From contig WREI01000004.1 of assembly GCA_009779405.1 (NCBI GenBank), positions 52 to 64,051 on the forward strand: a stretch of 64,000 bases of DNA. The letters run 5' to 3'. Positions 1 through 64,000 of the stretch are shown here, in pieces. The notes under the pieces were generated by a model. The model saw only the letters and a list, made by a program, of their open reading frames with translations. It had not been told where the DNA came from and searched no databases. The stretch comes from Clostridiales bacterium (GTDB lineage Bacteria > Bacillota > Clostridia > Christensenellales > CAG-138). Each line of letters begins with the position of its first letter. Within the stretch, counting starts at the first letter, position 1. Made by a program: the position numbers and the translations under genes.

Positions 1-117
1 AGGAAAGCCACGGGGCGCCGCCCCGCACCCCGCTGGGAGGTGCGACCTCCCAGACCCTGCGGAGGGTGGGCAATTTAATTTGCAATTTGCATGGATGGAC
101 CGTTAGACAAAAAGCGC

Positions 118-146
118 TTGCCCCCGCGCGCGTGGCGTTATATAAT
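118..146 (+). promoter_or_regulatory. Putative sigmaA promoter (TTGCCC-N17-TATAAT)
   Basis: Perfect -10 at 141-146, 17-bp spacer, 4/6 -35, upstream of the 271 ORF. Confidence 0.5.
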
Positions 147-270
147 CTTAAAGATACAAGGGGACGAGACACACGAGACACAAGGGGACACCCCCCGTGA
201 ACGCAAGCAACACAAGAGTAGTTTCAGCTACAAATAGTAGCTCGCACTCGGCTATTAGGAGGAAAAAGAA

Positions 271-621
271 ATGAACAACCGTACGAAGAGAAACAATATT
301 ACTATTATCATTATTGCGGTCATTTCTTCTGTATTCTTCCTATGCACAGCCGTTTTAGTAATAACAAGAGTGAGTGATCACCAAGATGAGTATCTTTGTC
401 GAAATCAAAAAGAAAAGGCGCAAGAGGAGACTCATACACGGGAAATAGAAAAGCTGCAAAGACAGATTGATGACTTGCAAAGGCAGATTGACGAACTTAA
501 AGAACAGTTACCCCCCTTGCCAACAGGCGCTCCATCTCCTTCTGGAGTTGGAACGTCTTCGAGCGCAGGGAATACAAGGACAGTAGCTATTACTAAAAAA
601 ATCATTGCGTGTGCCTATTAG
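271..621 (+). CDS. Hypothetical membrane-anchored coiled-coil protein
   Basis: AGGAGG RBS, N-terminal hydrophobic helix, heptad LQRQIDDLQRQIDEL; AT-rich compared with the flanks. Confidence 0.6.
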   Translation: MNNRTKRNNITIIIIAVISSVFFLCTAVLVITRVSDHQDEYLCRNQKEKAQEETHTREIEKLQRQIDDLQRQIDELKEQLPPLPTGAPSPSGVGTSSSAGNTRTVAITKKIIACAY

Positions 622-633
622 GAGGAAAAAGAA

Positions 634-1149
634 ATGAACCATCATGTAAAAAAGAACGGTACTATCATCGTGGTGATTGCGGTCATTTCATCTGTATTCT
701 TCCTATGCATGGCTGTTTTAATAATGACAAGAGTGAGTGATCACGATCACCAAGAAGATTATCTTAGATTGCTGGTTTTTGCCAATATGATAGTCATTAT
801 ACTGGCTGGCGGTATCGCATTATATAAAACCGGCGGGATCATACTAACTAAAAATGTTGACAAGGTAGTATTTAAAACCCCCATGGATGCGAAGCGGCGA
901 TGTATGAGTGGGATAGCAATGGGATTTTGGTTTCTGAACTTTACTTTACTAGGGATATGCCACTTGTGGGTTTCTGACCCGAGTCCGTTTACAAAGATCG
1001 TTTCGATACTGATGATCCCCGCACCGATACTGTTTTTTATCATTACGCACAGGTGGAATAAGAAGCTTGAAAAGCAAGTGGAAAAACAGTTGATTAGTGG
1101 TCAGGGAAATGCTGAGGTTTCCACTTCCGATAAATGCACAGGGGCATAG
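634..1149 (+). CDS. Hypothetical multi-pass membrane protein; N-terminus paralogous to the 271 ORF
   Basis: Same RBS context (TATTAGGAGGAAAAAGAAATGAAC) and about 4 hydrophobic segments. Confidence 0.65.
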   Translation: MNHHVKKNGTIIVVIAVISSVFFLCMAVLIMTRVSDHDHQEDYLRLLVFANMIVIILAGGIALYKTGGIILTKNVDKVVFKTPMDAKRRCMSGIAMGFWFLNFTLLGICHLWVSDPSPFTKIVSILMIPAPILFFIITHRWNKKLEKQVEKQLISGQGNAEVSTSDKCTGA

Positions 1150-1280
1150 TTCACGAGGGGGCGTGTCAGGGGGACGCGTACCGCGACAAGGGACAGATTT
1201 GTTGATAGGCGGACATTCGAAGGGACACGCGGGAACGGCAGAGCGTTACAAGACAGTCTCAAATTTAACTGCGAGCAAAG

Positions 1281-1312
1281 CAAAGGCTCCGTTTTTCGGA
1301 GCTTTTGTTTTT
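1281..1312 (+). terminator. Rho-independent terminator
   Basis: CAAAGGCTCCG-tttt-CGGAGCTTTTG hairpin followed by a T run. Confidence 0.6.
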
Positions 1313-1471
1313 CTGCCCCGTGATCAAGCAGAAAAACCTAAAAACAACGAGAGAAATGACGTCCACGAATCAGGGCTATCTGAACGTCTGCATAGCGGAC
1401 GATTCGGATTGGGGCTTTGCAATGCGCAATGTTCAACGCGCAACGCGCAATGGGCTTGAATGCCATAAAAT

Positions 1472-1598
1472 TGTAGGGGCGCGATATGGGTCGCCCCATT
1501 TAACGAAGTAATCGGGGACAGTTGCGCGAACCACTGAAGTATTGGGGCAGGAGCCCCAATACTTCCTTAATAGCAACGAGCCATATCGCGCCCCTACA
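1472..1598. repeat. GTAG-type REP doublet (REPIN-like)
   Basis: TGTAGGGGCGCGATATGG ... CCATATCGCGCCCCTACA inverted pair. Confidence 0.75.
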
Positions 1599-1657
1599 TT
1601 ATACCGTATTATGTGACTTTGTGATATAATAAATATAAACTTGCGAAAGGGGGCGCT

Positions 1658-2572
1658 ATGGATCAAATTATTTTCCCGCATATCCATCGCTTCCGCGCTA
1701 CTGCGCTGGCGGGGATTTGCAAGAACGCGGGCAAGACTACGGTTTTGAACCGGATTTTGCGCGAGGTGCCTGCGGACGAAACCCTTGCGCTCACGTCGAT
1801 AGGCCGGGACGGGGAAACGTGGGACCTTGTGACGGGTACGCAAAAGCCCGGTATCTTTGTGCGGCAGGGTACGCTGCTGGCGACGGCGGCGGGGCTCTTG
1901 CGCCACTGCGATATCACGCGCGAAATTTTGGCGGCGACGGGCGTCGCAACGCCCTTGGGCGAGGTGATCGTCCTGCGCGCGCTGAGCGACGGGCAGGTGC
2001 AGCTGGCGGGGCCCTCCGTCACGGAGCAATTGGTCTCGCTTTCGCAGTTGTTTTGGCGCTTCGGCGCGTCGCGCATCCTGATTGACGGCGCGGTGGGCCG
2101 CAAGAGCCTTTGTTCGCGCCGCGTGGCGGAAGCGACCGTCCTCTGCGCGGGCGCGTCTTTCGGCGGCATGGAAGCCACGCTTGCCGAGACGGCGCATATC
2201 TGCCGCATACTCCAAACGCCCGCGCTGCCCGGCGATCCGCCCGATACGCGGGAGAAATTTGTGCTCTGTGACAAGCAGCTTCATGTGCGCGGCGCGGTGA
2301 CGGATCACTTCCTGCTGCCCCTGCTGCGCGGTTTGCCCGAGGGCGTCACGGTCATCGCGCAGGACGCGAGCCGCCTGCTGCTCTCGGCGTCGGCCCTGCA
2401 TAAATTGGAACTGCGCGGCGGCAGTTTGGCGGTGCGGGACGGCATCACCCTCGCGGCGGTGGCGGTGAACCCGTATTCGGCCTATGGCAGCAGCTTCGAC
2501 GCGGCGGAATTCTTGCAGAAAATGACAGCAAGGGTGGATGTGCCTGTGATAGATGTAGGCAGCAGGCAGTAG
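1658..2572 (+). CDS. kamB: Lysine 5,6-aminomutase reactivase subunit KamB-like
   Basis: GICKNAGKTT, TSIGRDGE, AGPS and LIDGA motifs; paired with a MutS-domain-V ATPase; kamDE present in the window. Confidence 0.7.
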   Translation: MDQIIFPHIHRFRATALAGICKNAGKTTVLNRILREVPADETLALTSIGRDGETWDLVTGTQKPGIFVRQGTLLATAAGLLRHCDITREILAATGVATPLGEVIVLRALSDGQVQLAGPSVTEQLVSLSQLFWRFGASRILIDGAVGRKSLCSRRVAEATVLCAGASFGGMEATLAETAHICRILQTPALPGDPPDTREKFVLCDKQLHVRGAVTDHFLLPLLRGLPEGVTVIAQDASRLLLSASALHKLELRGGSLAVRDGITLAAVAVNPYSAYGSSFDAAEFLQKMTARVDVPVIDVGSRQ

Positions 2573-2642
2573 GCAGTAGTGCCTTGCATTCAAGCCATAA
2601 AGCTTCCACTCCCTCAAACCTACTGCCTACTGCCTACTGCCC
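2555..2642. repeat. Heptamer-built inverted repeat (GTAGGCA)n / (CCTACTG)n, gene-less
   Basis: Left arm 2555-2579 contains the kamB stop; right arm 2619-2642 ends at the kamC RBS. Confidence 0.85.
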
Positions 2643-2656
2643 AAGAAAGGAACACA

Positions 2657-3994
2657 ATGATAATCGACTACCCCCAGAAACAGCGCATAGGCTTCACATA
2701 TGTATTGGATTTGCTTGCGCCCGCGTCCCCTTACGGGCGCGCGCTGTTGCGCAAGTTGCGCCCCTTTGCGCCGCGGGAGGTCGGGGCGCTGCAACGCGAG
2801 TTGGACGCTATCGAGGCCATACTGTCCCTCTCCCCTGCCTTGCTTGCGCAGATTGAAGAGCAGTTCGCGCAATTGCGGGATATACGCGGATCTCTTTCTC
2901 GTATAGGCGGGGCCTTGGATGAAGTGGATCTGTTTGAGATCAAATGCTATCTGCTTATTTTGGACGCGCTTGGGCCCTTGTTTGCGCGCGCCGGATTTAT
3001 CCTTGCGGAGACCCTGCCCGCTTTGGAGCTGCTCGACCCCGAGGGCAACCGCGTCGCCAGCTTCGCCGTCAGTGAACGGTTCAGCCCTGCGCTGGCGGAG
3101 ATTCGCGCCGAGAAACGGAATGCATTGCCCGACGCGCGCGCGGACATTATCGAACGCGAACGGGCCGAGGAAGAACAAGTAATGGAGCGCCTGTCGGCAA
3201 AACTGCTGCCATGGAAAAATGCCCTCCAGCAAAACGCCGACAGCATAGCCCACATAGATCTGCGCATCCAAAAGGCCAAGCTCGCGCGGCAATATCACTG
3301 CGCCAAGCCTGCTATCGGCACCCATACCCTGCACTTTGCGGGCATGGTCAACCCGCAGATTGCAAACTTCACGCCCCTCCACATCTCCCTCGCGCCCGGC
3401 GCGACCGTGCTCACGGGTTATAACATGGGCGGCAAGAGCGTCACGCTGAAAACGCTGGCCCTCAATGTTCTGCTTATCCACTGCGGCTTCTATCCCTTCG
3501 CAGAGTCGGCAAGCTGTCCGCTCTTTGATCAGCTGTATCTGGTGTCGGAAGATTTGGAGGACGCAACCCGCAGTCTGTCGAGCTTTGGCGGCGAGGTGGT
3601 ACGCCTGCGGGAGATTGCGGGCGGCGAGGGCTTTGCGCTCATCCTCCTGGACGAGCCCGCGCGGGGTACCAACCCCGCCGAGGGCGGCGCCATCGCGCGC
3701 GGCCTTTGCGCATACCTGAACGCGCAGAAAAATATCAGCGTGATCGCCACGCACTATGAGGGCGTCGCGGCAAGGGCGAACGCGCATTACCGGGCGGCGG
3801 GCCTGCAAGATATCGATATAGAGACCCTGTGCAGGTTCCCCGAAGCGGAGCGCCCCGCGCAGATCGCCCGCCATATGGACTATGGCATAGCCCCCGTATC
3901 ACCCGACCAGGCCCTCCCCGCCAACGCGCTGATGATCTGCCGCCTGCTGGGACTGGGCGAGGAACTGATGAGGTACATTATAAGCGAAACGTGA
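2657..3994 (+). CDS. kamC: MutS-domain-V ATPase, KamC-like reactivase subunit
   Basis: TGYNMGGKS Walker A, SSFGGE, LLDEPARGTNP, IATH; ATG 2657 follows AGAAAGGA. Confidence 0.75.
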   Translation: MIIDYPQKQRIGFTYVLDLLAPASPYGRALLRKLRPFAPREVGALQRELDAIEAILSLSPALLAQIEEQFAQLRDIRGSLSRIGGALDEVDLFEIKCYLLILDALGPLFARAGFILAETLPALELLDPEGNRVASFAVSERFSPALAEIRAEKRNALPDARADIIERERAEEEQVMERLSAKLLPWKNALQQNADSIAHIDLRIQKAKLARQYHCAKPAIGTHTLHFAGMVNPQIANFTPLHISLAPGATVLTGYNMGGKSVTLKTLALNVLLIHCGFYPFAESASCPLFDQLYLVSEDLEDATRSLSSFGGEVVRLREIAGGEGFALILLDEPARGTNPAEGGAIARGLCAYLNAQKNISVIATHYEGVAARANAHYRAAGLQDIDIETLCRFPEAERPAQIARHMDYGIAPVSPDQALPANALMICRLLGLGEELMRYIISET

Positions 3995-4091
3995 AACTTC
4001 ACGGCAAATCCCAACTTCCTTTTTCCCCGTCTTTGCTATATAATGAATCTGCGAGTGGGTTTGCATACCGTTCGCAAAGGAGGGGGCACAG

Positions 4092-5075
4092 ATGTTACGG
4101 CGACTGTTTATTGTCTGTATGGTTTGCCTGTTTTTTGCGTCGTTTGCCTGCGTGACTGCGCCGCAGGAAGCGGAAGCCAATCCGCAGGAGGAGCAAAAGA
4201 CCATCGTTCTCGGCTTTTCACAGCTCGGTTCGGAAAGCGCCTGGCGCAACGGCAACTCGCGCTCCATCCAGGAGGCGGCCGAGCGCTACGGCATCCAGCT
4301 CATGTTCAAGAATGCTTTACAGAAGCAGGAGAATCAAATCAAGGCCATCCGCTCGTTTATCGCCTATCAGGTGGACGTGATTGTGTTCGCGCCCATCGTC
4401 GAAGACGGTTGGGACAATGTGCTTGCCGAAGCAAAGGAGGCGGGCATCCCGGTGCTGCTCTGCGACCGCTATGTCAACGTTAAGGATGAATCGCTGTTCG
4501 CTGGTTTTATCGGCTCGGACTTTGTGGAAGAGGGCCGGCGTGCCGCGCAGTTTTTGCTGGACCGCACGCGCTATTTTGACGCCCCCGTGCGCATCGTCGA
4601 ACTGACGGGCACCCCGGGCTCCTCACCCATGCAGGGCCGCGCGGAAGGATTCAGGGAACTGCTGGCGAACAATCCGAAATATGAGATCGTGCAAACCATC
4701 TCCGGCGACTTCCTGCGCTCCAAGGGGAAGGAAAAGATGATCGAGTTGCTCCGAAGCGTGCCGAATATCGACGTCCTGTTTTCGCACAACGACAGTATGA
4801 CGCTCGGCGCCATCGAGGCCATCGAGGAAGCGGGGCTCAGGCCCGGCAAGGATATCATCATTATCTCGGTGGACGGAGAACAGGCGGCGATTGACGCGAT
4901 ACGGGCGGGCAAGATCAACTGCGTCGTCGAATGTACGCCGCTGATGGGGGATCGCGTGATGGAACTGGCCATCCTGCTGGCCATGGGGCAGCCGATACCC
5001 CGCAAGACCTATAACATCGAGCGCGTTTTCACCGAGTACGACGATCTCACGCTTGTGGGCGAGCGGGGTTACTGA
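4092..5075 (+). CDS. Sugar-binding lipoprotein (YtfQ/RbsB family), probably the sensor partner of the adjacent kinase
   Basis: GFSQLGSESAWR, SHNDSM and VECTP motifs; signal peptide with a lipobox-like Cys. Confidence 0.85.
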   Translation: MLRRLFIVCMVCLFFASFACVTAPQEAEANPQEEQKTIVLGFSQLGSESAWRNGNSRSIQEAAERYGIQLMFKNALQKQENQIKAIRSFIAYQVDVIVFAPIVEDGWDNVLAEAKEAGIPVLLCDRYVNVKDESLFAGFIGSDFVEEGRRAAQFLLDRTRYFDAPVRIVELTGTPGSSPMQGRAEGFRELLANNPKYEIVQTISGDFLRSKGKEKMIELLRSVPNIDVLFSHNDSMTLGAIEAIEEAGLRPGKDIIIISVDGEQAAIDAIRAGKINCVVECTPLMGDRVMELAILLAMGQPIPRKTYNIERVFTEYDDLTLVGERGY

Positions 5076-5076
5076 T

Positions 5077-6552
5077 ATGACCGGCGGGAGCCTTGTCGAA
5101 CGTTTCCGACGGCGCATGCTGCGCATGCACAGCATACGTTCGCGTATACGCAATTCCATACTCATCATTATCGTGCTCATGCTCATTCCCTTTTTTATCA
5201 ATATCGGCTTCTCGATCGCGCATACACAGCAATACGACCGCATCATCACGAATGTCTCCGGTGTCGGGAACCTGAACAAGATCATTCAGGAGCGCATCCC
5301 CGACGAGATGTTCAATATCGTCGCGGGGAACAAGTCCTTTGAAGACGGCGAACAATACGTCATTCTGGAGGATATCAAGCTCCAGTTGGAGGAACTCCCC
5401 AGTCTTGCGCCCGGCAACACCAATTCCAAACAGCTGGTCGTCGCCAGCCGCGCGGTATCTCGGCTGGAAAGCTATATCGACGGTCTCGGCACGCAGATAC
5501 GGGACGAACGGCCCGTGGAGGAATGGGAGGACACCCTCGAAGAGATACGCGGCGTCGCCGACCTCATTACCGACCTGCTGCAAGAGTATATACTGCTCGA
5601 AATCGAGGTCGCCTCGCAGATGAACAGTGCGATCCTCTCGTCGTGGCGGCTGACGATCGTGCTGGAAATACTCATTGCATTGTTCCTCTGCCTGTTCGCG
5701 GTGGCGACGCAGAGGGCCGTGACCAGGAGCATTTCACAGCCCATCTATTCGCTCGAGCGCTTTGCCGGACGGATAGCGCAGGGCGATCTGGCCGCGCGCA
5801 CGGAATCGGCCAGAGTGCGGGAGTTAGAAAACCTGACGGCAAGCCTGAACGTGATGGCCGAGAAATTGGGCATGCTCATGGAGGAGTCCATACGCGAACA
5901 GGAGAATCTGAAGAAGAGCGAGATGCGCATACTCCAGGCGCAGATCACGCCGCACTTCATCTACAACACGCTGGACGCGATTATGTGGCTCGCCCAGTCC
6001 AACCGCAACGACGAGGTAATCCACATCACGAAGGCCATGTCCACCTTCTTCCGCATCGCGCTCAGCCGCGGACACGACTGGATCAGCGTTTCACAGGAGA
6101 TCGAACACGTGGAGAGCTATCTGATGGTGCAATATGTGCGCTATCGCGATATCCTGACCTATTCGTTTGAGATCGACGAGCGTCTCAAAGACCAGCTGAT
6201 GCTCAAGCTCGTCTTGCAGCCGCTGGTGGAAAACGCGATCTATCACGGGATCAAGCTGATACGCCGCCCGGGGACCATCGTCGTGCGCGGTTGGCTCGAG
6301 GGCCAGCGCATGCATTTTTCGGTGACGGACAGCGGGATCGGCATACCCAAGGAGAAGCTTGAAGCCGTCCGCGCGCAACTCGGCGGCGAAGCGCCCGGCA
6401 GCGATGTGGAAGGCTATGGCCTGTATAACGTCGATAAGCGTCTCTGCCTGTATTATGACAGCGCGGCGGGGCTCTTCATCGAAAGCGAATATGAGAAGGG
6501 GACGACCGTATCGTTTTCCGTCCCCGTTCGGAATGAGGTCGTGCATGTATAA
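5077..6552 (+). CDS. YesM/LytS-family sensor histidine kinase with HAMP domain
   Basis: LQAQITPHFIYNTL, LQPLVENAIYHG, DSGIG, GYGLYNV. Confidence 0.92.
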   Translation: MTGGSLVERFRRRMLRMHSIRSRIRNSILIIIVLMLIPFFINIGFSIAHTQQYDRIITNVSGVGNLNKIIQERIPDEMFNIVAGNKSFEDGEQYVILEDIKLQLEELPSLAPGNTNSKQLVVASRAVSRLESYIDGLGTQIRDERPVEEWEDTLEEIRGVADLITDLLQEYILLEIEVASQMNSAILSSWRLTIVLEILIALFLCLFAVATQRAVTRSISQPIYSLERFAGRIAQGDLAARTESARVRELENLTASLNVMAEKLGMLMEESIREQENLKKSEMRILQAQITPHFIYNTLDAIMWLAQSNRNDEVIHITKAMSTFFRIALSRGHDWISVSQEIEHVESYLMVQYVRYRDILTYSFEIDERLKDQLMLKLVLQPLVENAIYHGIKLIRRPGTIVVRGWLEGQRMHFSVTDSGIGIPKEKLEAVRAQLGGEAPGSDVEGYGLYNVDKRLCLYYDSAAGLFIESEYEKGTTVSFSVPVRNEVVHV

Positions 6553-8116
6553 GGTTTTCGTGGTGGATGACGAGGTTGTGGTGCGCGAATCCATACGCAC
6601 GCAGATCGCATGGGAGGATACGCGCTTTACGCTCTCGGGGGAAGCGTCCGACGGGGAGATGGCGCTGTCACTGATCAAGGATATCCAGCCGGACATATTG
6701 CTCACCGATATCCGCATGCCCTTTATGGACGGCTTGCAGCTTGCGAAAATCGTGAAGCAGACCATGCCCTGGATACGCGTTATCATCCTCTCGGGCCACG
6801 ACGAGTTCTTTTACGCGCAAAAGGCCATCGGCATCGGCGTGCAGGCCTATCTTTTAAAGCCGATCAGCGTTTCGGAGCTGTTGGACGCGCTCGAGAGCGC
6901 GGCGACCGCCATTGAGGGGGAGGCCAAGGCACGCAACAGTACGGCGTCGCTGCAGGCCATGCTCAAGAATACGACCTTCCTGAACGCGCAGCACCTCTTT
7001 ACGGATATACTCACAGGCGGCGTGGCAAGCGGCGAAGTCATCGAGCGCGCGCTGGCGTTCGGCATTGCCCTGATTGCGCCGCGCTATATCGTCGTGCGCA
7101 TCGAACTGTCGGGGCATAGCGGGGGCCAGCTGCTCCTCGCGCGGGAGATATTGCACAATCTGGCGGAGGCCGACGACGGGGTTTGGCTTTCGTTCGGCGG
7201 CGTGGAGCGGATCGCCGCCATCATCAAGGGCGGCTCGGATGAAGCGGTCGTCGAGCGGGCCTATTCCTTTGCGCAGGCCGTACAGCATGAGATCGCGAAC
7301 AATACGGAGCTTGCGGCGAGCATCGGGATAGGCGGCAGCGTTTCGCATCTCCCGTCCATCCCCGAATCGTATACGCAGGCGGGCGAGATCTTCAAGCGAC
7401 TGGGCAGCGCGATGGCGGGCAAAATCTACAGCATCAGCGACCTCTTGGAGATCGGCGCGTTTGTGCCGGAGAATGTTCCGAGGAAGGCTCAGCTGCGCTA
7501 CGCGACCGAGACCGATATCCCCGCGATCATCGAGAAGCTGCTCGAACCGCTCGGGGAGCAGACTGTGCTTTCGGCGCTCTTCGCCGATTATCTGCTGATG
7601 GATATGCTGATCACCTGTGCCAAACTCCTCAAAGAGTTGCATTGCGACGCCGAAAGCGTCTTGCCCGAGACCAAAAATTTCAGCGCCCTCCCCTTCAAAC
7701 GTTCCACGCGGGAGGAGCTCGACGCCGCGATGCGGAGCATACTCTCCCGCACCTTTGCCGCGCGGGACGCGCATGCCGGGATGAAATACGCGTCCCTGAT
7801 CCGCAAGGCACAGGCGTATATCCACGAGAACTATGCCGACGCGAATATCTCCCTGCAATCGGTCGCGGCCCACGTCGCGCTTTCGAGCAACCATTTCTGC
7901 ACGATCTTCGCGCAGGAAACCGGGCGAACCTTTATCGAATATCTGACGGGCGTGCGCATCGCGCAGGCCAAAGAGGGACTGGCCGACCTGTCCGTGCGCA
8001 CGAGCGAGGTCGCCTACTCCGTGGGCTACAACGACCCGCGCTATTTCAGCTATATATTCAAGAAAAATACCGGCCTGACCCCCCGCGATTATCGCGCGCA
8101 ATATGCGGCAAAATAG
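6545..8116 (+). CDS. YesN-like response regulator (receiver + AraC HTH)
   Basis: VVDDE, TDIRMP, KP receiver motifs; C-terminal VGYNDPRYFSYIFKK. Confidence 0.92.
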   Translation: MYKVFVVDDEVVVRESIRTQIAWEDTRFTLSGEASDGEMALSLIKDIQPDILLTDIRMPFMDGLQLAKIVKQTMPWIRVIILSGHDEFFYAQKAIGIGVQAYLLKPISVSELLDALESAATAIEGEAKARNSTASLQAMLKNTTFLNAQHLFTDILTGGVASGEVIERALAFGIALIAPRYIVVRIELSGHSGGQLLLAREILHNLAEADDGVWLSFGGVERIAAIIKGGSDEAVVERAYSFAQAVQHEIANNTELAASIGIGGSVSHLPSIPESYTQAGEIFKRLGSAMAGKIYSISDLLEIGAFVPENVPRKAQLRYATETDIPAIIEKLLEPLGEQTVLSALFADYLLMDMLITCAKLLKELHCDAESVLPETKNFSALPFKRSTREELDAAMRSILSRTFAARDAHAGMKYASLIRKAQAYIHENYADANISLQSVAAHVALSSNHFCTIFAQETGRTFIEYLTGVRIAQAKEGLADLSVRTSEVAYSVGYNDPRYFSYIFKKNTGLTPRDYRAQYAAK

Positions 8117-8285
8117 TCCGACATATGTGCGTTTTTTTATCGTAAAAATTTGCACTTTTGCGCACTGTAAAATGCAAGTAAAGAAAAAAGCAAACCTTTT
8201 GCTGTAACGCTTCTACGGCGGGAAAACAGACCGATATGCTATACTGTTCCTGCGTATCCCCAAATAAAAAAACGGAGGAATGAAC

Positions 8286-10181
8286 ATGAAAAAAGCTTTG
8301 GCAATCGTTCTACTCACCATGCTGGTCTTCTCCCTTGTCGCCTGCAATCCCGCGGCAAATAAGACCGGAGACTTGATCAAGGTTGGCATTGTCAACCTGC
8401 CCCCCGAAGAGTCCGGCTATCGACAGGCCAATGTCGAAGATATGAACACCGTGTTCTCCGTCGCAAACGGCTACGACATGAACCAGACCAACACCGGAGA
8501 CAACAGTGAGCAGATCGCCGCCGCCGAGGGCTATATCCGCGATGGCGTCGACTATCTCCTCATCTCCGCCGCCAGTGCAACGGGCTGGGACGGCGTGCTC
8601 GCGTCCGCGAAGCAGGCGGGCGTGACCGTATTCCTGTTTGACCGTCTCATCGAGACCGATGAGAGCAACTTCCAAGCCGCGCTGGTCTCCGATATGGCCA
8701 CCGAGGGCAATGTCGCCGTGGATTGGCTGCTTGCGCAGGGGCTGGACGAGTACAACGTGATCCTGATCCGCGGTCAGCTCGGCTGTGCCGCCGAACTCGG
8801 ACGCAGTGCCGCCGTTCTCGCCGCGCAGGACGCCGGGAAGCTCAACATCGTTGCGGACGGCACGGGCGGCGACTCCTGGAGCGGTGAAGAGGCCCGCAAG
8901 GTCGTCGAGGCCGCCATCCAGTCCGGTGTCGAGTTCAACGTCATCTACGCGCAGAACGACGGCATGGCCGACGGCGCCGTGCAGGCGCTGGACGCGGCGG
9001 GCATCAGCCACGGCAAGGGCGGCGACGTCATCATCATGGGCTTTGACTTCAACCGCTTCGCGCTCCGCAATGTCCAGGCCGGGATCTGGAACTTCGATAT
9101 GCAATGCAACCCGCGCCAGGCCGCCAAGATCTCCGAGTGGATCAAGGCCGGGGAACCGTATCCCACCGGGATCGTGTTCCAGAATGAAATCGGCGTGGAC
9201 TGCGACAGCATCACCGAAGATATCATCAAGAACATGGGCATCAACGAAGACCCGGGCAAGCTCGGCGCGGAAGCGCCCGCCGAACTGATCAAGGTGGGCA
9301 TCGTCAACCTGCCCCCTGAGGAATCCGGCTATCGGCAGGCCAACGTCGAAGATATGAACGCTGTATTCTCCATCGAGAACGGCTACGATATGAGCCAGAC
9401 CAACACCGGAGACAACAGCGAGCAGATTGCCGCTGCCGAGGGCTATATCCGTGACGGCGTGGACTATCTCCTCATCTCCGCCGCCAACACAACGGGTTGG
9501 GACGGCGTACTCGCGTCCGCAAAGCAGGCGGGCGTCACGGTATTCCTGTTTGACCGTCTCATCGAGACCGACGAGAGCAATTACCAAGCCGCCCTGGTCT
9601 CCGATATGGCCACCGAGGGCAATATCGCCGTGGATTGGCTGCTGGAGCAGGGGCTGGACGAGTATAACGTGATCCTCATCCGCGGCCAGTTGGGCTCCGC
9701 CGCCGAACTGGGGCGCAGTGCCGCCGTTCTGGCCGCGCAGGAAGCCGGGAAGCTCAATATCGTCGCGGACGGCACGGGCGGCGACTCCTGGAGCGGTGAA
9801 GAGGCCCGCAAGGTCGTCGAGGCCGCTATCCAGTCCGGCGTTGCGTTCAATGTCATCTATGCCCAGAACGACGGCATGGCGGACGGTGCCATGCAGGCGC
9901 TCGACGCCGCCGGGATCAGCCACGGCAAGGACGGCGATGTCATCATCATGGGCTTTGACTTCAACCGCTTTGCGCTCCGCTATGTCCAAGCCGGGCTTTG
10001 GAATTTCAATATGCAGTGCAACCCGCGCCAGGCCGCCAAGATCTCCGAGTGGATCAAGGCCGGACTGCCCTTCCCCACCGGTATCGTCTTCCAGGATGAA
10101 CTCGACGTAGACTTCCGCACCATCACCGAGGAGATCATCCTCAAGATGGGCATCAACGAGGACCCGGGCTTGCTCAGTTAG
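8286..10181 (+). CDS. Sugar ABC substrate-binding lipoprotein with two tandem near-identical domains
   Basis: Lipobox LVAC; 304-aa unit repeated (starts 8373 and 9285); YAQNDGMA motif twice. Confidence 0.9.
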   Translation: MKKALAIVLLTMLVFSLVACNPAANKTGDLIKVGIVNLPPEESGYRQANVEDMNTVFSVANGYDMNQTNTGDNSEQIAAAEGYIRDGVDYLLISAASATGWDGVLASAKQAGVTVFLFDRLIETDESNFQAALVSDMATEGNVAVDWLLAQGLDEYNVILIRGQLGCAAELGRSAAVLAAQDAGKLNIVADGTGGDSWSGEEARKVVEAAIQSGVEFNVIYAQNDGMADGAVQALDAAGISHGKGGDVIIMGFDFNRFALRNVQAGIWNFDMQCNPRQAAKISEWIKAGEPYPTGIVFQNEIGVDCDSITEDIIKNMGINEDPGKLGAEAPAELIKVGIVNLPPEESGYRQANVEDMNAVFSIENGYDMSQTNTGDNSEQIAAAEGYIRDGVDYLLISAANTTGWDGVLASAKQAGVTVFLFDRLIETDESNYQAALVSDMATEGNIAVDWLLEQGLDEYNVILIRGQLGSAAELGRSAAVLAAQEAGKLNIVADGTGGDSWSGEEARKVVEAAIQSGVAFNVIYAQNDGMADGAMQALDAAGISHGKDGDVIIMGFDFNRFALRYVQAGLWNFNMQCNPRQAAKISEWIKAGLPFPTGIVFQDELDVDFRTITEEIILKMGINEDPGLLS

Positions 10182-10223
10182 TCTCATTTCATTCATCGTA
10201 AGCATGTTGTAACATGTTATAGC

Positions 10224-10271
10224 CTGTACGGTGCGGGGTTCGACCTTAGATGTGATACTCGCACCGTACAG
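10224..10271 (+). other. Intercistronic stem-loop after the SBP gene
   Basis: CTGTACGGTGCG ... CGCACCGTACAG 12-bp stem without a U tail; typical of structures that stabilise SBP mRNA. Confidence 0.55.
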
Positions 10272-10293
10272 TCCTATCTATAGGAGGTTCATA

Positions 10294-11805
10294 ATGCCGA
10301 ATGACATTGTGTTGGAAATGCGGGGCATATGCAAGGCATTTCCCGGTGTACGCGCCTTGCAAGACGTAGATTTCACACTCCGCAGGGGCGAGATCCATGC
10401 CCTGATGGGGGAGAATGGCGCGGGCAAATCCACTTTGATAAAAACGCTGACCGGGGTCTATCAGAAGGATTCCGGCCAAATTGATATAGAGGGACGCAGA
10501 ACGGCGTTTCGTTCGCCGCACGAGGCGCAGGCGAACGGCGTTGGCACGGTCTATCAGGAGATCATGCTCTGTCCCAACCTCAGCGTCGCCGAAAATATGT
10601 TTATCGGGCGGGAGAAGGGCGTATTTGTGTCTTGGCGCGAGATGAACAGGCGCGCGGGGATCATCCTGGACGGACTCAGCATTCCGGCGAGACCCACGCA
10701 ACAACTGAGAAGCTGCTCGCTGGCGGTGCAGCAGATGATCGCCATCGCGCGGGCGGTCGATATGCAATGCAAGATCCTGATCCTCGACGAACCGACCTCC
10801 TCTCTCGATGAAGACGAGGTGCAGAAGCTGTTCGCGCTGATGCGCGAGCTGAAGGAGCGGGGCGTCGGGATTATCTTCGTGACGCACTTTCTCGACCAGG
10901 TGTATCAGGTCAGCGACCGCATCACGGTCCTGCGCAACGGCGAACTTGTGGGCGAATACGAGGCCGAAAAACTGCCGCAGGTGGAATTGGTCTCCAAGAT
11001 GATGGGCAAGGAGTTAGGCGACGTCGAAAAGCTCAAGAACCTCAAGGAAGCCGCAGAGGACGGCGGCACGCCCGTGTTTGAGGCCGAGTCGCTCTCGAGC
11101 GCGGCGGGGGTGCGGCCCTATGACTTCCATATCCAAAAGGGCGAGGTCAACGGGTTTACGGGCCTGCTCGGCTCGGGGCGCAGTGAAAGCGTCCGCGCCA
11201 TTTTCGCGGCGGACAAGGTGACCGGGGGCAATGTGCGAATCAACGGCAAACGGATCCGCATCCGAAAACCCAAGGATGCCATGAAGCGGGGCATCGGCTA
11301 TCTGCCGGAGGACCGCAAGGGCGACGGGCTCATCGCCGACCTGTCGGTGCGGGAGAATATCGTCCTGGCACTCCAGACCATGCACGGGTTTTTCAGACCC
11401 TTTTCGCTCAAGAAGGCGCGGGCCTTTGCGGATGAATATATAGCCCTGCTGAACATCAAAACCCCGTCAAGCGACACGCCCGTCCACTCGCTCTCGGGCG
11501 GCAACCAGCAAAAAGTCATCCTGGCGCGCTGGCTGCTCATACACCCGGAATACCTGATCCTCGACGAGCCGACCCGCGGCATCGACGTGGGGACCAAGGT
11601 CGAAATTCAAAGATTGGTGCTGAAACTCGCTTCCGAGGGGGTGAGCGTCACGTTTATCTCGTCCGAGATCGAAGAGATGCTTCGCACCTGCTCCCGTCTC
11701 ATCGTGATGCGCGACCGCAACATCGTCGGGGAGCTCAGCGGCGAGGATATGACCCAGAGCAAGATCATGCACACCATTGCAGGGGAGGTAACGCAAAATG
11801 CCTGA
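10294..11805 (+). CDS. Sugar ABC transporter ATP-binding protein (RbsA/YtfR type)
   Basis: GENGAGKST, LDEPT twice, LSGGNQQK. Confidence 0.95.
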   Translation: MPNDIVLEMRGICKAFPGVRALQDVDFTLRRGEIHALMGENGAGKSTLIKTLTGVYQKDSGQIDIEGRRTAFRSPHEAQANGVGTVYQEIMLCPNLSVAENMFIGREKGVFVSWREMNRRAGIILDGLSIPARPTQQLRSCSLAVQQMIAIARAVDMQCKILILDEPTSSLDEDEVQKLFALMRELKERGVGIIFVTHFLDQVYQVSDRITVLRNGELVGEYEAEKLPQVELVSKMMGKELGDVEKLKNLKEAAEDGGTPVFEAESLSSAAGVRPYDFHIQKGEVNGFTGLLGSGRSESVRAIFAADKVTGGNVRINGKRIRIRKPKDAMKRGIGYLPEDRKGDGLIADLSVRENIVLALQTMHGFFRPFSLKKARAFADEYIALLNIKTPSSDTPVHSLSGGNQQKVILARWLLIHPEYLILDEPTRGIDVGTKVEIQRLVLKLASEGVSVTFISSEIEEMLRTCSRLIVMRDRNIVGELSGEDMTQSKIMHTIAGEVTQNA

Positions 11806-12883
11806 GCCCACAAAGAGAAAATTCCGTCTCTCGTCATTCCCGCTCTTTCTCCCGCTGGTCGTGCTGCTCCTGCTCGTCGCCGTCAACATCGTCAGCGGCG
11901 GCTTCGGGTATTTCGCCATAGAACTCCGAAACGGCGTGATCTACGGACCCATCCCGAGCGTGCTGTACGGAGCCGCCGAGCTCGTCATCATCACGATCGG
12001 CATGTCGCTCGTGAACGCTTCCTCCCGCGGGCAGGATATCAGCGTCGGCGTGATCGGTGCCGTCACCTCCGCCGTCTTTGCCATGGTGCTTCGGGAATAC
12101 CTCGCGCGCTCCCCCGGCAGCGCCGTAAGCTGGGGCGTCGTTCTGGCGGCCTTCTTCATAAGCTGCCTGACGGGCGCGCTCCTGGGGGCGTTCAACGGGA
12201 CCCTGGTATCCGTCTTCAAGGTTCAGCCCATGGTCGCCACCTTGATACTCTTCACCGCAGGCAGGTCGCTCGCCTTTTTGATCGACGGGAAGGTCTCCCC
12301 GAACCTGCAATACCCCATCATCAAGCAAATCGGCTTCTCCCTGCCCGGAATTCCCATTCAAACGCCCATACTCATCACGATCGCGTGTATCATTCTTTTC
12401 GCTGTTGTTTTTAAACTGACGAATCTCAAGCTCTACAGCCAGGCCGTCGGAATCAACGAAGAAGCGGCCCGCCTGAACGGGATCAACCCCGTCGCGGTGA
12501 AGCTGACGAGCTTTATCATACTCGGCGTCTGCTGCTCCATCGCGGGGTTTATCGCGGTCAGCAAGAGCGGTCGACACGACAGCGTAAACATCCTCAAGTT
12601 CATTGAGTTGGACGCGATACTGGCGGTGGCTCTCGGCGGAAACGCGCTCGGCGGCGGAAAGTTCAGCGTGAAGGGCGCGGTTATCGGCGCCTATACGATC
12701 GAAATCCTGAACCAGACCCTGTTGCGCCTGAAAGTCGGCGGCGAAGCCATCAAACTGATGAAGGCGCTGTTTATCATCATCCTCATGGTGCTCGCCTCGC
12801 CTGTCGTGCAGGCCTACCTGACCAAACTTTTCACAAGACGGACCGCGGAGGAAACGATTGTGCCGACGAAGGAGGTGCTCTGA
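11798..12883 (+). CDS. Sugar ABC permease (YtfT-like)
   Basis: DISVG, QPMVATL, ELDAILAVALGG. Confidence 0.92.
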   Translation: MPEPTKRKFRLSSFPLFLPLVVLLLLVAVNIVSGGFGYFAIELRNGVIYGPIPSVLYGAAELVIITIGMSLVNASSRGQDISVGVIGAVTSAVFAMVLREYLARSPGSAVSWGVVLAAFFISCLTGALLGAFNGTLVSVFKVQPMVATLILFTAGRSLAFLIDGKVSPNLQYPIIKQIGFSLPGIPIQTPILITIACIILFAVVFKLTNLKLYSQAVGINEEAARLNGINPVAVKLTSFIILGVCCSIAGFIAVSKSGRHDSVNILKFIELDAILAVALGGNALGGGKFSVKGAVIGAYTIEILNQTLLRLKVGGEAIKLMKALFIIILMVLASPVVQAYLTKLFTRRTAEETIVPTKEVL

Positions 12884-12884
12884 T

Positions 12885-13946
12885 ATGGAGAGAAGGAAAC
12901 GCAGAGAATCTATCTCGAATTCCAACCTGCTCTTTCTCATCTCGCTGGTGATCTTTGTCGCGATGTATACCGTGGGGTTTTTCCGATTCCCCACCAGCTT
13001 CAGAAATTTACAGACCTTTGTCGACTTCTTCAACAACAACGCGCCGCTCATCATCCTGACCTGCGGCATGAGCGTCGTGATGATAGGCGGCGGGATCGAT
13101 ATCTCGGTCGGCGGGGTGACGGGTCTCGTCACCATGTGTTGCGCCGTTTTCCTCAACGGCCGCGCGGGCAGCGTGGCGGGCTCCATCTTCCTGGCGCTGG
13201 GCATAGGCCTTGCTTTCGGCGCCCTGCAAGGCTTTTTGGTTTCATACCTCCATATTCAACCCTTTATTATTACGCTGGCCGGGATGTTCCTGGCAAACGG
13301 ACTATTGACCGTTATTCACAAAGACCCGATCAACGCGGCTTTGCCCGCCTTTCTCAAGCTCCGTGAAGCGGATATCAAGATTCAGTGGCTCGGCACCGTA
13401 AATCGGCTCGGAAACTTTATTCCGCTGCGCATCAGCTATTGTATGATCATTGCATTGGTTGTTGTGACTGTCATTGCGGTACTCATGAAATGGTCGCGCT
13501 TCGGGCGCAACCTCTACGCGACCGGGGGAAACAGCCAGAGCGCCCTGATGCTGGGGATCAACGTGAAACGCACCAAGTTTTTCTCGTATGTCCTCTGCGG
13601 GCTGCTCTCGGGCGTTGCCGGGTATGTCTTCATCATGCAAACCGGGGCGGGCAATGTCGGCAACGCCAGCGGTTTTGAGATGAAGGCCATCGCGTCGTCG
13701 ATCATCGGCGGGACCCTGCTGACGGGTGGCGTGGGCAACATGATAGGCTCCCCCATCGGCGCGTTGTCCCTGCTGGTGATCAACGAGATCATCCGAAGCG
13801 CCGGGATCAATTCCAACTACCAGGCGATCATCAGCGGACTTTTGCTCTGCGTGTTCATCGTCCTGCAAAGCTTAGTCGTCTGGATACGCGGTAAGGGCAG
13901 CCCGACCCTCCCCCCATGGTTGCAATTCAAGCGCGATTCGCGCTGA
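12885..13946 (+). CDS. Sugar ABC permease (YjfF-like)
   Basis: GGIDISVG, QPFIITLAGM, EMKAIASSIIGG. Confidence 0.92.
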   Translation: MERRKRRESISNSNLLFLISLVIFVAMYTVGFFRFPTSFRNLQTFVDFFNNNAPLIILTCGMSVVMIGGGIDISVGGVTGLVTMCCAVFLNGRAGSVAGSIFLALGIGLAFGALQGFLVSYLHIQPFIITLAGMFLANGLLTVIHKDPINAALPAFLKLREADIKIQWLGTVNRLGNFIPLRISYCMIIALVVVTVIAVLMKWSRFGRNLYATGGNSQSALMLGINVKRTKFFSYVLCGLLSGVAGYVFIMQTGAGNVGNASGFEMKAIASSIIGGTLLTGGVGNMIGSPIGALSLLVINEIIRSAGINSNYQAIISGLLLCVFIVLQSLVVWIRGKGSPTLPPWLQFKRDSR

Positions 13947-13960
13947 GCTGAAGGAGTAAT

Positions 13961-14896
13961 ATGGCCGCCACTTTATGGAGTTCCCTCTCCGCCGTCCTGA
14001 TCATCCTCGCGATGATCGCGCTGGGCTGGCTGTTCGGCAAAGCAGGCTGGATGCAGGCGGCGCACAAGGGCTTTGTCGTCAAGTTCCTGATCAACGCCGC
14101 CCTTCCCTGCCTGATTTTCGGCAATACCTTTGCGCATATCAGCGTCGAACTCCTGCAAGGTGCGGGCAAGTTCATTTGGGTCGCCCTTGCGTGCATGTTC
14201 TTCTCGCCGGCACTGGCCTATGGGGTCGGCAAGCTGCTGAAAATACCGCACAAGCGCTTCGGCGGCTTTGTGGCGATGGGCGGCTTCTCCAACGCCATGT
14301 TCGTCGGCTATCCCATGTGCCACGCGCTGTTCGGCGACGCGGGCGTGCCTTATGTGATCCTGTTTCATACGCTGAACGCGCTCCTGTTCTGGAGCATAGG
14401 CAGTTTTCTCATCCACCGCTCGGGCGACAGGGAAAAATTCAGCGTGAAGCAGGCCGCAAAGAATCTGCTCTCGCCCCCGCTCATCAGCATGTTTGCGTCC
14501 ATCATACTCGTGCTTCTGGGCGTCAAACTCCCCGCCATATTAGCATCGCTCTTCGGCTATATGGGTTCCGCGGTCACCCCGCTGGCCCTGCTCTATACGG
14601 GCTTTATCATCTATGAAACGGGGCTCAAAAACATACGCATCGACAGGGGCCTGACAGCCGTGATGGTACTGCGTCTCGTCGTCGCGCCCCTCTGCATGCT
14701 GGGGTTGTGCATCGTGGCAGGCATCACGGGTATGGGCCGCGGCGTCTATGTGATCGAAGCGGCGATGCCCGTAATGACGCAATCCGTGATCGTCTCCGCC
14801 TACGCGGGCGCGGATGAAAACTACAACGCCCTCGGGATGACGCTGACGACGCTGGCCTGTTTGGTGCTGGTGCCGCTGCTGATGCTTATTGTGTAG
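13961..14896 (+). CDS. AEC (auxin efflux carrier/malate permease) family transporter
   Basis: ALPCLIF, SNAMFVGYP and AAMP motifs, about 10 TM segments. Confidence 0.85.
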   Translation: MAATLWSSLSAVLIILAMIALGWLFGKAGWMQAAHKGFVVKFLINAALPCLIFGNTFAHISVELLQGAGKFIWVALACMFFSPALAYGVGKLLKIPHKRFGGFVAMGGFSNAMFVGYPMCHALFGDAGVPYVILFHTLNALLFWSIGSFLIHRSGDREKFSVKQAAKNLLSPPLISMFASIILVLLGVKLPAILASLFGYMGSAVTPLALLYTGFIIYETGLKNIRIDRGLTAVMVLRLVVAPLCMLGLCIVAGITGMGRGVYVIEAAMPVMTQSVIVSAYAGADENYNALGMTLTTLACLVLVPLLMLIV

Positions 14897-15560
14897 GAAG
14901 GCCAAATCGATAGGGGCATGCCGCGCGGCACGCGAAACATTGTATTTCCAGCTTTTTATTGATGATTTTGAAGAACCGTGCGCATTCTTTTTTTCCGAAC
15001 GCGCCGGGCGTATCCAGCGCGCCCGAGGGGCAGGCCTGTACGCATTTGCCGCAGTTGTCGCAGGCCATATACTGCGCTTTTTCATCGGGCACAAGCGCCG
15101 CATCTGTCAGAACCGCGCTGAACCAAAGCAGATTTCCGTATCGGTCATTCGTAAGTAGATAGTTGCGGTTGATGCGCCCCAGACCCGCCAGTTCCGCTGC
15201 GTGCTTCAGCGATATATGGCCCCAGTGCTTGCCGTCGATGGTTCTGCCCCCTGAAGCGCTGATCGCCTTTGTTTGATACCCATCCGCTTGGATCCGTTTT
15301 ACGACTTTCTTCGCAATCTCCGTCATATTCGTCAGCATGGCGTTGCGCAGTTCCGTATATGCGGGCGCTTGCATGGACAGCGCTTCCTTGGGAAAGGGCA
15401 CGCCCAAAACGATCACGGAACGGCAGCCCTCCAATATATCGGAAGGCCTGAACCCATCCGGCGCGGGATGAAAATCATTCGCGTCAGCTATGCCGACTAC
15501 AACTGCTCCGGCATCGATTCCGTATTGTTTTGCGGTGATATTGTCTATTTTGGTTTTCAT
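14886..15560 (-). CDS. Epoxyqueuosine-reductase-like (QueG-like) 4Fe-4S protein
   Basis: ISLKHAAELAGLG, CDNCGKCVQACP, CFACRAACP. Confidence 0.75.
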   Translation of the reverse strand: MKTKIDNITAKQYGIDAGAVVVGIADANDFHPAPDGFRPSDILEGCRSVIVLGVPFPKEALSMQAPAYTELRNAMLTNMTEIAKKVVKRIQADGYQTKAISASGGRTIDGKHWGHISLKHAAELAGLGRINRNYLLTNDRYGNLLWFSAVLTDAALVPDEKAQYMACDNCGKCVQACPSGALDTPGAFGKKECARFFKIINKKLEIQCFACRAACPYRFGLPTQ

Positions 15561-16762
15561 ATGCATGCTCTCCGGTTTTGTGTTTGGAAGGGGCAGCTTA
15601 TATCGCCTGCATAAAAATCGCCTGTTCGCCCCAGCATGACAGCCCTGCAGCCCAAGCAGCCGTTCAGAAATCCACAGGAAGCGCAGGGCTCCTTAATTTT
15701 ATCTCCCGCGAAGCGAAACGCGGCCAGATTGGCGGAAGTATACCACAATTCCTTTAAGCTGTTTGCCCTTTCTTTGAGGGGAATATGGCTGCAAGGGCGA
15801 TAATACCCGTCCGCATCCATGGCAAGAAAGCGTCTGCCCGCCCCGCAGCCCGAGAAGAAACTCGTCCTGCCGTTGACATGGCAGAGCAGATTGGTAAAGG
15901 CCGAATCGACTTTGATTGAAATCCCCACCGTGCTTTTGACGGCGTCTTCGAGAAACAATTGCTTATCAGCCGACAGGCAGATGGCCGCATAACATTCCTT
16001 TGCCGAAGGCTTATATCGCAGTATGTTTATATTGTTTGCGTGCAGGCCTTTGGCTTTCTCCGTCAAAGCCGGAAAATCGTCAATATTATCCATCCGCGCT
16101 ACCCAGTTGATCCCGAATGAGATTCCGGCCTCACCTGCAAGCCGGAGAGCGTTTATGGTATGCGCATACCCGTCCCGTGAACGCGAATGGATTTCTTCGC
16201 TGGAGCCGTTCAGCGAAAATTGCATATGATGCAGCCCGGCGTTCCTCAGCTCCGACAAAAAAGCCCGCGTAAGCCCAACGCCGCTTGTCGTGATGGAAAC
16301 ACCCATCCCACGCCCGCTGATTTCGGCAACGGCTGCAAGCAAATGGGGATAGACGAGCGGTTCGCCCCCGCCGAGCGCAATTTGAAAAACGTGCATTTCA
16401 TCGGCCTGCCGAATTGCATCGAGCAATACTGCAAACGCCAAATCCGTTTTGGCTTGTTCTTTATAGCATTGCGGACAGTTTAGCGGGCAGCGGGAAGTCA
16501 GTTCAATGTGGATGCTCTCCGGCGCGCAAAAAGAATTGGCGGGCGCCTTTTGCTTTGCCGCTTTTGCGATCGCCTCCCGAATCGTCGCTTTGGCGGCATC
16601 GCTTATAATACCAAGCCCTTTCAGTCTTTCGGAAAACCCGTTGTCCTCGCCGTCTGCCCAAGCGCGGAGGGCGTGCAATTCTTCGCCGGAAATATATGCG
16701 GTACGCGCAAGCGCCCCGTTCCATAGCAGCAGGGCGTTCTCCTCCGCGCGAACCCTATGCAT
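15557..16762 (-). CDS. Radical SAM/SPASM domain protein
   Basis: CPLNCPQC, GGEP; SPASM cysteines CGAG...PC...CASC...CLGCRA...C. Confidence 0.88.
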   Translation of the reverse strand: MHRVRAEENALLLWNGALARTAYISGEELHALRAWADGEDNGFSERLKGLGIISDAAKATIREAIAKAAKQKAPANSFCAPESIHIELTSRCPLNCPQCYKEQAKTDLAFAVLLDAIRQADEMHVFQIALGGGEPLVYPHLLAAVAEISGRGMGVSITTSGVGLTRAFLSELRNAGLHHMQFSLNGSSEEIHSRSRDGYAHTINALRLAGEAGISFGINWVARMDNIDDFPALTEKAKGLHANNINILRYKPSAKECYAAICLSADKQLFLEDAVKSTVGISIKVDSAFTNLLCHVNGRTSFFSGCGAGRRFLAMDADGYYRPCSHIPLKERANSLKELWYTSANLAAFRFAGDKIKEPCASCGFLNGCLGCRAVMLGRTGDFYAGDISCPFQTQNRRACI

Positions 16763-17918
16763 GATCCATCAGCTTGAGGAGCGTCAGAAAATACTTCTTC
16801 ATGGAATAATGCACGCGGAATTCGCAAACGGGCTTATCCCCAACACGTGTAAACGCCAGATAGCCGGTAAAATACCCATCATGATGTGTCTGTTCAATCT
16901 TTGGCAGTGTTTTTTGCAGTAAGCGGACAATCTTCGGTCTGGCCGCGTATTCTTCCGCTTTGGGCAGTATGATCTGTGCGGCGGTAACGCACACGGTGGT
17001 GAAGGTATCCGAACCCATTTCGAGCGCGCTGTCCACCAAGTCCGCATATTCGTCAAAAGAAACAGGATGAAATTCCTTCTCCACATCCGCGAGGGCGGGG
17101 GCATGCGTTGCCAAATAATATCCGTCGGAATATTCGCAGTGCCACTTCCACTTGGCATTATAGTAGGTCTTGTGCGAACGGACGATCTGATGTTCCGCCA
17201 ATCTTTTAAGCATGTCTTTCGCACTGCACGTGAGCGGAATCTGTATCTTTTCGTACCAGTATATTGAATTCGCATAGGTGCAGCCGTCAGTCCAGCCGCC
17301 CTCACAATCCAATCCGCCCCAAGTGCCAAGCCCCGGAAAACGGTCCCGCAGATAATCGACGATGTACATGGCATACTCATAATAAAAGCTCGGGCCGACA
17401 TTGATTCGAAAACAATACAGGCCTTGCTGCGCGGAGCGGATCAGTTCCATGTTATTTACATAGCCTTCAATATCTTCCTCCATACGGCTTTCCGTTTTAT
17501 CGGGCATGCGGATATACAGGCCCACCGTCATCTCGCCCCGTGTATAGTAATTCTGGATAACGGGCCCGGTGCAGGGATGCTCTACTTTCCCGAACGCGTC
17601 TTCATGCGGTTCGCGGCGCTCGCTGATTGCATAAATTTTTGCGCGCAATTCATCGGAAAGCTGTTCTATGTGCAGGCAGTTTATATCGATGCAGATATCC
17701 GGGAAGTTGCCCGCAAGCAGCAAGTCCCGGAGCGCGTCTATGCGCAGCGTATGCTGTTTATCTTTGAAATACGTAATCTGCGGCTCCATGCTTCCGCTGA
17801 ATATGGGTATGGACAAAAAGCAGTCGACAAACTCCAGCAGCTGCACATTTTCCGGCAAAACGATATTGAAATCCGTATCGGAGCCATCGATTTCGAACCC
17901 GTCCCAGTAAACGAACAT
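16755..17918 (-). CDS. Hypothetical protein
   Basis: 387-aa ORF abutting atoA and overlapping the radical SAM gene start; no motif recognised. Confidence 0.7.
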   Translation of the reverse strand: MFVYWDGFEIDGSDTDFNIVLPENVQLLEFVDCFLSIPIFSGSMEPQITYFKDKQHTLRIDALRDLLLAGNFPDICIDINCLHIEQLSDELRAKIYAISERREPHEDAFGKVEHPCTGPVIQNYYTRGEMTVGLYIRMPDKTESRMEEDIEGYVNNMELIRSAQQGLYCFRINVGPSFYYEYAMYIVDYLRDRFPGLGTWGGLDCEGGWTDGCTYANSIYWYEKIQIPLTCSAKDMLKRLAEHQIVRSHKTYYNAKWKWHCEYSDGYYLATHAPALADVEKEFHPVSFDEYADLVDSALEMGSDTFTTVCVTAAQIILPKAEEYAARPKIVRLLQKTLPKIEQTHHDGYFTGYLAFTRVGDKPVCEFRVHYSMKKYFLTLLKLMDHA

Positions 17919-17920
17919 AG

Positions 17921-18574
17921 CTATACCATCTCCCGCAGATCATCGGAGATCAGCAACTCCGCCTCCGTCGCCTTGCGGATTTGCTCTATGGTGAACTCGG
18001 GATTATACTCCACCAATTGCAGGCCCTGCGGCGTCACCTGCATCACACCCATTTCGGTAATGATGAGGTCTACGCAGCGCACGGCGGTAAAGGGCAGGCG
18101 GCATTGTTTCAGGATTTTGGCCGCGCCGCGGGCCGTGTGCTCCATGGCGACAATGACCTTTTTGGCGCCGACGACCAGATCCATCGCGCCGCCCATGCCG
18201 GGTACGCGCTTGCCGGGGATGATCCAGTTGGAAAGGTTGCCCTCCGCGTCCACCTCGAGCGCGCCGAGTATCGTGCAGTCCACATGCCCGCCGCGAATCA
18301 GGCCGAAGCTCGTGCAGGAATCGATATAGCAGCCGTCGGGGGCGACGGCGCTGGCCTGCCCGCCCGCATCGGTGACGTGCAGGGGGTCGGCAAGTTCGGG
18401 CGCGGGCTTGGGGCCGAGACCTATGATCCCGTTCTCGCTCTGTAATATCACATGCGTACCCTCGGGCAGATAGGCGGGAACTAAGGTCGGCAGGCCTATG
18501 CCGAGGTTGACGACATCGCCGTCGTGCAATTCGCGCGCCGTGCGCCGGGCGATAAAGGCTTTCGCGTTTTCCAT
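17921..18574 (-). CDS. atoA: Butyrate/acetate:acetoacetate CoA-transferase beta subunit
   Basis: VNLGIGLPT, QSENG catalytic motif, GMGGAMDL. Confidence 0.9.
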   Translation of the reverse strand: MENAKAFIARRTARELHDGDVVNLGIGLPTLVPAYLPEGTHVILQSENGIIGLGPKPAPELADPLHVTDAGGQASAVAPDGCYIDSCTSFGLIRGGHVDCTILGALEVDAEGNLSNWIIPGKRVPGMGGAMDLVVGAKKVIVAMEHTARGAAKILKQCRLPFTAVRCVDLIITEMGVMQVTPQGLQLVEYNPEFTIEQIRKATEAELLISDDLREMV

Positions 18575-19257
18575 TATTCCATACCCCCCACTACATAATC
18601 CACCAATATCCCGGGCGTCATCATGTTTTCCGGTTCGATTGCGCCGATTTCTACGATATGTTCCGCTTCGGCGATGACGATATCGGCGGCGGTGGCCATC
18701 GGCAGGTTGAAGTTGCGCGTCGTGCCTTTATACCAGATATTGCCCGCACGGTCAATCGTATGGCCGCCGAGCAGCGCGAAGTCGGCGCGGATGGGTTTTT
18801 CCAACAGATAGTTTACGCCGTCGATCTCAATGACGCTGTGGACATGCGGCGCGTCCTGCACGATGGTACCATAGCCCGTCGGGGTCAGCACGCCGCCGAG
18901 GCCATAGCCGCCCGCGCGTATCATCTCGGCCAGCGAGCCCTGCGGGATCAACTCCACGAGGAGCGTGCCCTCGTTCATCTGCGCGGCCACCTCGGGGTTC
19001 AACCCCACGTGGGTCGCGATCAGTTTCTTCACTTGACGGTTATGGATCAGCTTGGCCACGCCGTAGAACTCGCTGCCGTCGGGTCCGTTCGGGCAGGCGC
19101 CGTCGTTACAAATCAGGGTCAAGCCGCCCGTGCCTATGCGCGCCAGCTCTGTCAACAGTCCGTGCGGCGAGCCGCAGCCCATAAAGCCGCCGACCATAAT
19201 CGTTGCGCCCGCGGGGATCATGCGGGCTGCGTCTTCCATGGAAATAAATTTCGGCAT
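18574..19257 (-). CDS. atoD: Butyrate/acetate:acetoacetate CoA-transferase alpha subunit
   Basis: MVGGFMGCG, PQGSLAEMIRAGG, RNFN. Confidence 0.9.
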   Translation of the reverse strand: MPKFISMEDAARMIPAGATIMVGGFMGCGSPHGLLTELARIGTGGLTLICNDGACPNGPDGSEFYGVAKLIHNRQVKKLIATHVGLNPEVAAQMNEGTLLVELIPQGSLAEMIRAGGYGLGGVLTPTGYGTIVQDAPHVHSVIEIDGVNYLLEKPIRADFALLGGHTIDRAGNIWYKGTTRNFNLPMATAADIVIAEAEHIVEIGAIEPENMMTPGILVDYVVGGME

Positions 19258-19346
19258 TGGAACCTCCTCCGTGTTTTAGCAAGGCCAGCATAGCATTTTT
19301 TTACACCGCGCGCAAGACTGCCGGGTTGGGAATTTATCGACACGCT

Positions 19347-19376
19347 CAAACGGACAGCCTTGCGGCTGTCCGTTTG
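19347..19376 (-). terminator. Hairpin, probable terminator of the secreted-protein gene
   Basis: CAAACGGACAGCC-ttgc-GGCTGTCCGTTTG perfect 13-bp stem. Confidence 0.55.
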
Positions 19377-19403
19377 TGTCACATATGCGATTACACAAAT
19401 CCC

Positions 19404-21551
19404 TTACGGTCTCTGCGGGGTGTAATAGAAGTTCTCTCTATCCCACAGAGCGGAATTGTAGCCGGTGATGATGCCGGGATAGGGGAACTTGTTGTAGCGA
19501 ACATCCAAATAGATGTACTTGGCCGTCGGGCACAGGCTGAGCGAGGTGAGATAGTTATCGCTGCAATTGAGAGCTATCAAATTCACCAGACCCGAGACGC
19601 CCTGCAACGTATCTATGGTGTTGCGGCTGCAGTTGATTTCCTCCAACTTGGAGAGACCTGTGACGTTCAGTGCCTCGATATCGTTGCCGCTGCAATTCAG
19701 GTATACCAATTCGGAAAGCCCTCTGAGGTCGAGCGTATTCTTCAGCTTGGTCTTATTCCAGATGGTAACAGTTCTGCCCATATCGCTGCAGTTCAGATGG
19801 ATGAGACGCCTGTCTTTAGCGGTATCCGTCCAAATCATATAGCGTGTCGTTTGACCGGCACCCAACTGATCCCACTCCGGCGGGATGGAGCTCCCGTCCG
19901 CCGGCGCCTTGGGCAGATGCCAGGCGTTATAATCGATCATCCAGTTGATAACCGCGACGTCGCCCTTGTTGTATACGGGCGTCACCAGGTCGTACAGACC
20001 CGCCAGATAGCGCAGGATCAGCGCGGCGTCGAGAGCGGACACAATGCCGTCGCCGTTCACGTCGCCTACGATGCAGTTACAGGTGCCACCGGGTGTGGGC
20101 GTGGGGGTCGCGCCGACGGGCGTGGCCGTGGGGGCAGGGGTCACAGGCGTGGTCGAATATTCAATCACCAGCTCGGGTCTTTTCCCGGCCGCTGCGTCCG
20201 AGGAGAACCACCTGGTCTTCTGCGTTTTGGATGCTTCATCCGCTTCCTTCAGCACGAAGCCATGGTTGGGATTGGTTCCGTTCAGCCAGCTCTTGACCAT
20301 TTCGGTCGCGTCAATCTTATACCAGGATCCGGTATCGAAGACCTGCTGGCCCGTCGCGCCTTCCGTTGTATACGGGAACTGGTCGCGGTTTTCCCAGGTG
20401 ACGGTGCCGATTTTCGTGGCGGAGTACCAATCCGCCGTCGCGCGGTTCGCAATGACCTTCTTGGGGACTACGCCGTCACCGCTGCTGTTTCGCTGGAGAC
20501 GGAGATAGGCGGCCGTGACCTGCGCGACAGGGGGAACCGTCGAACCCGTCAGATCGAAGCGGATATAGGCGCGCATGATGTTGGAGCCCGCCGTGCCGCC
20601 CGTCCAGAAGTTTTCGGCTGTGTTGTAATTACTATCGGGATACTGTTCGTCGATGTAGGTATCCTTCGTATCATCCGATCCGGTGATCATAACGGACGGA
20701 TCGATGACGACGGGATACTGCGTATCGGGGGCCTGCAGGAAGTCCTTGTCCGCCGTCAGGGTGATTTGATAGCTTGTGGCCGATTTTTTGAGCGTATAGC
20801 TGACCGCTTCGGAATATTTGCCGTTTGCGTCCTCCATATAGAGCGGCGCAAGGACAAACACGGCTTCGCCCGCGCTGTTGCGGAACGCGATCGTGCCGCC
20901 CGCGTCATCGGCGGTCAGGGGCTTCCCCTCGGTGCACAGATCAAACTGGAATGTGTTTGGCGCGGCAGCCGATTTCAGAATGATATCCTCTTTCAGAGAA
21001 TTCGTCCTGACCGTATAGGCAACGTCGACGCCCGGCTGCACCTCTTCAAAGATGACGGAGCGGTTGTCTGCGCGCAGTTCCTTATAATAGGCCTGCGCCG
21101 AAGCTTTCATGGCATCGGACTTCTGCACCGTCGCCTTGCTTGCGGCCTGCGGCATGCTGAAATGGAGCAGATACCCGTCCTTTTCCAATGTGACCGCGCG
21201 GTTGGCGCTCAACGTATCCGCAAAATAGCTCTTCCAGGCGTTCGCGGTGTTGCTGTAGCGATAGCCGCTCTTGCTTGCTGCCGAAATGCTGTTGTCGATA
21301 TCTTTCAGCAGGCCGTCCGTACCCCTGTAATGGATATCCTCGGCATAGGCGACATAGCGGTAGGTTCCGTCGGACAGGCGATAGGTCTTGCTGTTCGCTG
21401 TGCGAAGCGACGGGATTTCCACTTCCGGCACCTCGCGCTTGGCATCGGGATCCGCGCCCGAAGCCGCAAGGGCCAGGCCGGATGTCAGAAGCATCCCCAA
21501 CACCAAACAGATCACGATCAGCAGACGACCGAATTGGGAGGATTTTTTCAT
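19404..21551 (-). CDS. Secreted mosaic protein: WapA/Rhs-like N-terminus + DNRLRE-like domain + PT linker + dockerin-like motif + leucine-rich repeats
   Basis: Signal peptide; RTANSKTY, YPVVIDPS, DTYID...PDSNY, NHGFVLK, RPELVIEY; GDVNGDGIVSALDA; LNCSGN repeats. Confidence 0.75.
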   Translation of the reverse strand: MKKSSQFGRLLIVICLVLGMLLTSGLALAASGADPDAKREVPEVEIPSLRTANSKTYRLSDGTYRYVAYAEDIHYRGTDGLLKDIDNSISAASKSGYRYSNTANAWKSYFADTLSANRAVTLEKDGYLLHFSMPQAASKATVQKSDAMKASAQAYYKELRADNRSVIFEEVQPGVDVAYTVRTNSLKEDIILKSAAAPNTFQFDLCTEGKPLTADDAGGTIAFRNSAGEAVFVLAPLYMEDANGKYSEAVSYTLKKSATSYQITLTADKDFLQAPDTQYPVVIDPSVMITGSDDTKDTYIDEQYPDSNYNTAENFWTGGTAGSNIMRAYIRFDLTGSTVPPVAQVTAAYLRLQRNSSGDGVVPKKVIANRATADWYSATKIGTVTWENRDQFPYTTEGATGQQVFDTGSWYKIDATEMVKSWLNGTNPNHGFVLKEADEASKTQKTRWFSSDAAAGKRPELVIEYSTTPVTPAPTATPVGATPTPTPGGTCNCIVGDVNGDGIVSALDAALILRYLAGLYDLVTPVYNKGDVAVINWMIDYNAWHLPKAPADGSSIPPEWDQLGAGQTTRYMIWTDTAKDRRLIHLNCSDMGRTVTIWNKTKLKNTLDLRGLSELVYLNCSGNDIEALNVTGLSKLEEINCSRNTIDTLQGVSGLVNLIALNCSDNYLTSLSLCPTAKYIYLDVRYNKFPYPGIITGYNSALWDRENFYYTPQRP

Positions 21552-21708
21552 GGATGGCTTACCTCTTTTCACATTTTTTTGCGTGCAACACATGGTGCAC
21601 GGCATAAATAGTGCCGTAAGGTTAGCATAACAGGAGGGATCTTCGCAAGTGAATTTTCAGAATGTCGAACACGTTTACTATTTATTTACAAGCCGTTCGC
21701 ATAATTTC

Positions 21709-22497
21709 TTATTTTGCGCCACTACGTCGCGCCAATTCCGTTGCGAAAAACGTCGCCACATCTTCGGCGAACTTGCCGACGCCGAAGCCCGCGTCATAGC
21801 CCAGCTCCTTCGCCAGTTCGTGGCCGATGCGTGCGCCGCCGCAGATGACGATATAGTTTTGCCGCTCACCCTCCGCTTCCAACAGCTCTATCAGCCCGGT
21901 CAGGTTTGAGATATGGATATCCTTTTGCGTCACGGTCTGCGAGACGAGGAGCACGTCCGCTTTCAATTCGCGCGCGCGGAGCAAGAGCTCCTCGTTCGGC
22001 ACCTGACTGCCGAGGTTATGCGCTTCGATCATCTCATAGCGCTCCAGCCCGTAATGCCCCGCGAAGCCCTTGCGGTTCATGATCGCGTCGATGCCGACCG
22101 TGTGCGCGTCCGTACCCGTGCTCGCGCCCACGACGACGACCTTGCGGCCTATGTGCTCGCGGATATAGGCGTTGACGGCCTCCATATCCATGGTCTTCTC
22201 CTGCACGGTGACGACCTGTATGGCGTTATAATCCACGCTGTGCGCGACGCCGCCATAGACGACATAGAAGGTGAAGCTGCTGTCGAGCGGCGCGTGGTGG
22301 GCGACGTTCGGGTCGGCTATGCCCATCTTGCGCGCCAGCTGTTTAGCCGCTTCCGCGCCGCGCTCATCGTCCGCGACGGGCAAAGTGAAACTAAGCTGCA
22401 CTTTGCCGTCGTTCATCGTGTCGCCATAGGGGCGCAGTTTGCTTAAATCCAGCAAGGTATCGAAGGCGGTTTTGTTCAGATTATAGTTCCCGCTCAT
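21709..22497 (-). CDS. kamE: Lysine 5,6-aminomutase beta subunit (B12-binding)
   Basis: PYGDTMNDGKVQLSFTLP, DAHTVGIDA cobalamin motif. Confidence 0.95.
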   Translation of the reverse strand: MSGNYNLNKTAFDTLLDLSKLRPYGDTMNDGKVQLSFTLPVADDERGAEAAKQLARKMGIADPNVAHHAPLDSSFTFYVVYGGVAHSVDYNAIQVVTVQEKTMDMEAVNAYIREHIGRKVVVVGASTGTDAHTVGIDAIMNRKGFAGHYGLERYEMIEAHNLGSQVPNEELLLRARELKADVLLVSQTVTQKDIHISNLTGLIELLEAEGERQNYIVICGGARIGHELAKELGYDAGFGVGKFAEDVATFFATELARRSGAK

Positions 22498-24053
22498 TGG
22501 GCAACGCCTCCTTTCATGAGGTCAACAAACGGATTGCGGTATTGCGGTGCTTTGCGCACCACGCCCGACAGCCCCTTACCGCCGTCGCGGGGGCGCTTGA
22601 TATCGGCGAACACGCCCGCTTCCAGCGCCGCGAACAGCCCGCGCCGTTCAATCTCGGCCAGCAGAGCCGCCGCCTTCTCCAACACTTCTGCGGCGCGCAC
22701 CTGTACCCTGCCGCCCTCGCGGAAGCTGATTTCCTCGCCCAAGTGGCGCATCGTGCGCTCGATATAGCGCGCGTTCTCAATGGCCAGCGCGCGGTCGGAG
22801 AGAAAGGGCGTATGCACGGCCTCGGTCAGCATACCCAGCAGGTGTATCTTCTGCCCCGTGAGCACGGTCACCGCGTTAAACAGCGCGTCCTGCACATGCC
22901 CGCGGAAGATATTGCCCGTCATAAACTTGGTCGGCGGCATATATTTCAGCGGCGCATCGGGGAAAATCTCCCGCGCCATCTGCGCCTGCGCCAGCTCCAT
23001 CAGAAAACCGTCCTCGACGTCCGGATCTATCTCAAACGCATGCCCCAGACCCTGCTGCTGTGGGGCCAGCCCTGCAAGCAACGCAAACTGCTCGTTCAGG
23101 AACTGCGAGGCCAGCACGGTATGCGCTTCCTCCACGGCGTCGGCGGTCGTCAGATAATTGTCCTCGCCCGTGTTGATGATCACGCCCGCGAAGGAGTTGA
23201 TCACCCGCGAAAAATACTGGTCGATGATCGTGCGCTGCATATTGATATCGCGGAAGAGTATGCCGTAGAGCGCGTCGTTCAGCATCATATCCAAGCGCTC
23301 GAGCGCGCCCATCGCGGCGATCTCGGGCATGCAGAGCCCCGAGCAATAGTTGCAAAGGCGTATATAGCGCTTCTCCTGCGCGCCCACCTCGTCCAGCGCG
23401 GCGCGCATCAGGCGGAAATTCTCCTGCGTGGCATAGGTGCCGCCGAAACCCTCGGTCGTCGCGCCATATGGTACATAGTCCAATAAACTTTGCCCCGTCG
23501 TGCGGATCACGGCGATCACGTCCGCGCCCTGCACCGCCGCGGCTCGTGCCTGTATGATGTCCTGATATATATCGCCCGTCGCGACGATGACATAGATATA
23601 CGGCGCGTCCTTGTCGCCGTATTCGGCGAGACAGGCGCGTCGCGCGGCGGCGTTTGCGCGTATGCGCTCCGCCGTTTCCCTTGCTATGTTTGCGGCGGCG
23701 GCGTGGGCGGTCTCCACATCGCGAATCTCCACGCGGGACAGGTCTAAGCGCCCCGCGGCGAGTTCCTCAGCGATCTGCTGTGGGGTCAGACCCGTTTCTA
23801 TCATCGCCGCGCCCAATAGCAGGGCCGTGCCCATGGGCAGCAGGCCCTTCTCGTGCAGATGTTCCACCACCACATTGGGCAGCGGCACCTCGAACGCGTT
23901 CACGCCGTCCACGCCCAACAGACGGCAGACGGCCCGCTCCACGGTGACGGTCGTATGCCGGTCGATAAAGCTTTGCGTATCGGCGGCGACCCGGGCGGCG
24001 CTTTGGCGGGCCTTGTTTACTGTGTTTTGGTTTAGGTTTAGTTTGGTTAACAT
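22494..24053 (-). CDS. kamD: Lysine 5,6-aminomutase alpha subunit
   Basis: HTTVTVER, IRTTGQSLLDYVPYG, NYCSGLCMPE, YMPPTK. Confidence 0.95.
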   Translation of the reverse strand: MLTKLNLNQNTVNKARQSAARVAADTQSFIDRHTTVTVERAVCRLLGVDGVNAFEVPLPNVVVEHLHEKGLLPMGTALLLGAAMIETGLTPQQIAEELAAGRLDLSRVEIRDVETAHAAAANIARETAERIRANAAARRACLAEYGDKDAPYIYVIVATGDIYQDIIQARAAAVQGADVIAVIRTTGQSLLDYVPYGATTEGFGGTYATQENFRLMRAALDEVGAQEKRYIRLCNYCSGLCMPEIAAMGALERLDMMLNDALYGILFRDINMQRTIIDQYFSRVINSFAGVIINTGEDNYLTTADAVEEAHTVLASQFLNEQFALLAGLAPQQQGLGHAFEIDPDVEDGFLMELAQAQMAREIFPDAPLKYMPPTKFMTGNIFRGHVQDALFNAVTVLTGQKIHLLGMLTEAVHTPFLSDRALAIENARYIERTMRHLGEEISFREGGRVQVRAAEVLEKAAALLAEIERRGLFAALEAGVFADIKRPRDGGKGLSGVVRKAPQYRNPFVDLMKGGVAQ

Positions 24054-24058
24054 GATGA

Positions 24059-24148
24059 CTACATCCCCAATTCCACCTTGATGGCGTTTTGCAGCAGCTT
24101 GGATGCGTTGATGCCCTTACGCTCCACTTCCGTATCCATCCACTGCGG
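24059..24148 (-). pseudogene. C-terminal remnant of a HicB-type antitoxin
   Basis: Frame reads PQWMDTEVERKGINASKLLQNAIKVELGM*, resembling the HicB C-terminal pattern; an in-frame TGA lies just upstream. Confidence 0.5.
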
Positions 24149-24219
24149 TTTTCATGTGGCTCCTTGGTTTTTTGATATTTGCGGTAATGTGCTTGCCCGT
24201 TGTTGCTTGTGTTCCGGGA

Positions 24220-24245
24220 GGGCGCGATATATCGCGCCCCTACGA
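24220..24245. repeat. GTAG-type REP
   Basis: GGGCGCGATATATCGCGCCCCTACG. Confidence 0.75.
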
Positions 24246-24305
24246 ATCTGAGCGTTCATTTGTAGGGACATCCCTTGCAAATTCTCGCAACAGCGTCGCG
24301 AGAAT

Positions 24306-25541
24306 TCATTTGCCCCTACGTTTCCGCACCAAATCCTCAGGCTCCAGCGCCAGCTGCTGTCCGGCCAGCAGACCCGCCACGCCAAGGGCGGGTTTGTTGT
24401 GTCTGCCGCCGCAGGCATCGCAGTCACAGCTTTCCGCATATGCTTCCGGTTCCGTATAGGCCGCGATCACGCCCTCGAAATTGCGAAGGACGACGCGCTT
24501 GCCGCCCTGCGAAATCAGATAATTGGGCATCACGGGGATCTTGCCGCCGCCGCCGGGCGCGTCCACCACAAAGGTCGGTACGCAGAAGCCCGAGGTATGC
24601 CCGCGCAAGCCCTCGATGATCTCAATCCCCTTCGCGACGGGCGTGCGGAAATGCTCCAGCCCCCGCGCGAGGTCGCACTGATAAATGTAATAGGGCCGCA
24701 CGCGCATCTTCACCAGTTCGTGCACCAATTTGCGCATCACGTGCACACAGTCGTTCACGCCCGCCAGCAGGACGCTCTGGTTGCCCAGCGGTATGCCCGC
24801 GTCGGCCAGCATGGCGCAGGCGTGCGCCGCCTCGGGCGTGATCTCACAGGGGTGGTTGAAATGCGTGTTCAGCCAAACGGGGTGGTATTTTTTCAGCATA
24901 CTGCAGAGTTCGGGCGTCACGCGCTGGGGCATCACCACGGGTATGCGCGAGCCGATCCGAACGATCTCCACGTGCGGAATCTCGCGCAGGCGCTGCAAGA
25001 TACTCTCCAGCCTGCTGTCGCTGAGCGTCAGCACATCCCCGCCCGAGAGCAGCACGTCCCGCACCTCGGGATGCTGCTTTATGTATTCTATCTGCTGATC
25101 CAATATCGCCGCGGGCGTGGTGCTGTCCGTGGCCCCCGCAAAGCGGCGGCGCGTGCAGTGGCGGCAATACATGGCGCACTGGTCGGTGACCAGCATCAGC
25201 ACGCGGTCGGGATAGCGGTGGGTCAGGCGCGGCGCGGGCGCGTCCCCGTCCTCATGCAGCGGATCGGCCAAATCGTGCGCCGCCACATCCAATTCGCGCG
25301 CCGTGGGGATTGCCTGCTTGCGCACCGGATCGTTCGGATTCTCCAAATCAATCAGGGACAGATAATAGGGCGTGATAGCCATACGCAGGCTCTGCAAACA
25401 CTGTGCCACGCCTAATTCCTCGGCAGGGGAGAGCTGCACATAGCGTTTCAACTCCGCCAAAGCTTCGACGCGGTGCGTCAGCTGCCACTTCCAGTCGTTC
25501 CATTGGGATTCCGGGATGTCGGTGAAGATTGTTCGGTTCAT
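24306..25541 (-). CDS. kamA: L-lysine 2,3-aminomutase (radical SAM)
   Basis: WNDWKWQL, THRYPDR, CAMYCRHCTRRR, DAPGGGGKIP. Confidence 0.97.
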   Translation of the reverse strand: MNRTIFTDIPESQWNDWKWQLTHRVEALAELKRYVQLSPAEELGVAQCLQSLRMAITPYYLSLIDLENPNDPVRKQAIPTARELDVAAHDLADPLHEDGDAPAPRLTHRYPDRVLMLVTDQCAMYCRHCTRRRFAGATDSTTPAAILDQQIEYIKQHPEVRDVLLSGGDVLTLSDSRLESILQRLREIPHVEIVRIGSRIPVVMPQRVTPELCSMLKKYHPVWLNTHFNHPCEITPEAAHACAMLADAGIPLGNQSVLLAGVNDCVHVMRKLVHELVKMRVRPYYIYQCDLARGLEHFRTPVAKGIEIIEGLRGHTSGFCVPTFVVDAPGGGGKIPVMPNYLISQGGKRVVLRNFEGVIAAYTEPEAYAESCDCDACGGRHNKPALGVAGLLAGQQLALEPEDLVRKRRGK

Positions 25542-25562
25542 AGGTGGCTCCTTTATTGAATT

Positions 25563-25659
25563 CGTAGGGGCGCAATACATTGCGCCCTGTAACACATTAA
25601 ATCTGCCCCATCCGGTGCAGTTCTGATTCCACCAGGGCGCGATATATCGCGCCCCTACA
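25563..25659. repeat. GTAG-type REP doublet
   Basis: CGTAGGGGCGCAATACATTGCGCCC ... GGGCGCGATATATCGCGCCCCTACA. Confidence 0.75.
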
Positions 25660-25661
25660 AA

Positions 25662-26702
25662 TTAAATGTATTTAGCGTTGAACAACTCGCGAATCTTCTC
25701 GCTCTCACGCAATTCATGCAAGGTAATCTCGGCGTGATCCCTGGTATACCCGTTGCCGACGATCATCGTCACATCCTTGCCCACGCCCTCGGCGCCCAGC
25801 GCGGCACGCGTGAAGCTCGTCGCCATCGAGAAGAAATAGACCAGCCCCCCGTCGCGCACGGGCAGTATGGCCGACATTTCGCAGACCTCGACGTTTACAC
25901 AGCTGATCGATATATCATATTCCGCGCCGCCGTTCGCCAGCAGCGCTTTTTCGAGCAGGTCGACGGGCCTGGTCGCGTCCGCAACGATATAGTGATGGCA
26001 TACGCCCAGGGCCAGCAACTCCTCGCCCTGCACCGCGCGGCGTATCATGGCGACGACATTGCCCGTTGGCCCCACGCGCTTCATCGCTTCATAGCAGCAG
26101 AGTATGCCGCTCTTGCCGCCCGCGCCGAGTATCAGCACGCTGTCGCCCGGCTTCACCAATTTCGCGGTCTGCGCGGGCGCACCCGCCACGTCCAGCGCGG
26201 CCAAAGCGAGGGCTTCGCTCATATCGTCGGGCAGCTTCGCATAGATCGCGCTCTCGAACAGCACGGCTTTCGCATCCACGTCCACGCGGTCGATATCCAT
26301 ATGGATCTGCTTGATCTTCTCGATCTTCAGCGGCGTCATAGAGAGCGAGACCAACGATGCGATCTTGTCTCCCACCTTCAGATCCCGGCCCGCCAGATCC
26401 TCGCCGATATAGGCCACGCGGCCTATAAACATGCCGCCGCTGCCCGTCACGGGGTTCTGCATCTTCCCGCGCTCCCCGACGATGCCCAGAATCATCTCCG
26501 CAATCCTCTCGGGGTCGCCGCCGCAGGCCCCCTTGATCTGCGTAAAGCTCGCTGAATCCACGTTCAGCGAAATCACATCGCAGATGATCTCGTTGGAGTA
26601 GTGCTTCTCCATATCATTGTCGATCACCTGCGCTGCCTGCGTCAGCACGCCCTGGGGCGCGATTACGCGGTGGATGCCGTATTTGTTGCCTTTTTGTGTC
26701 AT
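25662..26702 (-). CDS. kdd: L-erythro-3,5-diaminohexanoate dehydrogenase
   Basis: YGIHRVI, NPVTGSGGM, ASLVSLS, DVAGAPAQ, GAEGVGKD. Confidence 0.93.
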   Translation of the reverse strand: MTQKGNKYGIHRVIAPQGVLTQAAQVIDNDMEKHYSNEIICDVISLNVDSASFTQIKGACGGDPERIAEMILGIVGERGKMQNPVTGSGGMFIGRVAYIGEDLAGRDLKVGDKIASLVSLSMTPLKIEKIKQIHMDIDRVDVDAKAVLFESAIYAKLPDDMSEALALAALDVAGAPAQTAKLVKPGDSVLILGAGGKSGILCCYEAMKRVGPTGNVVAMIRRAVQGEELLALGVCHHYIVADATRPVDLLEKALLANGGAEYDISISCVNVEVCEMSAILPVRDGGLVYFFSMATSFTRAALGAEGVGKDVTMIVGNGYTRDHAEITLHELRESEKIRELFNAKYI

Positions 26703-26718
26703 GGTGGTTCTCCTTTTC

Positions 26719-27271
26719 AGTTAAGAGTTAATAGTGAAGAGTGAAGAGTTTTGGTTGAAATGCCGTTGGCATTTCTTATCATTGTATTTCTTCACTTCCG
26801 CGTGCGATTGTCTTTGTTGCGGAGTTCAGCATTTTAAGCAATTCTTCGCAATCACCCCATATGGATTCATATTCTTTTTTTGCCAAATATCCCGTCTCAT
26901 AAAGTAACTCAATCCAATATAGCGTTTCGGCACATTCTTTCAGTGCAATACGAAGCTTACTGTGAAAGTCCTTGCGGCTGATAGCATAGCTGCTTTCCGC
27001 AGCGTTCGCGCCAATGCTTGTTCCGCTTCGCAACAACTGCTTGGAAAGCACATACTCCTTCTTTTCCTCACAGAGAAATCTATACAAATTCACGATTCTC
27101 ACAGCGAATCGTTTGCTCTTATATTTTACTGTTTTCTCATCAATCATCATCGCTTACTCCTAATCTTTATCGCGTTAAGAGTGAATAGTTGTAGTAGAAA
27201 TTCCTTCTAATATTATATGGGGAATCGCTTGCGATTCCTACCGCAACTCTTAACTCTTCACTCTTAACCCT
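26719..27271. repeat. Heptamer (AGTKAAK)n inverted-repeat cassette around a four-helix-bundle gene
   Basis: Arms 26719-26750 and 27174-27190 are both complementary to arm 27245-27271. Confidence 0.85.
26779..27150 (-). CDS. Four helix bundle protein (23S rRNA IVS protein / TIGR02436 family)
   Basis: KSKRFAVRIV, LSKQLLRSGTSIGAN, SRKDF.SKL.IALKE..ET.YW; AT-rich. Confidence 0.9.
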   Translation of the reverse strand: MMIDEKTVKYKSKRFAVRIVNLYRFLCEEKKEYVLSKQLLRSGTSIGANAAESSYAISRKDFHSKLRIALKECAETLYWIELLYETGYLAKKEYESIWGDCEELLKMLNSATKTIARGSEEIQ

Positions 27272-27275
27272 ACGC

Positions 27276-28091
27276 TCACATCCCCAAAATCTCCCGCGCT
27301 TCTGCCGGGGTCGCAATCCCGCGCCCCAGCTCCTTTGCGATTCGAACGGCCTTGGCGACCAGCTCGCCGTTGCTCTTGGCCAGTACGCCCTTCTCCAAAT
27401 AGATGTTATCCTCAAAGCCCACGCGCACGTGCCCGCCCATCAGGATGGCCATGGTCGCCATGGGGAATTGCGCGCGGCCCACGCCCGCCGCCGTCCAAGT
27501 GCTGTTTGGCGGTATGCTGCCCGCCATAAACACGAGGTCGCGCGGCGTTGCCGCGATGCCGCCGTTCACGCCCATCACAAAATCAAAGTGCATGGGATCG
27601 GCGATATAGCCCCTGCGGTGCAGGCGCAGAGCCATATCGATCATGCCCTTGTCGAAGACCTCCAGCTCGGGCTTGATACCCCGCGCTGTCATCTTCCGGG
27701 CAAACTCAATGATCGTATTTTCGGTGTTGACGAAAATATCGTCCCCGCCGAAATTGCAGGTGCCGCAGTCCAGGGTCGCCATCTCCGGGTTCAATGTGAT
27801 GGGCTGCAAGCGCTCTTCGTTGCTCATACCCACGGCCCCGCCCGTGCTCGTCTGGATAATCACATCCGGGCAAACTTCGCGAATCGCGGCAATGCACGCG
27901 GCAAAGCGCGCCGCGCTCTGGGTGGGCGTGCCGTCGTCCTCGCGCACATGCAAGTGTATAATCGCCGCGCCCGCGTCAACGGCGCTCTTGGCTTCCCGCG
28001 CAATCTCGGCCACCGTATACGGCACCGCCGGGTTGTGTTCCTTCGTGACTTCCGCCCCGCAAATGCAGGCGGTGATGATGAGTTTTTCCAT
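27276..28091 (-). CDS. kce: 3-keto-5-aminohexanoate cleavage enzyme
   Basis: IITACICGAE, IIHLHVR, STGGAVG, RVGFEDN. Confidence 0.93.
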   Translation of the reverse strand: MEKLIITACICGAEVTKEHNPAVPYTVAEIAREAKSAVDAGAAIIHLHVREDDGTPTQSAARFAACIAAIREVCPDVIIQTSTGGAVGMSNEERLQPITLNPEMATLDCGTCNFGGDDIFVNTENTIIEFARKMTARGIKPELEVFDKGMIDMALRLHRRGYIADPMHFDFVMGVNGGIAATPRDLVFMAGSIPPNSTWTAAGVGRAQFPMATMAILMGGHVRVGFEDNIYLEKGVLAKSNGELVAKAVRIAKELGRGIATPAEAREILGM

Positions 28092-28109
28092 GGGAGCTCC
28101 TTTCATTAA

Positions 28110-28200
28110 GAGGAAGGTGGAAAGAGGAAAGGGGAAAGTTAAGGCATTTCCATGTTCCCTGCCCACTCTATCTTTCCTCTTTCATCTTTCCACTTTCCTC
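28110..28200. repeat. Heptamer-built inverted repeat (GNGGAAA)n / (CTTTCCN)n, gene-less
   Basis: Arm 28110-28138 pairs with arm 28172-28200, which overlaps the last kal codons and stop. Confidence 0.8.
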
Positions 28201-28571
28201 TGCTTTGCTTTCGGCACCACACAAGTCCCACTTGCCCGGCATACGACAATCGGTTCCGCCAGTACATCGCAGGCGGAGTCGCTGATGTCCGGGCGCGGGG
28301 CGATCACTTTACGCGCCTCGAAAATCATTTTGCGGGACGTGTTGCCGATTTCGATGATCTCGCCCGTCGCTTCGATGTAGTCCCCCGCATAGACGGGCGC
28401 GAGGAATTCGACCATATCATAGGCGCGGAACAGGCCCTCGTCGCCGTCGTGGCGAATGAGGAGCTCGGTCGCGACGTCCCCGAACAGTGCGAGCATGCGC
28501 GCCCCGTCCACCAGATTCCCGCCGTAATGCGCGTCGTGCGCGCTCATGCGCAGGCGTATGGTTGCTTGCAT
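28182..28571 (-). CDS. kal: 3-aminobutyryl-CoA ammonia-lyase (hotdog fold)
   Basis: [28 protein letters not shown]. Confidence 0.93.
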
Positions 28572-28590
28572 AATGTTACCTCCGTAAAAT

Positions 28591-28628
28591 AATAAAAACG
28601 CGCCATTCGGAAACATTCCAAATAGCGC
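28591..28628 (-). terminator. Attenuator terminator overlapping the riboswitch P1 3' strand
   Basis: Minus strand GCGCTATTTGGAA-tgt-TTCCGAATGGCGC then GTTTTTATT. Confidence 0.7.
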
Positions 28629-28778
28629 AATGCGATTTTCGCATACAGTGACGGCGCACTGAGCCCCGCCCCCAAGGCAAGGCGCAGGGCAATGCCACCT
28701 CCCTTTCGGCGACGAACACATTCCGCGCAATGCCTGCCCGCATAATGCCGCGCGTACCTTGCCCCTCGCTCCTCTATT
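28621..28778 (-). promoter_or_regulatory. Lysine riboswitch (L-box)
   Basis: Minus strand ATAGAGGAGCG ... AGGTA ... GCCGAAAGG ... TTGGG ... ACTGT ... GCGCTAT, about 160 nt, directly upstream of the lysine catabolic operon. Confidence 0.78.
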
Positions 28779-28800
28779 TTTGTATTTGATTGTGTAACCT

Positions 28801-28829
28801 ATTTTAGTTTTTTGTATTGCGTTTGTCAA
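28801..28829 (-). promoter_or_regulatory. sigmaA promoter TTGACA-N17-TAAAAT
   Basis: Near-consensus hexamers with a 17-bp spacer just upstream of the riboswitch. Confidence 0.8.
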
Positions 28830-28899
28830 GGGGGAATCAATAAAAGGACGCTCTCACGTTGCTTGTTTGTATGGCCACAACCCTGCGTCTACACTGCAA

Positions 28900-29436
28900 T
28901 CATGCCTTTTCCGCCCGTTTCCCCCGCTTCAATGGCAGCATCTCTAATTTGCGAACCAGCAACTCTCGGAAAGCATCCAAATCCACCTCGCTTTCAAAGC
29001 AGCGTTTGGGAAAGATGTGGACGAAATCCTGGCCGTCCACCAGCAGAAACGCCGCGGGCGTTTCGTGCGCTTTTGCGAAAAACGCCCATGCGTATTCGCT
29101 TCGCGTGTCTTTGCTCTGCGTCTCAATCTGCTCGTCGTGGAAGGTATAGACAATCCTGTTGCGTTTGCGGTATGCTTTTTGATAGTTGCCTAAAGGGAAG
29201 AGATAAACTGCGCCCAAGAAGAAAAGGACGATGAACAGCTGGGAGTATGCGCGAGAAAAATCAAACATCCTATCGATAGGGAGAAGATATAAGATCCCTA
29301 TAAGGAGATGGAGGGGACATATAATATATATCCATATAGCCACCCATTTTTGAAAATGAATCAACCAATACGATATAGCCCTGCCCACCTCTTTATCCGC
29401 ACACTTAACCTTCACTTTTATTTCCCGCATCTGCAA
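28900..29436 (-). CDS. YcxB-like membrane protein
   Basis: Two TM helices then YTF...W...ETP.AFLL...HIFPKR.F. Confidence 0.7.
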   Translation of the reverse strand: MQMREIKVKVKCADKEVGRAISYWLIHFQKWVAIWIYIICPLHLLIGILYLLPIDRMFDFSRAYSQLFIVLFFLGAVYLFPLGNYQKAYRKRNRIVYTFHDEQIETQSKDTRSEYAWAFFAKAHETPAAFLLVDGQDFVHIFPKRCFESEVDLDAFRELLVRKLEMLPLKRGKRAEKA

Positions 29437-29460
29437 ACCCCTTTCTATTATGTATTCCGG

Positions 29461-29505
29461 CAGGGCGCGATATATCGGCGCCCGGGCGATGCGATCGTCC
29501 CTACG
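29461..29505. repeat. Degenerate GTAG-type REP overlapping the thrC stop
   Basis: CAGGGCGCGATATATCGGCGCCC...CCCTACG. Confidence 0.6.
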
Positions 29506-30751
29506 ATTGAACCCGCCCGCTCCGCTCCAACGCCTCCAAGCTTGGCTCGCAGAGGAACGGCTCCCCCGCCGCCCGCAAAGCGTTGGCCACGTCCTTCAAG
29601 CCGCTGCCTGTGGAGATAACGGTGACGCTTTCGTTGCTGCGTATGATGCCGGTTTCTATCGCGCGCGCCACGCCTGCGGCCGCAGTGACGCCCGCGGGTT
29701 CGCCGAATACGCCCTCGGCGGCACCCAGCAGGCGCATGGTGGCGAGGATATCTTCGTCCGTGACGGCGAGCCATGTGCCGCCGCTGTTTGCTACTGCCCG
29801 CTGTGCCTTGACCGGGTTGCGCGGCACGCCGACGGCTATGCTGTCCGCGATTGTGTTTTCGGGCGTGGGTACCAGCGGGCCGCCCTTGGCATCCACAAAG
29901 GGGCAGCAGCCCGTGGACTGGACGCCGAGTATTTTGGGGATGCGCTCGATCATGCCCAGCTGTAACAAATCATAGAAGCCGTTATAGACCCCGCCGATGG
30001 TGCAGCCGTCGCCCACGGAAACGGCCACCCAGTCGGTGGGCGCAAAATGCAATTGCTCGGCGATCTCCAGCGCGACGGTCTTCTTGCCCTCGGTCAGTAT
30101 GGGATTGATGCCCGCGTTGCGGTTATAGAAGCCCCATTTTTCGATGGCGGCCTTGGACAGCTCGAAGGTTTGGCGATAGTCGCCCGCGACGGAGATGACA
30201 TTCGCGCCGAAGATCAGCAACTGCGCGACCTTGCCCTGCGGCGCACGCTGCGGCACAAAGATCACGGTCTTCAGGCCCATGCGCGCGGCGTTCCCCGCCA
30301 GAGAGCTGGCGGCATTGCCCGTGGAAGAGCAGCTGATCGTATCATAGCCCAGCTCCAAGGCTTTGGCGACGGCTACGCCGCTGGCGCGGTCCTTCAATGA
30401 CGCGGTGGGGTTTATGCCGTCGTCTTTGATATAGAGTGTCCGCAAACCCAGCCTTTCGCCCAAGCGCAAAGACTTATACAGCGGCGACCAGCCGATGCGC
30501 AGAAAATCCGAAAGCCCTTCCGCCCCTCCTGCGGAGGGGCTGCGCAGTGGCATAAGCGGCGCATAACGCCACATGCTGTTGTCCCGATTCCCCGTCAAAC
30601 GCTCGCGGCTGAAATGCTTTTTCACCACGCCATAATCATAGACTATATCCAAAATCCCCGTCTCCCCGCAGTGGGGGCAGGTCATTAATTCGGGCAGGGG
30701 TGGGAATTCTGCGTTGCAGAGGGTACAATGATAACCGAGTATATGATTCAT
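29501..30751 (-). CDS. thrC: Threonine synthase (fold-type II PLP enzyme)
   Basis: N-terminal Cys pairs, NPTASLKDR, SSTGNAA, EGKKT, STGSGLK. Confidence 0.8.
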   Translation of the reverse strand: MNHILGYHCTLCNAEFPPLPELMTCPHCGETGILDIVYDYGVVKKHFSRERLTGNRDNSMWRYAPLMPLRSPSAGGAEGLSDFLRIGWSPLYKSLRLGERLGLRTLYIKDDGINPTASLKDRASGVAVAKALELGYDTISCSSTGNAASSLAGNAARMGLKTVIFVPQRAPQGKVAQLLIFGANVISVAGDYRQTFELSKAAIEKWGFYNRNAGINPILTEGKKTVALEIAEQLHFAPTDWVAVSVGDGCTIGGVYNGFYDLLQLGMIERIPKILGVQSTGCCPFVDAKGGPLVPTPENTIADSIAVGVPRNPVKAQRAVANSGGTWLAVTDEDILATMRLLGAAEGVFGEPAGVTAAAGVARAIETGIIRSNESVTVISTGSGLKDVANALRAAGEPFLCEPSLEALERSGRVQS

Positions 30752-30770
30752 ACGAAGCTCCTTTTTATTT

Positions 30771-30843
30771 GAGTGGAAAGTGAAGGTAATTCGGGAATCG
30801 CTTGCGATTCCTACCGCAACTCCACACTTCACACTCCACACTC
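30771..30843. repeat. Gene-less heptamer element sharing a 30-nt core with the 27 kb cassette
   Basis: 30793-30822 is identical to 27220-27249; arm (ACTCCAC/ACTTCAC)n at 30819-30843. Confidence 0.75.
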
Positions 30844-30848
30844 GCGCG

Positions 30849-30914
30849 GGCGGATAATATCCACCTCTACGGTTCGTTGGTATTCGCGCGGGCGAGGCAT
30901 GTCTCGCCCCTACG
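30849..30914. repeat. Two degenerate GTAG-type REPs
   Basis: GGCGGATAATATCCACCTCTAC and GGGCGAGGCATGTCTCGCCCCTACG. Confidence 0.55.
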
Positions 30915-30915
30915 A

Positions 30916-32058
30916 TTATAAATAGTACACCGGATTATACGGCACGCCGTCCACTAACACTTCGTAGTGCATAAACGATTCCCTGCCGTAGGAGGCGGGG
31001 CCGAGAAATGCTATGATTTCGCCGCGCTTGACGCGCTGGTACAGCACCACTTTGACGCTATGGCAGAGGGCCAGGCGCGAGACAAAGCCCGAGTCGCCGT
31101 GCTGTATTTCGATCACCATCCCGTAATCGCCGCGCGGGCCGCACCAGATGACGGTGCCGTCCTCCGGCGCGAGTATGGGCGCGCCGGGCGCGCCATAGAC
31201 GTCGAGCCCATACTGCATAACGCCGCCGTGAAAGCCGAACAGGGTGCGGGTCTTGGGCGAAGCGACGGGATAGCGCAGATCCATGCCGCGCGGCAGGGGT
31301 TTGCCACGCGGACCCTCTTCCCGCTGGGGGGTCGCGTTGCCGGAGCCGACGAAAGTGCCTATGCGCACACTGCGCGGCTCCGCTTCGCCCACGAGGAAGC
31401 GGTTGCTCTCCTGCACGCTAATCTCCACGCCGCCGTGATAGCTGATCTCCGAAAACACCAGTTCGCGGCGCCCCGCGCCGAAGCTCTCCACGATGCGCGC
31501 GCCGCGCGGCAGCTGCGGCATGTTGCGCACCGTTTCGGCGCCCACCTCGCCCACAAAGGTTTGTGCGCGGTGCACGGTTTTTATCACCGGGATCAGGGAG
31601 GGATCCGCCTGCAACTTCTGCAATGCTTCTTCCGGCGAAAACAGCGGGTATTTGCCGCTCGCGGGCAGCAGCAGCACGGGCGTATCCACATGCGCCGACA
31701 GAAGCCGCTCGTTGGCCTGCAAGTCATACGCGACGCCGTAATAATAGCTCTGTATGATCTCTTCCGCCATCTCCATGCTCGGCAGGGCAAAGATGCCGCG
31801 CCCGTCGACCACCACATCCACGCTGTCCGCCGTGATCGCATATACCCGGGCGACGCTCCCGCCATAGGACGCGGGCGCCGGGATCGCTTGCGGCGTGGCG
31901 GCGGGCGCGATGGTCGCGACCGGCAGCGCGGGCATTGCAAGGTGCGGCAGCGCCGTCATATCGATATAGACGCCCCATATCCAAGCGATGCAAAGCGCGG
32001 TCAGGGCCACGCCCACCGAAAGGAAAGCCAGTTTGATTGTCAAAGACTTTTTTCTCAT
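30916..32058 (-). CDS. M23-family peptidase-like protein with probable G5-like region; metal ligands degenerate
   Basis: QYGLDVYG, G.PILAPEDG.V, YG.VIEIQH, MHYEVLVDG.PYNP; canonical HxxxD and HxH partly lost. Confidence 0.75.
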   Translation of the reverse strand: MRKKSLTIKLAFLSVGVALTALCIAWIWGVYIDMTALPHLAMPALPVATIAPAATPQAIPAPASYGGSVARVYAITADSVDVVVDGRGIFALPSMEMAEEIIQSYYYGVAYDLQANERLLSAHVDTPVLLLPASGKYPLFSPEEALQKLQADPSLIPVIKTVHRAQTFVGEVGAETVRNMPQLPRGARIVESFGAGRRELVFSEISYHGGVEISVQESNRFLVGEAEPRSVRIGTFVGSGNATPQREEGPRGKPLPRGMDLRYPVASPKTRTLFGFHGGVMQYGLDVYGAPGAPILAPEDGTVIWCGPRGDYGMVIEIQHGDSGFVSRLALCHSVKVVLYQRVKRGEIIAFLGPASYGRESFMHYEVLVDGVPYNPVYYL

Positions 32059-32108
32059 GCCTGTATTTTATATGAAACGCGGGGAAAAGGGAAGATGGAA
32101 CGGCAAAA

Positions 32109-32249
32109 TTATGATTGCGATGCGGATTCCGCGTCTTCCTCCATATGGATATACATATCCTCGGTTCTTTGCTGTGCTTCCTTCAACAATTCAATCGCCT
32201 CTGTGACAGCTTGAAACAGAGTAAAATACAGTTCTTCATAGCCTTGCAT
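32109..32249 (-). CDS. Small helical hypothetical protein, divergent from the XRE gene
   Basis: GGAGG RBS; YEELYFTLFQAVTEAIE.L..AQQ.TE.MYI pattern resembles small clostridial proteins. Confidence 0.55.
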   Translation of the reverse strand: MQGYEELYFTLFQAVTEAIELLKEAQQRTEDMYIHMEEDAESASQS

Positions 32250-32351
32250 AAAAGCCCTCCGTATGTTCATCTTTAGAACATAGTGTAACATGCGCACGCT
32301 GTAGAATCAAGCTGCAATGTGCAACTTTAGAACTTAATCGCGGAGTCAGCT

Positions 32352-32594
32352 ATGAAAATCTATTGGCATGAAGGCAAAAAGAACAGCATCGGAGAGAATG
32401 TCCGCAGGTTTCGCAGGGAAGCAAAGCTCACGCAAAAGGGGCTTTCGGAACAGTTGCAGCTGGCCGGATACGAATTCGACCGACTCACCATCGGACGGAT
32501 CGAATCGGGCAACCGCTTTGTTGCCGATTATGAGGTAAAGGCCTTGGCCGAGGTACTGCATGTAAAGATGGAGACTCTGTTCGACAATATCTGA
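32352..32594 (+). CDS. XRE-family HTH transcriptional regulator
   Basis: IGENVRRFR...LTQ..L...LQL.G...RIESG.R.V.DYE. Confidence 0.85.
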   Translation: MKIYWHEGKKNSIGENVRRFRREAKLTQKGLSEQLQLAGYEFDRLTIGRIESGNRFVADYEVKALAEVLHVKMETLFDNI

Positions 32595-32604
32595 AGAGCT
32601 TCTT

Positions 32605-33897
32605 TTAATGCGGTTCTGTACCAAACGCCGACACCACCCGCACATAGCGCCGCAGCGCGTATTCGCCGTCGTGCGCTTCGCCTTCGATCAGCTGTGACAT
32701 ATCCGCGCCCTGCGCCACGCGCAAGACACCCGCGCGCCACAGGGTTTGCGTCAGCGCCGCCCGCTCCGCTTCGGCGCAGAGCAGGCCCGCCGTTTGCAAA
32801 TGGCCCTTGCGCGGTTTCAGGGTCTCCAAAATCTTGGCGCGGGGCAGCCGCTTCACAGCACAGTTTCCGTAGGGGATCGAAGCTTCCAAGGCGTCGTCCT
32901 CACAGGCCAGCAGGGCGTGTTGCGCACCTGTGAATACGCGGCAGGGTTTGCGGCAGGCTTGCAGGGTCTGCGTATAGGTCAACAGCCCCGTCTGCGCCCG
33001 TATGGCGAGGGGGAGCTCCTCCCCACTCTCGCGGCGGCACTGTTCGAGGATAGGCAGAAAGCGTTTGCAGAACACGTAGATTTCGTCCATCGAATCGGTA
33101 TTCAAATAGATCACCTGACAGGAACTGCAGAGCAGCTGGTTGGTTCGCACGATATGCGCCGCCAGGGCTATAAGCAGCTCGTCCCGCATGCCATCGGTCG
33201 TGATATAGGCAAAGCTGCATTTGTGGCCCCACTCGATCAGCTTTGTGTTCGGCTTTGCCATGCGCCGCAGGGCCGAAACGGCGGCGTCCCCGCCCCAGAC
33301 GACGACTGCATCCGCGCTATCGACCAAGGTCTGCATGGCCGTCTCGTCCTGAGAGCTGTAATCGAAGAGATAGATATACTCTGCAAGACGGGGCTCGATG
33401 CGCAGGAGCTCGAGCAGTATCATCGCCGTCAGTCCGTCGTCCCCGCCCGGCACTTTTACGATATTGATGTTCCCCGTTAAAAGCCCTTCGATGATACTGT
33501 AAAAAGCCAGCCCGTATTGGTTGCCCGCGGCGATATGCAGGAGCACGCCCAAGGGCATGCGCGTTTCGCGTATATGTAAGCCCTCCGTCTCGCGGCATTC
33601 GCCGGAAGGGAGCCCGACCAGTTCTTTTTCCACGCGTTTGCGCAGGGCGTCCCGCTGCAGCAGGGCCTTGGCTTCTTGCAAATAGATGCACGCCATATCC
33701 TCCGAAATGCCCAACTGCGCCAGCAGCGGGATATGTTGTTCGCCAACGCTGTCCGCCAAAGCCTGGCAGGCGTCCCATACGATTTCCGGGGGCAGCGGCT
33801 CTTTGCGCAGGGTTTCCAAGAGCATCCCGCCCAGCGCGTCCAGTACGGCGTCGCGTTCCTGCGCGGATAATACCAATTTGCCGTGGATCAGATTCAT
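32605..33897 (-). CDS. luxC: LuxC-family acyl-CoA/acyl-protein reductase
   Basis: PLGVLLHIAAGN, VWGG..AV, EWGHK, NQLLCSSCQ, HDG. Confidence 0.82.
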   Translation of the reverse strand: MNLIHGKLVLSAQERDAVLDALGGMLLETLRKEPLPPEIVWDACQALADSVGEQHIPLLAQLGISEDMACIYLQEAKALLQRDALRKRVEKELVGLPSGECRETEGLHIRETRMPLGVLLHIAAGNQYGLAFYSIIEGLLTGNINIVKVPGGDDGLTAMILLELLRIEPRLAEYIYLFDYSSQDETAMQTLVDSADAVVVWGGDAAVSALRRMAKPNTKLIEWGHKCSFAYITTDGMRDELLIALAAHIVRTNQLLCSSCQVIYLNTDSMDEIYVFCKRFLPILEQCRRESGEELPLAIRAQTGLLTYTQTLQACRKPCRVFTGAQHALLACEDDALEASIPYGNCAVKRLPRAKILETLKPRKGHLQTAGLLCAEAERAALTQTLWRAGVLRVAQGADMSQLIEGEAHDGEYALRRYVRVVSAFGTEPH

Positions 33898-35009
33898 AGG
33901 CCCTCCAATATGCGGCCCGCGCCCGCCGCGCAGGTCTGGATGCCCGATAGGCCCGCCCGGCCCAGAATCTCAAACCAGGGCGCGGGGTTGCCGCAGGGGC
34001 AGCTTTGCCCTTCGTGCAGGATGGCGAGGTCGTCGGTCATAATGCTGACTAAGGGCATGGATTTCAGAATCGGCGTGAGCAGGTTCAGCAGGCCCGGCTC
34101 GCCATAGCCCACGGGTTCCATCGTTCGGACGTCGCGGATTAGGACACGGCTGTAGATCGGCACATGGAAATGGTGGTGGATGCAGTCGAAATAGGGTACA
34201 TTGTGCTCCACCACGCCGAAGAATTCGCGGAAGCGCGTGTCGGGTATGCCCAGATGCGCCTCCGCCAGGCGGTATAATTCCGTCTTCTCCACCCGTTGCG
34301 CCGCGAACTGTTTCCAGCCGCCGCCGAGGAAGACCATGGAGCCACGCGGCAGGGTCAGCTTTACGTTTTCCTGTTCCAGCTTTTGCAGCAGGAAGTAGAA
34401 ATAGGCCGGAAAGCCTATGATGCGCACGGGCGCAGAGCTGTGGCTGTAGCGCAACAGCGCGCGCGATACGCCCTCGATATTCAGCTCGTAGGCCCCGCCC
34501 CGATCCGCCAGCGCATACTCCCTGTGCAGCGCAGGCGCGAGGAAGGTCGCGGCGTGCGCGGTGCGCACCGCGCCCATCTTGTTGTGCTTGGCGGGCTGAT
34601 AGCCCAGGATCAGATAGTTCGCGGGGCGCAGGGAGAGCAATTCGTGGCGCCGCAACAGGCGCCAGAGCATCGTTGCACCCATGCCGAGCGCGCCCACGTC
34701 AAAGCCCACCGCCACGGGCTTGCCCGAGGTGCCGGAGCTTGTGGATTGCAGGCGCAATTTCTTCGGCGGGATGGAAAGCAGCGCGCCCTGCTTCAAATAG
34801 AGCGTGGGAATGGGCGGCAGGCGGCCCAAATCCGCGTAGCTTTGCAGTGTATCGGGATGGAAGCCCCGGCAGTCGAGTATTTCTCTATACTCTTTACAGT
34901 TTGCATAGTGCCAAGACGCGTTCTCCCGAATCGCGCGCAGAAACAGCACGTCCGTGCCGCCGTGGTCGTAAACCTGACTGTGGCGGAACAGTTTTTTGAC
35001 GGTGTTCAT
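33894..35009 (-). CDS. luxE: LuxE-family acyl-protein synthetase
   Basis: TSSGTSG, GFPAY, GGGWK, FGVVEH, TDDLA, GRAG...TCA. Confidence 0.82.
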   Translation of the reverse strand: MNTVKKLFRHSQVYDHGGTDVLFLRAIRENASWHYANCKEYREILDCRGFHPDTLQSYADLGRLPPIPTLYLKQGALLSIPPKKLRLQSTSSGTSGKPVAVGFDVGALGMGATMLWRLLRRHELLSLRPANYLILGYQPAKHNKMGAVRTAHAATFLAPALHREYALADRGGAYELNIEGVSRALLRYSHSSAPVRIIGFPAYFYFLLQKLEQENVKLTLPRGSMVFLGGGWKQFAAQRVEKTELYRLAEAHLGIPDTRFREFFGVVEHNVPYFDCIHHHFHVPIYSRVLIRDVRTMEPVGYGEPGLLNLLTPILKSMPLVSIMTDDLAILHEGQSCPCGNPAPWFEILGRAGLSGIQTCAAGAGRILEGL

Positions 35010-35020
35010 CCGAACCCTCC

Positions 35021-35467
35021 TTACAAGTCAAAGCGATACACGCACTTTTGGCGGTCGCCGTCGGCGTACATATCGTTATCCGGCGGCAAATCGACGACGT
35101 TTACAAAGCTGCCGCCCGCATATTCGCAGCTGCGGCGCGATGCGGCGTTGTCGGGATTGCAGGTGATATACAGGTAGGGCATGCCGTGCCTGCGCGCCAG
35201 TTCAAACAGGAGCAGGCAGGCCTTGGCAGCATAATGGTAGCCCCTGTGCGGCGCATATATCGTGTAGCCGATATGCCCGCCGTAATACAAGCCCTCCGTA
35301 TACCCGATGCGCAGGTCGCAGAAGCCCAACTCCGCCGCGTCGGACGCGCGGCAGACGGTGAAATGGTACGCAGGTACCCAACCGCGTTCGGGGTTGGCGG
35401 CTGCCGTTCGGTCGAGACGCAGGAAGATTTCGTCTGTCCGCAGATTGTCGGTGTTGAGAAATGGCAT
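35021..35467 (-). CDS. GNAT-family N-acetyltransferase
   Basis: GGHIGY...HRG..YA, ITCNPDNAASR. Confidence 0.85.
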   Translation of the reverse strand: MPFLNTDNLRTDEIFLRLDRTAAANPERGWVPAYHFTVCRASDAAELGFCDLRIGYTEGLYYGGHIGYTIYAPHRGYHYAAKACLLLFELARRHGMPYLYITCNPDNAASRRSCEYAGGSFVNVVDLPPDNDMYADGDRQKCVYRFDL

Positions 35468-35611
35468 GGTTTATCTGTTCCTATTGTTTTCTATAACCGC
35501 GCGCGGGGCACGATCTTATTATTTTATATGAAAGAAGTAAAAAAGGAAAGGGGGAACATAATCGTTATCATCCGTCCGGCATCTGACGACGGATATCCAC
35601 CATACAAACCC

Positions 35612-35663
35612 TTGACAGGCGCAGACTATCGTGATAGTATAGCGCCAGACTATCGGAGTAGTC
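35612..35663 (+). promoter_or_regulatory. sigmaA promoter (TTGACA-N17-TAGTAT) overlapped by two BlaI/CopY-type operators
   Basis: GACTATCGTGATAGT (35624-35638) and GACTATCGGAGTAGTC (35648-35663) imperfect palindromes. Confidence 0.7.
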
Positions 35664-35674
35664 AGGAGGTAATC

Positions 35675-36028
35675 ATGGACAAACTTTACGACGCCGAACT
35701 GCGGCTGATGGAGATCGTTTGGGAGCGGGAGCCGATTTCGGCCAAGGATATCAGCATCGCCGCCGCCGCGCTTTGCGACTGGAACAAAAACACGACCTAT
35801 ACCGTGATCAAGCGGCTGATTGAGAAGGGCGTGTTGCGCCGGGAGGAACCGGGTTTCATTTGCCACTCCGTCCTCAAACGGGACGAAATACAGAGAGCCG
35901 AAACCAAAACCCTGATTGAAAGGCTGTTCGGTGGCTCCAAGCAGGCCTTTTTCGCCGCGTTTGCCGATGAAGCGCTCTCCGCCGGGGAAGTCGCGGCACT
36001 GCGGGCGCTGATTGAGCGGGCCGAATAA
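35675..36028 (+). CDS. BlaI/MecI/CopY family repressor
   Basis: AELRLMEIVW, WNKNTTYTVIKRLIEKG, LFGGS. Confidence 0.9.
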   Translation: MDKLYDAELRLMEIVWEREPISAKDISIAAAALCDWNKNTTYTVIKRLIEKGVLRREEPGFICHSVLKRDEIQRAETKTLIERLFGGSKQAFFAAFADEALSAGEVAALRALIERAE

Positions 36029-36948
36029 TGGACAGGATTTTCTATTGGGTTCTGAACGCCAGCATACTCGGCGCCGCCGCCGGGCTGATTGTGCTGCTTC
36101 TGCGCCTCATCCGCGCCCTGCCGCGCTTGGGGGTCTATCTGCTCTGGCTGCTGCCCCTCATTCGCCTTTGGATACCCGTGGGCCTGTCCAACAAATACAG
36201 CCTGCTGAGCCTGCTCTCCCGCGTTGCGACGAAGACCATCGTCGTTTGGGAACCGGTGCCGGGCCTGCCGCAGTGGACGGTCACCAACTCCATACAGGCC
36301 GCCCAAAGCTACCGCCCCCTCGTATACAAAACCGACCTCCTGGCGGGCATCTTCCGCGTCGCGGGCGCGGTCTGGGCCATTGTCGCGGCGGCGGCCCTGC
36401 TCTGCGCCGTGCTGCTCTATATCTTCACAAAATCCGCTCTGAAAGACGCGCAACATGTGGAGGGGAACATCTATCGCTCCGACCGGGTTCTGACCCCGGC
36501 TGTATACGGCATCCTCCGCCCGAAAATCATTTTGCCCGCAACCCTTGCGGACGCGGATCTGCCCTATATCCTCGCGCATGAGCGCATCCATATCCGCCGT
36601 TGCGACAACCTTTGGCGCGTGATCGCGATCGTCACCGCCTGCCTGCACTGGTTCAACCCGTTAGCCTGGGTCTTCCTCAAATATTTCTTCGCCGATATGG
36701 AATTGGCCTGCGACGCGGGCGTGCTGAAAAAGCTGCCCGACGCGGAACGAAAGGCCTTCGCCGCCACCCTCCTCTCCTGCGCCGCCGGAAAGACCTATTA
36801 CGCTTCTGCCTTTGGCGGCGCAAAGACGAGGCTGCGGATTGAGAACATCCTGTCCTACAAAAAACTGAGCGTAGCGTCCGCCATCTGCTTCGCGGCGCTG
36901 CTGGTCGCCATAGCCGTCACCATCATCACCAATGCCACAGGAGGATAA
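36028..36948 (+). CDS. M56-family (BlaR1/MecR1-like) membrane metallopeptidase lacking a C-terminal sensor
   Basis: HERIH, HWFNPL.W, ELACD. Confidence 0.9.
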   Translation: MDRIFYWVLNASILGAAAGLIVLLLRLIRALPRLGVYLLWLLPLIRLWIPVGLSNKYSLLSLLSRVATKTIVVWEPVPGLPQWTVTNSIQAAQSYRPLVYKTDLLAGIFRVAGAVWAIVAAAALLCAVLLYIFTKSALKDAQHVEGNIYRSDRVLTPAVYGILRPKIILPATLADADLPYILAHERIHIRRCDNLWRVIAIVTACLHWFNPLAWVFLKYFFADMELACDAGVLKKLPDAERKAFAATLLSCAAGKTYYASAFGGAKTRLRIENILSYKKLSVASAICFAALLVAIAVTIITNATGG

Positions 36949-36952
36949 ACCG

Positions 36953-38113
36953 ATGAAAAAAACAATCTGTATCATACTTTGCACAGCGCTTGTTTGCCTT
37001 GCGTTCGCGAGCTGCAAGGCGGATAAAAACGACCCCTTCACCCTGCACGAAACGCCACAGATCTATGTGCTGGAGGGCGAAGACGCCTTTATGTACATGC
37101 CATTCGTCACACTCTACGAGAACGGCAACGCGCAGTTGTCCCAGCCCATGATCAGCAGTCTTGCCCTGTTTGATATGGGACGCTATGAGGTGAACGGCGA
37201 CAAACTGACCGTAACCCACGGCAGCGGGGCGAGCTGCACGTTTGCCGTCTCCGACGGCGGGGATACTCTGACCCTGATCGCGACAAACCTAATGTTCACA
37301 CAAACCGGCTTGGTCTATACCTATCGCGCAAACGGCATGAAAAACAGCGAAACAACGGAGGGCGAAGCCCTGACCCTCGAAATCCTGCGGAATTTGGCCC
37401 AAAAGGCGCCAAACCTGACGGTCGCTGATTTTGAGGGCTATGCGCATGTCCACGTGAATGGCGACCCGGATATCCACCTATTCGATATCGGCGGCGAATA
37501 TACATTGACGGTCGTGCTGGACGCGGACGGCTATACAAGCTGCACAATCATGCGCAACGCGAGCGGCGAACGCTTTCCCCTGCATCTGAACGGGTCAACG
37601 GGGCTGGTTTTCGACGCCTTTCTCGGGATTACCGAAATCGCGCAATATGAGACGCGGGAGTGGCTGGATTATTTTATGGACAATGATATGCCGTGGAATG
37701 ACCGCCGCGAACTGACCCTGCCCGAGTTTCCGGGTGTTGTCTTTACATGGACAGTGGTGGAACTATATGCCAACGGCGAAGCACTTTTTGGGGGCTGGCC
37801 CGTCTGGAACGTATTTCTGGCGGATCTGACCAACGACGGCAAGCCCGAATTCTGTGCGACCGTTAGCTATGGCTTCGGCATGATCGATGAACGGGTGATT
37901 GTCTATGATTACGCGGAGGGCAAACTATACATGTTGGAAGACCGCGGGACCTACAATTATCGGTTGTATATCGATGACGGGCAGATGCTGATAGGCGAAG
38001 GGAAACTCGTGATCACGCGCACCGATTATAGGGACAACCTCTATTTACGTGACGATGTTTCAGCCGTAACCACTGAATTGCGCATTGTAAACGGCGAGAT
38101 TTTCAGGCCATAA
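36953..38113 (+). CDS. Hypothetical lipoprotein
   Basis: Lipobox FASC; ADLTNDGKPE EF-hand/FG-GAP-like motif. Confidence 0.75.
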   Translation: MKKTICIILCTALVCLAFASCKADKNDPFTLHETPQIYVLEGEDAFMYMPFVTLYENGNAQLSQPMISSLALFDMGRYEVNGDKLTVTHGSGASCTFAVSDGGDTLTLIATNLMFTQTGLVYTYRANGMKNSETTEGEALTLEILRNLAQKAPNLTVADFEGYAHVHVNGDPDIHLFDIGGEYTLTVVLDADGYTSCTIMRNASGERFPLHLNGSTGLVFDAFLGITEIAQYETREWLDYFMDNDMPWNDRRELTLPEFPGVVFTWTVVELYANGEALFGGWPVWNVFLADLTNDGKPEFCATVSYGFGMIDERVIVYDYAEGKLYMLEDRGTYNYRLYIDDGQMLIGEGKLVITRTDYRDNLYLRDDVSAVTTELRIVNGEIFRP

Positions 38114-38132
38114 TAGAGAATCAGGAGACCCC

Positions 38133-39116
38133 ATGAAAGAACACTTCACAAGCAAGCAATTCTATTTCCTGTCACTCGGCAGCATCCTGTTATTGTGCTT
38201 CTATCCACTTTGGATGGGTGTACAGATTCTGTCGGCATACATCCGCGACGGCTATGTGCATGCGACGGACTACCCCAAATACGTAATCCCCTATACGCCC
38301 ATTGCCATCGCACTGATTCTGGCGGTCGCGCTGCTGCCCCTCGCGGTGAAGCTCTGCAAACGCCTTGCGCTGCCTGTGATCTCCGTCTTCGGCGTGGGCA
38401 TGTTTTTGCTGACGGAAATGCTCTTTGAGCAAGTCACCGTATTCAGCCTGCAGGAAGGCGCGGCGAATATCGGCTCCTTTCAGGCCTTCCTCTGCATCGC
38501 GACGCCGCAGGTGATGCAGACCATCGAATTTCGCGAAACGATAGGCGAAGCGCTCGCCGCGCGCTATAGCCCCGTCTTCAAACTGCATTTTTATCTGATC
38601 GCGATCCTCATCGTGCTCGCGGTGATCGGCGTCGTCCACGGTTTCGGGAAGATGATACGTGAGCAGAATTATGAAAAAAGAAAGCCCCTCTTATTGCAAA
38701 GCGCAGCGGTGACCGCCTTCATAGGTCTCTGCATCTTCGCCTGCTTCACGGCCTTCTATCGCACGGGCGAGATTACAGTCGCGCCCGTCTCCGCGTGGCT
38801 GATGGGCATATTCTTTATCGTCTTCGGCCTGACCGCGGGCGTATACACGGGCAGCCTGCTCTATTTCAAAAAACCCCTGTTCTCCCGCGCCCTCCCCGCC
38901 CTGGTTGCCGCCGCCACCACCATCCTCATGTACATAGGCGAACTCGTCATGATGGGCGGCGAGCTCTTCCGCTTCGGCAGCGGCCCCTTCTTCGCCTCGA
39001 TAGGTGCCTGTGCCTTTGCACCGATGGATTGGGTGGTTGTTCTTTTGTCGGGGGTGATTACGTATTTGCTGCTGTTTTTAGTGCGGCACCCTACATTACA
39101 ATTCGCATGCAAATAA
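38133..39116 (+). CDS. Hypothetical multi-pass membrane protein
   Basis: AGGAG RBS; about 8 hydrophobic segments. Confidence 0.75.
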   Translation: MKEHFTSKQFYFLSLGSILLLCFYPLWMGVQILSAYIRDGYVHATDYPKYVIPYTPIAIALILAVALLPLAVKLCKRLALPVISVFGVGMFLLTEMLFEQVTVFSLQEGAANIGSFQAFLCIATPQVMQTIEFRETIGEALAARYSPVFKLHFYLIAILIVLAVIGVVHGFGKMIREQNYEKRKPLLLQSAAVTAFIGLCIFACFTAFYRTGEITVAPVSAWLMGIFFIVFGLTAGVYTGSLLYFKKPLFSRALPALVAAATTILMYIGELVMMGGELFRFGSGPFFASIGACAFAPMDWVVVLLSGVITYLLLFLVRHPTLQFACK

Positions 39117-39167
39117 AAACACCCGGGAAGCAGTTGCTCCCCGGATGCCAAAAGTTCCCCCGGCGTT

Positions 39168-39581
39168 TTATGCCGCCCGCCTGTGGTTCTGGAATGCGCC
39201 GATCAGATAAACCGCGGGCAGCGCCAGGCCGAGAGTCCAGCCCAAAAAGTCAAAGCGGCGGGTCCATATGCAGGTGAGCACATTCCCGGCGACCGAGAGG
39301 AGGACGACGATGATGCCGAGCGCGATGCAGGTCATGGCCTTCTCGGGCCTGGCCGCGTTTTTCGCGCCGGCGATGCCCGCCACCAACTGCATCACGGCGC
39401 CGACCGTAGACAGCAGGGCGGCCAGGGTCAGCATCCAGGACGCGACGCGCAGCGTGGCGGCCAAGAGACCCACGCCCGCCACGGCGATAATGCCGACTAT
39501 AATGGCGATCGCGCCGCCGATGATCATTAAAATGCCGGTCACCTTGAGCAGCATATTGGTTTTCGTTTCCATAGATTCCAT
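39168..39581 (-). CDS. Hypothetical 4-TM membrane protein
   Basis: GGAGA RBS; hydrophobic helices. Confidence 0.7.
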   Translation of the reverse strand: MESMETKTNMLLKVTGILMIIGGAIAIIVGIIAVAGVGLLAATLRVASWMLTLAALLSTVGAVMQLVAGIAGAKNAARPEKAMTCIALGIIVVLLSVAGNVLTCIWTRRFDFLGWTLGLALPAVYLIGAFQNHRRAA

Positions 39582-39662
39582 ATCTCCATATCTCTGATTT
39601 TGTTTATACGGAGACAGTTTGCGCAAAATATCCGTTTTTATTCGGCGCTGCCGCGTATACTA

Positions 39663-39697
39663 TTGACAGAACCACAAGCGTACACTATCATGTACGC
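39663..39697 (+). promoter_or_regulatory. TA promoter TTGACA-N17-TATCAT with palindromic operator
   Basis: GCGTACA-ctatca-TGTACGC palindrome spans the -10, like YefM-type TGTAC operators. Confidence 0.75.
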
Positions 39698-39713
39698 AAA
39701 GGAGGTGGCGTTT

Positions 39714-39962
39714 ATGGTAAACACAAACATCACGAATTTCAGAAAAAATATCTTTGGGATATTGGAGCAGACCATCAAATACAATGAGCCGGTGAATATC
39801 AGCACAAAGGACGGCAATGCCGTTGTGCTGAGCGAGGAAGATTACAACGGCTTGATGGTAACGCTTCAAATCTGCAGCGTACCCGGCATGAAAGAAAAGA
39901 TCGTTGAGGGCCTGCACACGCCCATAGCGGACTGTCTTTCCGAGGACGAGGCAGATTGGTGA
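39714..39962 (+). CDS. yefM: Phd/YefM family antitoxin
   Basis: TNFRKN, EPV.I....GNAV.LSEEDY; overlaps the toxin start. Confidence 0.85.
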   Translation: MVNTNITNFRKNIFGILEQTIKYNEPVNISTKDGNAVVLSEEDYNGLMVTLQICSVPGMKEKIVEGLHTPIADCLSEDEADW

Positions 39963-40228
39963 TGTATAACATTGTCTATACCAAGAGGGCGGCGGCGGAT
40001 ATTCCCAAGCTGAAATCCGCCAAGTTAGACAGCAAGGCGAGAGCGCTGATCGATCTGATCCGCACGGCCCCGTACCAAAATCCGCCGCCCCATGAAAAAC
40101 TTGTGGGCGACTTGCAGGGCGCATATTCCCGTCGGATTAATATCAAGCATCGCTTAGTTTATGAGGTTATGGAGGAAACAAAGACCGTCAAGATACTCAG
40201 CCTTTGGACGCATTATGAAAACATGTAA
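39962..40228 (+). CDS. yoeB: Txe/YoeB family toxin
   Basis: EKLVGDLQGAYSRRINIKHRLVY...WTHY. Confidence 0.9.
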   Translation: MYNIVYTKRAAADIPKLKSAKLDSKARALIDLIRTAPYQNPPPHEKLVGDLQGAYSRRINIKHRLVYEVMEETKTVKILSLWTHYENM

Positions 40229-40301
40229 TCGTTTTCCGTTGACATTGCGCAAAAACTCTGTTAGAGTTTCGGACAAGAACAAATAGAAAATGGGGCGAAA
40301 T

Positions 40302-41066
40302 ATGGAGACGATTATTTGCGAAAAATGCGGATACGTTTTTGACGCGCGCGACAGGTTCTGCGAAGCATGCGGGGCTATTCGAAAGACGGCGGCGGCGCGC
40401 GAAATGCCCGCCCCTCCCCCTCCCGCCCCGGCGAGAGCCTGCAAAAACTGCAATACCCCCTTGGGAGACGAGGACAATTTCTGCATCGCGTGCGGAACCC
40501 CCGCGGGCGCGCCGTCCCAAGGGCAAGGCGAGGATAGCCCCCGGCCCTTTTGGGAGATAAGCGGTTCGATGTTGCGTAAGTTTTGGTATCTGATTCCGAT
40601 TGCGGTGATCGTGATCGCGCTGGTTCTCATCCTCATCTTCTCGCGAAAGGGCAGCAACAATCCTTCCACGACCCCCGAAGCAGGCACGCCCGAACCGACG
40701 GCGGCAATAAGCGAGCCCGCAACCCTTCCGCCCGCGACGCCCGTACCCGTTACGCCCGCGCCCGCCACGCCCGAACCGGTCAACGAATTGGAACAACTCG
40801 TGTTGGAGGGAGAGAACAGGCTCTATACGCGCGAGGAACTGATCGGAAAGAGCGCGTATGAGCTCTCCATACTCCGCAACGGCATGTTTGCCCTCTCGGG
40901 CAAAATCTTTTCGAGGAACAAGGAAGTCAAAGCGTTTTTCGAAGCCTGCGACTGGTACACTCCCTACTCGGAGGATGACGGGAAAGTCCGGGCAAAATTC
41001 AACACATTCCAGAAAGCAAATGTCGATTTGATTTTAGCATTGGAAAGAGAATTGGGGTATCGATAA
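40302..41066 (+). CDS. Double zinc-ribbon, membrane-anchored YARHG-domain protein
   Basis: CxxC...FCxxCG twice, TM helix, P/T linker, L.ILRNGMFALSG..F...F....WY.P. Confidence 0.75.
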   Translation: METIICEKCGYVFDARDRFCEACGAIRKTAAAREMPAPPPPAPARACKNCNTPLGDEDNFCIACGTPAGAPSQGQGEDSPRPFWEISGSMLRKFWYLIPIAVIVIALVLILIFSRKGSNNPSTTPEAGTPEPTAAISEPATLPPATPVPVTPAPATPEPVNELEQLVLEGENRLYTREELIGKSAYELSILRNGMFALSGKIFSRNKEVKAFFEACDWYTPYSEDDGKVRAKFNTFQKANVDLILALERELGYR

Positions 41067-41076
41067 GGCGCGAACC

Positions 41077-41100
41077 GGGCGGATACTATCCGCCCCTACA
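41077..41100. repeat. GTAG-type REP
   Basis: GGGCGGATACTATCCGCCCCTACA. Confidence 0.65.
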
Positions 41101-41281
41101 AAGCTCCACGTACCAACATAGAAAAAACCCACCAGCTTTAATCCATGATTTCCGGCGGCGTGTACGCCGGAAATCATACCTATCATGCGGCTGTGCGCGA
41201 CAGATGAAAGTCTGAGTGCACAGCCGCATGGGAAACCCGCCGCAGCGATCCGTGACGACAAGCGAAGCTTGCCGTCACGCC

Positions 41282-42082
41282 CTATTGCATTGCCGCCCCG
41301 CAATACTCACAGCGCCCTGCCGCATCCGGCACGCAGGTCGCGCCGCAAGCGGGGCAGGCCCGCGCCACCTTCGGCGCGTTGGCGGCGGCGATGTTTTGGC
41401 GCACCGCCTGCCGTACCTGTATGAGCGCCTGTTTGATCTCCTCACCGAGCGCTTCGCATTCGCGATACTCGACATTCTGCCGCGGGTCATGACTGCCGCC
41501 GCCACCGGATTGCAGTCTGAACCCGCCGATGGCTATGCTGCCCGACGGCGTGTAAGTGGGCTTCACTTCAATAGAACTGCTGTTGATGCGGAAGCGTATC
41601 TCGTCAAACCAGGGACTGCTCACGTGAATCACGGCATAAAAATCGTATGAATACGTATAGCGGGGCGGGTTGTAGCTCACCATTTTGCCCTCCGCGTCCT
41701 TGCGCTTCTCCTCGGACTTGCTCTCCTGCACGTCGATATTGCAACCGGTGACCTGCGAAAAGTCCAGCACATCGGGATTCTCATCCTGCCAGCGCCGCGC
41801 GCCGGAGACAACAAACTTGCCGGCGTCCTCGTCTAACAGCACCTTTGTCCCCAGCCCCAGGCTGCGGGTAACGCGAAACCCCGAGACCGCGCTCTTGTTC
41901 TCCTCGCGATAGGCGAGCTGCGCTTTGATGTCCGCCAGAGTGCTCCTCCGCCGATCGCTGAACCATGGCGAGAGGAGCTTTGCGCAGTCCTTGCACATAT
42001 TGCCGTCGTCCAATTTGCGGTTGCCCAAGAGTCCTATCTTGTCTCCGCAGATGTCACAGAATTTCTTGTCAAACAGCCCCAT
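41282..42082 (-). CDS. DUF4428-like zinc-ribbon protein
   Basis: MGLFDKK.CDICG.KIGLLGNRKL.DG.MCKDC; C-terminal CPACG...CEYCG. Confidence 0.75.
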   Translation of the reverse strand: MGLFDKKFCDICGDKIGLLGNRKLDDGNMCKDCAKLLSPWFSDRRRSTLADIKAQLAYREENKSAVSGFRVTRSLGLGTKVLLDEDAGKFVVSGARRWQDENPDVLDFSQVTGCNIDVQESKSEEKRKDAEGKMVSYNPPRYTYSYDFYAVIHVSSPWFDEIRFRINSSSIEVKPTYTPSGSIAIGGFRLQSGGGGSHDPRQNVEYRECEALGEEIKQALIQVRQAVRQNIAAANAPKVARACPACGATCVPDAAGRCEYCGAAMQ

Positions 42083-42183
42083 TTTCGTCACTCCTTAATA
42101 TGATTTGCGACAGCTTGCCGCTATCCTAATAATATACGAATTCATTACCATAATGCAAGCCTTTTACATGCATGTGTTAATTT

Positions 42184-42227
42184 GTAGGGGCGCGATATGG
42201 GCGTCTCCCACGGGAGACGCCGCGCCC
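42184..42227. repeat. GTAG-type REP, long subtype with inner GCGTCTCC/GGAGACGC stem
   Basis: Related copies at 43032-43075 and 51129-51172. Confidence 0.65.
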
Positions 42228-42264
42228 ATGCCAGAGTATTTGATACCCCGAAAGGACCCACCCC

Positions 42265-43035
42265 ATGAAATTCCTCCGCATCCTCCTCATCCTCGCCGGG
42301 CTTGCGCTCGTTGCCGACACGATCTTTGTCTTCACCAGATCCAACTTCAATCTGGGCGTCATCCTGCCCGCCTTTTTCGGGCTGCCGCTTCTGGCGCTCG
42401 GACTCTTCCTCCCCAAAATGACGCGGGGCTTCGGCGCGCTGATGAAGTGGGCGATGACGGGCGGGCTCTGCCTTGCGCTGGTGATTTTGACGGTTTGCGG
42501 CATCTTGATGATCTCGGCCGTACGCGATGAAGATACGGTCGAAGCGGACGCGCTGATCGTGCTGGGCGCGGGCCTGCGCTTTGGCGACCGTATCTCCTTC
42601 GTATTGAGGTCGCGCTTGGATGTGGCGGCGGACTATCTGATAGAACACCCGGACTGTATCGTCGTTGTCTCGGGTGGACAGGGCCCCGATGAAACGGTCA
42701 CGGAGGCCTTCGCCATGGAGAAATATCTGGTTGAGGTCAGGGGCATCGCGCCCGAGCGCATCATACAAGAGGACAGGGCGACCAGCACGGCCGAAAACTT
42801 CGCCTTTTCCATAGAAGTGCTTAACGCGCACTACGGGGAGGACGCGGCGTCCCTGCGTCTCGCCTATGTGACCACGGGTTTCCACGTATACCGCGCCGGG
42901 CGCGTAGCCAACGGCATAGGTCTGCCCATGCCCGGTCTCGCTTCCCGCGACTATCCCTACATCGCCTTCAACAATTTCCTGCGCGAGAGTGTCGGGATCT
43001 GCGTGTATGCGCTGCGAGGGGAGTTTGCGGGGTAG
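42265..43035 (+). CDS. YdcF/ElyC/SanA (DUF218) family membrane protein
   Basis: IVLGAG, VSGGQG.DE...EA..M, EDRATSTAEN, FH.YRA. Confidence 0.88.
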   Translation: MKFLRILLILAGLALVADTIFVFTRSNFNLGVILPAFFGLPLLALGLFLPKMTRGFGALMKWAMTGGLCLALVILTVCGILMISAVRDEDTVEADALIVLGAGLRFGDRISFVLRSRLDVAADYLIEHPDCIVVVSGGQGPDETVTEAFAMEKYLVEVRGIAPERIIQEDRATSTAENFAFSIEVLNAHYGEDAASLRLAYVTTGFHVYRAGRVANGIGLPMPGLASRDYPYIAFNNFLRESVGICVYALRGEFAG

Positions 43036-43126
43036 GGGTGCGATATTAAGCGGCTCCGCAGGAGACGCGGCGCCTATGATGGAGCATATGAAACCCGGTG
43101 CAGGGCGCGATATATCGCGCCCCTAC
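43032..43126. repeat. REP doublet between convergent genes supplying both stop codons
   Basis: GTAG at 43032-43035 contains the DUF218 TAG; CTAC at 43123-43126 contains the TAG of the minus-strand gene. Confidence 0.75.
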
Positions 43127-43818
43127 CTCTCCGGCAACACATGCAGCAAAAATAAGCGTATCCGCTCCGCCACCGCGTATAGAAACGCGGCGTTCGTCGG
43201 CGCGTCCGCTCTCTCCTCGCGGCTGTATCCGAAGAAGGCACGCTGTACGCTTACATCGCCGTCCTTCCACGCACAGAAGACGGAATGGTTCACACATTTC
43301 TCGGCCATGCGCGGCGTGCTGGCACCCACCTTAGCCAGAGCGGGATAGATATCCTGGGATAGATGCAGGGGCGCGCTGTCCGCTTGCAGGAGCATCTCAA
43401 TGGCGATGCGTATATACATAAAGCCCAATTGCCGCTCGGGTACCGACAGTTCGCGCAGCACATGCGCAATCATTGCGTCCAATTGCAGCGGTTGGGCGGC
43501 ATCTATCCCGCACATGCGCTTGAGACGAAAGAGGGCGCGCTCCCAGTCAGGTTCCCCGTGCATCACATCCTGCGCCCAAAAACAGAGCGGGCTCGGGGGC
43601 AAGTCCGGCGGCGCGATATAGAGCACGGAACTGCCCGAGTTCGCGAGACAGGCCTGTTCACGCTCGGTAGCCGCGTGGAAGAACACAACCGCGTCCGCAT
43701 CATTGGCATTGCTGAGCTCGGTCTCCGTCAACAGCACGCAGTTGCCGTCCCGCGCGCATGCGGCGGCAAACTCCGCCCGAAGGGCGTCGCTTGCACCGCA
43801 CAGGAGTATGTGCAACAT
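43123..43818 (-). CDS. Spo0A C-terminal domain protein with highly degenerate N-terminus
   Basis: LSVP....GF.YI..AI, IYP.LA, FGY......PTN..F; GGAGG RBS. Confidence 0.7.
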   Translation of the reverse strand: MLHILLCGASDALRAEFAAACARDGNCVLLTETELSNANDADAVVFFHAATEREQACLANSGSSVLYIAPPDLPPSPLCFWAQDVMHGEPDWERALFRLKRMCGIDAAQPLQLDAMIAHVLRELSVPERQLGFMYIRIAIEMLLQADSAPLHLSQDIYPALAKVGASTPRMAEKCVNHSVFCAWKDGDVSVQRAFFGYSREERADAPTNAAFLYAVAERIRLFLLHVLPER

Positions 43819-43873
43819 ATTGTGTCCTCCCTTTATTTGAATCCGTAAGGGCGCAATATATTGCACCCCTACC

Positions 43874-44635
43874 CTACGATTGCTCCCGCATCTTCGCCCG
43901 CACATGCGCCGCCACGGTGAAAATATACGCAGAATTACTGGGGACGTCGCGCGCCGCGTCCACGGTATAGCCGAAATGCGCCTGGAGACATCCGATATCC
44001 GCAAAGATCCAGGAGCTCGCGATGGCATGGCGCATGCCGCGCTCCACAACGGCGACCGAGCAGCCGCATTTTTCCGCGACGGCGGGATAGATATCGCCCA
44101 TCACCCGCAATTTCGTGAGGTTATCCGCCGCGCAGACCATTTTGACCGCTTCCAGCAGAAAGCGATAACCCTGCAAGTGCGGCGATACGCCCAGATTTTG
44201 CAGCAGCTTTGCGGCCACCCGCTCCGTCTTGCGCGCGTTCACCGACGGCGCGGGCGTGGCACCCGACTGCAGCGCCGTGATCTGCGATATATGTGAGAGC
44301 AGTACGGCGGGCGCGATGGGGCGGACGAAGAAATAGGTCACGATGCCCTTGGTGAAGCGCAGAAACTGCGGCGTGACATAGTTCGTAAGCGCGAAGAGCA
44401 GCGGCGATTTTTCAAAATCCGCGTTCTCGAAGAACTCCAGCACAGACAGGGGATCCGCGCCCGGCAGTGCCAGATCCAACAGCATAATATCCGGCATGGC
44501 GGCACAGAGACGCGCAAAACCGGCGTTCAAATCCGTAAGGACAGAGAACCCCGTAACAGTCGGAAGAGCGGCGGCACTGGTTGTGAGTCCCTCCAGCAAC
44601 GCGGCATCGGCAGAGAGAACGGTGACTTTTAACAT
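43874..44635 (-). CDS. Spo0A-like protein with atypical receiver domain
   Basis: PDIMLLDLALP; LGVSPHLQGY.FL.EAV, IYP.VA, VERGMRHAI, FGYT....PSNS. Confidence 0.78.
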   Translation of the reverse strand: MLKVTVLSADAALLEGLTTSAAALPTVTGFSVLTDLNAGFARLCAAMPDIMLLDLALPGADPLSVLEFFENADFEKSPLLFALTNYVTPQFLRFTKGIVTYFFVRPIAPAVLLSHISQITALQSGATPAPSVNARKTERVAAKLLQNLGVSPHLQGYRFLLEAVKMVCAADNLTKLRVMGDIYPAVAEKCGCSVAVVERGMRHAIASSWIFADIGCLQAHFGYTVDAARDVPSNSAYIFTVAAHVRAKMREQS

Positions 44636-44933
44636 AAGATTCCTAATGGGAACAAATTGTGATTGCAATATGAAAATTATAATAGTATATTAGCAGAAGC
44701 GACACGAATATTCAATGGATTTGCAACATTTCTTTTATTCTTTTTTCGCGCCTTTTTTACATCCGTAAGTCTATTATTATATGAAAAGTTAACACACGGA
44801 AAAATTTCCATGAATAAATCACGAACAGTCGCGTGAAAACTGGAATTTTCATGCAAGCTACAGTATCATAGAGCATGTGAAACTATCCGACAAAGGAGAT
44901 TGTCGGCACGCAGACTATTAAGGAGGCGCGGGA

Positions 44934-45767
44934 ATGGCGAAAAAACGCTATCGCGTGACAACGCAGGGATATTTGGTGCTATCCGTTCTATTGGTCATCA
45001 TAATCGCCATACTGCTGATTGCGATTTTTTCCTGCGCGCCGCAAGATAGGGGAGACGCCTTGGAGACGCCGGGTCCGACCCTTCCCACGCAGGCGCCGCC
45101 GGATCCGACGCAGGATCCGTACGCTGACTTAGAGGACACGCCCGACCCGTACGGGCAGGGTACACCGGGGATGGACATCCCCTCCATGACCAATACACCG
45201 CCGGCGCCCGAGGTGACGAATACGCCCATGCCCACAGTGCCGAGCGGCGTGATGACCACGCCCTCCGCCGATATGATGAACAAGGCGACGGGCGGCGAGC
45301 TGAGCAAGGGCGATGTGAACATGCGCCAGGGTCCCGGCACGGAATATGCCGTCGTGAAAAAAGGACTGAAAAAGGGAACGAGCCTGACCATCTATACCGA
45401 AGTGAACGGCTGGTACTTTTTGAAGCTCAACTCGGACAACACCTATGGGTATATCCGCAAAGATATGGTGAAGCTGAACGGGCAGCTGGGCGCGGCGGCA
45501 ACGCCGGAGCCGGAAGCTCCCCCGAACACGGTGCGGGGCACCCTGAACTCCACGGTCGTATTGCGCAGCGCGCCGACCACAGCGGACGACAGCAACAAGA
45601 TCAAGGAATTTTATGCGGGCCAAGTCGTGTATATCGAATATAAAGAAACCGGATCAGACGGCAAGGTGTTCTACTATCTGACCGTGGCAGGCACGAGCTA
45701 TAAGGGCTATATGTGGGCCACTCTGATCAAGGTAAACGGCACCGTGCCGGATAAGACGCCGGATTAA
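44934..45767 (+). CDS. Membrane-anchored SH3b-domain protein
   Basis: TM helix, P/T-rich linker, VNMRQGPGT...GW...GYI, second LRSAP...GY unit. Confidence 0.8.
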   Translation: MAKKRYRVTTQGYLVLSVLLVIIIAILLIAIFSCAPQDRGDALETPGPTLPTQAPPDPTQDPYADLEDTPDPYGQGTPGMDIPSMTNTPPAPEVTNTPMPTVPSGVMTTPSADMMNKATGGELSKGDVNMRQGPGTEYAVVKKGLKKGTSLTIYTEVNGWYFLKLNSDNTYGYIRKDMVKLNGQLGAAATPEPEAPPNTVRGTLNSTVVLRSAPTTADDSNKIKEFYAGQVVYIEYKETGSDGKVFYYLTVAGTSYKGYMWATLIKVNGTVPDKTPD

Positions 45768-45989
45768 TTGCAGGGGCTCATTGACCGTCCGTAATTGCTC
45801 GTTTTCCGCATCTCAGACGCGCAATGCGCGCCCCTACACCCCCGTCCCATCCAAATCCTGACACGGAACTCAAGACATGATATGCTCCAAAGAAAACCGA
45901 CGGGGACATGCCACAATGGAAGACAATGTTATCTTTTTGGATGAGGATCCGCGCCGGGTATTGCATCGTTTTTACAGCGCAAGAAGCGC

Positions 45990-46839
45990 GAGACCCGCCT
46001 GTACCTGCCAAAGTAACCGGCGACGTCGAGGCGCGCATCATTGCGCTGGCATACAGTGAACCGCCGAAGGGGTATGCAAGGTGGTCGATCCGCGTTTTGG
46101 CGAAGAAAAGCGTGGAGCTGGGCATGATGGACAGTCTTTCGCGCATGACGGTCAGCCGTCTTTTATAAAAACGGAATATAAGTCTCATTTGAGGAAGATG
46201 TTGTGCATACCGCCCAAGCAGAATGCCAAGTTTGTTGCCCGCATGAAGGATGTTTTGGCGGTATATGAGCGGCCATACGATGCGGACTGCCCCGTTGTCT
46301 GCATGGATGAGAAGCCCTATCAGCTTCTGGATGCGCGGCGCGAACCCATCCCCATGAGCGAAAACAATCATATTGAGAGGTATGATTGCGAATACGAACG
46401 GAAGGGGACCTGCTCGATTTTCATGTTCACCGAGGCGTTGGCGGGGTGGCGGCACACGGTGGCGCTCCCGCAGCGGATGCGCAAGGACTGGGCGAATCAA
46501 ATACAGTGGTTGCTGGACAAGCAATATCCAACCGAAGAGAAGGTGGTGTTAGCGGTGGACAATCTCAACACGCATGCCATTTCTTCGCTTTATGAAACAT
46601 TTGCGCCGGAGGAAGCGTTCCGCCTGTCGCAGCGGCTGGAAATCCACTTCACCCCGAAGCACGGATCCTGGCTGAACATTGCGGAGCTGGAGTTGTCGGC
46701 CCTATCGATTCAATGTCTCGGTCGGCGGCGCATCCCGACGATTGCGCAACTGAACGAAGAGCTGGCCGCATGGGGCACAAACCGAATCACCGCACAAAAG
46801 GGAGTGAACTGGCAATTCACCAACGCGGACGCAAGGTGA
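45990..46839 (+). mobile_element. IS630-family transposase relic (5'-truncated, disrupted)
   Basis: ARIIALA.SEPP.GYARWS.R.LA HTH part; DEKP, DNLNTH, TPKHGSWLN.AE catalytic part; TAA at the A-rich junction and an early stop after NADAR. Confidence 0.85.
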
Positions 46840-46919
46840 AGATTTAGATGGGACGGGGCGCTACTGAGGTTGCACTTCGTTCACTCATGCATTTGGCATG
46901 TTTTTATTTGCAAAAAATA

Positions 46920-46949
46920 TTGACAAGCGCCGTCCGCATACTGTATCAT
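46920..46949 (+). promoter_or_regulatory. tRNA operon promoter TTGACA-N18-TATCAT
   Basis: Consensus -35 with A-rich upstream tract; -10 about 30 nt before tRNA-Pro. Confidence 0.65.
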
Positions 46950-46978
46950 ATGGCAGTCGCGCATGCGATTGTGCGTGT

Positions 46979-47055
46979 CGGGGTGTAGCGCAGACCGGTA
47001 GCGCACGTGCTTTGGGAGCATGGGGTCGAAGGTTCAAATCCTTTCACCCCGACCA
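46979..47055 (+). tRNA. tRNA-Pro(TGG)
   Basis: CGGGGTG/CACCCCG acceptor stem, loop TTTGGGA, GGTTCAAATCC, encoded CCA. Confidence 0.95.
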
Positions 47056-47216
47056 CGTCGGAGCGGACTCCGCTACGTTCGCGGCGATTTATTGCATAAA
47101 TCACCGCTCATACGCTCTGTCGCTCCTCCTTTGCCGAAAAAAGTCACGGCAAGTCGAAAGGCTTCGCTTGCAAGCGCGCTCTCGCCTTTCTTTGTTGCCT
47201 ACCAACTTTTTTCGGG
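47054..47216 (+). ncRNA. Probable skipping-rope-type structured RNA attached to the tRNA 3' end
   Basis: CACGTCGGAGC start, CTCCTC, CCGAAAAAAGT/ACTTTTTTCGG stem, TTCGCTTGCAAGCGCGCT, CTACCAAC; family recognised from memory only. Confidence 0.55.
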
Positions 47217-47228
47217 AACTACGCAGAC

Positions 47229-47303
47229 GGCCCCTTGGTCAAGCGGTTAAGACATCGCCCTTTCACGGCGGTAACAGGAGTTCGATTCTCCTAGGGGTCA
47301 CCA
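47229..47303 (+). tRNA. tRNA-Glu(TTC)
   Basis: GGCCCCT/AGGGGTC stem, loop CTTTCAC, GTTCGATTC, CCA. Confidence 0.95.
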
Positions 47304-47351
47304 AGCGCGTATCACCCGGTAAGTCTCCGATTTGCCGGGTGCGCTTTTCGG

Positions 47352-47461
47352 AGTTAAAAGTGAATAGTTAAGAGTGAAGAGTTATGGTTGAAGTTTTATT
47401 ATAGAAATCCCGCAGGAATTTCCACCGCAACTCTTAACTATTCACTATTCACTCTTAACTC
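47352..47461. repeat. Gene-less heptamer (AGTKAAK)n inverted repeat in the tRNA spacer
   Basis: Arm 47352-47383 pairs with 47429-47461; same unit family as the 27 kb cassette. Confidence 0.85.
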
Positions 47462-47468
47462 CCCACGA

Positions 47469-47545
47469 GGGCCCTTAGCTCAGTTGGTTAGAGCACTCGA
47501 CTCATAATCGAGTAGTCCCGGGTTCAAGTCCCTGAGGGCCCACCA
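47469..47545 (+). tRNA. tRNA with CAT anticodon, most likely tRNA-Ile2 (lysidine)
   Basis: GGGCCCTTAGCTCAGTTGGTTAGAGC, loop CTCATAA; body resembles Ile2 rather than initiator or elongator Met. Confidence 0.88.
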
Positions 47546-47551
47546 TACAAC

Positions 47552-47594
47552 AAAATCCCCATAGGGCAATAAGCCCGCCGGGGATTTTTTGTTT
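47552..47594 (+). terminator. Terminator of the tRNA operon, possibly bidirectional
   Basis: AAAATCCCC ... GGGGATTTTTT. Confidence 0.65.
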
Positions 47595-47610
47595 CATATG
47601 GGGGGGGGTA

Positions 47611-48291
47611 TTACTTCCCGTCTTCCTTGTCGAACTCGAACGCCGCGCTGGGCATACCGGAGGATCTCTTCGTGGCTTCCGCCTGTGCTTCGCGCCGCTT
47701 TTCCTTGTCCGTCATCACCTGGATCATAACAAAGATGCCGGCCAGGATAACCAGTGACGCCATCATCATGCCCAGATTGACGCCTTGCAGCAGTTCAGGC
47801 GTGAGGAAGGAGAGCTTTTCGTTCTTGGTGAAGATTCTCTCGTTATAGGGCGGCTCCGGGGTGGCTTCCGGTGCTGTCGCCGCGGGCATGCAGAGACTGC
47901 CCAGACCCATGTCCTCGACGGGCTGCGGCGTGGCATCCGGGTCGGGGGTCGCGTCGGGGTCGGGGGTCGGCGACGCGAGGATCTCGGTTATCTGCTCGGC
48001 GGTGAATTCATACGCCTCGCCCGCCGGGTGGATGATGCCCGTCTTCTCATCCGTATAGGGCTCCTTAAAGGTATAGCGGGCGTCATAGAGGAAGCCCGGC
48101 ATAACGGAGATCGCGAATTGCAGCAGCATCAGGACGGCGAGCGTGAGATAGAGCGCGCGCAGGATCTTTTTGAAGCTCGCCTGGAATTTTTCCTTGATGT
48201 GTTCCGCCTGAAAGAGACGGCCCTTGCCGCGTATGGCGCCGGCGAGGACATACAGGCCTATGACGAGCAGGAGTATGGGGAGTAGGTTCAT
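47611..48291 (-). CDS. Hypothetical membrane protein with PDATPD repeats
   Basis: AAGGAG RBS, 3 TM helices, low-complexity loop. Confidence 0.75.
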   Translation of the reverse strand: MNLLPILLLVIGLYVLAGAIRGKGRLFQAEHIKEKFQASFKKILRALYLTLAVLMLLQFAISVMPGFLYDARYTFKEPYTDEKTGIIHPAGEAYEFTAEQITEILASPTPDPDATPDPDATPQPVEDMGLGSLCMPAATAPEATPEPPYNERIFTKNEKLSFLTPELLQGVNLGMMMASLVILAGIFVMIQVMTDKEKRREAQAEATKRSSGMPSAAFEFDKEDGK

Positions 48292-48338
48292 GGTGATCTC
48301 CTTTGATTGATTTTTATGTAATGCGATGGTGCGAGGGC

Positions 48339-48497
48339 AAGTAATAATGCAGAATGCAGAGAAACTTCATACAATGAACATGCGTTAGGATGATTATACC
48401 AACTGTCTTTGCCCGGAACTTCTCTCTGTCCTCTGCATTATTACCTGTTATCTCTCAAACCCCTCTCTGCCTTCTGCATTCTTACTTATTACTTCTC
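48339..48497. repeat. Gene-less (AAGTAAT)(AATGCAG) heptamer element; inverted copy of 54167-54332
   Basis: One arm at 48339-48363, two complementary arms at 48421-48456 and 48463-48497; overlaps the cysS stop. Confidence 0.85.
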
Positions 48498-49879
48498 TTC
48501 AGCTTCGACCCTTGCGGCGCATCTTCCACCGCATAGCCCAGCCCTTTCAGTTCGCTGCGGATGGCGTCGGCGCGCGCCCAGTTTTTGGCCTGCTTGGCGG
48601 CTTTGCGCTCTTCCAAAAGCGCGAGGGCGGCGGCGGGGAATTCCTCCGCGGCGCTTTGCAGCAGGCCGAGGACATTGCAGAGCTCGCCGAAGATGGCTTT
48701 GGTCTCGGTCAGGGCTGCAACACTGCGGGGCTCGGAGACAAAGATGTTGATGGCGTGCGCCATTTCAAAGAGCACGCCGAGGGCGGCGGCGCTGTTCAGG
48801 TCGTCGTCCATTTCGTCGACGAAGCGAGCGCGGAGGGTGTTCAAATCAGAAAGAAACACTGTTTCCGACGGGCGGATGGTATCCGCCCCTACGGGTGCGT
48901 CCGCAAGGCGGGTCTGCGCGGTTTGCAGGCGGGCGAGCGCCGCCTTCGCCTGATCCATATTGTCCGTGCTGTAATTGATGGGGTTGCGGTAGTGCACGCT
49001 GTGCATAAACAGGCGCACGACTTCGGGGGCATAGAATTTCAGGATTTCGCGCATCGTGAAGAAATTGCCCTTGGATTTACTCATCTTCTCGCTGTCGATG
49101 TTGATATAACCGTTGTGCATCCAGTAGCGCGCGAAGGGGCGGCCCGTATAAGCCTCGCTCTGGGCGATTTCGTTCTCGTGGTGGGGGAAAATGAGGTCCT
49201 GCCCACCCGCGTGGATGTCGAAGCTCTCGCCCAGATAGCGCATGCTCATGGCGGAGCATTCGATGTGCCAGCCGGGCCTTCCCATGCCCCAGGGGCTGTC
49301 CCAAGCGGGCTCGCCGGGCTTTTGCGCTTTCCACAACGCGAAGTCCAGCGGGTCGCGCTTGTCCTCGGTGCTGTCCACGCGCGCGCCGTTCTCCAAGTCG
49401 TCGATGTTCTGCCCCGAAAGCTTGCCATAGGCGGGATAGCTGCGCACGTCAAAATATACGTCGCCACCTTCGGTTGCATAGGCGTGGCCCTTTGCGATCA
49501 GGCCCTCGATGAGCGTGATAATCTCGGCGATATGATCCGTGGCGCGCGGGTTCTGCGTGGCGCGGCGTATGCCCAGCGCGTCCGCGTCGCGGTAAAACTC
49601 GGCGATGAAGCGCTCGCCCAATTCGGCGACCGTGATGCCCTCGCGATTAGCGCGCTGTATCATCTTGTCGTCGATATCGGTGAAATTCAGGATATAGGTC
49701 ACGCGGTTCCCGCGAAACTCCAGGTATCGCCGCAGAGTGTCGAACACGATCAAGGGGCGGGCATTGCCCAGATGAAAATAATCATAGACCGTGGAACCGC
49801 AAGCATACATGCGAATCTCGCCGGGGACGCCGGGAATGAGCTCCTCTTTTTTTCGGGTTTGGGTGTTGTAAACGCGCAT
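48482..49879 (-). CDS. cysS: Cysteinyl-tRNA synthetase
   Basis: HLGN, DFALWK, GRPGWHIECSAM, KMSKS. Confidence 0.98.
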   Translation of the reverse strand: MRVYNTQTRKKEELIPGVPGEIRMYACGSTVYDYFHLGNARPLIVFDTLRRYLEFRGNRVTYILNFTDIDDKMIQRANREGITVAELGERFIAEFYRDADALGIRRATQNPRATDHIAEIITLIEGLIAKGHAYATEGGDVYFDVRSYPAYGKLSGQNIDDLENGARVDSTEDKRDPLDFALWKAQKPGEPAWDSPWGMGRPGWHIECSAMSMRYLGESFDIHAGGQDLIFPHHENEIAQSEAYTGRPFARYWMHNGYINIDSEKMSKSKGNFFTMREILKFYAPEVVRLFMHSVHYRNPINYSTDNMDQAKAALARLQTAQTRLADAPVGADTIRPSETVFLSDLNTLRARFVDEMDDDLNSAAALGVLFEMAHAINIFVSEPRSVAALTETKAIFGELCNVLGLLQSAAEEFPAAALALLEERKAAKQAKNWARADAIRSELKGLGYAVEDAPQGSKLKRSNK

Positions 49880-49968
49880 GGGTTGTTCCTATCATAGTAT
49901 ATCGAGTGTAGGATATGCTGTTTTGGGGCGTTTGTCAATCGGGTTGTGTGGGAGTTTGCAGGAAGTTC

Positions 49969-51057
49969 TCAGTTAAGCAGATCTTTTTCATGTATCGTTC
50001 GGAGTATGTTTCCGTCTATGTCGATTTCGGCTAAGCACATATAGAACGAACCTCCACTGTTTTTGACAAAAATGCGTCCTTCTTCGCATTGAATAATCTC
50101 AAGGTGGCTGCCTGTCCCCACTTGTTCCACAGATAGAATCGCTTTGTTCTCATTTTCATTCATTCTATACAGCGTTCTTCCTCCAAAAGAACCATCCGCT
50201 ACATACAGGATATAGCCACCAAAGAAATTGAAACTCCCTACAAACGTGTCGCAAACAAGCTCTCTGTCGTATGTTTTACAATTCAACCTGTACAATTTAT
50301 GATTATCTGCCCTATCTACGTAATACAAGTACCCATTGTTGAACAATACAGTTCCTTGGTAGAACAATCCGCCCACGCTGCAATCAAACTCAATAACCTC
50401 TTTTGTTTTCATATCATAGGAAGCAAGCGTATGTTGCAAAGATCCGGGGATCAGTTGGTCAATAAACTCATACCATATCTTTCCATCATAGACGGCGAAT
50501 CGTAAGAAGTTAAAAACTTTATGATCATTGAGCTTGGCCACTTGCACAAGGTTTTTGCCATTGTAGTCCATCCTGTAAATCACGGGGCATCCCACATCAT
50601 CCTCGCCGCTGAAATAGATATATTTTTCCGAGAAGAATGGATTATAGGCCATCTCATTGATTAAAGTAATCGTTTTGCCTTTGACTCTGTATAGTCCTCC
50701 CCATCGTCCATAAATGGCTCCGTTGCGCGAATGGTAACCGACAAAACCCTCTAAACCAGGAACTTCCATGGCTCTTCCTGTACCGTTGTAATATCTGATT
50801 GCGGACGAAGTGCTCTCTCCATTCAGTATATCATAGTAGTAATAGAACCCTTTGGAACACAAAAGGATTTGCTTGGAGCTGCAAGACCCACGCCATTCAA
50901 CCGTTTCCGTCAGCTCAATCTCCGAAAGCGGGCGGAGTGTTGTTTGGATTTGCGTGATTTTGGAGGTGAATTCCTTGCTTGCGGAGGGCGGGGTTGTGTT
51001 GCAGGCCGTCAGGAAAGCCAGCAGAAGGCAGATAAGGCAGGTTCTGGCGTGTTTCAT
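49969..51057 (-). CDS. Beta-propeller-like lipoprotein (DUF5050-like), AT-rich
   Basis: Lipobox LTAC; repeated YIYF/IYRM/LYY strands. Confidence 0.7.
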   Translation of the reverse strand: MKHARTCLICLLLAFLTACNTTPPSASKEFTSKITQIQTTLRPLSEIELTETVEWRGSCSSKQILLCSKGFYYYYDILNGESTSSAIRYYNGTGRAMEVPGLEGFVGYHSRNGAIYGRWGGLYRVKGKTITLINEMAYNPFFSEKYIYFSGEDDVGCPVIYRMDYNGKNLVQVAKLNDHKVFNFLRFAVYDGKIWYEFIDQLIPGSLQHTLASYDMKTKEVIEFDCSVGGLFYQGTVLFNNGYLYYVDRADNHKLYRLNCKTYDRELVCDTFVGSFNFFGGYILYVADGSFGGRTLYRMNENENKAILSVEQVGTGSHLEIIQCEEGRIFVKNSGGSFYMCLAEIDIDGNILRTIHEKDLLN

Positions 51058-51168
51058 GGATGGCTCCTTTGGTTCGGGTTCGCGGGTGGGTTCGCCAGCT
51101 CCGACGCAATCTTTTCTCTTGCTCGGAAGGGCACGATATTAGGCGGCTCCATAGGAGACGCGGCGCCC

Positions 51169-52776
51169 CTACGGCGGCCCCAGAATTCCGGGCAGAGGGG
51201 TGCCTGTCTCCTCTAAGGCTATGATTTGCGCGTAGCCTATGGCGTAGCGGAGAAAGTGGAGGGGGTTGTCCAAGGCCATTGCGTAGAGGAAATCTGTGTA
51301 GATTTCCATCTCGCGTTCGGCCAGGTAGGCGCGCAGGGCGTTGGCGTCATAGTTGAATGCATTGACCAGAATGCTTGCAATCGCGCCGCAGATGTCCTCA
51401 TAGCGTTCGAAATAGAAGGCCATCAGATAGACGTCCTTATCCGTCTCGCCCAAGTGGGCGGTTGCGGCCTGCGCGGTCGCCAGCGCCCGGCCTTCCCAAA
51501 CTGCGGCGAAGGAGAGGGTCTTTTGGAAGAGGGGGATATCGGGGTTTTCCATGGCGCCGATATAATCCGCCGCGTGGGCGCTCTCGTGTGCCCAAAGCAG
51601 GCTGCTTGCACTGCCGCTCTCGCGCAGGGCGAAATGGCCCGCGGGCGCGTCTATGGTGCCGGGGATATAGAGCAGCGCGGGCAGCGTGTCGTGCGCGCCC
51701 GCAAAGCGCAGGACTGCGTCCGACGCCGGGGGTCTGCCCGCCGACAGCGGCGGCGGAATGGGTATCGAGGGGTGCAGGATGTACAGGCCTTCCAATCCGA
51801 AATACAGCAACTCCGCCCTCGCTTCCAACAGCTCCAATGCGACCGCGGGAGAGATTTGCGCGCCCGCTTCCCGCGCCAGCGCGCGGGCAAACCACGCGTC
51901 CGCGCCGGATCCGCTCTGCTTGCCCTCCCGGCAGAGCGGCGCAAGCGCGCGCAAAACCTGCGCCAAATCTTGATAGGCGGGAATATAGGCGTCGCGCAAA
52001 AGTGCCGCGTGGCGTTCCGTCAGCTCCGTTACTTTTTCCTCCGAAAGCGAAAGTGCCGCCAGATCTGCGGAAAAGCTGTCTTGCAGGGAGGAGAGCACAG
52101 GCTCGGATATAAGCGTTTCGCACTCCGATAAAACGAGTTCCAGCGCGGGCGCGGTCATAAACAGCCCCTCCGTCGCGCGCGTCTGCGCCCATTCGGCGGC
52201 CTGCGCGAAATAGCGGGGCAAGTCGGCCAGCAGGGTCAAGTATAGCTCTGCGTCCGCCGCATCGCGGAGAACATAGTGTAAAAAATAGGCCGGAATTTCG
52301 CAGTGCAGCCCGGTCTGCGGCGAGAACGGCTCATAATAGAGCCAATCGCCCGCCTCCTGCTCCTCCGCTTCCAACCAGGCCAGCGCCGCTTCCGCCGCCG
52401 CCTGTTTCTGCGCGGACAGACCGTCGGGGAGGGCATATAAACTTTCGATATGCGTTTGGCACTCCGCGGCATAACGGGTCGCCGCCGTCTCGGAGAGATC
52501 GCCCAGGGTTTGCGGCACCAAGGTCCTGTCTATGCCATAGGCCGCAGGCTCCGCCAAGAGCGCGCGCAGTCGCCGCGCGTCGCGCGTGGCCGCCCAAAGG
52601 AAGAGCGTGGCATCCAATGCATCAAAGTCCTCCTCCCCCGTCCCCGGCGGCGCGGGGGTGGTGGCTGTTGCCGTGCTGAACGGCTGTGCGGTCGCCTGCG
52701 GCGGTTCGGGTGCTTGTCCGCAGGCGGAGAGGATTAAAATTGCTATCAATACAAAGGGAAGACTTGATTTTCTCAT
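51169..52776 (-). CDS. DUF885-like lipoprotein
   Basis: Lipobox LSAC; Y..LL..LP.YF, GLFM, HESAH and WEG motifs near the C-terminus. Confidence 0.6.
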   Translation of the reverse strand: MRKSSLPFVLIAILILSACGQAPEPPQATAQPFSTATATTPAPPGTGEEDFDALDATLFLWAATRDARRLRALLAEPAAYGIDRTLVPQTLGDLSETAATRYAAECQTHIESLYALPDGLSAQKQAAAEAALAWLEAEEQEAGDWLYYEPFSPQTGLHCEIPAYFLHYVLRDAADAELYLTLLADLPRYFAQAAEWAQTRATEGLFMTAPALELVLSECETLISEPVLSSLQDSFSADLAALSLSEEKVTELTERHAALLRDAYIPAYQDLAQVLRALAPLCREGKQSGSGADAWFARALAREAGAQISPAVALELLEARAELLYFGLEGLYILHPSIPIPPPLSAGRPPASDAVLRFAGAHDTLPALLYIPGTIDAPAGHFALRESGSASSLLWAHESAHAADYIGAMENPDIPLFQKTLSFAAVWEGRALATAQAATAHLGETDKDVYLMAFYFERYEDICGAIASILVNAFNYDANALRAYLAEREMEIYTDFLYAMALDNPLHFLRYAIGYAQIIALEETGTPLPGILGPP

Positions 52777-52780
52777 GCCC

Positions 52781-54154
52781 TTACTCCTTCTTCCAATTCA
52801 CAAACCTCGTATATTCTCCCTTGAAGACCAGCATGACTTTGCCTATCTCGCCGTGGCGGTACTTGCCGATGATCAGCTCGGCCTCGTCGTTCGCCGCGGG
52901 GTTGTAGACCTGTTCGCGATAGAGCAGGAGCACCATATCGGCGTCCTGCTCGATGCTGCCGCTCTCGCGCAGGTCGGAGACCTGGGGCCGTTTTTCCGCG
53001 CGCTTCTCCACGTCGCGGTTCAACTGGGAGAGCAGGAGTATGGGTACATTCAACTCGCGGGCCAGCAGCTTCATCATGCGGGTCATATCCGAAATTTCCT
53101 GCTGGCGGTTGTCGTTTTTGCGGCCACTCTGCCCCGTGCCGCTCATCAACTGCATATAGTCGATGACGACCAGATCGAGCCCGTGCCGCACTTTCAGGCG
53201 GCGGCACTTGCTGCGTATGCTTGCGACGGTCGCGCCGCCCGAGTCGTCGATAAAGAGCTTGGCGTTTTCTATGGGCGCGGCGGCCTCCAAGAGACTTGCC
53301 AGTTCCTGTTGGGAGATGGTTCCGTTCTTTACTCTCTCGGAATTGATGGCGGCGGCGGCGCAGAGCATGCGCTGCATCAGCTGCTCGCGGCTCATTTCCA
53401 AGCAAAAGAAAGCCACGCTGCGCTTATCGTGCACAGCGGCATGGTGGGCGATATTGAGCGCGAGCGTCGTCTTGCCCATGGCCGGGCGCGCGGCGAGTAT
53501 GATCAGGTCCGAGGGTTGCAGACCGTTGGTACTGCGGTTCAAGTCCGTAAAACCCGTATCCACACCCGTCAGCTTGCCCTTGTTCGCCATGAGGTTGCCG
53601 ATGCGCTCCAGCGTCGGGAACACGACATCCGAAGCGGGCAGCAGGCTCTCCTCCGACTTGCGCATGGACAGCGCATAAATGCGCCGCTCGGCCTCGTTGA
53701 GCGAATCCTCCACGTCCTTCTCGTCGCTGTAGCCGTCGCGCATCATCTCGCTGCCCGCGCGGATGATACCGCGCTGCAAGGCCCGCTCCTCGACGATGCG
53801 GATATAGTGCCGCACGTTCTCCGCCGTAGGCACGGCCAGATAGAGCTCCGCCAGATAGGCATCGCCGCCCGCGATATCGAGCTTGCCGTAGCGCGCCAAC
53901 TCCTCGCGCAATGTGACCATATCGACCGCATGCCCCGCCTGATGAATCTGCAGCATGGCTGTAAAGATCTCGCGGTGCGCGCCGACATAGAAATCCTCGG
54001 CGCGCAGGCTCTCCGCCGCTTCCTCCAATGCTTCGCGCGAAGACAGCGCCGCGCCCAGCACCGACTGCTCCGCGGCATGGCTGTGGGGAGAAGGGGTTTG
54101 GGGGGCAGGGGTGGGTTCGGAGGGGAGGTAGTTGTCTTGGGGATATGATTCCAT
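52781..54154 (-). CDS. dnaB: Replicative DNA helicase
   Basis: AEQSVLG, AARPAMGKT, IDYMQLM, SQLNR, DLRESGSIEQDAD. Confidence 0.97.
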   Translation of the reverse strand: MESYPQDNYLPSEPTPAPQTPSPHSHAAEQSVLGAALSSREALEEAAESLRAEDFYVGAHREIFTAMLQIHQAGHAVDMVTLREELARYGKLDIAGGDAYLAELYLAVPTAENVRHYIRIVEERALQRGIIRAGSEMMRDGYSDEKDVEDSLNEAERRIYALSMRKSEESLLPASDVVFPTLERIGNLMANKGKLTGVDTGFTDLNRSTNGLQPSDLIILAARPAMGKTTLALNIAHHAAVHDKRSVAFFCLEMSREQLMQRMLCAAAAINSERVKNGTISQQELASLLEAAAPIENAKLFIDDSGGATVASIRSKCRRLKVRHGLDLVVIDYMQLMSGTGQSGRKNDNRQQEISDMTRMMKLLARELNVPILLLSQLNRDVEKRAEKRPQVSDLRESGSIEQDADMVLLLYREQVYNPAANDEAELIIGKYRHGEIGKVMLVFKGEYTRFVNWKKE

Positions 54155-54166
54155 GTTGACCTCGCT

Positions 54167-54332
54167 AAGTAATAGGTAATAATGCAGAAGGCAGAGAGGA
54201 GTTGAGAAGTAACAGGTAATAATGCAGAAGGCAGAGAAGGTTCTTTGCAAAGACGTTGGTGCGATTTTGCTTGTTCCAACTCATGCTTCCTGGATGCAGT
54301 TTCTCTGCATTCTGCATTATTACTTATTACTT
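54167..54332. repeat. Gene-less heptamer element between rplI and dnaB
   Basis: Two arms AAGTAAY-AGGTAAT-AATGCAG-AAGGCAG-AGA (54167-54198, 54207-54238) and one complementary arm 54301-54332 containing the rplI stop. Confidence 0.88.
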
Positions 54333-54770
54333 CGCAATAACTCTCACCGTCACCACCGCACTCACGCCCTCAAAGAGGGCGATTCTCGCGCTGTATTCGC
54401 CGATAGCACGCACGGGATCCATGCGTATGTTCTTCTTATCGACGTCGACGCCCTTCTGCACTTTCAGCGCCGCGGCGACCTCCTTGTTTCCCACGGTGCC
54501 GAACATCTTGCCGTTCTCGCCCACGTTGGCCTGAATCGTCACCTGCGCGCGGTCGAGCGCCTTGGCCGCATCGCGTGCGGCGATGCCCGCCTGGAATTTG
54601 CGGTGCTGGGCCGCGCTCTTCTGAATGTTCATGGCGTTGATGCTTGCCGCGTCCGCGGGGCTGGCCATCTTGCGCGGCAGCAGGAAGTTGCGGGCATAGC
54701 CCTCCGCCACGTCCACGATCTCGCCCTTCTTCCCCGTGCCCTTGATGTCTTGTTCGAGTAATACCTTCAT
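54327..54770 (-). CDS. rplI: 50S ribosomal protein L9
   Basis: MKVLL..DIKG.GKKGEIV.V..GYARNFL.P, GKMFG.V. Confidence 0.97.
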   Translation of the reverse strand: MKVLLEQDIKGTGKKGEIVDVAEGYARNFLLPRKMASPADAASINAMNIQKSAAQHRKFQAGIAARDAAKALDRAQVTIQANVGENGKMFGTVGNKEVAAALKVQKGVDVDKKNIRMDPVRAIGEYSARIALFEGVSAVVTVRVIAK

Positions 54771-54802
54771 GATTTGCTCCTCCTTGTTTGCTTGGGTATG
54801 TG

Positions 54803-55254
54803 AAGTAATAAGTAATAATGCAGAATGCAGAGAGGGGTTCTATTTCTCGTCTGTCTTCTCTTGTCTGCTTTTTGAGGTTTTGATGATTGCGGTTAAAATC
54901 TTTTTTAGCTCCACGCAATCTGCCATAATGTTTTCTCCTTGGTTTTTTGTTAAGTATTCGGTCTTCTGTAATAAAAGCAACCAGTATTCTGTTTCGCTTG
55001 CTTCCTTATAGGCAATATACATCTTCGATAAAAAATCTTTGTTCGATTGCCCGTTGAATGCCTCGTGCGCGTTCGCGCCTATGCTTGTTCCGCTGCGCAA
55101 CAATTGCTTTGACATGATATATTCCTTTTTCTCCTGGCAAAGGAATTGATAGAGCCGAACGATCCGAACGGCAAAGGCCATGGATTTTATCAAAATCGCA
55201 CTGTCTTTCAAGTCTCATTCCCCTCTCTGCATTCTGCATTATTACCTATTACCT
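54803..55254. repeat. 35-bp heptamer-built inverted repeats tightly bracketing a four-helix-bundle gene
   Basis: AAGTAAT AAGTAAT AATGCAG AATGCAG AGAGGGG (54803-54837) vs reverse complement of 55220-55254 (33/35 identical). Confidence 0.92.
54840..55211 (-). CDS. Four helix bundle protein (23S rRNA IVS protein / TIGR02436 family)
   Basis: KSMAFAVRIV, MSKQLLRSGTSIGAN, S.KDFLSKM.IA.KEA.ET.YWL; AT-rich. Confidence 0.9.
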   Translation of the reverse strand: MKDSAILIKSMAFAVRIVRLYQFLCQEKKEYIMSKQLLRSGTSIGANAHEAFNGQSNKDFLSKMYIAYKEASETEYWLLLLQKTEYLTKNQGENIMADCVELKKILTAIIKTSKSRQEKTDEK

Positions 55255-57183
55255 CTCCTCCCCGCTCTCCTCATACTCCTCGATGCTCTTCAGCAGCGCA
55301 AGCTTTGCTTCCGCGATGTTTTGGCCCCGCATCTGCGCGCCGGCCATGTTGAGGTGGCCGCCGCCGCCCAGGCGTTCCAATATGATTTGGACGTTTATCC
55401 CGCCGTAGCTTCGGCCGGAGATGGCGACGGCGTTGCTCTCATAGCCGAGGACGAAGGCCGCCTTGACGCCGCGTATGTCGAGCAGGGCGTCCGCCGCGCG
55501 CGCGGCCAATATCTTGGTATCCGCCACTTCGCCGCAGTCGGAGACCGCGATGCCGCTGTCGCGCACATAGGCGCGCCGCACCACCTCGCCGCAGGCCAGG
55601 TAACCGTCCAGATCGTATTGGAACATGAGTTTGACCGTTGCGAGGTCGGCGCCGTTGCGGCGCAGATAGCCTGCGGCCTCGAACGTGCGCCCGCCCGTGT
55701 TGAACGCGAACTGTTTGGTATCGACCGTGATGCCCGCCAAGAGCGCGCTGCATGTGAAGGCCGTGGGGCGCAGGGTCTCGTCGAAATATTGCATAACCTC
55801 GGTCACCATCTCGGAGGCCGAGGAAGCGCGGGACTCGGTATAATAGAGTGTCGCGCCCTCGATAAAGTCCGCGCTGCGGCGGTGGTGGTCTATGATCGCG
55901 ATATGCTTGCTGCGCCCGATAAATTCCGGCGCGACCGTCGTGTTCGCGCGCTGGGTGTCCACGACCACGAGCACGGAGTTGCCGCGCAGGAGCGACGCCG
56001 CCTGTTCGGGCGTTTTCAAAAGCCGACGCGACAGGCCCTCGCGCTCCATATGTTCCAGCGCATCGGAGATCGTGGGGTTGGGGCCGTCGAGTATGATGCT
56101 GACCCGCTTGCCGACGTGCATTGCGCAGGCGGCTATGCCGAGCGCCGCGCCGATGCAGTCCATATCGGAATATTTATGGCCCATGATAAAGACGTCGCCG
56201 CCGTTCTCAAAGAGCTGGTGCAGGGCGCGGGCGAACTGGCGCGCGCGCACGCGGGAGCGGTTGCTGTCCAACTGGCGCTTGCCGCCATAGAAACGATAGT
56301 CCGCGCCCGCCTTGACGACCGCCTGGTCGCCGCCGCGGCCCAATGCCAGCTCCATGGCCGAGCGCGCGGCCTCCTCGCTGTCGGACAATTGGTTCGCCAC
56401 GCCCACGGCGATGGATAAGGATAAGAATCCACCGCTGCCCGTTTCGATTTTCCGCGCTTCCTGCAACACCGTGAATTTCTCGGCTTCCAATTCTTCCAAC
56501 TGCTTGGCGGCGATGGCGCAGAAATATTTGCCCGTTGCGATGCGCCGATATATGCCCCCCAAGCGCGCGCAGAGCTCGGCGACCAAGCGCTCCGCCTGCG
56601 CGAGTACGGCGGTGCTTGCGATCTGGGTGTCGCCCGACAGCTCCTCGAAATTATCGACATAGATGAGCATGCAATAGGGCATCTGCTCGGTATAAAGCCG
56701 CTGGTAATGCACGGCTTCCGTGCGGTCTAACCAATATTGGAAGACGAGCCGCGTCTTCGCCGAGGGGCGCTGGAGCGGCATCTGCATAACCTGATAGGTC
56801 GCGCCGTGGTGGTTCAACTGCTGTGCCAGTGCCGTACCCGTCAGGAAATTCGGCAGCACGGCTTGGATGTTCTTGCCCATAAACAGCTCCGCCATGGCCT
56901 TGTTGCGCCAGAGCACGCGGCCCGAATCCTGCATGATCAGCGCGGGGACGGAGACATCGTTTATGATGCGCCGCGCCGCGTCCCTATTTTCGGCGGCGAC
57001 GCGGTTCATCAGGCGCTCCTGTTTGACGTTCACATGGCGCAGGCGAAGGAAGACATAGAGCATGCAGAGCAGGCTCAGCCCCGCCGCGCCCAGCCCCCAA
57101 TAGAGCTGCCAATAGGCAAGCGCGCCGGAGATGGCCAGCAGCAGGATGAACAGGACGGAGATAACGCCGCGGTAATTCTTCAT
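55249..57183 (-). CDS. gdpP: c-di-AMP phosphodiesterase GdpP (PAS, degenerate GGDEF, DHH/DHHA1)
   Basis: 2 TM, LGRGGDQAVV, MGH..DMD, VVDT, IDHHR, GGGGH; conserved yybS-gdpP-rplI-dnaB order. Confidence 0.93.
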   Translation of the reverse strand: MKNYRGVISVLFILLLAISGALAYWQLYWGLGAAGLSLLCMLYVFLRLRHVNVKQERLMNRVAAENRDAARRIINDVSVPALIMQDSGRVLWRNKAMAELFMGKNIQAVLPNFLTGTALAQQLNHHGATYQVMQMPLQRPSAKTRLVFQYWLDRTEAVHYQRLYTEQMPYCMLIYVDNFEELSGDTQIASTAVLAQAERLVAELCARLGGIYRRIATGKYFCAIAAKQLEELEAEKFTVLQEARKIETGSGGFLSLSIAVGVANQLSDSEEAARSAMELALGRGGDQAVVKAGADYRFYGGKRQLDSNRSRVRARQFARALHQLFENGGDVFIMGHKYSDMDCIGAALGIAACAMHVGKRVSIILDGPNPTISDALEHMEREGLSRRLLKTPEQAASLLRGNSVLVVVDTQRANTTVAPEFIGRSKHIAIIDHHRRSADFIEGATLYYTESRASSASEMVTEVMQYFDETLRPTAFTCSALLAGITVDTKQFAFNTGGRTFEAAGYLRRNGADLATVKLMFQYDLDGYLACGEVVRRAYVRDSGIAVSDCGEVADTKILAARAADALLDIRGVKAAFVLGYESNAVAISGRSYGGINVQIILERLGGGGHLNMAGAQMRGQNIAEAKLALLKSIEEYEESGEER

Positions 57184-58148
57184 GATGGATCTCCCTTCGG
57201 GGGCTCAATGGGCCGTCTCGAACTGCCGAGTATGGCCAAAAATGAGAGTAAATACAGCACGAAACTCGGAAGGAGCGCGAGACCGACGCAGAATACGACA
57301 AAGAGCCAGCGCTTTTTGTCTGTCATATGCCAGAGCATGGACAGGCCCACGAGACCAGTGGGCAGGAGGAAGAGCAATTGCGCGATGCCGATAAAGGCGG
57401 TCGCGCCATCCAGCTCGAGGAACATCAGAATGACGGATACGACCAACAGACCCAGCAGCGCGTGCAGGATGGGCCGCGGGCAGCGCCAGGTTCCGAATTT
57501 GTGCAAGGGGCAGAGCTCTGCCCGTTTTTTGCGCCCGTTCAGCGCATGCATAAACAGAGTGTTGCTCAGCGCACAGAGCGCGGCGACGGCATAGAGGACG
57601 GGCAGGAGCAATTGCACCAGCTCCTTGGCCGGGGGTAGTGCGCTTAGGTACTCCCGATAAAATCTTGCGTTTGCGGGATCGAAAAGGATCAGTTGGCCGA
57701 GACCCTCGCGCGCCCAGGACAGCATGCGCTCCGCCCAAGGGGTGACGTGGCCATACATGCCGCCGCCCGCAATCATGGAGGGCAGGCAGACCACGCCGAA
57801 GAAGACGGCAAAGAAGATGATGCTCCCGTAAAAGGTGCAGAGGAAGTTGCCGAAGCGGTATTTTTGCAATGCGTACAGAGCTAAGGTGGGGATCAGAACG
57901 AGAAGCAGCGGGTAAATGCTCTCCACCAAATACAGACAGCGCGCCGCGCCCGCGCCCAGCGCAAGGACGGCAAAGAGCAGCAGCGACCAAGCCTTCGTCC
58001 GATACGCCGCAAAGACGAGTATGGCGGGAACCAGAAGCAGCGCGGGCAAAAACAGCGCGCCCGCCACCGCGGCCAAACAGCCCCAAAACAGCCAAATCCA
58101 CGCAGGCGGCGCCGCGGGCGTCTCCCGTTTTTCGATAATCTCTTCCAT
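57180..58148 (-). CDS. yybS: YybS/DUF2232 family membrane protein
   Basis: Multi-TM protein with F..W..P motif; position upstream of gdpP. Confidence 0.7.
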   Translation of the reverse strand: MEEIIEKRETPAAPPAWIWLFWGCLAAVAGALFLPALLLVPAILVFAAYRTKAWSLLLFAVLALGAGAARCLYLVESIYPLLLVLIPTLALYALQKYRFGNFLCTFYGSIIFFAVFFGVVCLPSMIAGGGMYGHVTPWAERMLSWAREGLGQLILFDPANARFYREYLSALPPAKELVQLLLPVLYAVAALCALSNTLFMHALNGRKKRAELCPLHKFGTWRCPRPILHALLGLLVVSVILMFLELDGATAFIGIAQLLFLLPTGLVGLSMLWHMTDKKRWLFVVFCVGLALLPSFVLYLLSFLAILGSSRRPIEPPKGDPS

Positions 58149-58245
58149 GAGGACATTGTATATAGTTTTGCGGGAGAAGTCAAATCAGTTCTCCACGCCA
58201 AACGCATGAATGATCAATCATGAACGAAATGAGGGGTTTATAAAC

Positions 58246-58337
58246 CGTAGGGGCAATATATCGCCCTGATGGAGTACATGAATGATGTTTCAGGGCGAAT
58301 CGCAATTCGCCCTGCGCGACTGTATCGCGCCCCTACA
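58246..58337. repeat. GTAG-type REP doublet with inner hairpin
   Basis: CGTAGGGGCAATATATCGCCC ... CAGGGCGAAT/ATTCGCCCTG ... ATCGCGCCCCTACA. Confidence 0.7.
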
Positions 58338-58415
58338 GGGTTAAGCGCCCTGTTTATTCGTTCGTTTGGCGTGAAAAAACGCCCCCGCGCGTGAGGCGTC
58401 CTTGTTGGGAATTGC

Positions 58416-60257
58416 TTAGAGTACGGTGATGATATTGGCCAACCAGCGCAGTATCTTTGCGGCGTCCTCGGCGGTGATTGCAGCGCGGTTGGGGGCGCCC
58501 GGCGTCACGTCCGTTACCTCGGCGTTGATTGCCCCCCGGTCGCTGAGCTCCGACAGGCCCGCGAGGAAGCGCAGGATGGCCGCCGCGTCGGCGGCGTCGA
58601 CGTATCCGCTCACGTCCGCGTCTCCGCGCAGGGGCACCGGCCCGACGGCGTTTTCAAATTCGCAGATGAAGCCGAAATACCGGTAATTCTCGACGTCGTG
58701 CCAGCCCCTTCCGACTTCTGCGCTCAGCCAGCCAAAGTTCTGGTATCCAAACGTATTGGAAGGTTCGGGCGCGGGTTCAAGTGTGCACCAATTTGCATAC
58801 GAAAACGGTTCTCCCGTTATCCAACGCCATTCTCCCTCACTTTCTTCATCGGTCAATCCAATATAGTATCCAATCATGGGATCTTCCGGCAGTTTCGTCT
58901 TTGTGACCATCTGCGCCACGGCGGCTTGTTCCTCCGCAGAGGTAATCGTCGCCAAATGGCCGCCTATGCTTTCGCAGTATGCCTTGGCATCCTTCCATGT
59001 CAGCTGCTGCTCGAAAAGGTGGTATTCGTTGTTGCCATAACTTGCAATTTGCGAGGGCGCGAACGCGGAAGCGTCAATTTCTACGATAAGGCCACTCTTG
59101 GGGGTTGCAATACACCCGTTTGCAAAATCATTCATAAGCCCGTCGGACTTATAGATTCCGCCAAAATCTTCTGTTCCCCAACCGGTGCCGTCGGTGTTAT
59201 CCGGCTGACCGGGGCGCCAAGGCCTGTAGGCATCGGTCTCTCCCGTGCTCCACCAATACCACTTCCCTTCGCTGCCCGAATCCGTCGCATCCGTCCAATA
59301 CCATTCCTTGCTTCCGTAGGCCATCAAATTGACGAGTTGCTGCCATTCCGCAACATTGTTGATGGTGACCAAGTGGCCGCCCGTTGCGCTGGCGAGGCTC
59401 CTTGCATGCCCTATGTCCATACTGAGGTCATACAAGGAATAGATGTGGTCGTTATAGACGATGGTTTTCTTGGGAATATAGTCCGCTTTCACGACATTGA
59501 TTATAAAATGGGCCGCGTCGGAGATTCCTCCCGGACCGTGCGATTTCATGTAGAAATCATACCGGCCCGGTTCCGCAAGGTTGAAGTTGTAATACGTTCC
59601 GCTCGTCCACCCACTATTGAACAGAGCCGCTTGGTACCAAATTTCATAAGAGAAAACGGTTGTATTCGCCGGCATGTTCCAAGTTAGAACGGTAAGCTCC
59701 CCCAAGATAAGATTGGACGTCCCCGTAACGGTGGGCTTGGCGGGAGGGGGGACAGCATTTGCGAAGTTCGGGCGAATATACGCGCTGATATTGGATGTGC
59801 TTTTCGTATAGGTTCTGGCCGCGACCTGTGACCAGTTGCACTCCACTGTCGTCAAACTGCTTCCGTTCACTGCGACGACTATGCCCACATGCCCGTATTC
59901 CCCCGCACCGCCCTGATATGCGTTCATCACAAACACATCGCCCGGGGCGGGATTGGAATAAACGCGCTGCCATCCGCTTGGGAGTGCGTTCGTCAAATAA
60001 TCCTTCCCGTTTCCCGCGACGGGGGAAACACCCAGATAGCTGTAATATGCCTTCGTCAGGTCTACGCATTGGCACCCATATACGCCGTCAAAATCCACGG
60101 CCCAGCCCTCCGCCGCGCGGGCGTTTGCCCACGCAACGCCCTCCGCCTGCGTTTTGCTTGTCGCCAAAGCCGTTTGGGGGTTTATCAGCATAAATCCCAA
60201 GGAAAACAATGCCGCAATCAGCAGGCAGGCAAGCTTTTTCAAATGAAACTTCTTCAT
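58416..60257 (-). CDS. Secreted CHAP-domain hydrolase with two C-type lectin domains and a dockerin-like C-terminus
   Basis: DFDGVYGCQCVDL, YGHVGIV; GGHL.TI twice, IGLTD...EG.W.W, QPD and EPS motifs; GDADVSGYVDAADA. Confidence 0.85.
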   Translation of the reverse strand: MKKFHLKKLACLLIAALFSLGFMLINPQTALATSKTQAEGVAWANARAAEGWAVDFDGVYGCQCVDLTKAYYSYLGVSPVAGNGKDYLTNALPSGWQRVYSNPAPGDVFVMNAYQGGAGEYGHVGIVVAVNGSSLTTVECNWSQVAARTYTKSTSNISAYIRPNFANAVPPPAKPTVTGTSNLILGELTVLTWNMPANTTVFSYEIWYQAALFNSGWTSGTYYNFNLAEPGRYDFYMKSHGPGGISDAAHFIINVVKADYIPKKTIVYNDHIYSLYDLSMDIGHARSLASATGGHLVTINNVAEWQQLVNLMAYGSKEWYWTDATDSGSEGKWYWWSTGETDAYRPWRPGQPDNTDGTGWGTEDFGGIYKSDGLMNDFANGCIATPKSGLIVEIDASAFAPSQIASYGNNEYHLFEQQLTWKDAKAYCESIGGHLATITSAEEQAAVAQMVTKTKLPEDPMIGYYIGLTDEESEGEWRWITGEPFSYANWCTLEPAPEPSNTFGYQNFGWLSAEVGRGWHDVENYRYFGFICEFENAVGPVPLRGDADVSGYVDAADAAAILRFLAGLSELSDRGAINAEVTDVTPGAPNRAAITAEDAAKILRWLANIITVL

Positions 60258-60425
60258 AAAATGTTTTCTCCCTAAATTATTTGGAACGCGGCTTCGCAAA
60301 GGTACACATAAACGAAGTCCGTCATTTGTCGACGAGAAACGACAATATGGGCTGTTTTTGGTATGAATTACTGTGAATTGTGTTGACTTAGCGCGGCTAT
60401 GCCACTATAATTCTCTATAATAAGC

Positions 60426-60454
60426 GACTTCGGAAACCTGTACATTTCCGAAGT

Positions 60455-60455
<1 letters not shown>
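60426..60455. terminator. Hairpin at the resolvase 3' end
   Basis: GACTTCGGAAA-N8-TTTCCGAAGTC perfect 11-bp stem. Confidence 0.5.
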
Positions 60456-61069
<614 letters not shown>

Positions 61070-61096
61070 TCACTCCTTTTTCTCTGTATTGTATGT

Positions 61097-61136
61097 AAAA
61101 AACAGCGTTTCCCCAGTTGGAAAAACGCTGTTTTTT
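61097..61136 (-). terminator. lepA terminator (bidirectional-type)
   Basis: AAAAAACAGCGTTT ... AAACGCTGTTTTTT. Confidence 0.7.
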
Positions 61137-61153
61137 ATGATATTACGAACTAC

Positions 61154-62956
61154 CTACCCATCAATCCGCAGCACGCTCATAAACGCGTCGCTCGGCACGG
61201 ACACGCTACCTACCTGGCGCATACGTTTCTTGCCCTCTTTCTGCTTTTCCAAGAGCTTTTTTTTGCGGGTGATGTCGCCGCCGTAGCATTTTGCCAGGAC
61301 GTCTTTGCGGACGGCGCGGACGGTTTCGCGGGCGATGATTTTGCTGCCGATGGCCGCCTGCACGGGGATTTCAAACTGCTGGCGGGGGATGACGTCGCGC
61401 AGTTTTTCGGCGACGGCGCGGCCCTTGGCATAGGCCCTGTCCTTGTGCACGATGATGGAGAGCGCGTCGCAGATATCGCCGTTGAGCAGGAAGTCCAGCT
61501 TGACGAGGTCGCTCTTTTGGTAGCCCGAGAGTTCGTAGTCGAAGGAAGCATAGCCGCGGCTGCGGCTTTTTAACTGGTCGAAGAAATCATAGATGATCTC
61601 GTTCAGCGGCAGGATATAGTGCAGGGTTACGCGGTCGCTGCTGGGATAGACCATATCCTTATACTCGCCGCGCTTGTTTGTGCAGAGCTCCATAATCGGG
61701 CCGACATAGGTCGTGGGCGTCATAATCGTCGCCTTGACGACCGGCTCCTCCATAAACTGGATCTCCGTGACGGGCGGGAGGTTGCTGGGGTTGTCGATCA
61801 GATCCTCCGTGTCGTCGGTCTTGTGCACGCGGTAGATGACCGAGGGCGAGGTGGTGATGAGGTCGAGGTCGAACTCGCGCTCCAAGCGCTCCGTGATGAT
61901 CTCCATATGCAGCAGACCCAAAAAGCCGCAGCGGAAGCCATAGCCCAGCGCGGCGGAGGTCTCCTTTTCATAGTGAAGGGAGGCGTCGTTCAATTGCAGC
62001 TTGTCGAGCGACTCGCGCAGGTCGTCATAGTGCGCGCCGTCCGCCGGATAGATGCCGCAGAAGACCATGCTGTTGGCCTGCTTATAGCCTGGCAGCGGTT
62101 TGGCGGCAGGGCGATCGGCGTCCGTCCAGGTGTCGCCCACCTTGGTATCGGCCACGCTCTTGATGCTCGCGGCGATATAGCCCACGTCCCCGGCGCGCAG
62201 GGTGTCCACGGGGCGCAGGGTGGGGGAAAACACGCCCACCTCGGTCACGTCGAAGGTTCGGCCTGTGGCCATCGAGAGGATGCGGCTGCCCGCGCGGACG
62301 GCGCCGTCAAACACGCGCACATAGGAGAGCGCGCCCTTATAGTTGTCATAGATGCAGTCGAAAATCAGGGCCGTCAGCGGGGCGTCCGCATCGCCTGTCG
62401 GCGGCGGCACCAGATCGACGATCTGGGCCAGCACCTCCTCGATGCCGATGCCGTTCTTGGCGGAGATGCGCGGGGCCGTATCGGCGGGCAGGCCGATAAC
62501 GTCCTCGATCTCGGCGGCCACGCGCTCGGCGTCGGCGGAGATAAGGTCGATCTTGTTGATGACGGGCATAATCTCGAGACCGCCGTCCAGCGCGAGATAG
62601 ACGTTGGCCAAGGTCTGGGCCTCGATGCCCTGCGTGGCGTCGACGACGAGCACCGCGCCCTCGCAGGCGGCCAGCGCGCGCGAGACCTCATAGGTGAAGT
62701 CCACGTGTCCGGGCGTGTCGATCAGGTTGAACGCGTATTGTTGCCCGTCCGTATGCGTATACTGCATGCGCACGGCGGAGGCCTTGATGGTGATGCCGCG
62801 CTCGCGCTCAATGTCCATGGAGTCGAGCAATTGCTCGGCCATATCGCGCTGCTGCACGGTATCGGTCAGCTCGATCATGCGGTCGGCCAGCGTGCTCTTG
62901 CCGTGGTCTATATGTGCGATGATGCAAAAATTGCGGATGTAGTTTTGGTCGTGCAT
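61154..62956 (-). CDS. lepA: Elongation factor 4
   Basis: [39 protein letters not shown]. Confidence 0.98.
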
Positions 62957-62972
62957 GTTACCTCGTGTTGTT

Positions 62973-64000
62973 TCAGTTTTCTTTGAGATTCAGGAAGCCT
63001 ATGCCGTTTTCGCCGAGGACTTGGACGGGGGTGGCGCTGTCGTTGTATGTTCCATCACCGAGTTGGCCCTTTTCGTTGTATCCCCAAGTCCAAACCGTGC
63101 CGTCGGATTTCAGGGCAACTGCGTGGAGGAATCCCGCCGCGATTGCTGTTACACCGCTTAAGCCCTCCACTTGCACAGGGGTAATTTGCTTGTCGTATTC
63201 TCCGTCTTCGCGCTGATTGCCCTTACTCGCCCCCCACATCCAAACCGTGCCATCGGATTTTAGGACTAACGTAAAAGTGTTCCCTGCAGCGATTGCTACA
63301 ACCTTACTCAAATTCTGTACAAGCACTGGGGTTTGGCTATTGGTGAATGTTCCATCTCCGAGTTGGCCAAAAAAATTATTCCCCCAGGTCCAAACCGTGC
63401 CATCGGATTTGAGAGCAACCGTATGGCTGACTCCCGTAGCGACTGCCACAACGTTGTTTAGATTTTGCACTTGCGCGGGGGTATGGCGATCAGCGCCTGC
63501 ACTCTCGCCAAGCTGTACGCCAGTATGCCTCCCCCACTCCCAAACCGTACCATCGGATTTGAGGGCAACCGTATGATCGCCATCCGCTGCAATCGCCGTC
63601 ACGCGATTAAGGTTCCGCACCTGCACAGGTGTAGTGCGATTATCGGTACTGCCATCGCCAAGCTGACCATATTCACTATGCCCCCAAGCCCAAACCTTAC
63701 CGTTGGTTTTTAGGGCTACTGTATACCTGTGCCCTGCGGCAATTGCTGTTACGTTGCTTAACCCTATTACTTGTTCCGGGCCGGCGTAAGCTTCTATAAG
63801 TCGATCAAACGGATCGCCGGATTTTTCATTGCCGAGTTGACCATCCCGATAGTTCCCCCAAGTCCAAACCGTGCCATCGGATTTGAGAGCAACAGTATGG
63901 CGATCCCCTGCCGAGACTGCCACAACGCCGCTTATATCATTCGCTTGCACAGGGATATATCGATCGATGTTTGTACCATCTCCAAGTTGGCGATATATAT
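62973..64000 (-). CDS. RCC1/BLIP-II repeat protein (5' end beyond the window)
   Basis: About six [19 protein letters not shown]....GQLG repeats; the repeat pattern continues toward the edge. Confidence 0.88.

Follow-up and report, generated by a model that had tools for sequence, protein, structure and literature searches.

The presence of a small gene, enclosed between arrays of heptanucleotide repeats, inside a lysine fermentation operon raises the question of what such an insert is and how it is tolerated. The locus belongs to a window of 64,000 nucleotides, the whole stretch of DNA analyzed here, and comprises a 123-residue four-helix-bundle ORF located between inverted AGT[G/T]AA[G/T] heptamer arrays (window positions 26719-27271, minus strand). 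Upstream in the transcript, the kce gene (27276..28166, minus strand) encodes the 3-keto-5-aminohexanoate cleavage enzyme (NF052387, 456 bits for a cut-off of 382; PF05853, E-value 1e-112) and ends with a TGA stop codon at 27278-27276. On the other side of the insert, the kdd gene (25662..26702, minus strand) encodes the L-erythro-3,5-diaminohexanoate dehydrogenase (NF052381, 261.6 bits for a cut-off of 200), with an ATG at 26702 preceded by a GGAG at 26713-26710. It is followed in the transcript by kamA (24306-25595) and, further downstream, by the gene of the D-lysine 5,6-aminomutase alpha subunit (22494-24053). The Pfam PF05853 match starts only at residue 28 of the listed kce ORF, and the true kce start is likely the ATG at 28091, since an ORF beginning at the listed position 28166 would run through a gene-less hairpin (28112-28198). 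The latter, made of GGAAAG units with a 32-nt loop, is thus located just upstream of the likely kce start.

In the same family as the organism of the window, kce and kdd are separated by 31-229 nt devoid of any PF05635 ORF in 14 out of 14 loci that contain both genes (KDD identity 74-82%), as compared with 577 nt here. The GC content of the insert is ~40%, against 57-66% for its flanks, and the kce-kdd stretch is a low-GC insertion. The original prediction that a four-helix-bundle paralog interrupts kce-kdd is therefore confirmed, both by the family assignment of the ORF (see below) and by the adjacency of the two genes in relatives. Of note, the 229-nt spacer of one relative (G036, L034:1272-1501) contains, at the position of the cassette, several copies of another small repeat (atttagc ... 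gcgaagc hairpins). The left (L) arm of the cassette begins 5 nt past the kce TGA, while the right (R) arm stops 5 nt ahead of the kdd GGAG. A consensus scan reports neither a sense-strand promoter-like site before the gene nor an intrinsic terminator after the R arm, and an Rfam search of positions 26000-28000 (E-values up to 1) returns no rRNA, only three chance-level matches, none of them near its gathering score. Given its site between the kce stop codon and the kdd ribosome-binding site, its co-orientation and the lack of a promoter-like site of its own, the cassette is proposed to be transcribed within the operon mRNA.

The anatomy of the cassette is best described in transcript order, all features being on the minus strand. 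The purine-rich L arm (27244..27271) reads (G)GGTTAAG AGTGAAG AGTTAAG AGTTG and harbors about four copies of an A-R-T-K core. It is followed by a small hairpin, hp1 (GGAATCGC-AA-GCGATTCC, 27221..27238), that is common to gene-less elements, and then, inside the segment 27174..27204, by the 3' half of a second hairpin, hp2 (GGAATTTC, 27204-27197), by TACTACAAC, and by a short complementary arm, R' (27191-27174), with about three cores. An AGGAG ribosome-binding site (27161-27157) precedes the ORF (27150-26779), downstream of which are found an intact hp2 (GAAATGCC-AAC-GGCATTTC, 26757..26775), a variant identical to that in C57:5389-5505, and the long R arm (26719..26750). The latter, 32 nt in length, has five cores, reads AGTT AAG AGTT AAT AGTG AAG AGTG AAG AGTT on the plus strand, and matches the five-core pattern exactly (C4:26770-26801). 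Hence every part of the predicted layout, arms, two small hairpins, ribosome-binding site and gene, was found at the position assigned to it. The inverted-repeat search also substantiates the claim that the L arm has two possible partners, as it is complementary to the far arm R over 38 nt (82%) and to the near arm R' over 17 nt (94%). The flank inverted-repeat score of the locus is 41, versus 18.6 +/- 2.3 (maximum 27) when 400 pseudo-genes are placed at random in this genome.

The ORF is assigned to PF05635 (E-value 3.8e-29, 101.5 bits versus a cut-off of 33.8) and to TIGR02436 (E-value 3.4e-32, 110.9 bits versus 24). PF05635 is its sole Pfam match, and no match with REP-associated tyrosine transposases is reported. 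To our knowledge, PF05635/TIGR02436, a very large family of small proteins, has no assigned function outside diversity-generating retroelements. The closest relative of known structure, as judged by sequence match, is PDB 2rld_A (E-value 5e-35, residues 5-115), and the PDB entries 2rld and 2gsc contain 5 chains each. The 2.5-Mb genome holds three PF05635 genes, all of them located between heptamer-built inverted arrays. Another member of the family, Avd, forms a pentameric barrel and binds a short stem-loop of RNA (bioRxiv 10.1101/2023.10.23.563531). As regards reverse transcriptases, RVT_1 matches are found only on contigs C105 and C14, and none beside the PF05635 genes; the corresponding ORFs are G000 C105:915-1733 (597-aa open frame) and C14:11384-11998 (385-aa open frame).

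With two potential partners for the L arm, it had been proposed that the cassette works as a conformational switch, in which L pairing with R' would leave the gene open to translation, and L pairing with R would place it in a loop, some factor, perhaps the protein itself, setting the balance. Folding of the minus-strand region as a 591-nt RNA supports the outer pairing at the expense of the local one: at equilibrium, the expected L:R pairing amounts to 24.3 out of 27 nt, while the competing L:R' pairing in the full-length RNA is 0.00. The minimum free energy (MFE) of -158 kcal/mol rises to -152.2 kcal/mol with R' blocked and to -132.1 kcal/mol with R blocked, that is, a cost of 6 and 26 kcal/mol, respectively, and the duplex energies are -31.6 kcal/mol for L:R and -18.9 kcal/mol for L:R'. 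For each of the genome's three cassettes, the outer arms are paired in both the MFE and the centroid fold. An RNA that ends before R does fold L:R' (local fold -32.6 kcal/mol), and since this pairing is the best one only before R has been transcribed, the local hairpin would be transient and co-transcriptional. A kinetic role for the third arm may be envisaged. R' is transcribed ~430 nt ahead of R. The same [L-loop-R']-RBS-gene-R layout, with unrelated heptamers, was recognized by eye in two other cassettes (L114, Bacteroidia; L123, Oscillospiraceae), and a mirror layout, L-gene-[L'-loop-R], occurs in L088, in L115 and in the genome's own locus L003. These cases, together with the third arm of another cassette of the genome, speak in favor of a switch. 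However, the target-like third arm is found in only 2 out of 62 other cassettes, so the alternative helices are not conserved across relatives, and a strict scan reports 35 of the 62 as plain two-arm cassettes and ~10 with extra arms of some kind. Moreover, this genome is in any case crowded with hairpin repeats, and the L-hp1-R' segment is not a dedicated sensor but one decayed member of a dispersed repeat found 24 more times. A regulated switch is thus unsupported, the equilibrium probability of L:R' being close to zero, and we regard this mechanism as quite improbable. The other cassette of the window that has a third arm is located at 54805-55256 (PF05635 ORF ~54850-55221, arms GTAATAG/TGCAGAA). 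This third arm (54304-54332) lies just beyond rplI, and the complementary arm could consequently pair on its upstream side, with the small gene inside the loop, or on its downstream side, with rplI inside.

The origin of the third arm can be traced to the gene-less hairpins of the genome. Period-7 arrays number 246, compared with 3 in a triplet-shuffled copy of the genome, and 47 inverted array pairs were identified, 42 of which are gene-less hairpins with loops of 32-105 nt. At least 24 of the 42 belong to the AGTKAAK type of the target cassette, with a length of 90-160 nt, and 24 gene-less copies align over their full length with the target segment 27166-27279. Their common order consists of about four heptamers, GTTGC, hp1 (GGTAGGAATCGCAAGCGATTCC), an AT-rich linker, hp2 (GAAATTCC-GCA-GGAATTTC or GAAATGCC variants), TACCGCAAC, and the complementary heptamers. 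These 24 copies exhibit terminal inverted repeats and are devoid of coding capacity, and, being numerous, they have the attributes of MITE- or Correia-type elements; the ends of their arms are fuzzy. Judged by this alignment, the first 100 nt of the cassette, which encompass the L arm, hp1, half of hp2 and R', correspond to a complete, slightly decayed gene-less hairpin element, and it is for this reason that the L arm possesses a second pairing partner. The element at the front of the cassette lacks the 5' half of hp2; next come the gene, the intact hp2 and the five-core R arm. R' with half of hp2, and R with hp2, are therefore direct repeats flanking the gene, and precisely the gene-less form would result if a deletion occurred between them. 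In our reading, the three-arm form reflects the density of hairpins and the turnover between gene-bearing and gene-less copies rather than a conserved sensor. The gene-less hairpins are located between co-oriented genes in 27 out of 42 cases, and the orientation of their loops relative to transcription is not biased (7 versus 4). Besides the hairpins related to the target, 10 hairpins of the GGAAAG type and 4 of the AGGCAG type are without a matching gene in the assembly (92.7% complete). Further gene-less hairpins of the window are located at 2557-2641 (AGGCAG type), 47352-47460 (AGTKAAK type) and 30780-30842 (minus strand), the last one combining AGTGTGG-type arms with the hp1 of the target (GGTAGGAATCGCAAGCGATTCC) and overlapping the listed start of a PALP-family ORF (29501-30841).

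Short heptamer arrays are a long-known and unexplained trait of many bacterial genomes. Cassettes related to that of the window were collected from the best 80 of at least 597 loci, with one genome per species, and 76 of them have enough flanking sequence for analysis. The 80 loci were found with an 8-protein alignment, a 21-protein alignment being too diverse; they hence sample the subfamily of the target (49-70% identity) and not PF05635 as a whole. This sample spans Bacillota, Bacteroidota, Lentisphaerota, Spirochaetota, Alphaproteobacteria and other groups, and protein identity across phyla reaches up to 70%. The flanks contain an inverted repeat scoring 30 or more in 62 out of 76 loci, and a period of 7 is the best lag in 75 out of 76, as compared with none and 46, respectively, of 400 random placements in the genome of the window. 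Among more diverse PF05635 genes from 61 related genomes, about 12 out of 28 loci are without clear arms. On viral contigs, 16 out of 21 analysable loci have arms, 15 of those 16 with a period of 7. An unsupervised register search reveals that all heptamers share the frame A-R-T-K-N-N-N (5.5 bits versus 4.1 for shuffled heptamers), the core being conserved in 56 (A), 60 (R), 56 (T) and 56 (K) out of 60 cases. The number of cores per arm has its mode at five, with exactly five in 60 out of 124 arms and four to six in 92. A different architecture is displayed by L008 (G054:C3), in which the PF05635 gene is flanked by 103-nt inverted repeats that consist of repeated small hairpins and not of plain heptamers. 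The two identical cassettes of G037 (L017 and L023), considered as a possible case of recent transposition, proved to be a single region that is represented twice (100% identity over 3262 nt) and are uninformative in this respect. TAACTGA repeats are treated in PMC4679880. A search of the open-access literature returned no account of this class of cassette outside rRNA intervening sequences (IVS), nor of its gene-less relatives, and heptamers are mentioned there for the Coxiella IVS alone.

The position of the cassettes relative to neighboring genes is precise. In 46 out of 55 loci, the cassette gene and the ORFs on both sides of it point in the same direction. Measured from the L-arm start, the stop codon of the upstream gene falls within -2 to +25 nt in 35 out of 37 loci and within -2 to +4 nt in 19, while the next ORF starts at a median distance of 19 nt after the R arm. 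A filled and an empty site could be compared in two species of the genus of the window: in G000, a stop codon is followed by 9 nt and an ATG, and in G001 a 490-nt cassette is located there, the first heptamer of which supplies the TAA of the upstream gene while its R arm is directly followed by GGAG and the ATG. Annotators should be aware that the stop codon of an upstream gene can come from an insert of this kind. Stop words are not enriched in the L-arm heptamers as a whole, being found in 41 out of 60, versus 42.7 +/- 3.0 after letter shuffling.

It had also been suggested that each paralog has its own type of heptamer and that protein and repeat co-vary. The first part of this proposal is valid for the three paralogs of the genome, the heptamers of which share the core and differ in the spacer. 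The second part is not borne out beyond close relatives. Among 1770 pairs of proteins, those below 65% identity have spacers no more similar than expected by chance (0.8-0.96 matches out of 3); the similarity reaches 1.54 matches for the 37 pairs at 65-80% identity and 2.0 for the 2 pairs above 80%. The spacer thus follows relatedness only above ~65% identity, and a clade-level code between protein and spacer was discarded on this ground. The heptamers of close relatives differ by single steps (TTGATAA/TTGACAA, TTCGTAA/TTCTTAA), and the spacer pattern appears, from these comparisons, to be one of co-inheritance with fast drift, for which co-inheritance alone suffices; a spacer code may be borne by a few residues. 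The hairpins, at least 14 in number, of the two heptamer types that have no matching gene also count against co-variation. In the genomes of 61 relatives, exact five-core arrays and the gene occur together in 6, the gene only in 8, arrays only in 5, and neither in 42. Two congeners harbor ~54 and 53 exact five-core arrays, respectively, which belong to different spacer families, indicating recent, lineage-specific bursts. In G001, a control pattern read backwards matches 24 times, and some of the 53 may be other AT-rich repeats; the matches listed for this genome are still clear heptamer arrays (AGTGGTC, AATGCGT, AATGTAC, AGTGGAA).

The arms themselves were compared in 71 pairs (2692 columns, 2355 matches). 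Mismatches that would be of the G-U type in the sense RNA amount to 63, those of the A-C type to 82, the largest class being G/T transversions (109), for which neither strand allows a pair. The order of the units is not mirrored between the arms, with an identity of 0.850 versus 0.836 after permutation of the units (higher in 22 cassettes, lower in 26, equal in 4). At the level of sequence comparison, both tests argue against a pair-by-pair selection of the RNA stem. The arms are complementary as arrays of one unit type, the R and K positions being free, and registers shifted by 7 nt pair about equally well. That both arms keep the same fast-evolving spacer nevertheless requires either a selection for pairing at the level of the unit or frequent copying between the arms.

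Among known systems, the ORF-bearing IVS of 23S rRNA are built most alike. Ralph and McClelland reportedly described such ORF-bearing IVS in the 23S rRNA of Leptospira in 1993. In the IVS of Coxiella burnetii (PMC4990558), an S23p-family ORF is accompanied by a terminal stem of 28 bp and by GACAGAT heptamers repeated two or three times in tandem, and RNase III cleaves this IVS in vitro. The cassette shares with the ORF-bearing IVS an ORF of the same family in the loop of a terminal inverted-repeat stem, tandem heptamers in the stem region, a GC content below that of the host, and a sporadic, horizontal distribution. However, it is located in the spacer of a protein-coding operon (kce-kdd) and not in helix 9, 25 or 45 of 23S rRNA; a gene-less hairpin copy is attached to it, and the genome contains dozens of its relatives without a gene; and its cleavage by RNase III is presumed here. 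The cassette is therefore filed as a variant of the ORF-bearing IVS, since it is built alike, and would work alike, while lacking their defining 23S location. REPIN/RAYT systems (PMC3116915, PMC3337134) resemble the cassette by a single-copy gene flanked by an inverted repeat that is also dispersed as gene-less hairpin doublets, with a repeat type proper to each gene. They differ from it in that the cassette gene encodes a 123-aa four-helix bundle instead of a tyrosine (HUH) transposase, and in that its repeat consists of arrayed 7-nt units, all with the same 4-nt core, instead of a 20-40-nt palindrome, some types being geneless. Correia elements of Neisseria and bacterial MITEs are likewise small, intergenic, co-transcribed and hairpin-forming with inverted ends, and RNase III can bind or cut Correia hairpins (PMC2649163); in contrast, the arms of the cassette are built of heptamers, a coding variant exists, and a target duplication is not defined here. 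Lastly, the Avd protein of diversity-generating retroelements belongs to the same Pfam family, is pentameric and binds an RNA stem-loop, whereas the neighbors of the cassette are kce and kdd, with no reverse transcriptase adjacent.

Taking these data together, we consider it reasonably probable that the locus is a selfish, IVS-like cassette that is transcribed with its operon and the gene of which is looped out by the outer stem, as in the IVS of 23S rRNA. The PF05635 gene would be placed in the loop of a long hairpin whose arms are the heptamer arrays. Pairing of the outer arms in the mRNA would bring together the kce stop codon and the start region of kdd, so that the insert would do little harm to the operon. 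The stem would probably be a substrate of RNase III, by analogy with the cleavage of 23S rRNA IVS; an RNase III gene is present in the genome. The putative pentameric protein may bind either the array of five cores or the hairpins that belong to its type of element, a suggestion drawn solely from the counts of five, in the chains and in the cores. As to the L:R' hairpin, it would be either a transient co-transcriptional intermediate or a leftover of the interconversion between gene-bearing and gene-less forms. The lack of G-U bias, the unmirrored order of the units, the loose linkage between arrays and gene, and the existence of two abundant geneless hairpin types all count against this reading. 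The locus ties together, in one genome, the PF05635/TIGR02436 family and the heptamer arrays, since the cassette with the gene has its arms and loop hairpins in common with dozens of hairpins that lack one, both kinds being inserted, almost to the nucleotide, where genes of operons meet.

The main rival explanation, which is compatible with much of the same evidence and which we nonetheless hold to be unlikely, is a system that operates at the DNA level like REPIN/RAYT or MITEs. The arrays would then be terminal repeats or single-stranded DNA hairpins, the RNA stem a by-product, and the four-helix-bundle protein would act in trans, propagating or preserving both the cassette that encodes it and the gene-less hairpins of the same type. 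Such a system would be in line with the coexistence of 3 gene-bearing and 42 gene-less copies, the commonest type of which matches the target down to the loop hairpins, with the complete difference in repeat families between the two congeners (~54 and 53 arrays), which implies recent bursts, and with the occurrence of gene-less copies in either orientation (7 versus 4). Arms without G-U bias or mirrored unit order, cassettes on viral contigs (16 out of 21 with arms), and a protein up to 70% identical across phyla point in the same direction. Conversely, the protein is without known nuclease or recombinase motif, and the one studied member of its family, Avd, binds RNA; the arm ends are fuzzy and no target-site duplication is defined here; and arrays and gene can occur apart, with 5 genomes containing arrays and no PF05635 match and 8 the gene and no exact arrays. 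The tight placement relative to the stop codon and the ribosome-binding site, along with the co-orientation, rather points to constraints at the level of the transcript. In another alternative, the element would benefit its host: like REP/BIME or Correia elements, the hairpins would set how stable the segments of an operon are or how strongly they are translated relative to each other, with the small gene as cargo. Hairpins are located in spacers of the same operon region (28112-28198, before kce, and 30780-30842), 27 of the 42 gene-less hairpins are found between co-oriented genes, and Correia elements are bound or cut by RNase III and alter the expression of their neighbors (PMC2649163). The absence of the insert from the same spacer in 14 out of 14 relatives and the turnover of repeat families between congeners argue against a benefit of this kind, for which we see little chance. 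A more speculative reading, doubtful at this stage, is that heptamer hairpins and PF05635 pentamers form an undescribed self-propagating system. A ring built of five bundles would recognize the five A-R-T-K cores present in the hairpin's 5' arm, as RNA or single-stranded DNA, and would spread its own cassette and gene-less copies to operon stop/start junctions and rRNA helices without a canonical transposase, the three-arm form being an intermediate of gene loss or gain.

The cassette is also represented in termite-gut metagenomes, in three runs of which DNA contigs carry it and no 7-nt indels are reported. The runs found to contain this DNA consist of metagenome DNA contigs only, no RNA run being listed among them. 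Over the arms, the summed depth exceeds the baseline by a factor of 10-20. Three joints in these data, 26755>27220, 26759>27240 and 26781>27222, link the two sides of the gene with 15-31 other letters between them; they hint at gene-less relatives, possibly from other organisms.

What the first reader, a model, noticed from the sequence alone, without database searches (positions are those of the whole stretch)
54803..55254. Four-helix-bundle gene exactly enclosed by heptamer-built inverted repeats: candidate mRNA intervening-sequence element
Seen: an AT-rich TIGR02436-type gene sits inside the conserved gdpP-rplI junction. It is flanked within 2 and 8 nt by 35-bp inverted arms made of 7-mers, (AAGTAAT)2(AATGCAG)2AGAGGGG, 33/35 identical. 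The upstream arm supplies the gdpP stop codon. There is no transposase and no obvious target duplication. Known: this protein family was first found in 23S rRNA intervening sequences, which are stem-closed and removed by RNase III, and it is structurally related to the RNA-binding DGR protein Avd. Inference: arm pairing in the transcript loops out the gene and brings the gdpP stop close to the rplI RBS. The cassette could be a near-neutral selfish unit or a regulatory insert whose protein binds the 7-nt-periodic RNA.
Basis: partly seen in the sequence, partly recalled or inferred. Interest (0 to 1): 0.85.

Follow-up and report, generated by a model that had tools for sequence, protein, structure and literature searches.

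The report
Four-helix gene cassette with heptamer arms

Summary
A 123-aa TIGR02436/PF05635 gene (54840-55211, minus strand) lies 2 and 8 nt from 35-nt inverted arms (33/35 identical). The arms are built as (AAGTAAT)2(AATGCAG)2AGAGGGG. The cassette sits between gdpP and rplI, and the upstream arm holds the gdpP stop codon.

The arms are not private to this gene. They belong to a repeat family of about 61 loci in this genome, nearly all gene-less hairpins. The genome's two other TIGR02436 genes are also bracketed by heptamer-built inverted arms, each with different heptamers.

The layout is general. Among 80 homologous loci from many phyla, 130 of 159 gene-proximal flanks carry a period-7 tract. 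Every other period from 4 to 12 scored 3 or fewer, and distal control windows scored 10 of 301.

None of 29 sampled relatives has the cassette at this junction, and none of 35 metagenome relatives does either.

The published Coxiella 23S IVS of the same protein family has a 28-bp stem with heptameric repeats and is excised by RNase III. My best reading is therefore an IVS-type selfish cassette outside rRNA, linked to dispersed heptamer hairpins.

RNase III cutting, protein binding to the heptamers and the means of spread are all inferred. I found no RNA-strand-specific selection on the stems.

The parts
55249..57183 (-). gdpP (cyclic-di-AMP phosphodiesterase type). Its last codons and its TAA stop (55249-55251) lie in the upstream arm.
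   Evidence: ORF. DHH, GGDEF_GdpP and DHHA1 domains.
55220..55254 (.). Arm on the gdpP side, the 5' arm in the sense RNA: AGGTAAT AGGTAAT AATGCAG AATGCAG AGAGGGG. Its inner AGAGGGG lies about 9 nt before the TTG start and could serve as the ribosome-binding site.
   Evidence: (I1).
54840..55211 (-). Gene for a 123-aa four-helix-bundle protein (TIGR02436 / PF05635, S23p / Avd-like), pI 9.2.
   Evidence: (PDB 2rld_A, E 9.9e-38).
54803..54837 (.). Arm on the rplI side, the 3' arm in the sense RNA. It is the reverse complement of the other arm at 33 of 35 positions, and both mismatches are G.U in the sense RNA.
54327..54770 (-). rplI (ribosomal protein L9). Its ribosome-binding site AAGGAGG lies at about 54779-54787, just outside the cassette.
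54167..54332 (.). Gene-less hairpin of the same arm family in the rplI-dnaB spacer. There are two + arms (54167-54195, 54207-54235) and one - arm (54304-54332), with a loop module of about 70 nt.
48339..48494 (.). Another gene-less hairpin of the same arm family, with the same loop module of about 70 nt.
26720..27271 (-). Second cassette in the window. The TIGR02436 gene is at 26779-27150. Its arms are built of other heptamers (GTTAAGA GTTAATA GTGAAGA GTGAAGA) at 26720-26750, 27174-27190 and 27246-27271. It lies between kdd and kce of the lysine-fermentation operon.

Best explanation
The 452-bp unit at 54803-55254 is one copy of a widespread, horizontally moving cassette. It consists of a TIGR02436/PF05635 four-helix-bundle gene bracketed by inverted arrays of about five 7-nt units.

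In this lineage it landed in the normally tight gdpP-rplI junction, in the same orientation as the operon. Its arms belong to a family of about 61 heptamer hairpins scattered through the intergenic DNA of the same genome. I read those as gene-less relatives of the cassette.

Proposed working:
- The cassette is transcribed by read-through from the host operon.
- In that RNA the arms pair into a duplex of about 36 bp that loops out the gene.
- As in the 23S rRNA intervening sequences of the same protein family, that duplex is probably cut by RNase III. This separates the flanking cistrons without destroying them, so the insertion is tolerated.
- The basic protein, which by homology forms a pentameric ring, probably binds the tandem heptamers of its own arm family as single-stranded nucleic acid, one unit per subunit. 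It would thereby help keep or spread the arrays.

Shown here: the anatomy, the insertion, the family-wide gene-heptamer link, the dispersed arrays and the co-orientation with host genes.

Inferred: RNase III cutting, protein-heptamer binding and any role in spread.
For: 1. All three TIGR02436 genes of the genome sit between heptamer-built inverted arms, each with its own heptamers. They are the only cargo in the 300-500 nt loop class, apart from rplI lying between two hairpins.

2. Period-7 tracts are a special feature of this genome.
- At 18 or more matches of 21 there are 92 tracts, against 0-2 for periods 4, 5, 8, 10 and 11.
- At 16 or more of 21 there are 279, against 11 for period 5 and 3 for period 8.
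- 204 of the 279 lie outside crude ORFs, although crude ORFs cover 91% of the genome.

3. Family 1 has 90 arms at 61 loci. In three metagenome runs from two studies the arms have 26-51 times the depth of the unique flanks.

4. Across phyla, 130 of 159 proximal flanks at 80 loci carry a period-7 tract.
- Every other period from 4 to 12 scored 3 or fewer, and distal windows scored 10 of 301.
- The heptamers upstream and downstream of a gene are identical in 28 of 55 loci and within one mismatch in 42 of 55.
- The heptamers share a core AATTA-N-G/C: 6.76 bits against at most 4.93 in 20 shuffles.
- The same heptamers flank the gene in hosts of many phyla.

5. In five unrelated genomes, 15 of 16 paralogues have a period-7 flank, each paralogue with a different heptamer.
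- The flank heptamer also occurs at about 13 other loci in three of these genomes.
- In a Richelia genome it gives about 2,500 overlapping hits.

6. The site is an insertion.
- 0 of 29 relatives' rplI loci hold the gene, and 21 of them keep gdpP directly upstream, with the end of the tblastn GdpP match (query residue 619-634 of 644) 29-131 nt from the rplI start.
- 0 of 35 metagenome relatives hold it.
- The gene's GC is below that of its flanks in 78 of 79 loci.

7. The gene is co-oriented with its upstream neighbour in 62 of 74 loci and with its downstream neighbour in 54 of 75.

8. Stem and enzyme.
- The closing stem is 36 bp with z = -5.86.
- RNase III domain genes are present in the genome.
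- PMC4990558 (passages read) reports a 28-bp terminal stem, tandem heptameric repeats of variable number, a sense-oriented S23p ORF and RNase III excision for the Coxiella IVS. It cites a homopentameric toroid for the Xanthomonas homologue.

9. Protein and array size.
- The protein's pI is 9.2, and 60 of 80 homologues have a pI above 8.
- Array lengths peak at 5-6 units.

10. Relatives without the gene show no heptamers: 0 period-7 tracts in 400 kb from 6 genomes. One relative with the gene (G130) has 7 per 100 kb, built of the same heptamer as its gene's arms.
Against: - No RNA data exist for this organism, so cleavage is unseen.
- Stem mismatches show no bias toward G.U on the transcribed strand: 38 against 37 and 19 against 24. 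Selection on an RNA stem is therefore not detectable, and a DNA-level role fits equally well.
- Four of the seven heptamer families of this genome have no resident TIGR02436 gene in the assembly, which is 92.7% complete. They hold 109 of 279 tracts.
- Several relatives with the gene have few or no dispersed tracts in the DNA sampled: G006, G083, G004, G104 and G074.
- 16 of 30 loci in the host's own family lack period-7 flanks. These belong to another clade of the protein, flanked by other repeats or by none.
- The nearest arms flank the gene as hairpin arms in only 23 of 55 loci. In 18 the gene lies between two hairpins, and in 14 the arms are direct repeats.
- Loops of the gene-less hairpins are unrelated to the gene. 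Descent of the hairpins from the cassette is therefore not shown.
- No target duplication and no mobilising enzyme were found.
Confidence: 0.6

Rival explanations
1. Landing-pad reading. Heptamer hairpins arise on their own, by replication slippage or some unrelated mobiliser. They are simply favoured insertion or recombination sites for a selfish small gene. The protein has no functional tie to the heptamers.
For: - Most hairpins are gene-less, and their loops are unrelated to the gene.
- Four heptamer families have no resident gene.
- Another cargo, an AbiH gene, lies between family-1 arms on contig C81.
- The gdpP-rplI junction holds different inserts in close relatives.
- Stem mismatches show no RNA-strand bias.
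Against: - The gene travels with its heptamers. The same AATTACG, AATTATG and AATTAGG arms flank it in hosts of many phyla.
- The heptamers share a conserved core beyond chance.
- Each paralogue within a genome has its own heptamer.
- Relatives lacking the gene had 0 tracts in 400 kb.
- 130 of 159 flanks against 10 of 301 distal windows is far above what a general intergenic preference would give.
Confidence: 0.15
2. Host-regulatory reading. The heptamer hairpins are REP-like cis elements that the host uses for mRNA stability, operon punctuation or nucleoid-protein sites. The four-helix-bundle protein is their trans-acting regulator, so the unit is a small regulon rather than a selfish element.
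For: - The hairpins are strongly intergenic: 204 of 279 tracts lie outside crude ORFs that cover 91% of the genome.
- They occur inside operons, for example around rplI and between kce and kdd.
- Arm sequences are highly uniform across loci while the loops vary.
- The protein is basic.
Against: - Distribution is patchy: 32 of 121 genomes of the host family carry the gene.
- The gene's composition looks foreign in 78 of 79 loci.
- Identity across phyla is 51-64%.
- The cassette is absent from the same junction in all relatives.
- The hairpins occur in convergent, divergent and tandem gene contexts alike.
Confidence: 0.15
3. DGR-accessory reading. The protein is an Avd of a diversity-generating retroelement, and the repeats are template or variable repeats.
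For: Weak bAvd-like Pfam hits occur in 4 of 19 homologues. PF05635 is described as Avd-like in PMC10053308 (passages read).
Against: - The genome's reverse-transcriptase matches lie on contigs C105 and C14, not beside any of the three genes on C4 and C7.
- The flanks are short heptamer arrays, not repeat pairs of about 100 nt differing at adenines.
Confidence: 0.02

Closest known systems
23S rRNA intervening sequences that carry an S23p ORF (Coxiella burnetii, Leptospira; PMC4990558, passages read)
   Same: - The protein family is the same (PF05635).
- The size is similar, about 430-450 nt.
- The ORF is enclosed by terminal inverted repeats that form a stem of about 28-36 bp.
- The stem region is made of tandem heptameric repeats whose number varies.
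- The ORF is in sense with the host transcript.
- RNase III excision has been shown there.
   Different: - This copy lies between protein-coding genes (gdpP and rplI), not in helix 25 or 45 of 23S rRNA.
- Its arms are also present at about 60 other loci, mostly without a gene.
- Processing was not observed here.
- The Coxiella paper notes the heptamers locally and does not generalise them.
Heptameric simple-sequence repeats of Xanthomonas (GGGAATC) and Nostoc (GGGGA(C/T)T), and the tandem heptanucleotides of Calothrix (PMC4692102, passages read; the name STRR is recalled)
   Same: - They are intergenic arrays of 7-nt units, over-represented against other periods.
- In Xanthomonas 70-75 arrays occur as convergent inverted pairs.
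- Unit number varies between relatives.
- Their function is unknown.
   Different: - That paper treats them as G-quadruplex formers. It does not mention the 23S IVS protein: the terms 'intervening' and '23S' had 0 occurrences.
- Here the arrays bracket TIGR02436 genes, and most are not G-rich.
- I could not test whether the Xanthomonas homologue is flanked by GGGAATC.
MITEs and REP/BIME elements (REPtrons with RAYT transposases)
   Same: They are short, dispersed, intergenic, hairpin-forming repeats, with dozens of copies per genome and arms far more alike than their surroundings.
   Different: - No target-site duplication was seen.
- Loops are heterogeneous rather than copies of one element.
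- 0 of 3 Y1-transposase genes of the genome are flanked by heptamer arrays.
- The only recurrent cargo is a 120-aa helical protein with no known transposase fold.
bAvd, accessory protein of diversity-generating retroelements
   Same: It is a homologous four-helix-bundle protein. It is basic, pentameric and nucleic-acid-binding (PMC10053308 and PMC4990558 passages).
   Different: Here there is no reverse transcriptase, template repeat or variable repeat beside the gene. Heptamer arrays are not a described DGR feature.

Membership tests
TIGR02436 / PF05635 (four helix bundle protein; 23S rRNA-intervening sequence protein) | HMM score above the curated cut-off over the full length | tested here: met
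   TIGR02436 scores 113.1 bits against a cut-off of 24, covering profile positions 3-109 of 109. PF05635 scores 101 bits against 33.8.
TIGR02436 / PF05635 | Conserved helix-2 motif G-x2-R-x3-S-x3-N-x2-E (as quoted in PMC3936711) | tested here: met
   R38, S42, N46 and E49 are invariant or nearly so in 19 homologues. The first position is Q35 here instead of G.
TIGR02436 / PF05635 | Four-helix-bundle fold | tested here: met
   Judged by sequence only: PDB 2rld_A at E 9.9e-38 over residues 1-114. No model was built here.
23S rRNA intervening sequence (IVS) element | Located inside a 23S rRNA helix | tested here: not met
   It lies between gdpP and rplI. Rfam finds no rRNA in 54000-55500.
23S rRNA intervening sequence (IVS) element | Terminal inverted repeats that form a long stem enclosing the ORF, with the ORF in sense with the host transcript | tested here: met
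   The arms match at 33 of 35 positions. The closing stem is 36 bp. The gene is on the same strand as gdpP and rplI.
23S rRNA intervening sequence (IVS) element | Excision from the transcript by RNase III | not testable with these tools
   No RNA run holds the locus. RNase III domain genes are present in the genome.
DGR accessory protein (Avd) | Adjacent reverse transcriptase and template/variable repeats | tested here: not met
   RVT_1 matches occur only on contigs C105 and C14.
MITE / transposon | Terminal inverted repeats and many dispersed copies | tested here: met
   90 arms at 61 loci.
MITE / transposon | Target-site duplication, and an autonomous partner that encodes a transposase with the same ends | tested here: not met
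   There is no direct repeat outside the arms. Cargo in the 300-500 nt loops is only the TIGR02436 genes. The Y1 transposase genes are not flanked by the arrays. Other transposase families were not searched.
Anti-phage defence systems (PADLOC) | Match to a known defence protein model | tested here: not met
   0 families matched for all three paralogues at E up to 0.01.

The most novel reading that the evidence does not exclude
TIGR02436 proteins and heptamer arrays together form a previously unrecognised, pan-bacterial class of selfish element.

In this reading the pentameric four-helix-bundle ring reads tandem 7-nt units, one unit per subunit, with each paralogue matched to its own heptamer. 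It drives or protects the spread of gene-less heptamer hairpins.

If so, the 23S rRNA intervening sequences, the heptamer repeats of cyanobacteria and Xanthomonas, and the 'four helix bundle protein' genes found wedged into operons would all be faces of one system. That system would use neither a transposase nor a recombinase of any known kind.
Probability: 0.3. Interest if true: 0.9.

Novelty: new variant of a known kind. Interest (0 to 1): 0.8.

Why it matters
An excess of 7-nt tandem repeats in some bacterial genomes has been reported without an explanation (PMC4692102, passages read). The TIGR02436/PF05635 family is large and has no known function.

Here the two are tied together.
- The gene is bracketed by inverted heptamer arrays in most of the loci examined across many phyla.
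- The same heptamers are dispersed through the carrier genomes.
- The one experimentally studied relative is an RNase III-excised intervening sequence (PMC4990558).

This turns an open descriptive puzzle into direct experiments, listed under the next steps. It also warns annotators that these genes inside operons, for example inside cas loci (PMC3936711), are probably insertions rather than members of the operon. My ten full-text searches found no paper that makes the general link.

Tried and rejected
- The search for related loci with the 19-row alignment A1 failed because it had no conserved stretch. I repeated it with the 12-row alignment A2.
- Rfam shows nothing real at 54000-55500. It returned only a plant miRNA hairpin model at 30 bits against a gathering score of 211, and a weak sRNA hit.
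- No intrinsic terminator was found in 54100-55500.
- I tested whether the gene-less hairpin loops are internally deleted copies of the cassette. Beyond the arms only an 11-nt match appeared (E 0.017), so I rejected the idea.
- I tested for RNA-strand bias of stem mismatches and found none.
- Expression: no RNA holder is listed for the locus.
- Read laying on three DNA runs showed unitigs breaking at the arms. The joints it reported are other hairpin copies. No empty allele was seen.
- Complex prediction with 4 copies of the protein gave no verdict. I do not use it as evidence either way.
- PADLOC gave no match.
- DGR context is absent.
- A REPtron-like context is absent for the 3 Y1 transposase genes.
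- Longer-spaced arm pairs (over 500 nt) enclose ordinary host genes lying between neighbouring hairpins, not transposases.
- The contrast between relatives with and without the gene is weak. There were 0 tracts in 6 genomes without it. Of the genomes with it, 4 of 12 sampled had dispersed tracts (G130, G086, G001 and 1 in G129). The samples were only 8-100 kb per genome.
- Literature searches returned nothing relevant. One search was a formatting error.
- Not done: structure prediction, fold search, the large protein-database searches, a protein tree or residue-heptamer covariation, and a check of the Xanthomonas homologue's flanks (no handle to that genome).
Full report
**The observation**

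Everything here lies on the minus strand. In transcription order the genes are gdpP (55249-57183), a 123-aa ORF (54840-55211), rplI (54327-54770) and dnaB (52781-54250).

The ORF is a clear member of TIGR02436 (7.2e-33) and PF05635 (5.4e-29). Its neighbours are L9 and a DHH/GGDEF_GdpP/DHHA1 protein.

The two 35-nt arms, 54803-54837 and 55220-55254, read (AAGTAAT)2(AATGCAG)2AGAGGGG and differ at two positions. The repeat finder extends them to 44 nt at 89% complementarity. They lie 2 nt from the stop codon and 8 nt from a TTG start, which homologues support.

The gdpP stop codon lies inside the upstream arm. The cassette is AT-rich. It has no other ORF with a family hit, no terminator and no flanking direct repeat.

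The sense RNA folds with a 36-bp closing stem (z = -5.86).

**The arms are a genome-wide repeat family**

The arm core occurs 7 times in the window against 0.15 expected. This includes a gene-less hairpin in the rplI-dnaB spacer (54167-54332) and another at 48339-48494.

In the whole assembly (2.5 Mb, 116 contigs, 92.7% complete) there are 90 arms at 61 loci. Nearly all are hairpins of the form outer-(AAGTAAT)2(AATGCAG)2AGAG-loop-reverse complement.
- Loops are either 5-25 nt and unrelated to one another, or a recurrent module of about 70 nt that occurs in either orientation.
- Loops are not derived from the gene.

In three metagenome runs from two studies the arms have 26-51 times the depth of the unique flanks, and the unitigs break at the arms.

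**Heptamers are a general feature of this genome, and of all three copies of the gene**

Period-7 tracts number 92 at the strict threshold, against 0-2 for periods 4, 5, 8, 10 and 11. At the looser threshold there are 279, against 11 for period 5 and 3 for period 8. Of the 279, 204 lie outside crude ORFs that cover 91% of the genome.

The tracts fall into at least seven heptamer families. The genome has three TIGR02436 genes, and each is bracketed by inverted arms of a different family:
- AATGCAG/AAGTAAT here;
- GTTAAGA/GTGAAGA at window 26720-27271, between kce and kdd of the lysine-fermentation operon;
- CAATGCT/CAACGCG on contig C7.

Among 80 inverted arm pairs, loops are 20-150 nt (54 pairs), none is 150-300 nt, and four are 300-500 nt. 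Three of those four are the gene cassettes (GC 0.40-0.44). The fourth is rplI lying between two hairpins.

Against a strict gene-array dependence, four families holding 109 of the 279 tracts have no resident gene in the assembly.

**The site is an insertion**

L9 was found in 41 of 41 sampled genomes, G000 included. None of the 29 relatives' loci fetched has a match to the cassette protein. In 21 of them gdpP lies directly upstream of rplI, with the end of the tblastn GdpP match (query residue 619-634 of 644) 29-131 nt from the rplI start. In the 18 junctions I printed, gdpP either runs up to the rplI ribosome-binding site or stops within about 100 nt of the rplI start.

None of 35 metagenome relatives holds the cassette.
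- The closest (88% L9 identity) has a different insert of about 1.7 kb encoding a leucine-rich-repeat protein.
- A 68% relative has a 340-aa ORF plus one heptamer tract.

The junction is therefore variable in this lineage, and the cassette is not vertically conserved.

**The gene-heptamer link holds across phyla**

TIGR02436 is patchy in the host's family, present in 32 of 121 genomes, and many copies sit at contig ends. In that sample 14 of 30 loci have a period-7 flank. The other 16 belong to another clade of the protein, flanked by other composite repeats or by none.

A scan of one genome per species found at least 597 relatives. The best 80 (51-64% identity) come from:
- Clostridia, Bacteroidota and several Pseudomonadota;
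- Myxococcota, Planctomycetota and Verrucomicrobiota;
- SAR202, Treponema and a Richelia cyanobacterium;
- Fusobacteria, Acidobacteria and Ignavibacteria.

At these loci 130 of 159 gene-proximal flanks carry a period-7 tract. Every other period from 4 to 12 scored 3 or fewer, and distal windows of the same loci scored 10 of 301.
- The upstream and downstream heptamers are reverse complements. They are identical in 28 of 55 loci and within one mismatch in 42 of 55. Random pairs of loci differ by 2.5 letters on average.
- The units share a core AATTA-N-G/C: 6.76 bits against at most 4.93 in 20 shuffles.
- The same units (AATTACG, AATTATG, AATTAGG) flank the gene in hosts of many phyla.
- The gene's GC is below that of its flanks in 78 of 79 loci.
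- The gene is co-oriented with its upstream neighbour in 62 of 74 loci and with its downstream neighbour in 54 of 75.

For an unselected check I took every paralogue in five unrelated genomes. 15 of 16 have a period-7 flank, each paralogue with its own heptamer.

The flank heptamer is also dispersed through these genomes. It occurs at about 13 loci each in a Muribaculaceae, a Syntrophomonas and Bacteroides oleiciplenus. In the Richelia genome it gives about 2,500 overlapping hits.

**Relatives with and without the gene**

Six relatives without the gene had 0 period-7 tracts in 400 kb. Among relatives with the gene:
- G130 had 7 per 100 kb, built of the same unit as its gene's arms;
- G086 had 3 in 60 kb;
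- G001 had 4 in 40 kb, one of them a G-run;
- G129 had 1 per 100 kb;
- the others had none of a family type in 8-100 kb.

The direction fits a link, but the sample is small and the genomes are related to one another.

**What is known**

PMC4990558 (passages read) describes the Coxiella 23S IVS as follows:
- a 428-nt element with a 28-bp terminal stem;
- three or four tandem heptameric repeats (GACAGAT), whose number varies between strains;
- a sense-oriented S23p ORF;
- excision by RNase III in vitro, with ends mapped in the stem.

The same paper cites a homopentameric toroid for the Xanthomonas homologue.

PMC4692102 (passages read) describes the excess of heptameric repeats in Xanthomonas and Nostoc, including 70-75 convergent pairs. 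It does not mention this protein family.

PMC3936711 (passage read) found 18 genes of the family inside cas loci, for example between cmr3 and cmr2. It read them as Cas-associated.

PMC10053308 (passages read) relates PF05635 to Avd. Here 4 of 19 homologues give weak bAvd hits.

None of my ten searches found a paper that ties the family to heptamer arrays in general.

**How it most likely works**

The anatomy is shown: a promoter-poor, co-oriented cassette whose arms form a long duplex in the operon transcript. The genome has RNase III domain genes.

By analogy with the IVS, the duplex is probably cut. That would free the flanking cistrons and make the insertion nearly neutral.

The protein is basic (pI 9.2; 60 of 80 homologues above 8). 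Array lengths peak at 5-6 units. A pentameric ring reading about five 7-nt units of single-stranded nucleic acid is therefore an attractive model. The comparison with TRAP binding triplet repeats is recalled, not tested.

Three results weigh against an RNA-only reading:
- Stem mismatches show no preference for G.U on the transcribed strand: 38 against 37, and 19 against 24.
- The gene is not always inside the hairpin.
- Some heptamer families lack a gene.

How the units spread is unknown. I found no target duplication, no adjacent reverse transcriptase and no Y1 transposase flanked by arrays.

**Verdict**

The finding is real and richer than described. It is a member of the IVS/S23p kind of element, outside rRNA, and part of a gene-plus-heptamer-hairpin system that appears general and undescribed in the literature I could search.

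I rate it a new variant of a known kind, with a fair chance that the whole system is a new class of mobile element.

Noticed in passing
G000 contig C81 (locus L254:186-2096): A 549-aa AbiH-family abortive-infection gene (PF14253, 8.8e-36) lies between a family-1 arm (about 207, +) and a family-1 mini-hairpin (about 2010-2075). The same arms may therefore bracket other cargo.
   Followed up: partly
window 54167-54332 and 48339-48494; G000 C73:1428, C73:6459, C47:17022, C16:28128, C16:29617, C5:64835: A conserved loop module of about 70 nt recurs inside family-1 hairpins, in either orientation. It has no Rfam match in the part scanned and no likeness to the gene. It could be a small RNA or the core of a MITE.
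   Followed up: partly
L203:236-2000; L205:441-2000; L005: The gdpP-rplI junction is a variable spot in close relatives. One (88% L9 identity) has a leucine-rich-repeat protein gene there. Another (68%) has a 340-aa membrane-like ORF plus a heptamer tract.
   Followed up: partly
G000 genome-wide: Four heptamer families (GGAAAGT/GGAAAGA 52 tracts, GGCAGTA/GGCAATA 28, GTGTGGA 21, GAGAACT 8) have no TIGR02436 gene in the assembly.
   Followed up: partly
G000 C30:11107-11953 (locus L255): A 776-nt low-GC (0.48) stretch lies between GGAAAGA-family arms. It holds a 106-aa ORF (and a 180-aa ORF on the other strand) that I did not scan against any family library. It may be another kind of cargo.
   Followed up: no
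L043:1356-1936; L048:1220-1932; L056:1887-2139: A second clade of TIGR02436 genes in the host's family is flanked not by heptamers but by arrays of composite repeats. These have 8-mers such as ACATCACT or GTGAAAT on either side of a small GC hairpin, inverted across the gene.
   Followed up: partly
G137 (Richelia genome of locus L137/L246): (TGACAGT)3 with up to 2 mismatches gives 2,507 overlapping hits in 7.3 Mb, so cyanobacterial heptamer arrays can be very numerous. The tool's reversed-pattern control is uninformative here because the unit reads the same backwards.
   Followed up: partly
table (for example G062:C119:9-329, G058:C33:432-749, G129:C31:449-766): Many TIGR02436 genes in draft genomes lie within a few hundred bases of a contig end. 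This is expected if their flanking repeats break assemblies, so copy numbers in MAGs are probably underestimates.
   Followed up: no
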